A stretch of DNA of 36,186 nucleotides from sequence record DRR723986_9267; one strand, written 5' to 3'. Below are positions 1-36,186 of this stretch, piece by piece. The notes beneath the pieces are model-generated. The model did not search any database. It saw only the letters and a program-made list of their open reading frames with translations, and had not been told where the DNA came from. The first letter of the stretch is position 1, and every line of letters begins with the position of its first letter. Made by a program: the position numbers and the translations under genes.

Positions 1-1
1 C

Positions 2-1303
2 TGGGGCGGCTGGTGGTTCTGGGACCCGGTCGAGAATGTCAGCTTCATGCCGTGGCTTCTGGGCACCGCGTTGCTGCATTCCGCCATCGTGACCGAGAAA
101 CGCGACGCGTTCAAAAGCTGGACGATCCTGCTTGCAATCCTGACCTTCTCCATGTCGCTTCTGGGCACCTTCATCGTGCGTTCGGGGCTGCTCACGTCGG
201 TCCACGCCTTCGCCGTCGACCCCGAACGCGGGCTTTATATCCTGTGGCTTCTGGGGCTCAGCATCGGGGGTTCCCTGCTGCTTTTCGCGTGGCGCGCCCC
301 GGCGCTAGAATCTGGCGGCCTGTTCCGTCCGATCAGCCGCGAGGCCGGATTGCTTGTGAACAACCTTTTGCTCGCTTCGGCGACGGGCACCGTCCTCTTC
401 GGCACCCTTTATCCGTTGTTTGTCGAAGCCCTCAGCGGAGAACGACTTTCCGTCGGACCACCGTTCTTCAACGCAACCTTCATCCCGATGATGCTGCCCC
501 TGGTCTTTGCCATGGCGATCGGCCCATTTCTTTCGTGGAAACGCGCCGATCTTGCGGGTGTCCTGCAACGGTTGAAATTCGCGGCCGTGCTGTCGGGTCT
601 GACCGCGCTGGTTGTCTGGTACCTGACCGAGGGCGGGCCGGTTCTGGCCTACCTGTCCCTCGCTCTTGCCATCTGGCTGTTCCTTGCCGCGGTGATGGAA
701 TGGACGGGACGGATCCGGTTCGGCGAGGTCCCCATCAAGGAGGCGCTGCGCCGCGTGAAAAATCTGCCGCGTGCGGCCCATGGGATGACGATGGCCCATC
801 TCGGTCTTGCCGTCGCGATTGTGGGTTTTGTCGGCTCGACCGCCTGGAAATCTGAAGAGATCGTTTTCGTCACACCAGGAACGGAAATCTCGATTGCCGG
901 CTTCGATGTGGTCTTTGAAGGCGTCGAACGGATCACCGGGCCGAACTATGTCGCCAACCGTGGGACACTCATCGTCGAAAGCAACGGCGACTACGTGACG
1001 ACACTTTATCCCGAACGCAGACAGTATCCGGTCGCGCAATACAGCACAACGGAATCGTCAATCCGCTCCACATTGGCAGGCGACCTCTATGCCTCGCTAG
1101 CGGAACCGGCCAGTGCAGAGGCAGAGGAGCAGGGGGCCTGGACGCTGCGCATCCTCTATGAACCTCTGGTGAATTTCATCTGGATCGGCTCTGCGATGCT
1201 GGTTCTTGGCGGCGGCCTGTCGCTGTCGGACAGGCGCCTGCGTATTGGCGCGCCACGCCGTTCGGCCCGCCGACCTGCGGCCGCTGAAACCCCCGCGGAG
1301 TAA
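2..1303 (+). CDS. ccmF: Cytochrome c heme lyase CcmF (5' end outside window)
   Basis: Frame is open from base 2 and reads WGGWWFWDPVENVSFMPW (WWD motif). LLTSVHAFA motif and many TM segments; followed by ccmG/H/I. Confidence 0.96.
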   Translation, partial: WGGWWFWDPVENVSFMPWLLGTALLHSAIVTEKRDAFKSWTILLAILTFSMSLLGTFIVRSGLLTSVHAFAVDPERGLYILWLLGLSIGGSLLLFAWRAPALESGGLFRPISREAGLLVNNLLLASATGTVLFGTLYPLFVEALSGERLSVGPPFFNATFIPMMLPLVFAMAIGPFLSWKRADLAGVLQRLKFAAVLSGLTALVVWYLTEGGPVLAYLSLALAIWLFLAAVMEWTGRIRFGEVPIKEALRRVKNLPRAAHGMTMAHLGLAVAIVGFVGSTAWKSEEIVFVTPGTEISIAGFDVVFEGVERITGPNYVANRGTLIVESNGDYVTTLYPERRQYPVAQYSTTESSIRSTLAGDLYASLAEPASAEAEEQGAWTLRILYEPLVNFIWIGSAMLVLGGGLSLSDRRLRIGAPRRSARRPAAAETPAE

Positions 1304-1307
1304 GCCC

Positions 1308-1865
1308 ATGAAGCGCCTTCTTTTCGCCAGCCCGGTCATTGTCGCTCTGGTCTTTGGTGCGTTCTTCCTCTGGGGCCTGAACCCCGAACGCGATCCGAAT
1401 TCCATCCCGTCCGTGCTGATCTCCCGTCCCGCCCCGGTCTTCAACTTACAAGAGGTTGCCGGAACCGCGGTGCCTGGCTTCTCGAACGCTGATCTGGAAG
1501 GGAACGATGCTCCGGTTATTGTCAACATCTTTGCCTCGTGGTGCGTCCCGTGTCGGGCCGAACACTCGGTCCTGACCCGCCTCGTCGCGGAGGAAGGGGT
1601 GCAACTGTTCGGCATCAACTACCAGGATGAGCCGGAGGATGCCCTGCGCTGGCTGAACGAGCTTGGCAATCCCTACGCACGCATCGGCTCCGATATCGAC
1701 GGGCGCGTTGGCCTCGACTGGGGTCTGACCGGGGTGCCGGAAACCTTCATCGTTGGCCCGGATGGGACGGTTCTCTACAAACATATTGGCCCGATCCTGG
1801 GCGATGTGGCAATTCGTGACTTCACGACCGCCCTCGCTCAGGCCCGGCAGGCTGGCATGACATGA
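1308..1865 (+). CDS. ccmG: Periplasmic thiol:disulfide oxidoreductase CcmG/DsbE
   Basis: N-terminal TM anchor, FASWCVPCRAEH thioredoxin motif, GVPETF. ATG at 1308, just after the ccmF stop. Confidence 0.93.
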   Translation: MKRLLFASPVIVALVFGAFFLWGLNPERDPNSIPSVLISRPAPVFNLQEVAGTAVPGFSNADLEGNDAPVIVNIFASWCVPCRAEHSVLTRLVAEEGVQLFGINYQDEPEDALRWLNELGNPYARIGSDIDGRVGLDWGLTGVPETFIVGPDGTVLYKHIGPILGDVAIRDFTTALAQARQAGMT

Positions 1866-2347
1866 TCACCCGACTTCTTTTTGCCCTAGCAGTGGGGCTG
1901 ACCTCTGCGACCATGACCCTGGCGGTCGAGCCGGACGAGATTCTGGACAACCCTGCGCTGGAGGCCCGCGCGCGTGAGGTGTCGCAGCAACTTCGTTGCG
2001 TCGTCTGCCAGAACCAGGACATCGACAGCTCCAACGCCGGCATCGCGCGCGATATGCGGGTGCTGGTTCGTGAGCGCATCGTTGCCGGTGACAGCAACGC
2101 CGAAGTTCTGGAAGCCATGGTCGCACGCTACGGCAACTACGTTCTGCTGCGCCCGCCCTTCAACACACAGACCTATGCCCTGTGGCTTGCGCCGCTGGTC
2201 CTGGTGCTTCTTTCCGCATCCATCGGCATCACCGTCATCCGGCAGGCACGGCGAAAACATGAGCAACCCGAAGGGCTGACCGCCGAAGAGGAGGACGCCC
2301 TCCGGTCGGTCATCGACACCCCGCCCACGATGGAGACCCGCCAATGA
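1862..2347 (+). CDS. ccmH: Cytochrome c biogenesis protein CcmH (CycL)
   Basis: LRCVVCQNQ motif, RYG..VLLRPP, C-terminal TM; ATGA overlap with ccmG. Confidence 0.93.
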   Translation: MITRLLFALAVGLTSATMTLAVEPDEILDNPALEARAREVSQQLRCVVCQNQDIDSSNAGIARDMRVLVRERIVAGDSNAEVLEAMVARYGNYVLLRPPFNTQTYALWLAPLVLVLLSASIGITVIRQARRKHEQPEGLTAEEEDALRSVIDTPPTMETRQ

Positions 2348-3492
2348 CGCTTTTCCTGATCTTCGCGGCCATGGCGGCCGTTGCGATCCTGTTCGTCCTG
2401 CTGACGCTGCGCCGGAGTGGTGAGAACGGAGGCGATCGCGACGCAGGCGCGGTTGCCGTTCTGCGCGACCAACTGGCGGAGATCGAGCGGGACGAAGCGC
2501 GCGGGCTGATCAACAGTGCCGAAGCCCGCGACGCCGGGATCGAGGTCAAGCGGCGTCTGCTGAGCTATTCGGGCGCGCAGACCCACACTGCCGCGTCCCC
2601 TCTGCGCGGTGCCTGGGTTCTGGTTCCTGTCCTCGCGGTCGTCCTGACCAGCGGCGTCGGGCTCTACGTCGTCCTGGGTCAACCCGACGTGCCAAGCGCG
2701 CCCTTCGCCGAGCGTGGGGCGGAACGGGCGGCAGCAAGTGAACTAGCAGGCCTTGCCGCCGAACTGCGCGACCGCCTGGAGGCCGAACCGGATGGTGGTT
2801 CGCATGAGGGCTGGATATTGCTTGGCCAGACCTTCATGCGGATGGACGTTTATTCCGCCGCGGTCGACGCGTTTATCGTTGCCTCCGAGCGTCCCGAAGC
2901 CTCCTCGGCCACGTTCTCGCAGCTGGCCGAGGCGATGATTGCCAATGAGGACGGGATTGTGACACCACCCGCCGGGGCAGCGATTGACCGGGCGGTTGAA
3001 ATGGATCCGCTCAATCCGGCAGCGGTCTACTACCAGGCCATCGCACTTGAACAATCCGGCAGCAGCGCAATGGCCTATGATGCCCTGGCGAACCGGATTG
3101 CGGTCGAGACCGAGATCGCCCCATGGATGGAGATCTTTATCGCCAGCCTGAACCGGATCGGAGAGCGCATTGGGCGGGCGCCGGTTGGCCCGATGATGCT
3201 GATGGCCGGAACCGACACGCCCGGCCCAAGTGCGGCTGACATGGAGGCCGCGGCGGAATTGAGCGCCGAGGACCGCGCCGCGATGGTGCAATCCATGGTC
3301 GCGCGCCTTGCCGCCCGGTTGGAGGAGGAGTCGGACGACCTGGAGGGCTGGTTGCGGCTGGCCAATGCGTATCGGGTTCTGGGCGAGCTCGATGCCGCGC
3401 GCGTCGCTCTTGCCCGCGCCGAGCCGCTGCTTCCTGAAACCGGTCCTGCGCGGCAAAGCTTCGAGGAGCTTTCAGGCGATCTTGCAGACTGA
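2344..3492 (+). CDS. ccmI: Cytochrome c biogenesis protein CcmI (CycH), TPR-containing
   Basis: N-terminal TM, RDQLAEIERD..RGLI motif, second TM, TPR-like repeats (GWILLG, GWLRLANAY); ATGA overlap with ccmH. Confidence 0.9.
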   Translation: MTLFLIFAAMAAVAILFVLLTLRRSGENGGDRDAGAVAVLRDQLAEIERDEARGLINSAEARDAGIEVKRRLLSYSGAQTHTAASPLRGAWVLVPVLAVVLTSGVGLYVVLGQPDVPSAPFAERGAERAAASELAGLAAELRDRLEAEPDGGSHEGWILLGQTFMRMDVYSAAVDAFIVASERPEASSATFSQLAEAMIANEDGIVTPPAGAAIDRAVEMDPLNPAAVYYQAIALEQSGSSAMAYDALANRIAVETEIAPWMEIFIASLNRIGERIGRAPVGPMMLMAGTDTPGPSAADMEAAAELSAEDRAAMVQSMVARLAARLEEESDDLEGWLRLANAYRVLGELDAARVALARAEPLLPETGPARQSFEELSGDLAD

Positions 3493-3513
3493 CCTGACCG
3501 CCAGCGGCGGGGC

Positions 3514-5628
3514 TCAGTCAGCGGCGGCCACCGCGCTGGTCGCCGCCTCGCTCAGCGCCTCCATGACCACCTCGGCATTCAGGAGCTCCGGCAGCACGAT
3601 TCCCTCCGGGGCACCGGGGCCATAAACCGCGTTGAACGGAATCCCGTAGCGGTCGAAGGCGGCAAGATGGCGCGAGATATCCTCATCGGGTCGCGTCCAG
3701 TCGGCGCGCATGGCGATCACACCGTCCGCTGCCAGGGCTTCCGCCACCGGGTCGCGGTCAAGGACCAGAACCTTGTTGGCTTGGCAGGTCAGGCACCAAT
3801 CGGCGGTCACATCGACGAACACGGTTTCTCCGCGCGAGACATGTCGGGCAATCGCGGCCCGGTCGAAGCTGATCCATTCGGTGCCCGCCTCCCGGACCGC
3901 CCCGTCCTGATCCGCAAACTGGCCCGCCGCGTAGATCGGGGCCACAGCCAACACTGCGATGCCGGCCCATCTTGCAACCGGCGGCACGCGCTTCACGGTC
4001 AGCAGACCGATCAGGGCGATTACCAGCCCGACGGTCACCGACACCGAAACCGGTCCGGCCACGCCCGACAGGACCCAGACCAGCCAGGCCGCGGTCAGGA
4101 GCAGCAAGAGACCCAGAACCACCTTCAGCACGATCATCCACCGCCCCGGCTTCGGCGCTATCAGCGCCAGGCGTGGATAGGCGGCGACCGCGAAATAGGG
4201 CGTGGCAAGGCCAAGCCCGAGCCCGGTGAACACGACGCCGATATCGACGATACCGCCGGTCAAGGCAAAGGCGATGGCGGTGCCCAGGAAGGGCGCGGAA
4301 CACGGCGTGGCCAGCATGGCGGCAAAGGCCCCGGTGGCGAAATCCCCGCCATAACCGCGCCGCGCGCCGCTGCCGGCCAGGCGGGTCTGCATCCGCGACG
4401 GCAAGGAAATTTCGAACAGCCCCAGCATGTTCGCGGCAAAGATGGACAGGATGACGACCATCAGGGCCAGGAATCCGGGGTTCTGGAACTGCAATCCCCA
4501 CCCCACCGTGACGCCGACCTGACGCAAGCCGAACGTCGCAGCGGCCAGCACCCACATGAACGCCATCACCCCGACGGCCGAGGCCAGAAACCTCGCGCGG
4601 ATTTCCCCGCTGGTCTTGTCCCTGCCGGTGATCACCGATGCCAACTTGATCGACAGCACCGGAAGAACGCAGGGCATCACATTCAGGATGAACCCGCCCA
4701 GAAAGGCGATCAGCCCGATCCAGACCAAGGCGGATATCGGCCTTCGCTCAACCTGGAGTGCAAACGGGGCCGGTGGGGAAGCGTCCAGAGCGCGCGCCTC
4801 GACTGTGCGTGCCAGGTCGCCATCGGTAAGCGTGATCACGGGCGCTGGCGCGTCCGGGTCCAGCGACAAGATCGGAAACTGCGCCCATAGCGCGCGCCCG
4901 TCATCCGCGAGCCGAATATCGGGTTCGCCGAACGCCGTGAAACTGCCCATTTCGGGAAACACGTCCGGAGCCTCGAAGGAATGGCTTCCTTGTGCGGTGA
5001 CGGTCAGCGTCCGGTCGTCCTCGTTCACGAAGGCGGCAACGTCCGAGATCGCCTCGGTCGGGCCAAAGAGCGGCACCCTTGCGGCATAGGTCGCGATCCG
5101 CGCCGCCGAGGTCCGGTCGATCGCGCCCTGCGTTCCGGCCCCCCCTGCGGGCAGATCGAGCGCGAAGGTGGAGCTGGACGGCACGCAGACGTCCGAACAG
5201 ACCAACACATTGGCCTCGGCCCGCAGGCTGACGGCCTCTCCCGGCCGCTCCAGATGGATGCGGACAGGCAGGACGACCTCTCCCGAATAGCCGAAATTCT
5301 GAATGCCGAAGGCGGTGAAACGCTCCGGTGCGGGCCACAGGATCTCGACCTCGGCCACATTGTCCGATCCGGTGAAATCCAGCTCGGGCGGCAAGCCCAC
5401 TTCACCCGGGCTGCGCCAATAGGTCTTCCAGCCCTGCGACAACGACAGGTCGAGACCGGCAGAGACCGAGCTTGCACCCGGCGCGATCCGGTTCTCCGCC
5501 GTTACCAGCCTGATCTCGACGGCGGGGCTGCTCACGACATCGGACGTCGCCGACATGGCGGGCAGCGACAGTGAAAAGAGCAGAGCGACCAGCGCGATTA
5601 CCCACCGGAAGGAGGACATTCTGCCCAT
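3514..5628 (-). CDS. DsbD/ScsB-like protein-disulfide reductase
   Basis: Signal peptide, GWKTYWRSPG and CSDVC N-domain, TM core with MPCVLP and ATPCSAPFLG, C-terminal WCLTC thioredoxin domain. Start placed at the ATG at 5628. Confidence 0.9.
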   Translation of the reverse strand: MGRMSSFRWVIALVALLFSLSLPAMSATSDVVSSPAVEIRLVTAENRIAPGASSVSAGLDLSLSQGWKTYWRSPGEVGLPPELDFTGSDNVAEVEILWPAPERFTAFGIQNFGYSGEVVLPVRIHLERPGEAVSLRAEANVLVCSDVCVPSSSTFALDLPAGGAGTQGAIDRTSAARIATYAARVPLFGPTEAISDVAAFVNEDDRTLTVTAQGSHSFEAPDVFPEMGSFTAFGEPDIRLADDGRALWAQFPILSLDPDAPAPVITLTDGDLARTVEARALDASPPAPFALQVERRPISALVWIGLIAFLGGFILNVMPCVLPVLSIKLASVITGRDKTSGEIRARFLASAVGVMAFMWVLAAATFGLRQVGVTVGWGLQFQNPGFLALMVVILSIFAANMLGLFEISLPSRMQTRLAGSGARRGYGGDFATGAFAAMLATPCSAPFLGTAIAFALTGGIVDIGVVFTGLGLGLATPYFAVAAYPRLALIAPKPGRWMIVLKVVLGLLLLLTAAWLVWVLSGVAGPVSVSVTVGLVIALIGLLTVKRVPPVARWAGIAVLAVAPIYAAGQFADQDGAVREAGTEWISFDRAAIARHVSRGETVFVDVTADWCLTCQANKVLVLDRDPVAEALAADGVIAMRADWTRPDEDISRHLAAFDRYGIPFNAVYGPGAPEGIVLPELLNAEVVMEALSEAATSAVAAAD

Positions 5629-5657
5629 CGGTTTCCCTTTCTTGATCTTATCCGCGG

Positions 5658-5879
5658 CTAGCGAACGACAAAGCCCGTGCGGTTGCCGTCGCACTCTACC
5701 CGGTAGACGCCTTCACCCAGGTTTTCAACGGCTCGGCAGTTGGCCCCGACACCCGGTGCGGCCAATCCGACATCGTCCATCGTCAGCGCCGGATCATTGC
5801 ATTGCTGGAACGCGACGCCGCAACCTCCCAGTCCAAGCAGAAGGCCGAACAAAACGATCTTGCGCCAATGAGGCCGCAT
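5658..5879 (-). CDS. Small putative lipoprotein (73 aa, 4 Cys)
   Basis: Hydrophobic signal ending in lipobox-like LGGC; starts 2 bp after the upstream stop and lies 29 bp before the dsbD-like gene. Confidence 0.55.
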   Translation of the reverse strand: MRPHWRKIVLFGLLLGLGGCGVAFQQCNDPALTMDDVGLAAPGVGANCRAVENLGEGVYRVECDGNRTGFVVR

Positions 5880-5881
5880 GC

Positions 5882-6181
5882 TCAGCGGCTTAGTACAACG
5901 GTTTCTACTTGCGTGCCTGGCAAAGCGTCCTGCTGCGGGTCAGCCTCGGTTTCCGGTGATCCCTCCCCGTGACAGGATCGGCCCATCATGCGGTGCATGA
6001 CCACATGCATTCCCAGGCACGCTGCAAGCGGTAGAAACAGGCCAATATTGCCCAGAACCGCGTCAATTCCTCCGGTCAGCAAGACAGCCGCGATGGGGGC
6101 GACCATAATCAGGCAGCATGCAACCATCCCGAACTTGGCGAACTGATTGCCGACCTGGCTTTGAATTGACGGATTGCGCAC
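5882..6181 (-). CDS. DUF2933-like small membrane protein (Cys/Met/His-rich)
   Basis: MVACCLIM and LAACLGMHVVMHRMMGRSCHG flank two TM helices. Start is uncertain; the GTG at 6181 was chosen because the longer ORF overlaps the promoter dyad. Confidence 0.7.
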   Translation of the reverse strand: MRNPSIQSQVGNQFAKFGMVACCLIMVAPIAAVLLTGGIDAVLGNIGLFLPLAACLGMHVVMHRMMGRSCHGEGSPETEADPQQDALPGTQVETVVLSR

Positions 6182-6225
6182 CTGACTCACCTTCGTTGCT
6201 GTTTTCTGTTGCGTTCCATTGAGTT

Positions 6226-6247
6226 GATTCCAGCGCGGGAAGGTCAA
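6226..6247 (-). promoter_or_regulatory. MerR/CueR-like promoter-operator for the leftward operon
   Basis: Minus strand reads TTGACC-TTCC-cgcgct-GGAAtc: a -35 hexamer overlapping a CCTTCC..GGAA dyad. No clear -10. Confidence 0.65.
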
Positions 6248-6294
6248 TGTTACATAGCGATACAATAATCACGAATTTGTAAGCCGCATTTGGA

Positions 6295-6317
6295 TTGACC
6301 TTCCTGCACTGGAAGGC
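6295..6317 (+). promoter_or_regulatory. MerR/CueR-like promoter-operator for the rightward operon
   Basis: TTGACC-TTCC-tgcact-GGAAGGc resembles the CueR box (ACCTTCC-N7-GGAAGGT) but has a 6-bp centre. No clear -10. Confidence 0.7.
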
Positions 6318-6358
6318 TCGAAAAGAAATCTGTTACGCCTTCAAGAGCAGTGGCAGGT

Positions 6359-6952
6359 ATGAGCAAGAACAAGACACAGACCCTCACGCGACGTCGGTTG
6401 CTGACGGCGGCGGCGGTTGGAGTGTCCGCGTTGGCAGCCCCGGCTGTTCTTCGCGCCTCCGGCGACGATCCTGCGTCAGCTGCCGGAACGCGGCGCAACA
6501 TATCATCATTCGCAGTGCATGACTGGCGCGATCATTTCGACGCCCTGGGGCTTGGGGCCATCCTGTCCGACACCAATAGGCGGACCCTTCAGCACTGGAC
6601 GGCAGATGGCGAGATGCGGATCTATCCCACATCCGTCCCCGCGACGGATGAATTGACTCGCAGGGGCTATACCGAAGTGGTGGAGAAGCGCGAGAACCCC
6701 GGTTGGGCTCCCACACCGACGATGCGCGAGCGTAACCCCGAATGGCCAGCCTATGTGCCCGGCGGCGACCCGACCAATCCGCTCGGAACGCGGGCGCTGT
6801 ATCTCAGTTGGCAATACTACAGAATTCACGGAACCCAGGACACGCGCAAGATCGGGCGCCGATCCTCAAATGGGTGCATCGGTCTGTTCAACGAACAGAT
6901 TGAAGAGGTTTATGACCGCACCCCGCTCGGAACCCAGGTTCGGTTGATCTGA
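6359..6952 (+). CDS. L,D-transpeptidase (YkuD/ErfK family), Tat-exported
   Basis: TRRRLL twin-arginine signal, NPLGTRALYL, YRIHGT...SSNGCIGL catalytic motif. Confidence 0.92.
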   Translation: MSKNKTQTLTRRRLLTAAAVGVSALAAPAVLRASGDDPASAAGTRRNISSFAVHDWRDHFDALGLGAILSDTNRRTLQHWTADGEMRIYPTSVPATDELTRRGYTEVVEKRENPGWAPTPTMRERNPEWPAYVPGGDPTNPLGTRALYLSWQYYRIHGTQDTRKIGRRSSNGCIGLFNEQIEEVYDRTPLGTQVRLI

Positions 6953-6990
6953 CTTCTTCGCCACCGGATCTACAAGGAAAGCAAATCTAA

Positions 6991-7449
6991 ATGTCAAAAG
7001 CAGGTATCGGCGTCACAGCTTTTTTTCTCATCGGTCTTGGATTGGCTGTCGCCAATTTCCTCACGAGGGAAGAGACCACGCCGGCGCATTCCATGGAGCC
7101 ACCGGACCTTTCCGAAGTGGAGGAGGGCGGGCCCATCGTCGAGGTTGCCCTGCCTGCCGCTATGTCCTCCGAAGCGCAGATCGGGCAGCGCGTCTTCGAG
7201 GCCGCCTGCGCCGACTGCCACGGGGCAAACGCCGCTGGACAGAATGGCGTTGCACCGCCCCTTGTGCATATTACCTATGAATCCAATCACCATTCCGACC
7301 AGGCATTCCTGATGGCCGTGCGCAACGGCGTGCGTTCGCATCACTGGAATTTCGGCAACATGCCAAGCATTGACGGATTAACCAATGGCGATGTCCGGTC
7401 CATAATCCAATATATCCGTGAGTTGCAGCGCGAGAACGGGATCTCCTGA
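6991..7449 (+). CDS. Membrane-anchored monoheme cytochrome c
   Basis: N-terminal TM, CADCH, distal GNMP methionine, RBS AAGGA. Confidence 0.9.
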   Translation: MSKAGIGVTAFFLIGLGLAVANFLTREETTPAHSMEPPDLSEVEEGGPIVEVALPAAMSSEAQIGQRVFEAACADCHGANAAGQNGVAPPLVHITYESNHHSDQAFLMAVRNGVRSHHWNFGNMPSIDGLTNGDVRSIIQYIRELQRENGIS

Positions 7450-7826
7450 TGCGCCTCTGTTTCAGGATATCCGATCCGACCCGTTTGATTGCCCTGGTTT
7501 GCGTCTTGGCGCTCGGCATCGCGGCAAAGGCGTTTCCTGATGCGGGAGATATTGCCGGAAACCAGACCGGTGCTCCGGTCGAGACGCTAGACACCCGTTC
7601 GCACGGCGCTCTTGATTACGCGCAATCGGGGCCGGATCATCCGGAGATCGGGGGGCATTGTCATCCGGGGCTGGACTGTTCTCTGACGGCTGTGATGTCC
7701 GACCATGAAAGAGCATCCTTTTGGTGGCAATTGATTCACCTTTCCGTCATCCATCCTGGTCACCACCTGACTTCCTTCATTGAGGTCGATGATCCGCCGC
7801 CTCCGCGAGGGTCGGTCTTGATGTAA
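7449..7826 (+). CDS. Hypothetical His/Cys protein (CopL/DUF2946-like)
   Basis: Hydrophobic N-terminus, HCHPGLDC, C-terminal DPPPPR; 1-bp overlap with the upstream gene. Confidence 0.55.
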   Translation: MRLCFRISDPTRLIALVCVLALGIAAKAFPDAGDIAGNQTGAPVETLDTRSHGALDYAQSGPDHPEIGGHCHPGLDCSLTAVMSDHERASFWWQLIHLSVIHPGHHLTSFIEVDDPPPPRGSVLM

Positions 7827-7856
7827 CCCCGAACATTCAAGACCGAGGAAAAAGAT

Positions 7857-8456
7857 ATGAAAAAGACACTTGTGACCCTGACAGTCGGCAGCCTGCTTGC
7901 CGCGAGCATTGCAGCTTCGCATGAGGGTGCCACCGGCATCGTGCGCGAACGCATGGATGGCATGGTGGCGATGCGCGATGCGGTACGCGATCTGACGCCC
8001 ATGATGCAGGGTCAGGTCGAATATGACCGCGACGCCGTCATCGATACGGCGGCAATAATCGAACGCCATGCGGGCGAGACCATGACAGCGCTGTTTCCCG
8101 AAGGCAGCGACGACGACGCCTCCTATGCACGGGCCGAAATCTGGCAGGACTGGGCGACCTTCGAAGCGATGGCAATGCGGCTGGAACTTGTTGCCGGCGC
8201 GCTGGCCGAGGCCGCCGATAACCCGCCGGGATCAGCCATGCCCGGACAGATGGACAATTCCACCATGATGGGCGGCCCCGCCGCGATGATGGGCGGTGGC
8301 TCTTCTACTATGATGGGTGGCGGATCTGCCATGATGGGCGGCAGTGTGGCCCCTGACCCCGCAATGCTGGCGCAGATGCCAGTGGATCGGGTTTTCGCGG
8401 TTGCCGCTCAGGCCTGTTCGGCCTGTCACACCCAATTCCGCACCGAGCGGGATTGA
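7857..8456 (+). CDS. Class II cytochrome c (c'/c556-like) with Met/Gly-rich insertion
   Basis: Signal peptide, ERMDGM, LFPEGS, AEIWQDW, C-terminal CSACH; RBS GAGG. Confidence 0.9.
   Translation: MKKTLVTLTVGSLLAASIAASHEGATGIVRERMDGMVAMRDAVRDLTPMMQGQVEYDRDAVIDTAAIIERHAGETMTALFPEGSDDDASYARAEIWQDWATFEAMAMRLELVAGALAEAADNPPGSAMPGQMDNSTMMGGPAAMMGGGSSTMMGGGSAMMGGSVAPDPAMLAQMPVDRVFAVAAQACSACHTQFRTERD
8265..8342 (+). repeat. Four imperfect coding repeats ATGATGGG(C/T)GG (MMGG)
   Basis: Encodes MMGGPAAMMGGGSSTMMGGGSAMMGG. Confidence 0.85.
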
Positions 8457-8459
8457 CGG

Positions 8460-9365
8460 ATGCGGAAGTGGAAACTTGCAGGCCTTCTTTCCGGCGCGGC
8501 TGTGGCTACATCCGGTGCCATCATCCTCTGGCCTATCGGAACTCCGCCCGATCCAATCGAGCGTGCCGGTGATGTCGGTCGCGGGGCCTATCTGGCCCGT
8601 GCCAGCGGCTGCATCGCCTGTCACACCAATGTCGCGGAGGCCGGTGCCCCGCTTGCGGGCGGCGTGGAACTGGAGACGCCGTTCGGCACCTTCTATTCCC
8701 CAAACCTCACCACCGATCCAGTGCAGGGCATCGGTGACTGGACTATCGAGGACTTCGCCATGGCTGTTCGACAGGGCATCAGCCCGGAGGGAGAGCCCTA
8801 TTACCCAACCTTCACCTATCCGTTCTACGCAAATTTCACGGATCAGGATATTGCGGATCTCTGGGCGGCGTTTCAGACAGTTCCGGCGGTCGCCGAGGCG
8901 GTACCTGCCCACGATGTCGGGTTTCCCTTCAACATGAGGTGGAGCCTGAAACTTTGGCGAGCTGCCTTCCTCACCGACCCGGAAACGGAGCCGATGGAAG
9001 GGCGAAGCGATGTCTGGAACCGGGGCCGGGAACTGGCCCGTGGTGCGGCCCATTGCGGCGCTTGTCATACTGGTCGTAACATCGCCGGTGCGCGGACTGC
9101 TTCATCGTTCTATGCGGGCAATGATGCGCTGCCGGGCGGCGATCATGCGCCGTCGATCCGACTGGAGCATCTGATCGAACAGGGGTGGACGGTGGAGTCA
9201 CTTGTCTATGCGCTCGAGACCGGCATCACGCCGACCGGGGACGTCTTCGGCGGCGGTATGGGGGAGGTCGTGCAGTACGGCACCAGCTTCATGACACCGG
9301 AAGACCGGTTGGCGATTGCCACCTATCTCATGGATCCTGAGGATGATGCCTGGGGCCGGGAATGA
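8460..9365 (+). CDS. Diheme cytochrome c (dehydrogenase cytochrome-subunit-like)
   Basis: CIACH and CGACH, TPFGTFYSPNLT motif; commonly paired with a class II cytochrome. Confidence 0.9.
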   Translation: MRKWKLAGLLSGAAVATSGAIILWPIGTPPDPIERAGDVGRGAYLARASGCIACHTNVAEAGAPLAGGVELETPFGTFYSPNLTTDPVQGIGDWTIEDFAMAVRQGISPEGEPYYPTFTYPFYANFTDQDIADLWAAFQTVPAVAEAVPAHDVGFPFNMRWSLKLWRAAFLTDPETEPMEGRSDVWNRGRELARGAAHCGACHTGRNIAGARTASSFYAGNDALPGGDHAPSIRLEHLIEQGWTVESLVYALETGITPTGDVFGGGMGEVVQYGTSFMTPEDRLAIATYLMDPEDDAWGRE

Positions 9366-9374
9366 AGGACTGAC

Positions 9375-9405
9375 TTTCCCGGGCAGCGGCTAACTGCCCG
9401 GGAAA
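9375..9405. other. Intergenic 12-bp perfect hairpin
   Basis: TTTCCCGGGCAG-cggctaa-CTGCCCGGGAAA. No U-tract follows on the + strand, so it may be an mRNA stability or processing element. Confidence 0.6.
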
Positions 9406-9432
9406 ATCGCGTGTTGAAGGATAGAGACAATC

Positions 9433-10824
9433 ATGCAAACCAGACGACACTTCATGGCAAGCTCTGCCGCGGCCACCGCCCTGATTGGCTTTCTGCCGCG
9501 TCAGGCAATGGCGACGGTCTCGTTCGAAACCCTTGAAGCGATGTCCGCGTCGGTCCAACTGGCCCCCGACGGCTATCCGGCCACCGACATCTGGGGCTAT
9601 GGCGGCACCGCCCCCGGCCCGATCCTGCGCGTGGCCCAAGGCGGGCGGTTGCAACGGCGCTTCGTCAATAGCTTGCCGCAGGCCAGCAGTATTCATTGGC
9701 ACGGCATCCGTATCGACAACGCGATGGACGGTGTGCCCGGCCTGACACAGGCGGCGGTCGAGCCCGGAGACGGTTTCGACTACGACTTCACATTGCCAGA
9801 TGCTGGAACCTATTGGTATCATTCTCATAACCGATCAACCGAGCAGGTGGCACGCGGACTGCACGGGGCACTGATTGTGGAGGAGGGCACGCCCCCCGAT
9901 ATCGATCGGGAAGAGGTGTTCGTGCTCGATGATTGGCTGATCGACCCCGAAACCGGGCAGATTCCAGGTGATTTCGAGAGTCCACACGCCCGAAGCCATG
10001 CCGGACGCATGGGCAATCTGATCCTGACGAGCGGCATTTTCGACAAGACAATGACAGTGCAGCGCAATGAGCGCCTGCGGCTGCGTCTGATCAACGCTGC
10101 CAATGCCCGGATCTTCGTCCTCGGTTTGATCGGGCTCGAGGGCTGGACCATGGCGCTGGACGGGATGCCGTTGCCCGCGCCCGAGCCGCTGGATGAGGTG
10201 TTGGTGCTCGGCCCCGGTCAACGCGCCGATCTTATCGTGGATGTGACCGCCGAGGAAGGCGGTACAGCCTATTTGGCCCGTGTAAATGAGGCACGCGGCG
10301 CAGCGCAAGTTACCTTCCAGGTGCGCGGCCAAGCCAGCCTCGCCCGGCGCGGAATACCGGACGCTCTGCCGCCGAATCCAGGCCATGTGATCGACCTTTC
10401 AGGCGACAGCGTGAACTTGACCCTGAACATGGAGGGTGGTGCCATGGGTGGGCTCCGCGAGGCCATGTTCAACGGCGAGCAGGTTGGATTCCGCGAACTG
10501 GCCCAAGCCAATCAGTTCTGGGCCTTCAACGGAATGGTCGGACTGCCTGACAGTCCTATGGCCACGCTGGACAGGGGGCAGATCGTGAGGCTGACCATCT
10601 CGAACGACACCGCCTTTCCACACGCCATGCACCTGCACGGGATGCATTTCCGCGAGGTTCTGACAGACAACACCCTTGGCCCGATGCGCGACACGCTGCT
10701 GATGGACAGCTCGGAACGCCGCGAGATCGCTTTTGCCGCCGACAATCCGGGCGACTGGCTGTTGCATTGCCATATGCTGTCCCACGCGGCGTCGGGCATG
10801 ATGACCTGGGTTCGGGTGACATGA
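9433..10824 (+). CDS. Multicopper oxidase (CueO/CumA/CopA-like), Tat-exported
   Basis: TRRHF signal and all four Cu motifs: HWHG, WYHSH, HAMHLHG, HCHMLSHAASGM. Confidence 0.96.
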   Translation: MQTRRHFMASSAAATALIGFLPRQAMATVSFETLEAMSASVQLAPDGYPATDIWGYGGTAPGPILRVAQGGRLQRRFVNSLPQASSIHWHGIRIDNAMDGVPGLTQAAVEPGDGFDYDFTLPDAGTYWYHSHNRSTEQVARGLHGALIVEEGTPPDIDREEVFVLDDWLIDPETGQIPGDFESPHARSHAGRMGNLILTSGIFDKTMTVQRNERLRLRLINAANARIFVLGLIGLEGWTMALDGMPLPAPEPLDEVLVLGPGQRADLIVDVTAEEGGTAYLARVNEARGAAQVTFQVRGQASLARRGIPDALPPNPGHVIDLSGDSVNLTLNMEGGAMGGLREAMFNGEQVGFRELAQANQFWAFNGMVGLPDSPMATLDRGQIVRLTISNDTAFPHAMHLHGMHFREVLTDNTLGPMRDTLLMDSSERREIAFAADNPGDWLLHCHMLSHAASGMMTWVRVT

Positions 10825-11312
10825 TGAAACGCATGCAGGCTGCCCTCTCCGTCATCGCAATCGCCAGCGTAGTTGTGCCCTCGACGCCCGTCACGGCACA
10901 GACGGCCTCCGAAGTATTACCAACTATGCCAGAGACTGTGGACCTGTCCCAAGGTGCCGCCCTCTACGCCCAGAACTGCGCTACCTGTCATGGGGCCGAA
11001 CTGGGGGGGCAGCCGGACTGGCGCACACCCGGCGCGGATGGCGTCCTGCCCGCGCCGCCCCATGATGACACCGGGCATACCTGGCACCATTCCGACGCGG
11101 TGCTTTACAACTACACGGCCCTTGGCGGCGACGAAGTGATGGCCCGTATGGGGGTCACGTTCGACAGCGGCATGCCGGGATTTGCCGACAGCCTGACACC
11201 ACAGGAGATCTGGAACATTCTCGCCTACATTCGATCCACCTGGCCCGACAGGATCCAAGAGATCCAGGCCGTTCGCACAGAGGCGGAGATTTCCGCCCGG
11301 GGAGACCGTTGA
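10821..11312 (+). CDS. Periplasmic monoheme cytochrome c
   Basis: Signal peptide, CATCH, PAPPHDDTGHTWHH, SGMP; ATGA overlap with the oxidase stop. Confidence 0.9.
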   Translation: MMKRMQAALSVIAIASVVVPSTPVTAQTASEVLPTMPETVDLSQGAALYAQNCATCHGAELGGQPDWRTPGADGVLPAPPHDDTGHTWHHSDAVLYNYTALGGDEVMARMGVTFDSGMPGFADSLTPQEIWNILAYIRSTWPDRIQEIQAVRTEAEISARGDR

Positions 11313-11313
11313 A

Positions 11314-12051
11314 ATGACCTTGATCAAACGAATTTTCGTCGCTGCATTGCTGCTCGTCCTGCCGCTTGCCGCCACGGCCCAGGAAGCCATGACCGAGGAC
11401 CGCGTGCGCGAACTGGTGCGCGAGACCATCCTTGCGAACCCCGAGATTCTTGTGGAAGCCATCGCAATCCTCGAAGAGCGTGCAGCGCAGGACCGGGTGA
11501 CCGCAAGCGCCGACATGATCGCCGCACAGCGCCAACAGCTCGAGCAGGATCCCAACGCGCCTGTGCTGGCTAATGCAGATGGCGATGTCACCATCGTGGA
11601 GTTCTTCGACTACAACTGCCCCTATTGCCGCCGTGCCGGTCCGGTCGTCGAGGGCCTGATCGAAGCTGATCCCGGAATCCGCCTGGTTTATCGTGAGTGG
11701 CCGATCCTTGGCGAAGGCTCGGTATTTGCTGCCCGTGCGGCGCTCGCCGCACGTCAGCAGGGACTATACGAGGAGTTTCACTGGGCCCTGATGGGCATGA
11801 GCGGTCGGGCCGAGGAGCGCTCGGTCTTGAGGATCGCGGAGGAGGTCGGTCTGGATATCGATCAGTTACGTGCTGATATGGAGGCCCCCGAAGTCGCGGA
11901 GCATATCGAGACCTCCATGCATTTGGCCGATCTTCTGGGTATCACTGGAACGCCCAGTTTTGTCGTGGGCGACAACCTGATCCCCGGCGCAGTGGAGCAG
12001 GACGTTCTTCAGGTACTGGTTGATGAGGTGCGTGAGGCGCAAGCAGAATAG
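11314..12051 (+). CDS. DsbA family protein (ScsC/Com1-like)
   Basis: Signal peptide, ILANPEIL helix, EFFDYNCPYC, cis-Pro loop GTPSF. Confidence 0.93.
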   Translation: MTLIKRIFVAALLLVLPLAATAQEAMTEDRVRELVRETILANPEILVEAIAILEERAAQDRVTASADMIAAQRQQLEQDPNAPVLANADGDVTIVEFFDYNCPYCRRAGPVVEGLIEADPGIRLVYREWPILGEGSVFAARAALAARQQGLYEEFHWALMGMSGRAEERSVLRIAEEVGLDIDQLRADMEAPEVAEHIETSMHLADLLGITGTPSFVVGDNLIPGAVEQDVLQVLVDEVREAQAE

Positions 12052-12064
12052 GCACTGGCAACAA

Positions 12065-12098
12065 GGGACAGGGATAGGGATAGGGATAGGGATAGGAT
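12065..12098. repeat. Hexanucleotide microsatellite (GGGATA)n
   Basis: GGGACA + 4 x GGGATA + GGAT, intergenic. Confidence 0.9.
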
Positions 12099-12184
12099 GT
12101 CCATGTGAAAGGAAGAGAACAGAAACTGGGGGTGTCTTGGCGGCTGGCGTCGCTGTCGCAACCGTTGATAAAAGGGAGAGCATT

Positions 12185-12772
12185 GTGGCTTCACACATGG
12201 CCCGCCGCGCCTTCATCGCTGGCATTGGCGCAACCACAGTCCTCGGCGCATCCGGCAGCTTGGCGCATCCCGTCACCCTGCCCGAACACTTCCTGCCGCA
12301 ACTCGTCAATACCTATCGGCCAGATTGGCTGGTTGGCGATATCCACGTCACGCCGGACGACTTTTACCTCTATTTCATGTTGGATCGCGGATTGGCCATC
12401 CGCTATGGTGTCGGGGTCGGTCGCGCGAACCTTTACGAGGCCGGCACTTTTACAGTAGCACGCAAGGCGGAATGGCCGTGGTGGCGGCCGACGGATGCCA
12501 TGATCCGTCGCAATCCCGAACGCTATGCCCAGTTTGCAGGCGGTGTCCCTGGCGGGCCAAACAACCCGCTCGGTGCGCGGGCACTTTATCTCTACGATGC
12601 TGATGGACGCGACACTTACCTGCGGATCCATGGTACCAATGCGCCTGACACCATAGGCAGCGCCGTATCGAATGGCTGTGCCCGCCTGACCAATGAGCAT
12701 GTCATCGACCTCTACCCCCGTGTAGACATCGGCGCGCAGGTCCACCTCCACCCAAAAGTGACCACGGCCTAA
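12185..12772 (+). CDS. Second L,D-transpeptidase, Tat-exported
   Basis: RBS GGGAG then GTG (alternative ATG at 12197); ARRAFI signal, RYGVGVGR, NPLGARALYL, LRIHGT...SNGCARL. Confidence 0.92.
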   Translation: MASHMARRAFIAGIGATTVLGASGSLAHPVTLPEHFLPQLVNTYRPDWLVGDIHVTPDDFYLYFMLDRGLAIRYGVGVGRANLYEAGTFTVARKAEWPWWRPTDAMIRRNPERYAQFAGGVPGGPNNPLGARALYLYDADGRDTYLRIHGTNAPDTIGSAVSNGCARLTNEHVIDLYPRVDIGAQVHLHPKVTTA

Positions 12773-12981
12773 TCCGGCGACCTTCTTAATGCGCGGTCGT
12801 TGGCCAACGGCGAAGACGTGATCCAGACCGTCAAGACGGAGCAGTACTGCTCATCGAAGGAGGGCCGTGGCGATCGGTTTGAATCCCAAAGGCGGCTTCC
12901 ACCCGTCCGGCGCTCGAAATCGGAACCAGATGCCAACGGAATAGTTGAGAACCCATGGAAATCGAACAAGGGAGGGGATTC

Positions 12982-13101
12982 ATGGTTGATGGTGGAATGA
13001 TGACTGACGGCATGATGCTCGGCGTGGGAGTCGTCTGGCTATTGATCATAGTGGCTCTGGTTCTCGCGATCGCGGCGCTGGTGAAATACCTGCGCACATA
13101 G
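12982..13101 (+). CDS. 39-aa Met-rich single-TM peptide (not in the ORF track)
   Basis: GGGAGG RBS, then MVDGGMMTDGMMLGVGVVWLLIIVALVLAIAALVKYLRT*; 20 bp before the next gene. Confidence 0.75.
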   Translation: MVDGGMMTDGMMLGVGVVWLLIIVALVLAIAALVKYLRT

Positions 13102-13121
13102 CCTGAAGCCGGAGCAGCACC

Positions 13122-15662
13122 ATGTCGGATGACAACAAACCTGTCGTCATTGTCACAGGGTCGAGCGGGTATCTCGGGTCCGCCGTAGTGCGACGGTTGC
13201 ACGGAACCTACCGCGTCGTCGGACTTGACCGGTATGCGCCGCCGCATCCGCCGCACCAGGCAGAATGCGTCTGTTTCGATGTCACCGATCAAGCAAGCGT
13301 CGATACCGCGCTTGATCGCGTGCGGCTGGCCTATGGCGACAGAATCGCCGCCTGCATTCACCTCGCGGGCTATTTCGATCTCAGCGGCGAGGATAATCCC
13401 GCCTATGATGCCGTCACGGTCGAAGGCTCACGACGGCTGCTGAAGGGGCTTCAGGCGTTCGAGCTGGAACAATTCGTCTTCGCCTCCACCATGCTGGCCC
13501 ATGCGCCGACGGAGCCGGGGGAACCGATGGACGAGGATCATCCTCTCGAACCCAAGTTTCCCTACCGCGCATCGAAGGTGCGCACGGAAAAGGTGCTGCG
13601 CGTGGGACGGGGCGAGGAGAAACTTGTGCTGATGCGCCCCGCCGGTATCTATGACGACACCGGAAAATCGTCGTTCCTGGCCCACCAGATCGCCCGCATT
13701 CACGAACGACGCTTCAACGGCAAGGTCTATCCGGGCGATCTGTCGCGCGGCCAGGCGTTTCTGCATCTTGATGATTTCCTCGACGCGGTGAACCGCATCG
13801 TTGACCGACGCGCCAAACTGCCGGACGTCTTTCCCGTGCTTCTGGGTGAAACCGACCCGATCCCCTTCGGAGACTTGCAGCGGCTGATCGGGCGCGAGTT
13901 GCATGGCGAGGACTGGATCACCTGGAACGTGCCGCCGCAACTGGCCAAGCTCGGGGCCTGGACGGAAAACGAGGTCTTCGGCGAGGATGCCTTCATCCAG
14001 GCCTGGATGGTCGATATCTCCAGCGACCACTATGAGCTCGACCTGTCGGCGGCGAAAAAGCACCTGAACTGGACGCCTGAACACAGCCTGCGCGACGACA
14101 TGCCGGGCATCCTTCAGCGCCTGAAGGACGACCCCTTTGGATGGTATGAGGCGAACGGATTGAACGCGGCGCGGGTCTCGGCGGCCAAGGTCGAGACCGC
14201 CGCGGCGGAAGAGGCTGCCGAGGAGGCGCCGACCGAGGCAGAAGCGGACACCGCCAGGCGCGAGCATGATCAACACATGCGGCAGATGCATTTCTCGATG
14301 CTCTGGGTGCACTGGCTGGTCATGGCTCTCGGCCTGTGGCTGGCCACCGCGCCATCGGTTTTCGGCACTTTCGACCAGACCGAATTCAGCGCGGCGGTCC
14401 TTCGCGTGACGGAGGATCGCGGCCTCTGGGCCGCCGCGACCCGCAGCTGGCTGACCGCGTGGAACGATGTCTTCACCGGGCTTGCCATCATGGTCTTTGC
14501 CGCCCTGTCGCTGCGCCCCGGCAACGGTTGGGCGCAATGGGCAAACGCCGCGCTTGGCGTCTGGCTGCTGGCCGCGCCGCTGGTGTTCTGGACGCCGGAT
14601 GCGGCCGTCTATGCCAATGATACGCTGATCGGCGCGCTGGTGGTCGCCTTGACCATCCTGATCCCGATGATGCCGGGCATGTCGCGCGAGGGGATCGACA
14701 TCCCGCCCGGCTGGACATATTGCCCCTCCACCTATGTCCAGCGCCTGCCGATCATCGCGCTCGGTGTCGTAAGCTTCATCCTGTCGCGCGTCCTGTCGGC
14801 CTATCAGCTCGGCCATGTCGATGCCGTGTGGGAGCCGTTCTTTTCCTCGCCCTCGGCGCTGAACGGCACCGAGTACATCATCACCTCGGAGGTGTCGAAA
14901 GCCTGGCCCATTGCCGATGGCGGCCTGGGTGCCATGAGCTACATGTTTGAGATATTGATCGGCGTGATGGGCAGCCGCCTGCGCTGGCGCACGATGCCCT
15001 GGATGGTCGCACTGTTCGGCATCGTGGTCGGGCCGCTCGGCGTGGTCAGCATCTACTTCATCATCATCCAGCCGATCACCATCGGCACCTATTGCACGAT
15101 CTGCCTCATGGCGGCGCTGGCCATGCTGATCATGATCCCGTTCTCGCTCGATGAAATTGTCGCGATGGTGCAGTTCATGGTCTGGAACACGCGCCGGGGC
15201 AGACCGTTCTGGCGCGCGTTCTTCCGCGGCGATGCGCTGCCCGGTGGCACGACAGGGGGCGAGATGAGCTTCGACGCGTGACCGATACAGGTCTTCCGGC
15301 AGAGCATACGCGGCGTCACCGTTCCATGGACGCTCGGGCTGAGTGCCGGGATCGGTGCCTTCCTGATGCTGTCGCGCGCGATCTTCGGCAACGAAGCGGC
15401 AATGGCCAACAGCGATCACCTGCTCGGTGCCCTGGTCCTGACCACAGCGGTCATCGCCTGGGCAGAGGTCGCGCGGCCCCTGCGGTTCCTCAACATCCTC
15501 TTCGGCCTCTGGCTCATCGTCGCGCCCTGGTTCCTGGACGGTGGCACTGTCGCGGGCAGCCTTGTCTGCATCCTCGCCGGGACCGCTCTCATCGCGCTCA
15601 GCCTGCCGCGCGGCAAGCGCAGCAAGGAACACTATGGAAGTTGGGACAGGTTCATTGTTTGA
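13122..15662 (+). pseudogene. NAD-dependent epimerase/SDR + SPW repeats + VKOR fusion interrupted by an in-frame TGA at 15279-15281
   Basis: VTGSSGYLG and YRASK SDR motifs, SPW-like TM repeats, VKOR-like GTYCTIC. The 15366-15662 ORF is in the same frame, and the intervening codons read openly as PIQVFRQSIRGVTVPWTLGLSAGIGAFL. Confidence 0.8.
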
Positions 15663-15680
15663 TCCGATGCGCAGGAGCGG

Positions 15681-16712
15681 TCATCGCCCTGACAACGACG
15701 CGCCCAGGCTCTCGAGAATGGTCCTGGTTTCCGGGAGGCGCTTCAGCGAATGGTCCATGTGCTCGCGCCAGCGCAGTCCGACCTCCCGCGCGGTGGTATA
15801 GGCCCGGGCCAGATCGTCGGGGCGGTCCTCGGCCATCGCCTCGATCAGGAAACCCGCCTGCTCCCGGTCCTTCGCGGATTTGAGGCTGCCTGCCCCGTCA
15901 CGCCGCCGATCGGCGATGATCAGCTTGTGAATCGCATAGCGCTCGGGGCGCGGGATCTGGACGAGAATCCCGGCGCGGTAGAGGGCTGCCGCATAGATCG
16001 GCTCGGCAATCAGGAAGTTGAGGTAGTTGAGCGCCTGCGCGCCGACGCCAAGCGCAGGCAGGTTGCGGATCGTCTCCTCGCCGAAGGCCGGTGTCAGGAA
16101 CTCGACCAACTGGCCACTGCCGCCCTGCGCCCATCGCCAGGTCCGGCCCTTGTCGAGTCCGGGGACCGGATCGAATTTCAGCGCCGAGAAGGTTTCGGCC
16201 AGACCCGGATCGACCTGATCCTGCAAGGCAAGGCTGAGCTTCTCGAACTGCGCGATGTCGATATCGCCGGTATTGGCCATGCCGCCCAGGGGCAGGCGGA
16301 TGCCAAGCTCGCCCTCATAGAGCCGGAACGCATTCGTCCCCACAATGGTGCCGCCCAGGCGGAAGGTGCCGGCCGTGGCCATCGCAGAGAGGATGGAGCC
16401 GGTCGCCCGGTCGGTGGGCGTCATGCCTTCCGCCCGCAAGAGCCGGACCAGCCGCGACCGCTCGGCCTGCCGATCCTTCGCGGTCGCGCGCAGCTCCTCG
16501 ATGTGCTCGATGCGCGCGCGGGTCTCCTCGCTGTCTTCGCCGATATAGATGAATCGCATCTCGGTGCCGACACGCCGCGCCGCGTACCAGTAGCCCTTGT
16601 CGCCCCGCTCTTTCAGTGTCGGTTTACCCTCCACACCGGACAAGGCGTCATCCTTCAGAAGCCGCACCAGATCAGTATAGGCGCTCATGGCGATGCTGCT
16701 GAGAGGGGTCAT
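15681..16712 (-). CDS. GSU2403-family nucleotidyltransferase-fold protein
   Basis: GGTIVGTNAF...TGDIDIA NTase motif, VEFLTP, PERYAIHKLI, KDREQA. Start could be 16727. Confidence 0.8.
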   Translation of the reverse strand: MTPLSSIAMSAYTDLVRLLKDDALSGVEGKPTLKERGDKGYWYAARRVGTEMRFIYIGEDSEETRARIEHIEELRATAKDRQAERSRLVRLLRAEGMTPTDRATGSILSAMATAGTFRLGGTIVGTNAFRLYEGELGIRLPLGGMANTGDIDIAQFEKLSLALQDQVDPGLAETFSALKFDPVPGLDKGRTWRWAQGGSGQLVEFLTPAFGEETIRNLPALGVGAQALNYLNFLIAEPIYAAALYRAGILVQIPRPERYAIHKLIIADRRRDGAGSLKSAKDREQAGFLIEAMAEDRPDDLARAYTTAREVGLRWREHMDHSLKRLPETRTILESLGASLSGR

Positions 16713-16870
16713 GCCTATCATTTCCATCTTTTGCTTGGCACCAATATACCTATCAAAAAATAAAATTGCTAGGCAAGCTGGAATTCACGCAATACGGGGG
16801 CATGAGACCCGCGCCACAAGAACACTCGGAAACCGGGCAACAGGAACCGAACTGCGCTGATTACAGAGGT

Positions 16871-17938
16871 CTAATCCCTGATCCGCCACATTCGGAATCG
16901 TCCGTTCCCTGTTACCTCGCGGATCAGGCACTGTTGCTCCATCCAGGCCAGGTTCCTCTGAACGGCCGCGCGACTGACGCCGGTCAAGGTTTCCGCCATT
17001 GGGGCCGACAGCAAAGGCCACTCCGTCAACACAGAACGGAGAGCGGCCGGAGTGCGACCAGAGAGCTGGGACATTGCGCCTTCCGCCCGGACGCCCCATG
17101 CCTCGATGTTATCCAGATGACGCATCGCCGTCAGAATTGCGCTGTTCATCCCATCCAACCAGCGGGCCAAGCGTTCGGGTGGCAAGCCCGAGGCACGCAG
17201 CCCCCCTGCCCCACCCATAGCGAGCGGTGCAAAGATGGCACCGCTTCCATCGCTGGCCGCGATCCTGGCAGCTGTGACGGCGGCTTCGATCTGGTCGCCG
17301 TGCTGTCCGAGGCCCGCCAGGTTCCAGAGATGAAAGCCCATGCAAGCCCGCGTGATAGGATGGAGATCGGCCGCCTCTGCCGTTACGTCCAGCCATCCGC
17401 CCGCGCGATCCTCGAAACGCTCGGCACTGTCATCGATGTTCTCGGGATCGCGGCGATCGAGGAAGGCGGCTAAGTCGACCTCTGGGCCTGGACCGCCGGT
17501 CAAGCGCCGAACAGCCCATCCGATCCGGGCCAGGGCATTTGGGTCATCCTGTGCGCCTGACAATCGCATGGACATCCAGAGTGCCAGACGATCAGAGCTC
17601 ACCCGCTCACCCGCATACCAGCTAAGCTCCGCCGCCTCGATCAGCGCAAGCCTGTGCCGCCAGCCCTTCGGGCCGCGTAGCAACCGGTCATCCAGCGCAC
17701 CCAAGCGTCCGGCCACCTTTGCTAGCCGCGCAGCGTGATCCCCCTCTGCCTTTGCCCAATCTTGGATGACAGACGTTTCGGGCGGTTCCGCCTGTGGCCC
17801 GGGAGGCAGGTCATCCAGTTCTTCCTCGAGCGGCCCAGGCAGAAACCAGAGGTCATCTTCGTGAGCCTCCTCATCCCCCTCGGTAGTGATGAGGGGGTCA
17901 TCGAAATCATCATCAAAATTAGATGCTTTCAGCGTCAT
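16871..17938 (-). CDS. DUF1612/Fic-like protein with C-terminal HTH
   Basis: Acidic N-terminus, LGALDDRL, C-terminal HTH ending REVTGNGRFRMW; typical alphaproteobacterial plasmid gene divergent from a resolvase. Confidence 0.7.
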   Translation of the reverse strand: MTLKASNFDDDFDDPLITTEGDEEAHEDDLWFLPGPLEEELDDLPPGPQAEPPETSVIQDWAKAEGDHAARLAKVAGRLGALDDRLLRGPKGWRHRLALIEAAELSWYAGERVSSDRLALWMSMRLSGAQDDPNALARIGWAVRRLTGGPGPEVDLAAFLDRRDPENIDDSAERFEDRAGGWLDVTAEAADLHPITRACMGFHLWNLAGLGQHGDQIEAAVTAARIAASDGSGAIFAPLAMGGAGGLRASGLPPERLARWLDGMNSAILTAMRHLDNIEAWGVRAEGAMSQLSGRTPAALRSVLTEWPLLSAPMAETLTGVSRAAVQRNLAWMEQQCLIREVTGNGRFRMWRIRD

Positions 17939-18164
17939 GTGTGCAGAATACAAATATTATGCACATTACCCAAGCGCTTTTGTGGCCATGACCCATGCTC
18001 TTTATATCGTAGGCGCGCGCGACTTCAGACGGAACCTCTCAGATCGCGCTCAGCGTAAGGAAACCAAGGGATTTTGCACCGGCACGACGAGAGAACAGCC
18101 ACTTGCATTGATTTACAAACGGTCGTTTATTAGCGATGTATGAAACTGCAAAAAGACTGTTTTG

Positions 18165-19049
18165 ATGCCCCTGATCGGTTATGCCCGCGTATCGACCGAA
18201 GATCAGACCCCCCTGCCCCAGTCGCAGGCCCTGAAATCCGCGGGTTGCGCCGAGATCCATGAAGAACAGGCCTCGGGCGGCAATCGTGCGCGACCGGTGC
18301 TTGCGCGGGTGTTGGAACGCATCGGCAAAGGCGACACGCTGGTCGTCGTGCGGATCGACCGCCTCGCGCGATCCCTCTCGCATCTCCTGGAGGTGATCGA
18401 GCGGCTGGAGGCGAAGGGAGCCTTCTTCCGCTCGCTGACCGATCCGATCGATACGTCCTCGCCTCAGGGCAAGTTCACCCTGCAGGTCCTCGGCGCCGCG
18501 GCCGAGTTCGAGCGCGCCCTGATCCGCGAACGCACCAAGGCCGGCCTGGCCAGCGCACGGACCAAAGGCCGGGTTGGCGGCAATCCGGGCCTGCGCGCGC
18601 GGGATCCGGCGGCGCTGCGCAAGGTGAGGCTAGCCCGGCAGGACGGCTACATGGAACGGCTGAACGAGACAGCGCAGGACTGGGTTCCCCATGTCCGCCG
18701 CCTGCGCCCCGACTTGGCTTGGGAAGACGTAGTCCGAGTCGTCAACGGCCCCCTGCCCCGCGAGCGCCAGTGGACGCAAAGCCGTCTTCTGCGCGCGGTC
18801 AACGCCTATGTCCGCGACGGCTTTCTGCCCGAGACTGTGCTCGCCCGGGCTGGCCGCCGCGAGACCGACGACCGCCTGCCCGCCATCGTCGCCGCCATCA
18901 AGGGCGCGGACCCCGACATCACGCTTCAGGCGATTTGCACCCGGCTGGAGGCGATGCGCGAGCGCACGCCCCGTGGGCGGACAAGCTGGCAACCCTCCTC
19001 GGTGAAGATGCTGCTGGAACGGGCTGAGAGACTGGGGCTGCTTGAGTAG
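18165..19049 (+). CDS. Serine recombinase/resolvase with extended C-terminus
   Basis: LIGYARVST, VVVRIDRLARS, AEFERALIRERT. Confidence 0.93.
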   Translation: MPLIGYARVSTEDQTPLPQSQALKSAGCAEIHEEQASGGNRARPVLARVLERIGKGDTLVVVRIDRLARSLSHLLEVIERLEAKGAFFRSLTDPIDTSSPQGKFTLQVLGAAAEFERALIRERTKAGLASARTKGRVGGNPGLRARDPAALRKVRLARQDGYMERLNETAQDWVPHVRRLRPDLAWEDVVRVVNGPLPRERQWTQSRLLRAVNAYVRDGFLPETVLARAGRRETDDRLPAIVAAIKGADPDITLQAICTRLEAMRERTPRGRTSWQPSSVKMLLERAERLGLLE

Positions 19050-19127
19050 TCGAGCTACCTTGCAAATCCTCCACGACATGGAAGGATTACAAGGTTGTGG
19101 TCAGTTCCACGCTCAGTAGCTGTCCGG

Positions 19128-19523
19128 TCATGTAAAGGGGTTGACGATGCAAAGCTGGCCTTCGACTAGCAGGCCATCTTGCATGTCCTCGCTCCACAGC
19201 GTGGTACACCCCGCAACCAAAGCGCTGGCCACGATCATCGCGTCGTAGATCGAGAAGCCGTAGCGTTCAGCCAAAGCGCGGCCGACGTCATGGGTCTGAA
19301 GGGTCAGGTCTTCGACGGGACACAAGGCGCGCATGCCTTCGAGAAAGGTCGCTGCTTCCTCCCAACTGAGGCCAGCTTTGCGGCGGCAGTTCACCAGTGA
19401 CTCGTTTAGAACCTGAACGCTGATCCGGGGCCCCTGCCCCAGGATGACCTCGGCGCGATCGGCCTTCGGGCCGTCGTCGAGCAGGTAAAGAACGACATTC
19501 GTGTCCGCGAACTCAGCGCTCAT
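19128..19523 (-). CDS. vapC: PIN-domain toxin (VapC family)
   Basis: FADTNVVLY, QVLNE, SIYDAMIVASAL, LWSEDMQDG; overlaps the upstream antitoxin. Confidence 0.92.
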   Translation of the reverse strand: MSAEFADTNVVLYLLDDGPKADRAEVILGQGPRISVQVLNESLVNCRRKAGLSWEEAATFLEGMRALCPVEDLTLQTHDVGRALAERYGFSIYDAMIVASALVAGCTTLWSEDMQDGLLVEGQLCIVNPFT

Positions 19524-19740
19524 GCGCGTCGTCGCGGCTCAGACGTTCTGCTGCGGACAACTTGCCCCGGAAGCGGCGCAGGCCGGTCAGCACCTCATCC
19601 GCACGAGCAAGGCGACGGACTCTGACCCGACCGTCGTCCTTGACCAGGTCGATCTGATCACCCTCCTTGAGACCAAGCTCTCGGACGAGCTCCGCGGGCA
19701 AACGGACGGCCAGCGAGTTACCCCATTTTGCGACCTGCAT
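19513..19740 (-). CDS. AbrB/MazE-type antitoxin
   Basis: VAKWGNSLAVRLP...LGLKEGD. Confidence 0.92.
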   Translation of the reverse strand: MQVAKWGNSLAVRLPAELVRELGLKEGDQIDLVKDDGRVRVRRLARADEVLTGLRRFRGKLSAAERLSRDDAHER

Positions 19741-19755
19741 CTTGAACTCCCATGT

Positions 19756-19781
19756 GGATATACGTCTTGTAATGTATATCC
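19756..19781. promoter_or_regulatory. Inverted repeat, probable TA autorepression operator
   Basis: GGATATAC-N10-GTATATCC, 15 bp upstream of the antitoxin ATG. Confidence 0.7.
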
Positions 19782-19949
19782 GAAAGGTTCCTAAGACAAG
19801 CCTGCCCCCGAACCCGAGCTACTCTTGTGTATGACGCACCGAATGACACCAAATCTAGAAAGAGCTTGCACGAATCTGATAGCTCGGGCAATAGTCTCGA
19901 TAAATAACGAGCGATCACATAAAAAACGCGCCCACGAATCGAGGCAGAG

Positions 19950-21143
19950 ATGAGCGAAGCTGAGCAGGACCTGGACATTGCCATCGGGCACTACGCAGAG
20001 CTTCTTGCGTCCAATCTTCATGCGCAACGTGCTGCCCACTTCCCTCCCGACGCCAAAAAAGTCATGCGCAGCCTGACCAGCGGCGAGGCGGCCGAGTTGC
20101 TTGGCGTCGATCATACCTACCTTCGCAAGCTTCATCGAGAAGGAAAGATCGCTGACGTCGAAACCACTGCGGGCAGCCACCGGCGATATACCCTCGATGA
20201 TATCTGGGAGATTCGTCACGCCCTTGAGGCAAACGCGAAGAAGCCTGGAACCTACGTTCCGGGGCGTCGGGCCGGTGACGAGCTTCAGATTGTCTCTGTT
20301 GTGAATTTCAAAGGCGGCAGCGGGAAAACGACAACATCCGCTCACCTTGCACAGCGCTTGGCTCTCAAGGGATATCGTGTCCTTGCGATCGATCTGGATC
20401 CCCAGGCATCCCTTTCCGCGCTTCATGGCATCCAGCCTGAGCTGGACCTGATGGAGGGTGGCACGCTGTACGATGCGGTTCGCTACGATGAACCGGTCCC
20501 GATCTCGGACGTGATCCGCAAGACCTACATCCGTGGTCTTGACCTGATTCCCGGGAACCTCGAGCTCATGGAATTCGAACATGAGACGCCGGCAGCCATC
20601 CAGCGCGGCGGTGCCCGGGCGTTCTTTGCCCGTGTGCGTGACGCGCTGGACAGTGTCGAAGCGGACTATGACGTTGTCGTCATCGACTGTCCGCCGCAGC
20701 TTGGCTTCTTGACCATGTCCGCCCTTTCAGCATCTTCTGGGGTGCTTGTTACCGTTCACCCGCAAATGCTCGATCTGATGTCCATGTCGCAGTTTCTGCG
20801 AATGACCGCTGATCTGCTTGGCGTCATCCGGGATGCTGGCGCAAACCTTCGCTTCGACTGGCTGCGCTTTCTGCCGACCCGCTATAAGGTGGGTGATGCC
20901 CCGCAAACCGAGGTCATTGCCTTCATCCGGGGTCTGTTCGGCAGGTCAGTGCTGACCAACCACATGGTTGAGTCGACTGCGATCTCTGATGCAGGGCTGA
21001 CGAAGCAGACGCTCTACGAGGCCGACAAGAAGGACTTCACGCGTCAGACTTTCGATCGTGCAATCGAATCCATGAACGCCGTCAACGACGAGATCGCGGC
21101 GATCATCCAGAACACGTGGGGACGCAATGGCAAGAAAGCCTAA
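19950..21143 (+). CDS. repA: Plasmid partitioning ATPase RepA (ParA family)
   Basis: N-terminal HTH, NFKGGSGKTT, DLDPQAS, IDCPPQLG; first gene of repABC. Confidence 0.96.
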   Translation: MSEAEQDLDIAIGHYAELLASNLHAQRAAHFPPDAKKVMRSLTSGEAAELLGVDHTYLRKLHREGKIADVETTAGSHRRYTLDDIWEIRHALEANAKKPGTYVPGRRAGDELQIVSVVNFKGGSGKTTTSAHLAQRLALKGYRVLAIDLDPQASLSALHGIQPELDLMEGGTLYDAVRYDEPVPISDVIRKTYIRGLDLIPGNLELMEFEHETPAAIQRGGARAFFARVRDALDSVEADYDVVVIDCPPQLGFLTMSALSASSGVLVTVHPQMLDLMSMSQFLRMTADLLGVIRDAGANLRFDWLRFLPTRYKVGDAPQTEVIAFIRGLFGRSVLTNHMVESTAISDAGLTKQTLYEADKKDFTRQTFDRAIESMNAVNDEIAAIIQNTWGRNGKKA

Positions 21144-22059
21144 ACTGGGACTGCCACTGCAGACCCTGCGCAACGCGCCCGACGCTCTTGAGGGGCGCAG
21201 GCTGCGTGGCGGCGTTTTCGAAATCGAGCCTGACCAAATCGAAACCACAGGTCGGCTCGATGACCGGCTGCAGATCGAGACTGAAGGCCTCAAGGCGTCA
21301 ATTTCCAAGAACGGACAGCGAGTACCAATCCTCGTCCGGCCGCTTGAGGGTGATCGCTACAGCCTGATCTATGGCCGTCGTCGACTGGAAGCTTGTAGAG
21401 AACTTGGGATCAAGGTCCGCGCCATTGTCACAGAGATGGAGGGCGATCAGGCACTTCGTGATCAGCTGTTGGAGAACCAGGAGCGGCGGGATCTAAGCTT
21501 CATCGAACGAGCGCTTGTTGCCGCAGCCTTGCTCGACGGTGACCATCTGAGCGCATCCGAACGCACCAACAAGGGTGTCGCCGAGGTTCTCAATCTGACC
21601 GAGGCAGGAGTGTCGCAGCTGTTAAGCGTGGTCCGCACCGTTGGGGAGGACCTGGTCCTCGCCATCGGTGCCGCTCCGGGCATTGGTCGGCCCAGGTGGG
21701 AAGAGCTCAAGAAGTTGCTGGGGGCTACGGATGCCGATCGCGAACTGCTTGCAGCTTTGGCGGGTGAGGCCAAGACATCCTACCAAGGCGGTATTGACGA
21801 GAAATCCGATCATGCATTTTTGGCCGTCCTCTCTGCTGCAGGGAAGCCCGAACAGACCACATCCTCGTCTCGCCCTCGCGGGCGGCCCAGCACGGTGATT
21901 CCGGGGGTCGGTGCCGCCACTGTCACGACCGGACGTCGTGGAAAGCAACTCAAGCTCGAGTTGAAGGCCGAGGAGAGCGATTTTGTCAGCTGGCTCGAGG
22001 GCAACGCCCCGCAGCTGATCGCCGAGCTTCACGAGCGCTGGAAGCGTTCGGAAGACTGA
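21127..22059 (+). CDS. repB: Plasmid partitioning protein RepB (ParB family)
   Basis: GQRVPILVRP, YGRRRL, ENQERRDLSFIE, IGAAPGIGRPRW. Confidence 0.95.
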   Translation: MARKPKLGLPLQTLRNAPDALEGRRLRGGVFEIEPDQIETTGRLDDRLQIETEGLKASISKNGQRVPILVRPLEGDRYSLIYGRRRLEACRELGIKVRAIVTEMEGDQALRDQLLENQERRDLSFIERALVAAALLDGDHLSASERTNKGVAEVLNLTEAGVSQLLSVVRTVGEDLVLAIGAAPGIGRPRWEELKKLLGATDADRELLAALAGEAKTSYQGGIDEKSDHAFLAVLSAAGKPEQTTSSSRPRGRPSTVIPGVGAATVTTGRRGKQLKLELKAEESDFVSWLEGNAPQLIAELHERWKRSED

Positions 22060-22098
22060 GGAAGAGCAACAACCAAAAAGGAGGCACGAGACAGGCAG

Positions 22099-22187
22099 AA
22101 AAGAAAAAGGCCCCGAGAAGCAAGCTTCACGAGACCTTTCTTAGGTTTCGCACGGGACCAGCCCGCTACAAAACTTCAGTTTTCGCA
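22099..22187 (-). ncRNA. Counter-transcribed antisense RNA (ctRNA) of the repABC replicon; ends approximate
   Basis: Minus-strand promoter immediately upstream and a terminator GGUCUCG-UGAAGCUUGCUUCU-CGGGGCC-UUUUUCUUUU whose G.U pairs form only on the minus strand; canonical repB-repC location. Confidence 0.8.
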
Positions 22188-22193
22188 CCTCTG

Positions 22194-22222
22194 AATGTAG
22201 CGATCTGGCCCCTTTCCCGCAA
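22194..22222 (-). promoter_or_regulatory. Sigma70-type promoter of the ctRNA
   Basis: TTGCGG-N17-TACATT on the minus strand. Confidence 0.7.
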
Positions 22223-22260
22223 GCGCAAAGCGATTCGCGGGCCAGGGAAATTTTGCCTTC

Positions 22261-23484
22261 GTGAATGACATCATGGATTACACACCGATTTCGCCGTTTA
22301 TGCGGCCGATATCGTACGCCCATCTGCGCGTCGTCGAGCGTCCTGAGGCGTCTGTTCCCGGCAAGCCCGTCAACAAGTGGGAGCTCCTCCGCGAGCTGTC
22401 CAAGGCACAGGCCGCCTTTCGGGTTTCCGAGCGCGATCTGACCGTTCTTCAGGGGCTTCTCAGCTTCTTTCCGGATGATGCGCTTGGCGGGAACACCGAA
22501 ATGGTCGTCTTCCCATCCAACAAGGCGATCTGCGAGCGGCTGAACGGGATGCCTTGCTCGACGATGCGTCGTCACCTCGCCCGGTTGGTAGAGGCAGGCT
22601 TGCTCATGCGGCGCGATAGCCCAAATGGGAAGCGGTATGTGCGCAAGCGTGGTGAAGATCGCGTGGCCTTCGGCTTTGACCTCTCCCCGCTCTATTGCCG
22701 GGCAGAGGAGATTGCACGGGCCGCAGAGGCCGTGCGTGAGGCCGAGGACCGTGTGCGGCGACTGAGGGAGGTGGTGAGCCTCATGCGTCGCGACCTGGCC
22801 GCTCTGGCGGAGTTCGGCGAGGACATCCAGCCCGGGCTTGGCCTATGGGACCAGCTCCGCTACACGGCCGCTCTCACGGCCCGCGCTCTTCGCCGCAAGC
22901 TTTCGCTTGAGGATCTGTCGGCATTCCGGACTGAACTGGAGACCCTTCTTGATCATGCACGCAACGTCATTGATGGTCCTGAAACGGAAGAAATGAACAC
23001 CAATGATGCCCATTTTGAGCGTCACCATCATAATTCAAATGAAGAATCTATAGATCTTGAACCTGCCTTAGAAAAAGGCGGGGCGGCGGGCGGCGCGCCT
23101 GATGATGATACGGGTGAGCCCGTGGCTAACGGTGAAGAGCATGACACGAGGCGGGTGCCGAAAATTCCACTCCACCTGGTAATCGCCGGCTGTCCCTCGC
23201 TCAAGACTTTCTATCAGGGCGACATTCGACACTGGCACCAACTTTTCGACGCGGCTTGTCATGTACGGCCGGCCATGGGGATCAGTGTTTCCGCTTGGGA
23301 AGAAGCGCAACGCTGCATGGGACCAGAACAAGCCTCGATCGTCGTCGTGGCCATGCTGGAACGTTTTTCCGAAATCAGGTCTCCGGGTGGATACTTGCGG
23401 GCGCTGACGTCCAAGGCCGCGGCGGGCGAATTCTCTTGCGGTCCGATGGTCATGGCTTTGATCGGTCGGCGAAGTGCGGCTTAA
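22261..23484 (+). CDS. repC: Plasmid replication initiator RepC
   Basis: VVFPSNKAI, RRDSPNGKRY, FGFDLSPL, IRSPGGYLRAL; AT-richer internal patch near 23.0 kb (expected oriV). Start may be the ATG at 22273. Confidence 0.96.
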   Translation: MNDIMDYTPISPFMRPISYAHLRVVERPEASVPGKPVNKWELLRELSKAQAAFRVSERDLTVLQGLLSFFPDDALGGNTEMVVFPSNKAICERLNGMPCSTMRRHLARLVEAGLLMRRDSPNGKRYVRKRGEDRVAFGFDLSPLYCRAEEIARAAEAVREAEDRVRRLREVVSLMRRDLAALAEFGEDIQPGLGLWDQLRYTAALTARALRRKLSLEDLSAFRTELETLLDHARNVIDGPETEEMNTNDAHFERHHHNSNEESIDLEPALEKGGAAGGAPDDDTGEPVANGEEHDTRRVPKIPLHLVIAGCPSLKTFYQGDIRHWHQLFDAACHVRPAMGISVSAWEEAQRCMGPEQASIVVVAMLERFSEIRSPGGYLRALTSKAAAGEFSCGPMVMALIGRRSAA

Positions 23485-23543
23485 CAGCTGTTAAGTTTCA
23501 ACGTCATCGGAGTTCAGTTGGCCTGACTTAACAGCTGTTAAGT
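23480..23543. promoter_or_regulatory. Two parS-like palindromes
   Basis: CTTAACAGCTGTTAAG at 23480-23495 and ACTTAACAGCTGTTAAGT at 23526-23543, directly after repC. Confidence 0.85.
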
Positions 23544-23567
23544 TGCCTCTTGGCAACCATACGATCG

Positions 23568-23645
23568 TCGAGAGGGAAAGGAGTGTTGGTTTGAGGGTGA
23601 CGGGAAGTGAGATCGGGAGAGTGGCTTCCGACGCCCGTCGTGGAG
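23568..23645 (+). repeat. Structured leader family A, copy 1 (before the ParB-domain gene)
   Basis: TCGAGAG-N11-TTGGTT-N7-GACGGG..TCGGGAGAGTGGCTTCCGACGCCCGTCGTGGAG; homologous to 34279-34356. Confidence 0.75.
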
Positions 23646-23653
23646 AAGATCTG

Positions 23654-25831
23654 ATGACCAAAGCTGTCCAGAAAATCACCCTGTCCCCTTCACGGGATAT
23701 CCCTTTTGACAAGCTGGTGCTGAGCCAGTCCAATGTGCGGCGCATCAAGGCTGGCGTATCCGTCGAGGAACTGGCCGAAGATATCGCTCGCCGCGGTCTC
23801 TTGCAAAGCCTGAGCGTGCGGCCAGTCTTGGCTGACGATGGGACCCAGACCGGCAAGTTCGAGATCCCGGCCGGTGGCCGCCGGTTCCAAGCATTGTCCC
23901 TGCTGGTGAAGCAGAAGCGTTTGACAAAGACCACGCCCATTCCCTGCATCGTCCGCGATGCCGCGTCCAGCATCCTGGCCGAGGACGATTCCCTTGCAGA
24001 AAACTTGCAGCGCGTCGCCCTGCACCCGCTCGACCAGTTCCGTGCGTTTGTGGCGCTGCGGGATAAGGGCCAGAGCGATGCAGAGATTGCTGCGGCCTTC
24101 TTCGTGACGCCGCAGGTCGTGAAGCAGCGCTTGAAACTCGCTTCCGTCGCCCCTGCCCTGCTTGAGATCTATGCCGAGGACGGCATGACGCTGGAGCAGC
24201 TCATGGCCTTCACCGTGAATCCTGATCACGCGCGTCAGGTTCAGGTCTGGGATGTGATCGATTCATCCTGGAACAAGGAGCCATTCCAAATCCGGCGGAT
24301 GCTGACCGAGACCTCGGTCCGGGCGTCTGACCGACGCGCGGTCTTTGTGGGTGTTGAGGCCTATGAAGCGGCGGGCGGCACGATGTTGCTTGACCTGTTC
24401 CAGGGCGATGACGGTGGCTGGCTCGAAGACCCAGCCCTGCTCGATCGGCTGGTGGCGGACAAACTCCAGGCCGAGGCTGAGAAGGTTGCCGTTGAGGGCT
24501 GGAAGTGGATCGAGGTCGCGCTTGACCTGCCCTACGGCTACAACCACGGGCTGCGGTCCCTGTCCGGTAATCCGGCACCAATGACGGATGAGGAAGGTGC
24601 GGCCCATGCCAAGCTGCTCGCCGAGTATCGGGCGTTGGAAGACGAATACGCGGGTCAGGATGAATTCCCCGACGAGATCGACACACGTCTTGGCGAGTTG
24701 GAGGTCGCCATGGAAAAACTCGAGGCCAGGCCATTGATCTTCGACGCGGAGGAGATCGGGCGGGCAGGGGCGTTCGTCACGCTCGACCGCTACGGCGCGC
24801 TGGCCGTCTATCGCGGCTATGTGCGGTCAGAGGATGAGCCTGTTGAGGAGGCCGCGGTCCAGGATGGTACTGATCCTGCGGTAGCGGGGCAGGGGGACGA
24901 TCGTGGTCTCGCCGATGGCCATGGCAGTGCCGCTCATGGCGGAACCGTCATCATGTCGGGTGGCCAGCCGATCGGAGCTGACTTGCCGGAGGATGAGGAC
25001 GACGGGGCGCTGAAGCCGCTGCCAGAGCGGTTGGTCATGGAGTTGACGGCCCACCGGACGCTGGCGCTGCGTGAAGCGATCGGTCGCTCGCCGGATGTCG
25101 CGCTGACACTTTTGCTTCTGAAGCTCGTCACTGACACCTTCCGTACCTCCGGGGCGTCAGGCAGCTGCCTCGAGGCATCTGTGCGTCAGGTCTATATGTC
25201 AGCGCAAGCGAGCGATCTGAAGGACAGCGTGGTGGCCAAGCTGGTCGACGAACGTCATGCGGAATGGGAAGCCGATCTGCCGCTTGGCGATGATGCAGCG
25301 CTCTGGGACTATCTGGAGGTCCTCGACCAGGGCAGCCGTCTGGCCTTGCTGGCGCATTGCCTCAGCTTCGGCGTCAACGCGCTGCATGAGAAGGTGAACC
25401 CTTACGGGGCAGGCATCTCCGCAGGCGGTCTGACCCGTCGTATGGCGCATGCCGATCTCGTGGCGCGTGCCGTCGATCTCGATATGGTCGAGGCGGGTTG
25501 GGAGCCGACGGTCGACACCTATCTCAACCGTGTGCCCAAGGCCCGCATCCTCGATGCCGTGCGTGAGGCCAAGGGGGAGGGGACAGCCCAGCTCCTCGAT
25601 CACCTGAAGAAAGGCGAGATGGCCAGTGAGGCCGAGCGCTTGCTGAAGGGCAGCGGCTGGTTGCCCGAGGTCCTGCGCCGGAACGATCTCGTGGCGCTGG
25701 ACGGTGAGGACTGTGCCGAAGGGCAGGGGACGGATGTCGAAGTGGCTGACAGCGTCAGTGAAGCTGACCTTCCTGCATTCCTGATGGATGACCTGCCTGC
25801 TCAAGGCGCGTCGATGCTGGCCGCCGAATAG
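23654..25831 (+). CDS. Large ParB/RepB/Spo0J N-domain protein
   Basis: SNVRR, GLLQSL, AGGRRFQAL, SLAENLQRVALHPLDQF, C-terminal GSGWLPEVLR; GGAG RBS before the ATG at 23654. Confidence 0.9.
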   Translation: MTKAVQKITLSPSRDIPFDKLVLSQSNVRRIKAGVSVEELAEDIARRGLLQSLSVRPVLADDGTQTGKFEIPAGGRRFQALSLLVKQKRLTKTTPIPCIVRDAASSILAEDDSLAENLQRVALHPLDQFRAFVALRDKGQSDAEIAAAFFVTPQVVKQRLKLASVAPALLEIYAEDGMTLEQLMAFTVNPDHARQVQVWDVIDSSWNKEPFQIRRMLTETSVRASDRRAVFVGVEAYEAAGGTMLLDLFQGDDGGWLEDPALLDRLVADKLQAEAEKVAVEGWKWIEVALDLPYGYNHGLRSLSGNPAPMTDEEGAAHAKLLAEYRALEDEYAGQDEFPDEIDTRLGELEVAMEKLEARPLIFDAEEIGRAGAFVTLDRYGALAVYRGYVRSEDEPVEEAAVQDGTDPAVAGQGDDRGLADGHGSAAHGGTVIMSGGQPIGADLPEDEDDGALKPLPERLVMELTAHRTLALREAIGRSPDVALTLLLLKLVTDTFRTSGASGSCLEASVRQVYMSAQASDLKDSVVAKLVDERHAEWEADLPLGDDAALWDYLEVLDQGSRLALLAHCLSFGVNALHEKVNPYGAGISAGGLTRRMAHADLVARAVDLDMVEAGWEPTVDTYLNRVPKARILDAVREAKGEGTAQLLDHLKKGEMASEAERLLKGSGWLPEVLRRNDLVALDGEDCAEGQGTDVEVADSVSEADLPAFLMDDLPAQGASMLAAE

Positions 25832-25843
25832 CGTGATCCAGCG

Positions 25844-25864
25844 GGGGGCGGAGATTCCGCCCCC
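25844..25864 (+). terminator. GC-rich hairpin after the ParB-domain gene
   Basis: GGGGGCGGA-gat-TCCGCCCCC; no U-tract. Confidence 0.45.
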
Positions 25865-25930
25865 AATCACCCAATAGCATAACAATATCAATACGATGAG
25901 TGCGATTACTCGCATTCAGAATGAGGAATC

Positions 25931-26404
25931 ATGTCTGCAACAACCATCATCGACACCGGGCCCCTTGGGGCGCTCATTCGCTGCACCGACGGCAGCCCCA
26001 AGCCGCCGGCACGCTTCACGAAGAAGCTGGCGACCTGGGAGCGTTCGAACGGTGTCGGCCGCCTTGTGAAAAAGGAGCCACCCCGGCCTTACGCGACCTG
26101 GACTGCTCCCGCGTCGTTCACGCTGCATGAGGGTAACTTCTCCTCGGACGGGGTGATCCTCGTCACCATCATGCGCAGCCATTCCGCTGACAGTGCCCTC
26201 GTCTTCCAGGTGGCCGAGGAGCCGAAGCCCGGGCAGGTGCGTGTGCTCCTCGACTTCGGCGGCAACACGGAGCTGCTGCATTTGGCGGAATCCATCACCG
26301 CGGCCGAGCTTTGGATCGCCAAGGAAGGATACCGCAACGCGCGGCTTGAGATCGTCGGCGATGAACAGGGCGAAAGGGCAGGGGGCGCGGACCTGGCCGC
26401 CTGA
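25931..26404 (+). CDS. Hypothetical plasmid backbone protein (157 aa)
   Basis: GAGG RBS, coding-like codon usage, co-oriented with the ParB-domain gene. Confidence 0.8.
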   Translation: MSATTIIDTGPLGALIRCTDGSPKPPARFTKKLATWERSNGVGRLVKKEPPRPYATWTAPASFTLHEGNFSSDGVILVTIMRSHSADSALVFQVAEEPKPGQVRVLLDFGGNTELLHLAESITAAELWIAKEGYRNARLEIVGDEQGERAGGADLAA

Positions 26405-26587
26405 GCCCAACTGAAACCGAGGAGCCCGCCCAAGCGCGGGCCTCTCATCCATTACAACCTTGTCCTTTGAGTTCGCGGGGCGCCAAAGGAACCATCCCCA
26501 ACGAAGGACGTCTTCAACCAAGAGCCTGCCCGGGAGGCTGGCGGCGTTAGAAGCATCAGCGGGACAACCGGCTCCAGTCGTCAGGGC

Positions 26588-26784
26588 ACCATCCCTCGCT
26601 CGCCATTCCCTTCCTTGCCCCGAATCCTGTCTTCGAGATCAACCCGCGAGGGGTCGGACTACGGGCAAGCCCGTGCCGCCGGGTGGATTCGGACGAGCCG
26701 AACGCACCCGGTGATGTCAGCCAGTATTCGGGCCTTCGAGGTCCTGTCGCGCGGGGGATGGTCCCCCGCCTCCAAGACAGGAGC
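26588..26784 (+). repeat. Structured leader family B, copy 1
   Basis: GGTCCTGTC..GGGATGGTCCC..AAGACAGGA nested hairpin plus an upstream complementary ACCATCCCTCGC; same architecture as 30862-31064. Confidence 0.7.
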
Positions 26785-26791
26785 CAAACAG

Positions 26792-26956
26792 ATGTCCCGC
26801 AAAGATGCTCACGCCTTCGCCGCCTCCCTCGCCGCCACGCTCATGGTCTCGATCGTCGTCTTCCAGGCTGGGGATGGAACCTTCGGCGCCGTCCCCGCCG
26901 ATGAAATCGACGGAGACGAGGTCGTGATAGTCTCGGAGTACGATCCCTTCGGGTGA
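26792..26956 (+). CDS. 54-aa acidic hypothetical protein
   Basis: AGGAG RBS; MSRKDAHAFAASLAATLMVSIVVFQAGDGTFGAVPADEIDGDEVVIVSEYDPFG; followed by a hairpin. Confidence 0.75.
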   Translation: MSRKDAHAFAASLAATLMVSIVVFQAGDGTFGAVPADEIDGDEVVIVSEYDPFG

Positions 26957-26974
26957 GGCTTCGGCCTCACTTCT
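26953..26974 (+). terminator. Hairpin with C(UUCG)G tetraloop
   Basis: GTGAGGC-TTCG-GCCTCAC-TTCT. Confidence 0.6.
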
Positions 26975-27236
26975 CGAGGGCCGGGGCGCGGCGCAGTCGC
27001 GCCGCCAGGTCTATCTCCGGCCGCGTGATCGGCGGTGCCGATCTGAGAAACGCCTGTAGCCCATCAGGGCAGATCGTAGTGCCCACAGGGCGGGGAGCGG
27101 ACGCTGGAAAAACTTCAGCGCGCACACCTTTGGGCGGAAAAACAGTCACTCGCTGCTTGTTGGAGGTGCGTTCACCCCGCCGTTGCATTGGCGATGTTCG
27201 ACTGGCACAAGGTGCTAACGGGAGGCGGCGAAGCAC

Positions 27237-28187
27237 TTGCTAAATTATCACGATCTATCTGATGACCAATTTGAGCAAGTTGTCGTTGCATTGGGCCAGC
27301 GCCTTTTCGGTGCGGGATTTAGTGGCTTTACAAAGGGGAAAGACGGCGGGAAGGATGGGAAGTTTCGCGGCATCGCTCAAGCATACCCTTCCACGGCGTC
27401 ACCATGGAAAGGCGGTACGATCGTTCAAGCCAAGCATACCATGGGCCTCAATGCGTCCTTCAGCGATAAGACTTTCTTCAATCCTGATACGGAAACGGGC
27501 GTGCTACCGGACGAACTCCCGCGGATCGTCGAAATGATCCGGGCAGGAGAACTTGATAACTATCTTGTTGTTTCGAACAGAAAATTGACCGGGATCGCCC
27601 AAGGTAAACTGGAGACGTACCTACACGGAAAAACGGGTTTGCCCAAGGAACAACTGGGGTTCCTTGGCACCAGCCAGCTTGATGACCTGCTTGCGTTGTA
27701 TCCCGATGTCCGAAGCCGCTTGAACTTTCGGCCGCTTGATCGCCCTCTTATTGTTCGGCCGGACGAGTTGGCGGAGACAATTGAGGCGTTCCGAGACGCG
27801 CTTGCAGAGTTGGACGTCCCGGTATCGAAAGACTTGCCGACCGCGCGCACTCCGTTTGAAGAGAAGAACCGCCTCAACAATATGAGTGAAGATTACGCCA
27901 AGAAATTGCGCAGTTTATATCTAGCAGTTACGAAGCAGATTGACGTCTTTCTTAGCGACCCCAAGAACGAGGCCTTCCAAGCAGCATACCATGACGCTAC
28001 TGAAGAATTCTCGCTCAAGATAATAGAATTCCAGAAAGAAGGAGACACATTCGACAGTATTTTCAACTATCTTCTAGACATGTTGATAGACCGCTCGTCT
28101 ACTTTGAGAAGCAACCAACGCCTTACCCGGGCCATGTTGTTCTACATGTACTGGACTTGCGACATCGGGACGAACGCCGATGCTTAG
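27237..28187 (+). CDS. Lamassu/ABC-3C effector (LmuA-like): Mrr-like PD-(D/E)xK nuclease plus C-terminal domain
   Basis: FEQ...KDGGKDG...IVQAKH nuclease motif; C-terminus EKNRLN...YMYWTCDIG; TTG start with GGAGG upstream. Confidence 0.82.
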   Translation: MLNYHDLSDDQFEQVVVALGQRLFGAGFSGFTKGKDGGKDGKFRGIAQAYPSTASPWKGGTIVQAKHTMGLNASFSDKTFFNPDTETGVLPDELPRIVEMIRAGELDNYLVVSNRKLTGIAQGKLETYLHGKTGLPKEQLGFLGTSQLDDLLALYPDVRSRLNFRPLDRPLIVRPDELAETIEAFRDALAELDVPVSKDLPTARTPFEEKNRLNNMSEDYAKKLRSLYLAVTKQIDVFLSDPKNEAFQAAYHDATEEFSLKIIEFQKEGDTFDSIFNYLLDMLIDRSSTLRSNQRLTRAMLFYMYWTCDIGTNADA

Positions 28188-28419
28188 GCCCACGAAGCAT
28201 GCCCATCCGGACCTTACCGTTATGAACATGGCCTACCTACTGCTCACACGGCTTCGGAAGTCCCGAAGCGAGAGCTATTCGGACCTTCTGCGATACGCGA
28301 CATTATCGAGTTCGAGTGGTGAAAAACTCTTTCTCCCCTCCCTGAATTTTCTCTTTTTGCTTGGATTGGTGCGTTACCACCCCAAGGGCGACCGATTTGA
28401 ATACATAGGTGCCAAGTGA
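28180..28419 (+). CDS. Lamassu/ABC-3C middle component (LmuC-like, 79 aa)
   Basis: MLRPTKHAHP...FLPSLNFLFLLGLVRY; overlaps both neighbours. Confidence 0.8.
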   Translation: MLRPTKHAHPDLTVMNMAYLLLTRLRKSRSESYSDLLRYATLSSSSGEKLFLPSLNFLFLLGLVRYHPKGDRFEYIGAK

Positions 28420-30212
28420 AACTCGTGCGCCTCTACTCCAACCTTGATCACTATTTCACACCCGTCGATTTCAACGCGGGCTTCAATGCTGTAGTCGCGG
28501 AAATACGGCATCCTGAGAACCGAAGCAAAAGCTCCCACAACCTGGGCAAGTCGACACTCGCTCGCGTGATCGATTTTTGCCTATTGGGAAAAATTGATAA
28601 AGACCACTTTTTCAAGAAGCGGGGTGATCTATTCTCAGAATTCGTTTTTTTTCTTGAACTCCAACTTCTCGACGGAAGCCATTTGACAATCCGGAGGTCC
28701 GTCCAATCACCAACAAGAATCTCTTTTAAGAAATCAGAGGCTTCTGAACCTGACCTGTCATCATTGGGTGATGACGGTTGGACACACTCAAACCTAGCCT
28801 TTGAAAAGGCGCAGGCTCTTCTTGATGGCTATCTCGACTTCACAGACATCAGCCCATGGAAGTACCGGGAGGCTCTGGGGTATTTTCTCCGCCGCCAATC
28901 AGACTATGACGATGTCTTTAAACTTCAACGCCACATGGGGGCTGACATCCATTGGAAGCCGCTTCTAGCTCGCGTTTTAGGATTGGATGCCTCGTTGTTC
29001 AAAGAGCGTTACTCGATGAAGAACGACATCGATCAGAAGCAAGTGGAGCTCCAAGCATTTGAGAATCAAAGCGGCGCCACTGAAGAGCAACTGGAAAATG
29101 CTGACGCACTGTTGCAGCTTCGCGAGGCCGATGTCGAACGTATGCAGTCAGAACTTGACCAATTTGACTTTGAGGAAGCTGACGCAGCTGCGACTGATCG
29201 TTTGGTAGGGAATATCGATCAGGAGATCGCAGCATTAAACGATCGACGTTACGCATTGACTTATAATGAGCGTGAAATTAGTGATGCCCTGAAAGATGAA
29301 AAAATTTCTTTTGACCCCCAGAAGGCGAAGTCTTTGTTTGATGAGGTGGGGATCCTTTTCCCTGATCAGATCGTCGCTGATTTCGAGCAGCTCATCGCTT
29401 TTAATCGCGCGATCACTCAAGAACGACAGCAGTACCTTCGAGAAGAGCTGGCCGCAACTCGTACTGAGTTGACCGAGATTGGTCGAAAACTGGCACAATT
29501 GAACAGCGAGCGAAAATCGGCTCTCGCCTTTTTGCGGTCGGAAGACGTATTCACAAAGTATAAAGAAGTCTCAGCGCGGATTTCAAGAATCAATGCTGAG
29601 GTCACTATACTGCGAAAGCAGCAAGAATTCAGGACCAACATCCAAGAAAAACGTGAAGAGCTTCGCTCTCTTAGAGCCACATACTCTATGCAACAAGGTT
29701 TAGCCGAACGTCAGGTCAGGTCAGTCAGTCAAGATCCTGAAAGCCTGTTGGCACAAACTCGTAAACACTTCAGCTCGATCATCGAACGTGTCCTCGGGCG
29801 GAAAGCACTCTTAAATGTGCGAGTAAACTCCGAGGGGAACCTCGACTTCCGGGCGGATTTTGTTGATGATAACGAGCTTGCGACTAGTGAAGGTGACGGC
29901 ACCTCCTACCGGAAGCTTCAATGTGTGGCCTTCGATTTGGCTGTTCTTCGCGCCCACGTGGATGGAAAGTTTCCGCGCTTCGTCTATCACGATGGCGTTT
30001 TCGAGGCATTGGACCCACGCCCAAAACAGAACCTTTTGGATGTGATACGAGAGTACAGTGATCTTGGGATTCAAACGGTGATTACGCTAATTGGTTCAGA
30101 TGCACCGCCGCCTGAGGCTGGCGCCGGCGACGTGTTTGGACCGGACGAAGTGGTCGTGAAGCTACACGATGATGGGAAGGAAGGGCGCTTGTTCAAGTTC
30201 GAGAGCTGGTAA
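28416..30212 (+). CDS. Lamassu/ABC-3C SMC-like ABC ATPase (LmuB-like, DUF2326)
   Basis: Walker A HNLGKST, long coiled coil, degenerate signature GDGTSY, Walker B FVYHDGVFE. Confidence 0.88.
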   Translation: MKLVRLYSNLDHYFTPVDFNAGFNAVVAEIRHPENRSKSSHNLGKSTLARVIDFCLLGKIDKDHFFKKRGDLFSEFVFFLELQLLDGSHLTIRRSVQSPTRISFKKSEASEPDLSSLGDDGWTHSNLAFEKAQALLDGYLDFTDISPWKYREALGYFLRRQSDYDDVFKLQRHMGADIHWKPLLARVLGLDASLFKERYSMKNDIDQKQVELQAFENQSGATEEQLENADALLQLREADVERMQSELDQFDFEEADAAATDRLVGNIDQEIAALNDRRYALTYNEREISDALKDEKISFDPQKAKSLFDEVGILFPDQIVADFEQLIAFNRAITQERQQYLREELAATRTELTEIGRKLAQLNSERKSALAFLRSEDVFTKYKEVSARISRINAEVTILRKQQEFRTNIQEKREELRSLRATYSMQQGLAERQVRSVSQDPESLLAQTRKHFSSIIERVLGRKALLNVRVNSEGNLDFRADFVDDNELATSEGDGTSYRKLQCVAFDLAVLRAHVDGKFPRFVYHDGVFEALDPRPKQNLLDVIREYSDLGIQTVITLIGSDAPPPEAGAGDVFGPDEVVVKLHDDGKEGRLFKFESW

Positions 30213-30333
30213 CTGCCTATACGCTCAAGACGAAGATCTCATCTGGATTGGATGACCGCTATTATTGGGCGATCCGCAGCTTAGGAGCACCTGAGCCAGC
30301 GACCGCTCTGGGTCGATCGCGTAGGTCAAGCCT

Positions 30334-30654
30334 TTAACTGATGGCAAGGTCGCTCGCGGTCTTTCCCGCTTCCAGGGCTTCTACGAACCACTGCGGTTTC
30401 CGCCCTCGGCCGGACCAGGTGAGCGCCGGGTTCTCAGGGTGCCGGTATTTCGCCGCGGCAGGCGCACGGGAGGATTTCGTTTCGGTGCCGACAAGTTCGG
30501 ACAGGGAGTAGCCCAGATCCCGGGCGAGAGCTTCCACCTTGGCGCGGGCTTCCGCCTTATGCCGATCCTCAAATGTGGTAATCGCCTTGGCGACGTCCTT
30601 CTGCATTTTCTTCAGCTCGCTGAGCGACAGTGCCTCGAGATCGTAATCAGCCAT
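30334..30654 (-). CDS. hns: H-NS family nucleoid protein
   Basis: AKYRHPENPALTWSGRGRKPQW motif; ATG at 30654. Confidence 0.93.
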   Translation of the reverse strand: MADYDLEALSLSELKKMQKDVAKAITTFEDRHKAEARAKVEALARDLGYSLSELVGTETKSSRAPAAAKYRHPENPALTWSGRGRKPQWFVEALEAGKTASDLAIS

Positions 30655-30861
30655 TGATGCGGTCCGTGTCCTGAATGTCCCGGTATCGATAGCCTGTCGA
30701 TGCAAGGTGCCGCAACGCCCGGCAGGCAAGGGCAGGGGTGGCAGATGCTGGTGATCGCAGTTCTCGTCGCCAGTGAGGTGCTGAACTGGGGATCAGGCAG
30801 TCCCGATTGGCAGGATGACAGGGTCTGGCATGGGCTCCCCGCGCCTCTCTGCCTTCCGGGG

Positions 30862-31064
30862 CCATCCCTTCGACTGACAATCCCCTAATCCCGTTCGGTC
30901 TCCTGCGCGCAACCCCGCGTCAGTCCGGGCCGTGTTGCCCCGTTGGGGCTGCCCGCTCCACCCCGGTCCTCTGGGGGTTTCCGGCGTCCGTGCCGTCCAC
31001 CGTGCACGCGTCATCCGACGGGCTTTTTCCGGGTCTTGTCGAAGGGACGGTCCCGAAGACAGGA
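30862..31064 (+). repeat. Structured leader family B, copy 2 (before ssb)
   Basis: GGTCTTGTC..GGGACGGTCCC..AAGACAGGAC; upstream CCATCCCTTCGAC is complementary (12/13) to 31038-31050. Confidence 0.7.
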
Positions 31065-31080
31065 CACACAGGAGCTTATC

Positions 31081-31485
31081 ATGCAAAACATCGTCATCCT
31101 CGCCGGCAACATCGGCCAAAAACCCGAAGCCCGCACCACCCAAGGCGGCACCAACATCACCAACTTCAGCCTCGCCACCTCGCGCCCCCGCCTCTCGGAA
31201 GGTCGCGTCCTTCGCGACGAGAACGGCTACCGTGTCATGGACAACGAATGGCACCGCATCACCTGCTTCAACGGTCTCGGCAAGACCGTCGCCGAGCATT
31301 GCGAAAAGGGCATGAAGGTCCTCGTCCACGGCCGCATCCACTACAGCAAGTGGATCGACAGCATGGGGAACGACCGCTACGGCTGCGAGATCATCGCCGA
31401 GAAGGTCGACTTCCTAAGCCGGCCGAAGTCGGCCGAGAACGAAAACCCCGAACTGGTCGACCGCGACGACGAGATCCCGTTCTGA
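31081..31485 (+). CDS. ssb: Single-stranded DNA-binding protein
   Basis: VILAGNIGQKPE, EWHRITCF, KGMKVLVHGRI, acidic tail DDEIPF; AGGAG RBS. Confidence 0.95.
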   Translation: MQNIVILAGNIGQKPEARTTQGGTNITNFSLATSRPRLSEGRVLRDENGYRVMDNEWHRITCFNGLGKTVAEHCEKGMKVLVHGRIHYSKWIDSMGNDRYGCEIIAEKVDFLSRPKSAENENPELVDRDDEIPF

Positions 31486-31505
31486 AAAGAACGGGGTCTC
31501 CCCCT

Positions 31506-31535
31506 CGGGCCCGGCGGGGTAACCCGCCGGGTTCG
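31506..31535. terminator. Strong hairpin between convergent genes
   Basis: CCCGGCGGG-gtaa-CCCGCCGGG core, extendable with G.U pairs. Confidence 0.6.
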
Positions 31536-31599
31536 CGGCATGACCCAAAAGCAACCTTGAGCCCACAATGACCAATGTCGCGGGGCATGCGAATGGCTG

Positions 31600-32154
31600 C
31601 TATCGCTGCGTTTCGGGCAACGGCTCGCCAGTGATGTAGGTATACGACCCACGGACCAGTTGCAGCACCACGTCCAGTTCGGCTTCGGTAATTGGCGTAT
31701 AGATCATCACGAACCCCTCCCAACCCGCGCGCTGATCGGCCCAAGGATGTGCCACGGCCCAACCGGCGTCTATCGCGGCACGGGCAGTATCGGGGTGCAG
31801 CGCGGCATGCAGACTGCCATCAGGGTGAAGATGGGCGAACTCGCGTCCGCCGACGATGGCCTGCGGTTGTGCCATCGGGGCGTCGCTTGTCAGCTGAAAC
31901 CCAACCGCACCGGGGAGCGATACGCGGGTCGCCCCAAGAACGACCCAGGGAAGTGCAGCGACTTGACGCAGCATTTCTTCTGACAACTCAGGGACCGGCG
32001 ATACGCCGATCTGCACGTGCGGCACGCCGTTCGTCGTCTCCGGACGCGCGCCATCGCGCATCGGGAAAGTGACGTTCTGGGCGGACGCGGGCACCGCCGC
32101 AGTGAGCAGCGATACTGCGGCCGGGATCAGAAGCAGGTTTGAAAGTCTTGGCAT
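31600..32154 (-). CDS. Exported luciferase-like (DUF5519) domain protein
   Basis: Sec signal (ASA-Q), EFAHLHPDGSLHAAL, GWAVAHP, VMIYTP...E. Confidence 0.75.
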   Translation of the reverse strand: MPRLSNLLLIPAAVSLLTAAVPASAQNVTFPMRDGARPETTNGVPHVQIGVSPVPELSEEMLRQVAALPWVVLGATRVSLPGAVGFQLTSDAPMAQPQAIVGGREFAHLHPDGSLHAALHPDTARAAIDAGWAVAHPWADQRAGWEGFVMIYTPITEAELDVVLQLVRGSYTYITGEPLPETQR

Positions 32155-32197
32155 CTCGATATCCTTTTGGTCCCGGCCGCAGCGTTGATTGTCTGGC

Positions 32198-32692
32198 TCA
32201 AGTCGCATGAAACGCCCGGCTCACGGCAAAGCTGTCCTCGAACCAGTTCCATAGGACGATCTGTCCGTCGCGGACCTTGGCGCGCAGGGCAAAGGTGAAC
32301 GCGTCGGTTTCCGCGCCAGAGGCCGTCAGCCGCAATCTCATCCGGCCGAAGACGGCCACGGTGTCACCGGAGGCGAAAGCGTCCTGGTTTTCCCAGTGGG
32401 TGACCTGAACATTCTGCGAGAACGTGCCAAGAAAGCTGAAGATCGTCTCCTTGCCTTCCCACGTGCCGATCCATGGCAAGGCGGGATCACCTTCGTTTTG
32501 CCAGACCATGTCGTCGGCCATAAGCGCACCCATGGCATCCATGTCACCGCCGCCCATGGCCCCCATGAAGGCCATGACTGTATCGAACGAGGCTTGGGTT
32601 GCGTCGTCGGTGGTCTGCGCGGTCGCTGGCGCTGCAAGGGCAATCCCGGTCGCGGCGGCTGCGGATGCGGCAAGAAGCTGTCGTCTGTGCAT
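32198..32692 (-). CDS. SnoaL/NTF2-like protein with Tat signal
   Basis: HRRQLL signal; ADDMVW, PWIGTWEGKE, GDTVAVFG, VRDGQI. Confidence 0.85.
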   Translation of the reverse strand: MHRRQLLAASAAAATGIALAAPATAQTTDDATQASFDTVMAFMGAMGGGDMDAMGALMADDMVWQNEGDPALPWIGTWEGKETIFSFLGTFSQNVQVTHWENQDAFASGDTVAVFGRMRLRLTASGAETDAFTFALRAKVRDGQIVLWNWFEDSFAVSRAFHAT

Positions 32693-32717
32693 GTTGATAC
32701 TCCTGTTGGGGGGCAGA

Positions 32718-33197
32718 TCACCGGCCGGAAAGCTGCTGCAACGCGCTTGCCCAATCTTCTACATGGTAGGTCCGAACGATGACGCCATCGTCCAACTCGT
32801 GGATGTCGATGGTCAGGATGTCGAAGCTGCGCCCTTCACCATCCACGCCGAAAAACGGGCCTGTCGGCGTTCCCGTCGCACGGCTGCGCACGGTGACGAA
32901 ATCACCGTCCTGATGCATCGCCTGCACGGACCAGTCGAGATCAGGAATGAGTTGGCTGAAGAACCCCATCTGTCCGACGAACCCGTCGCGGCCCTCGTTC
33001 TCGCCGGAGTAGTCGCCTACACTTTCCCAACTCTCGGACGTCGCGCCAAGGAACGCCGCAACATGGGTCTCGGACCCGGGATTGCTAAGCAAGTCGTAGA
33101 AGGTTTGCACGGTCGCCATGTCGTCGGCGGCGGCACTGGTTGCAATGGCTGTCAGCCCAAGCGTGGCTGCTGCAAGCGTTGTCCGGAATGCGTTCAT
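32718..33197 (-). CDS. SnoaL-like ester/polyketide cyclase family protein, exported
   Basis: Signal peptide; IPDLDW, GDFVTVRSRATGT, GPFFGV, HVEDW; GGAG RBS. Confidence 0.85.
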   Translation of the reverse strand: MNAFRTTLAAATLGLTAIATSAAADDMATVQTFYDLLSNPGSETHVAAFLGATSESWESVGDYSGENEGRDGFVGQMGFFSQLIPDLDWSVQAMHQDGDFVTVRSRATGTPTGPFFGVDGEGRSFDILTIDIHELDDGVIVRTYHVEDWASALQQLSGR

Positions 33198-33326
33198 AGA
33201 TGTGTCTCCTGGTTGGTCAAAAACAGTGCCGCGCGGGGGTGCGGGCCTCCTGCCACCAAGATGGACAAATCCAGATACTGGCATAAGATAGGATAGATAG
33301 ATTTAACTGTTCGGAAATCTTACTTT

Positions 33327-34211
33327 ATGATCGACCGATTGCGCCAGATGGCGATCTTTGCCAAGACGATTGACCACGGCTCCTTCCGCGGGGCTGCCCG
33401 GGAACTACGGCTGTCGCCTTCGGTGGTCAGTCACCACATCTCGCAGCTTGAAGACAGCCTTGGCGTCGCGCTGATCTATCGCTCGACCCGAAAGTTGACG
33501 CTGACGCGCGAAGGTCACAGGCTGCTGGCTGCAGCGCAGAAGATGCTGGAGGCTGTCGAGGGCGAGTTGGCGGAACTGTCGATGTCCGCAAATGCGCCAA
33601 GCGGTGAGCTTCGCATGACCATTCCATCCGTCCTGTCTCAATCGCATTTCACAGAGCAAATCGCGGCCTTTTCCAAGGCCCACCCGAGGATCAGACTGTC
33701 TCTGGATTTTTCGGACATCCGACGCGACCTGATCGATGACGGCTTTGATATCGCGATCCGAATGGGCCCCAAGGCGAAAACCACCGCCACCTCCCGCAAA
33801 CTGTTTTCGGTCGAGCGCAGATTGGTCGCCTCCACCGACTACCTCGCATCGCGCTTGGCTCCGGATCATCCCGATGACATTGCCGACTGGGATTGGCTGG
33901 CCCTCATTCCGGTTCAGAACGCCCCTGTGTCGTTCACCAAGGCGGGGGGCACGCAAGCAACGGTCAAGCCCGAAGCGCGTGTCTTTGCCAACGATGCTCA
34001 GGCGCTCTATCGCCTGGCGCGTGCGGGTGCAGGGCTCGCCATCGTTCCGGATTTCCTAGCTCGCGAGGACGTGCAAGTGGGAACAATGGGATACGTTCTG
34101 CCCAAATGGAAGTTGCGTGTGATTGATGTCTTCGCAGCTTGGCCTGCCAACGCTCCAAAGCACGGCCTTATCCATCTGGCATTGGACGCTTTAAGTCAGA
34201 ACAGGCCCTGA
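33327..34211 (+). CDS. LysR family transcriptional regulator
   Basis: GSFRGAARELRLSPSVVSHHISQLE HTH, RSTRKLTLT, DLIDDGFDIAIR; divergent from the SnoaL operon. Confidence 0.95.
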   Translation: MIDRLRQMAIFAKTIDHGSFRGAARELRLSPSVVSHHISQLEDSLGVALIYRSTRKLTLTREGHRLLAAAQKMLEAVEGELAELSMSANAPSGELRMTIPSVLSQSHFTEQIAAFSKAHPRIRLSLDFSDIRRDLIDDGFDIAIRMGPKAKTTATSRKLFSVERRLVASTDYLASRLAPDHPDDIADWDWLALIPVQNAPVSFTKAGGTQATVKPEARVFANDAQALYRLARAGAGLAIVPDFLAREDVQVGTMGYVLPKWKLRVIDVFAAWPANAPKHGLIHLALDALSQNRP

Positions 34212-34278
34212 AGCTGCCGACGACCCAGTCGCAGCGAAAGCACTGTTTTCCCGCATTGCTGCCGATCAAGCCAAGGTT

Positions 34279-34356
34279 TCGAGAGTCAGAGAAGGGCTGG
34301 TTGCTTTCGCGACGGGTTTAGGGCTGGGAGAGCGGCTCCCGGCGCCTGTCACGGAG
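34279..34356 (+). repeat. Structured leader family A, copy 2 (before the DUF932 gene)
   Basis: TCGAGAG-N11-CTGGTT-N8-GACGGG..CTGGGAGAGCGGCTCCCGGCGCCTGTCACGGAG. Confidence 0.75.
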
Positions 34357-34364
34357 GAATGCCG

Positions 34365-35564
34365 ATGGGTGTTGTGGAAGTTCTGGATCCAGGTCAGCCG
34401 GCTCGGGCTGGTGGCTGGAAAGTGGATGTGAGCAGGGGTGAGCGGAACGGGCGGGTATCGTCCGAATGGTTCAACCGGCCCGATGACGAGCGGTATCTCT
34501 CGCTCGACGATCTCTGGGCCAATGTGAAAGGCCGGTCGGAGCGCAGCCGCAGCCGCGTGGTACAGACGGCGGATATCCGGGTCGAGGCTGCGCGCGACAA
34601 CCCCGAGCGGTTGCACTTGATGCTGCCGAAGGCACAAGAACCGGTCGCGCCGACGCATTGGGCGTTTGGCCAGCTTGCCAGCATCGTCGGCGCCCCGGCC
34701 TCCTACCTGCGGCAGTTGCCGGCGCCGCTGGCGGGCATCAACCTGCAATATGGTCTGACCAACCACCGCGCCGAGCAGGTGAAGACCTTCGAGACCGAAG
34801 ATGGCCGCACGGAGTTGCGCGCCGTGACCGGCCCGGACTATGGCCGCATCCATGACCACGAGTTGGTCGAGGCGGTGCAGCGCATCGCGGGCAATGGCAC
34901 GGGCGACACGCGCTGGAAGGTGCCGGGCGTGCTCGACTGGTCGACCGGGGTCTACAACCCTGATGTCGAGATCAGCCGCGACACGACCACGCTTTATGCC
35001 TCGGACCGCGATGTCTTCCTGTTCCTGGTCGATGATCGCAACCCGATCGAGGCGGGCAAGTTGCCGGACGGCTCCCCCGATCTCTACTTCCGGGGTTTCT
35101 ACTGCTGGAACTCCGAAGTGGGGGCAAAGACCCTCGGCATGGCGAGCTTCTACCTGCGAGCCGTGTGCCAGAACAGGAATCTCTGGGGGGTCGAGGATTT
35201 TCAGGAGATCCGGATCCGGCATTCGAAATACGCAGCCTCCCGCTTTGCCCATGAGGCGGCACCGGCGCTGACGCGGTTTGCCAATTCCTCGCCGCAGGGC
35301 TTCGTGAACGGCATCAAGGCGGCGCGGCAGCAGATCGTGGCGCGCAGCGATGAGGACCGTGCGAATTTCCTGAGGAAGCGCGGCTTCTCGAAGCCCGAAT
35401 CTGGCAAGATCATCGAGAAGGTGCTGATGGAAGAGGGCCGCCCGCCCGAAAGCATCTTCGACTTCGTGCAGGGTATCACGCGACTTGCGCGCGACAAAAC
35501 CCAGCAGGATGCGCGGCTCGACATGGAAGGGCGCGCCAAGAAGCTCCTCGACCGGGTCGGCTGA
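34365..35564 (+). CDS. DUF932-family protein
   Basis: RPDDERYLSL, YASDRDVFLFL, RGFYCWNSEVG, RAVCQNRNLWG, IRHS. ATG at 34365 fits the GGAGG RBS (34359 is an alternative). Confidence 0.8.
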   Translation: MGVVEVLDPGQPARAGGWKVDVSRGERNGRVSSEWFNRPDDERYLSLDDLWANVKGRSERSRSRVVQTADIRVEAARDNPERLHLMLPKAQEPVAPTHWAFGQLASIVGAPASYLRQLPAPLAGINLQYGLTNHRAEQVKTFETEDGRTELRAVTGPDYGRIHDHELVEAVQRIAGNGTGDTRWKVPGVLDWSTGVYNPDVEISRDTTTLYASDRDVFLFLVDDRNPIEAGKLPDGSPDLYFRGFYCWNSEVGAKTLGMASFYLRAVCQNRNLWGVEDFQEIRIRHSKYAASRFAHEAAPALTRFANSSPQGFVNGIKAARQQIVARSDEDRANFLRKRGFSKPESGKIIEKVLMEEGRPPESIFDFVQGITRLARDKTQQDARLDMEGRAKKLLDRVG

Positions 35565-35578
35565 CACCGGCCCGCCAC

Positions 35579-35612
35579 TGCGACCGCCTGCATGCGCGGC
35601 GGTCGCACTTTC
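35579..35612 (+). terminator. Probable intrinsic terminator
   Basis: TGCGACCGCC-N9-GGCGGTCGCA-CTTTC. Confidence 0.6.
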
Positions 35613-35688
35613 CCCTTCGACAAGCGCCCGAATGGACCTGCCCAGAAGTGGCCGGGGGCCTCGACGCGTGCAGTTCTGCGAGATCCCC

Positions 35689-36129
35689 ATGACCCCCCAA
35701 GAAGAAACCATCGTCCTCGAGGCCCGTGACATCCTCGGCCGCTACCTCAGCCAGAACCCGGTCATCAGCAGCTGGCAGGCGCTCATGGACTATTGCGCGC
35801 TTACCGTCCGCGGACCGGTCGAGCGCTTCCACGTCCTCTATCTCGACCGCAAGAACCGCATCATCTCCGATGAGCTTCTCTCGACGGGCACGGTTGATCA
35901 CGTCCCGGTTTATCCGCGCGAGGTGATCAAGCGGGCGCTGATGCTGAACGCCAGCGCCCTGATCCTGATCCACAACCACCCGTCCGGCGATCCGACGCCG
36001 TCGGAGGCCGATGTCAGCATGACCAAGGAGATCCAGAAGGGCTGCAAGTATCTCGGCCTCACGCTGCACGATCACATCATCGTCGGTGCCGGGACGGAGC
36101 TGAGCCTGCGGGCGCTCGGCAAGCTCTGA
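35689..36129 (+). CDS. radC: RadC-like JAB/MPN domain protein
   Basis: ERFHVLYLD, GTVDHVPVYPREV, HNHPSGDPTPSEAD, LHDHIIVG. Confidence 0.93.
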   Translation: MTPQEETIVLEARDILGRYLSQNPVISSWQALMDYCALTVRGPVERFHVLYLDRKNRIISDELLSTGTVDHVPVYPREVIKRALMLNASALILIHNHPSGDPTPSEADVSMTKEIQKGCKYLGLTLHDHIIVGAGTELSLRALGKL

Positions 36130-36186
36130 CGCTGTGGCTAGTTGTGGAACGTCAACAGGGCACCTCGATTTTTCCTTGTTTTCCGC

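What the first reader, a model, noticed from the sequence alone, without database searches (positions are those of the whole stretch)
26588..31064. Leader family B: two ~200-nt leaders with mutually exclusive folds (switch-like)
Seen: before the 54-aa ORF and before ssb lies GGTCYTGTC-N-GGGAYGGTCCC-N-AAGACAGGA, a nested hairpin covering or abutting the RBS. About 165-175 nt upstream, each has a CCATCCCT-containing tract complementary to the 5' arm of the inner hairpin: 26588-26599 with 26751-26762, and 30862-30874 with 31038-31050. The partners co-vary between copies. Copy 1 also has TCCTGTCTT (26625-26633) complementary to 26774-26782. Inference: long-range pairing and the local hairpin compete, as expected for an Frpo-like ssDNA promoter or a translational switch. 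No consensus -35/-10 was evident to me.
Basis: partly seen in the sequence, partly recalled or inferred. Interest (0 to 1): 0.72.

Follow-up and report, generated by a model that had tools for sequence, protein, structure and literature searches.

The report
Giant hairpin leaders before plasmid ssb
Two conserved, roughly 250-base self-folding stretches sit directly in front of the ssb gene and a small 54-residue gene in the first-transferred part of an alphaproteobacterial conjugative plasmid; they form a previously undescribed structured control element whose key G-rich segment has two conserved, mutually exclusive pairing partners.

Summary
The nested-hairpin motif occurs exactly twice (26740-26782, 31032-31064; 0 of 100 shuffles). 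Each copy has a complementary CCATCCC tract 140-165 nt upstream.

Each locus is a ~250-nt giant stem-multiloop element. Both are conserved in 35 and 38 of 401 family genomes and in 88 and 103 PLSDB plasmids. The motif also occurs in at least 120 genome stretches across Alphaproteobacteria. Of 128 motif matches, 117 precede ssb or the 54-aa gene.

Compensatory changes support the long-range fold. The local hairpin is also conserved, through G:U and compensatory changes. At predicted equilibrium the long-range form wins.

There is no Rfam match, no similarity to F Frpo and no sigma-70 hexamers by eye.

The folding molecule is unresolved. The hairpin's wobble pattern and RNA-library contigs favour the mRNA strand. 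Fold z-scores favour the template strand, as they do for F Frpo.

My odds: mRNA leader gate 0.40, Frpo-like ssDNA element 0.30, antisense RNA 0.10. It is new and worth testing.

The parts
26560..26805 (.). p54-leader element: giant stem-multiloop (closing helices P0a, P0b, P1; core helices)
   Evidence: Full-length match to covariance model R1, 288.4 bits. 62 pairs are 91.7% paired. 11 pairs changed on both sides, against 5.9+-1.0 in shuffles (0 of 500 reach it).
26584..26605 (+). S1 of copy 1: distal pyrimidine-rich arm holding CCATCCC. It pairs with 26745-26766.
   Evidence: Inverted repeat I3, 22 nt, 82% complementary. P1 pairs have mean probability 0.66-0.91 across 41 homologues.
26570..26578 (+). 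GGCTCC box ~210 nt upstream of the p54 Shine-Dalgarno, complementary to it (helix P0b with 26777-26785)
   Evidence: G12, C13, C15 and C16 are invariant in 41 of 41 sequences. The helix is 88.0% paired.
26740..26782 (+). Nested hairpin module of copy 1 (S2 26748-26762, S3 26762-26769; outer stem 26744-26748 with 26776-26780). It overlaps the SD.
   Evidence: Exact motif match. 99.1% paired in 41 homologues, varying only through G:U (17 cells). Compensatory changes appear in the Sphingomonad lineage.
26792..26956 (+). 54-aa ORF (p54), a conserved hypothetical protein
   Evidence: No Pfam or NCBIfam family. Its cluster has 421 members and the sequence is seen on at least 1000 contigs. 61 distinct homologues share conserved blocks.
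30849..31062 (.). ssb-leader element: closing helices P0 (30849-30856 with 31055-31062) and P1 (30859-30884 with 31031-31054) around core helices P2-P8 (30890-31022)
   Evidence: 58 pairs are 91.9% paired. 15 pairs changed on both sides, against 6.8+-1.6 in shuffles (0 of 500 reach it). Slid controls are 35-51% paired.
30857..30874 (+). S1 of copy 2, holding CCATCCC. It pairs with 31038-31055.
   Evidence: Inverted repeat I8, 18 nt, 89% complementary. P1 pair probabilities are 0.85-0.94.
31032..31064 (+). Nested hairpin module of copy 2 (outer stem 31033-31040 with 31058-31065; inner 31044-31047 with 31051-31054)
   Evidence: Exact motif match. 76.1% paired in 38 homologues. Pair 226:252 is U:G in 36 of 38. 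There is no covariation.
31081..31485 (+). Plasmid ssb gene (134 aa)
   Evidence: Pfam SSB, E 1.5e-24. NCBIfam ssb.
30812..30832 (+). Possible outermost arm, complementary to ssb codons 1-6 (31080-31100). Not supported statistically.
   Evidence: Inverted repeat I10, 21 nt, 76%. The complementarity of CDS nt 1-18 is no better than that of CDS-internal 18-mers in 62 ssb and 102 p54 leaders.
26625..26633 (+). Complementary to 26774-26782, but not conserved as such.
   Evidence: Sequence. T/C polymorphism and divergent forms in alignment A3.

Best explanation
Each locus is a cis-acting, highly structured 5' leader of the mRNA, of a kind not yet described. It controls how much ssb and p54 is made from these leading-region genes.

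The anatomy is as follows:
- A pyrimidine-rich 5' arm (S1, with CCATCCC) pairs over about 25-40 bp with a purine-rich 3' arm (S2 plus the AAGACAGGA box). This closes a conserved multi-helix core.
- The same S2 can instead pair with the adjacent S3, giving the nested hairpin that abuts the ribosome-binding site.

Shown:
- Both pairings are under selection.
- The closed form is the predicted ground state.
- In the p54 leader the closed form also pairs the Shine-Dalgarno sequence with a conserved GGCTCC box about 210 nt upstream.
- Removing the 5' arm raises the predicted accessibility of the ssb start region.

Inferred:
- The closed form is the 'off' or storage state.
- The hairpin form, reached when the 5' arm is occupied or removed by a factor, processing or folding kinetics, is the 'on' state.
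- The trigger is unknown.
- The output is unknown. It could be translation, premature termination or mRNA stability.
For: 1. The structure is real. A2 has 58 pairs, 91.9% paired, with 15 pairs doubly changed against 6.8+-1.6 in shuffles (0 of 500). A3 has 62 pairs, 91.7% paired, with 11 against 5.9+-1.0 (0 of 500). A covariance model recovers full-length matches in divergent orders, with further compensatory pairs.

2. The RBS-proximal hairpin behaves like RNA on the coding strand.
- In A3 it is 99.1% paired, and its only changes are 17 G:U cells against 1 other.
- The Sphingomonad-type hairpins differ from the main type by three double changes and keep a G:T that would be A:C on the other strand.
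- In A2, pair 226:252 is U:G in 36 of 38 sequences.

3. S1, S2 and S3 change together.

4. The element is tied to gene starts. Of 128 motif matches in 120 loci, 77 precede a p54-like ORF and 40 precede ssb. The GGCTCC box complementary to the p54 SD is invariant in 41 of 41 sequences.

5. Predicted accessibility of the start region (-14 to +12) is 0.36 with the 5' arm and 0.58 without it, over 27 ssb leaders.

6. Contigs from two RNA libraries lie on the ssb leader. In X14 one contig covers 30868-31103 with 0 differences. In X12 contigs cover 30730-30885, and relatives' contigs cover 30894-31129. Strand is unknown and DNA carry-over is not excluded.

7. In CM-aligned p54 leaders (53 representatives below 90% identity), G:T cells outnumber A:C cells, 139 to 81.
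Against: 1. The opposite strand folds better.
- Its z-score is lower in 9 of 9 ssb homologues (mean -8.05 against -4.75) and 8 of 9 p54 homologues (-5.58 against -3.36).
- The consensus fold of A4 has 108 pairs, 519 G:U cells and 13 majority-G:U pairs on the - strand, against 104, 259 and 5 on the + strand.

2. In the ssb family, A:C cells outnumber G:T cells 116 to 23 in the shared helices. This includes two near-invariant A:C or C:A appositions inside P1 and P3.

3. No promoter was found upstream of either leader.

4. The ssb SD is not held by any supported helix. For p54, removing the 5' arm barely changes predicted accessibility (0.34 against 0.40).

5. The closed form is favoured by 7-12 kcal/mol, so a switch needs an unknown opener.

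6. The genomic niche is the one where ssDNA promoters are known.
Confidence: 0.4

Rival explanations
1. The element acts as single-stranded DNA on the transferred (template, -) strand. It would be an alphaproteobacterial counterpart of the Frpo/ssp single-stranded promoters. The giant stem-loop forms on the incoming strand and recruits RNA polymerase, and/or stalls complementary-strand synthesis. It is switched off on conversion to dsDNA. The nested hairpin is then simply what the 3' arm forms at the 5' end of the resulting mRNA. This may hold alone or in addition to an RNA role.
For: 1. The niche matches. The window is a repABC plasmid whose ParB-like, ssb and DUF932 genes all lie on one strand. 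These families are also annotated in the F leading region. There, two paralogous stem-loops precede ssb and ygeA/ygeB (PMC9849209, passages).

2. The size and stability match. The - strand ssDNA fold of the p54 leader is -82.4 kcal/mol with z -6.90, and that of the ssb leader is -72.6 with z -3.23. F Frpo1 gives -74.3 with z -7.28 and Frpo2 gives -69.4 with z -6.03.

3. The - strand is preferred in 17 of 18 homologues and in the consensus fold.

4. Classes of ssDNA promoter without mutual sequence homology exist, and enterobacterial ones were poorly induced in S. meliloti (PMC12672017, passages).
Against: 1. There is no similarity to the F leading region. The best E-values are 0.05 and 0.18, and neither hit lies in Frpo.

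2. I saw no -35/-10 pair on either arm in either geometry. The -35-like TTGTCA on the - strand is lost in divergent homologues. The automated scan is uninformative.

3. The core is multi-branched with conserved unpaired motifs, unlike the simple long hairpin of Frpo2.

4. The local hairpin's changes fit the + strand.

5. RNA-library contigs cover the 5' arm.

6. That the - strand is the transferred strand is inferred only, from the relaxase position in a related plasmid and my recollection of RP4.

7. The region upstream of DUF932 shows no such structure (z +0.6 to +0.8).
Confidence: 0.3
2. The structured molecule is an antisense RNA transcribed from the - strand across the leader and start region. 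It represses ssb or p54 in established cells and is absent in fresh recipients.
For: The - strand has the stronger RNA-fold signal. RNA-library contigs over the leader carry no strand information.
Against: No promoter-like site was found on the - strand inside the first codons of either gene, either by the scan or by eye. There is no intrinsic terminator at the distal end. A 5'-3' closed giant hairpin would hide the part complementary to the start region. The p54 family shows no - strand wobble excess.
Confidence: 0.1
3. The repeated ATCCC/GGGAT boxes are dsDNA operator half-sites for a plasmid repressor of establishment genes, as with Reg576 and its TTATCCC heptamers. On this reading the apparent folds are by-products.
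For: ATCCC-like boxes recur: three in the ssb 5' arm, one inverted in S2, and similar ones in copy 1. Repressor-controlled establishment genes are known (PMC6294495, abstract and outline only).
Against: Compensatory changes occur in helices that hold no such box, namely P2, P3, P5 and P8 and 67:203 and 68:202. The spacing of the inverted boxes differs between the copies, and the outer stem arms are 27 and 17 nt apart. A fixed dimeric operator would not tolerate that.
Confidence: 0.05

Closest known systems
Frpo1/Frpo2 (ssi, class-1 single-stranded promoters) of F and ColIb-P9
   Same: Both lie in a leading region directly upstream of ssb and of a second early gene. Both come as two copies a few kb apart, each about 280-330 nt and self-complementary. 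Both give strongly negative fold z-scores with a slight preference for the template strand.
   Different: There is no sequence similarity and no recognisable -35/-10/UP elements. The element is GC-rich. It has a multi-branched conserved core instead of one long hairpin. The two copies share only the 3' module, whereas Frpo1 and Frpo2 are about 92% identical. Its 3' arm reaches the RBS, whereas the Frpo2 stem ends about 70 nt before the ssb ATG.
[quoted passage not shown] 2025, PMC12672017)
   Same: They are large stem-loops upstream of early-induced leading-region operons, and they have no homology to Frpo. That shows such elements come in unrelated sequence classes (passages read).
   Different: Those were validated by 5'-RACE and are said to reconstitute -35/-10 boxes. 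Neither is shown here. Their sequences and structures are in supplements and figures that I could not see.
Long-distance start-site occlusion in mRNAs (hok mRNA fold-back inhibition; MS2 maturation-gene leader). Recalled, not tested.
   Same: A distal 5' segment pairs with the start region about 200 nt downstream. The closed form is thermodynamically favoured. An alternative local hairpin forms when the distal partner is missing.
   Different: No antisense partner or processing site is known here. p54 has no Hok family match. The ssb SD is not inside a supported helix.
Riboswitch-type leaders with a three-segment expression platform (general knowledge)
   Same: Both have a conserved multi-helix core with invariant unpaired nucleotides. 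Both have one segment with two mutually exclusive, conserved partners next to the RBS.
   Different: No ligand is known, there is no match to any Rfam family, and there is no terminator. The predicted energy gap is large.

Membership tests
Frpo/ssi single-stranded promoters | Sequence similarity to the known Frpo/ssi elements (the criterion of Samuel et al. 2024: BLAST E <= 1e-6) | tested here: not met
   blastn of both leaders against 16 kb of the F leading region gives best E-values of 0.053 and 0.18, and neither hit lies in Frpo1 or Frpo2. ColIb-P9 ssi was not tested.
Frpo/ssi single-stranded promoters | -35 (TTGACA) and -10 (TATAAT) boxes, with or without a UP element, reconstituted in the stem | tested here: inconclusive
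   The scan finds 0 sites in 26380-27000 and 30600-31120. It also finds 0 in the validated F Frpo2 region. By eye there is only a -35-like TTGTCA on the - strand, it is not conserved, and no -10 is apparent.
Frpo/ssi single-stranded promoters | Large, stable stem-loop on the transferred (template) strand upstream of early leading-region genes | tested here: met
   The - strand ssDNA folds have z -6.90 (p54) and -3.23 (ssb), against -7.28 and -6.03 for Frpo1 and Frpo2. Which strand is transferred is inferred, not shown.
Frpo/ssi single-stranded promoters | Transcription from ssDNA that is lost on conversion to dsDNA | not testable with these tools
   This needs in vitro transcription or early-transconjugant RNA mapping.
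Any Rfam 15 family | Covariance-model match at or near the gathering score | tested here: not met
   There are 0 matches at gathering score over the whole window. At E <= 10 over 26400-31200 there are only three eukaryotic snoRNA/miRNA chance hits, none on the leaders.
hok/sok-type type I toxin mRNA | Hok-family toxin ORF, an antisense RNA and a 5'-3' fold-back | tested here: not met
   p54 has no Pfam or NCBIfam hit. The same type of leader precedes ssb, which is not a toxin. The antisense RNA was not tested.
Riboswitch / cis-regulatory mRNA leader | Conserved structured core with covariation, plus alternative pairing at the RBS, on the coding strand | tested here: inconclusive
   Covariation and alternative pairing are met. 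The strand tests conflict (against 63, 65, 86). No ligand or factor is known.

The most novel reading that the evidence does not exclude
These elements are a new, hexamer-less class of single-stranded-DNA promoter/roadblock for Alphaproteobacteria. The class would be widespread in plasmids and ICEs of Rhodobacterales, Rhizobiales and Sphingomonadales. Its multi-branched fold on the incoming strand would drive early ssb and p54 expression. The same sequence, once transcribed, would act as an mRNA leader whose nested hairpin sets translation. That would be one palindromic element read in two nucleic acids.
Probability: 0.22. Interest if true: 0.88.

Novelty: new variant of a known kind. Interest (0 to 1): 0.68.

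Why it matters
How conjugative elements express their establishment genes in the first minutes after entry is known only for enterobacterial plasmids (Frpo/ssp promoters). One study reports that those promoters were poorly induced in an alphaproteobacterium (PMC12672017, passage).

This is a sequence-unrelated, strongly conserved structured element at the equivalent position, in front of ssb and a ubiquitous uncharacterised 54-aa gene. It is found across Alphaproteobacteria, including plasmids of marine Roseobacter-group bacteria, rhizobia and sphingomonads.

Whichever reading is right, it gives a defined and testable handle. The options are a new ssDNA promoter class, a new large riboregulator, or both in one sequence. 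It also supplies a covariance model and a motif for finding leading regions in this class. Finally, it flags p54 as a likely early establishment factor.

Tried and rejected
1. Rfam: no family matches.

2. More copies: nhmmer profiles of each family find only their own locus in the window and in 40 kb of a related plasmid, with no cross-hit between the families. The p54 profile does hit its own reverse complement (E 1e-5 to 1e-7), which shows the palindromy.

3. An outermost stem pairing the far 5' flank with codons 1-6 (I10). Ungapped complementarity of CDS nt 1-18 is 10.9 of 18 for ssb and 10.4 for p54. CDS-internal controls give 10.8 and 11.2. I dropped it as a claim.

4. My first G:U-over-A:C count was biased by the folding program. 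Strand-neutral recounts disagree between the families, so wobble counts alone do not settle the strand.

5. Sigma-70 scan: 0 sites. It is uninformative, because F Frpo2 also gives 0.

6. A sigma-54-like GG...GC block upstream of the p54 leader. Its spacing varies by several nucleotides among homologues, so I rejected it.

7. An ATCCTG (MOBP nic-like, recalled) at 26624-26629. It is not conserved, so I rejected it.

8. 'Every leading gene has such a hairpin'. The regions upstream of the ParB-like gene and of p157 give z about -2.5 to -3.1. Upstream of DUF932 gives +0.6 to +0.8. A coding control gives -3.5. This is not supported.

9. RNA libraries. Parts of the 5.4-kb stretch without contig cover, including the p54 leader in X12 and everything but the ssb leader in X14, are not evidence of silence. 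Strand, ends and levels cannot be read from contigs.

10. The earlier-findings index held nothing for this genome.

11. Three literature searches and one on long-distance start-site occlusion returned no paper describing this element or an alphaproteobacterial ssDNA promoter. Supplements are closed. Supplementary Table 2 of PMC11541004 and Supplementary Fig. S3 of PMC12672017 might list related candidates.

Full report
**Setting**

The window is part of an alphaproteobacterial repABC plasmid:
- repA 19950-21143, repB 21127-22059 and repC 22261-23484;
- a 762-aa ParB_N protein at 23543-25831;
- a 157-aa ORF, and then the 54-aa ORF (p54) at 26792-26956;
- a low-GC ABC-3C defence island at 27237-30212;
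- an H-NS gene on the - strand at 30334-30729;
- ssb at 31081-31485, a LysR gene, and DUF932 at 34359-35564.

A related complete Phaeobacter plasmid has the same order, followed by radC, a methylase-helicase and a toprim gene, all on the same strand. A MOBP relaxase lies further on.

ssb, a large ParB-like protein and a DUF932 protein are also annotated, on one strand, in the leading region of plasmid F. I therefore treat this as a leading region. That the - strand is the transferred strand is an inference from the relaxase position and my recollection of RP4. It is not a result.

**The observation**

None of 100 shuffles gave a match.

The repeat finder independently pairs 26584-26605 with 26745-26766 (22 nt, 82%) and 30857-30874 with 31038-31055 (18 nt, 89%).

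Folded alone, both + strand RNAs close with this long-range stem. Copy 1 gives -101.4 kcal/mol with z -2.67, and copy 2 gives -100.8 with z -1.73.

The TCCTGTCTT tract of copy 1 exists, but it is polymorphic among homologues.

**Conservation**

| Query | PLSDB plasmids | Family genomes |
|---|---|---|
| ssb leader | 88, of which 65 at 80% or more coverage | 35 of 401 |
| p54 leader plus ORF (plasmids); leader only (genomes) | 103, of which 73 at 80% or more coverage | 38 of 401 |

The exact motif is in 7 of 61 relatives. These come from Rhodobacterales, Hyphomicrobiales/Rhizobiales, Sphingomonadales, Acetobacteraceae and Maricaulis, plus a few odd MAGs.

Of 128 motif matches in those 120 loci:
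- 77 precede a p54-like ORF;
- 40 precede ssb;
- 11 are other or too close to a contig end.

Of the 85 loci with p54, 56 also hold a ParB-like, p157, ssb or DUF932 homologue within the 8 kb or less that was fetched. Each plasmid has one copy of each type. The two types share only the 3' module and the overall architecture.

**The structure**

The ssb-leader alignment (A2, 38 sequences) supports the following helices:
- a closing stem made of P0 (30849-30856 with 31055-62) and P1 (30859-30884 with 31031-54);
- core helices P2 to P5 and P8;
- a length-variable hairpin.

Its pair statistics:
- 58 pairs are 91.9% paired, against 35-51% in slid controls.
- 15 pairs changed on both sides, against 6.8+-1.6 in shuffles (0 of 500 reach it).
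- Six of those doubly changed pairs lie in the closing stem.

The p54 alignment (A3, 41 sequences) has 62 pairs, 91.7% paired. 11 pairs changed on both sides, against 5.9+-1.0 (0 of 500 reach it).

A covariance model built from A3 finds full-length matches in divergent lineages. The resulting alignment shows more double changes, including three inside S1:S2.

Unpaired junction sequences are nearly invariant.

**Two partners for S2**

The local nested hairpin is also conserved.

In A3 it is 99.1% paired. Its only changes keep pairing as G:U, with 17 such cells and 1 other.

In Sphingomonad-type leaders the inner stem differs from the main type by three double changes and holds a G:T. The distal S1 changes to match, at about -143.

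In 14 divergent lineages the minimum-energy fold pairs S2 with S3 in 7 and with an upstream tract in 6. One was ambiguous.

In the mostly Rhodobacterales sample the long-range form is favoured:
- by 11.6 kcal/mol on average for ssb, in 30 of 31 leaders;
- by 7.1 kcal/mol on average for p54, in 30 of 33 leaders;
- with a gap under 3 kcal/mol in 2 of 31 and 8 of 33 (constraint symbols checked).

So both pairings are selected, but by prediction they are not in balance.

**Relation to the start site**

In p54 leaders a GGCTCC box (26570-26578) is invariant and complementary to the SD.

In ssb leaders the supported stem ends about 8 nt before the SD.

Predicted unpaired probability of positions -14 to +12:

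| Family | With the 5' arm | Without the 5' arm |
|---|---|---|
| ssb (27 leaders) | 0.36 | 0.58 |
| p54 (25 leaders) | 0.34 | 0.40 |

Almost all pairing of that region goes to the 5' arm: at least 0.97 in 27 of 27 ssb leaders and at least 0.93 in 21 of 25 p54 leaders.

A further arm to codons 1-6 (I10) is not above control level.

**Which strand folds?**

For the + strand (mRNA):
- the hairpin's G:U pattern;
- G:T cells outnumbering A:C cells, 139 to 81, in CM-aligned p54 leaders;
- contigs from two RNA libraries that lie on the ssb leader. These are weak evidence, because strand is unknown and DNA is not excluded.

For the - strand:
- lower fold z-scores in 17 of 18 homologues;
- a richer consensus fold, with 108 pairs and 519 G:U cells against 104 and 259;
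- A:C cells outnumbering G:T cells, 116 to 23, in ssb helices;
- better ssDNA folds.

F Frpo1 and Frpo2, used as a positive control, show similarly strong fold z-scores. Both have lower - strand energies, but only Frpo1 has the lower - strand z under DNA parameters.

**Comparison with the known**

There is no Rfam match and no similarity to the F leading region.

I saw no -35/-10 hexamers. The automated scan cannot see those of Frpo2 either.

From papers I read passages only:
- Frpo is defined by a T-strand stem-loop that reconstitutes -35/-10 (PMC11541004; PMC9849209).
- Further, unrelated classes with mapped start sites exist in pESBL and F (PMC12672017).
- One such stem-loop stalls complementary-strand synthesis (bioRxiv 10.64898/2026.01.09.698686).

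Repressor-controlled establishment genes with TTATCCC operators are known from a Bacillus plasmid (PMC6294495, abstract and outline).

**Verdict**

The element is real, widespread, strongly constrained and undescribed in the sources I could search. My odds are:

| Reading | Odds |
|---|---|
| Structured mRNA leader that gates expression | 0.40 |
| Frpo-like single-stranded DNA element on the template strand, alone or in addition | 0.30 |
| Antisense RNA | 0.10 |
| Operator boxes | 0.05 |
| Unassigned | the rest |

Strand-specific transcript mapping in donors and early transconjugants would decide between them.

Noticed in passing
window 26792-26956 and loci L097-L216: The p54 family (61 distinct proteins) has a conserved hydrophobic N-terminal block (SLA.TLMV) and a conserved acidic C-terminus ending E-x-D-P-[F/W]. 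The neighbouring plasmid SSB ends DDEIPF (read from 31465-31482). p54 might mimic the SSB C-terminal tip. This is speculation.
   Followed up: partly
window 27237-30212: A low-GC (0.49-0.55) ABC-3C defence system (CTD12, MC8/MC6 and DUF2326 proteins) sits between p54 and hns/ssb. A related Phaeobacter plasmid has a TrlF-type ATPase in the same slot. The slot therefore looks like a variable cargo site inside the leading region.
   Followed up: partly
window 31784-32118 and 32115-32182: There is a third large nested palindrome (arms 31784-31806/32096-32118 and 31842-31865/32025-32048). A 19-bp perfect-ish hairpin follows it. The 421-nt region folds with z -3.84. It lies after ssb, over ORFs with no family match.
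   Followed up: partly
window 23480-23542: A perfect 17-nt inverted repeat (CTTAACAGCTGTTAAGT), with arms 29 nt apart, lies between repC and the ParB-like gene and ends at its listed start (I5). It could be a centromere-like or operator site.
   Followed up: no
window 30334-31081 and loci: An H-NS gene is divergently paired with ssb in 32 of 44 ssb loci. A conserved TTGCG...GCTATC block near the H-NS start looks like its promoter (by eye).
   Followed up: partly
window 22059-22261: No Rfam match for a repABC counter-transcribed RNA in the repB-repC intergenic region. Such RNAs are typical of repABC replicons (recalled).
   Followed up: no
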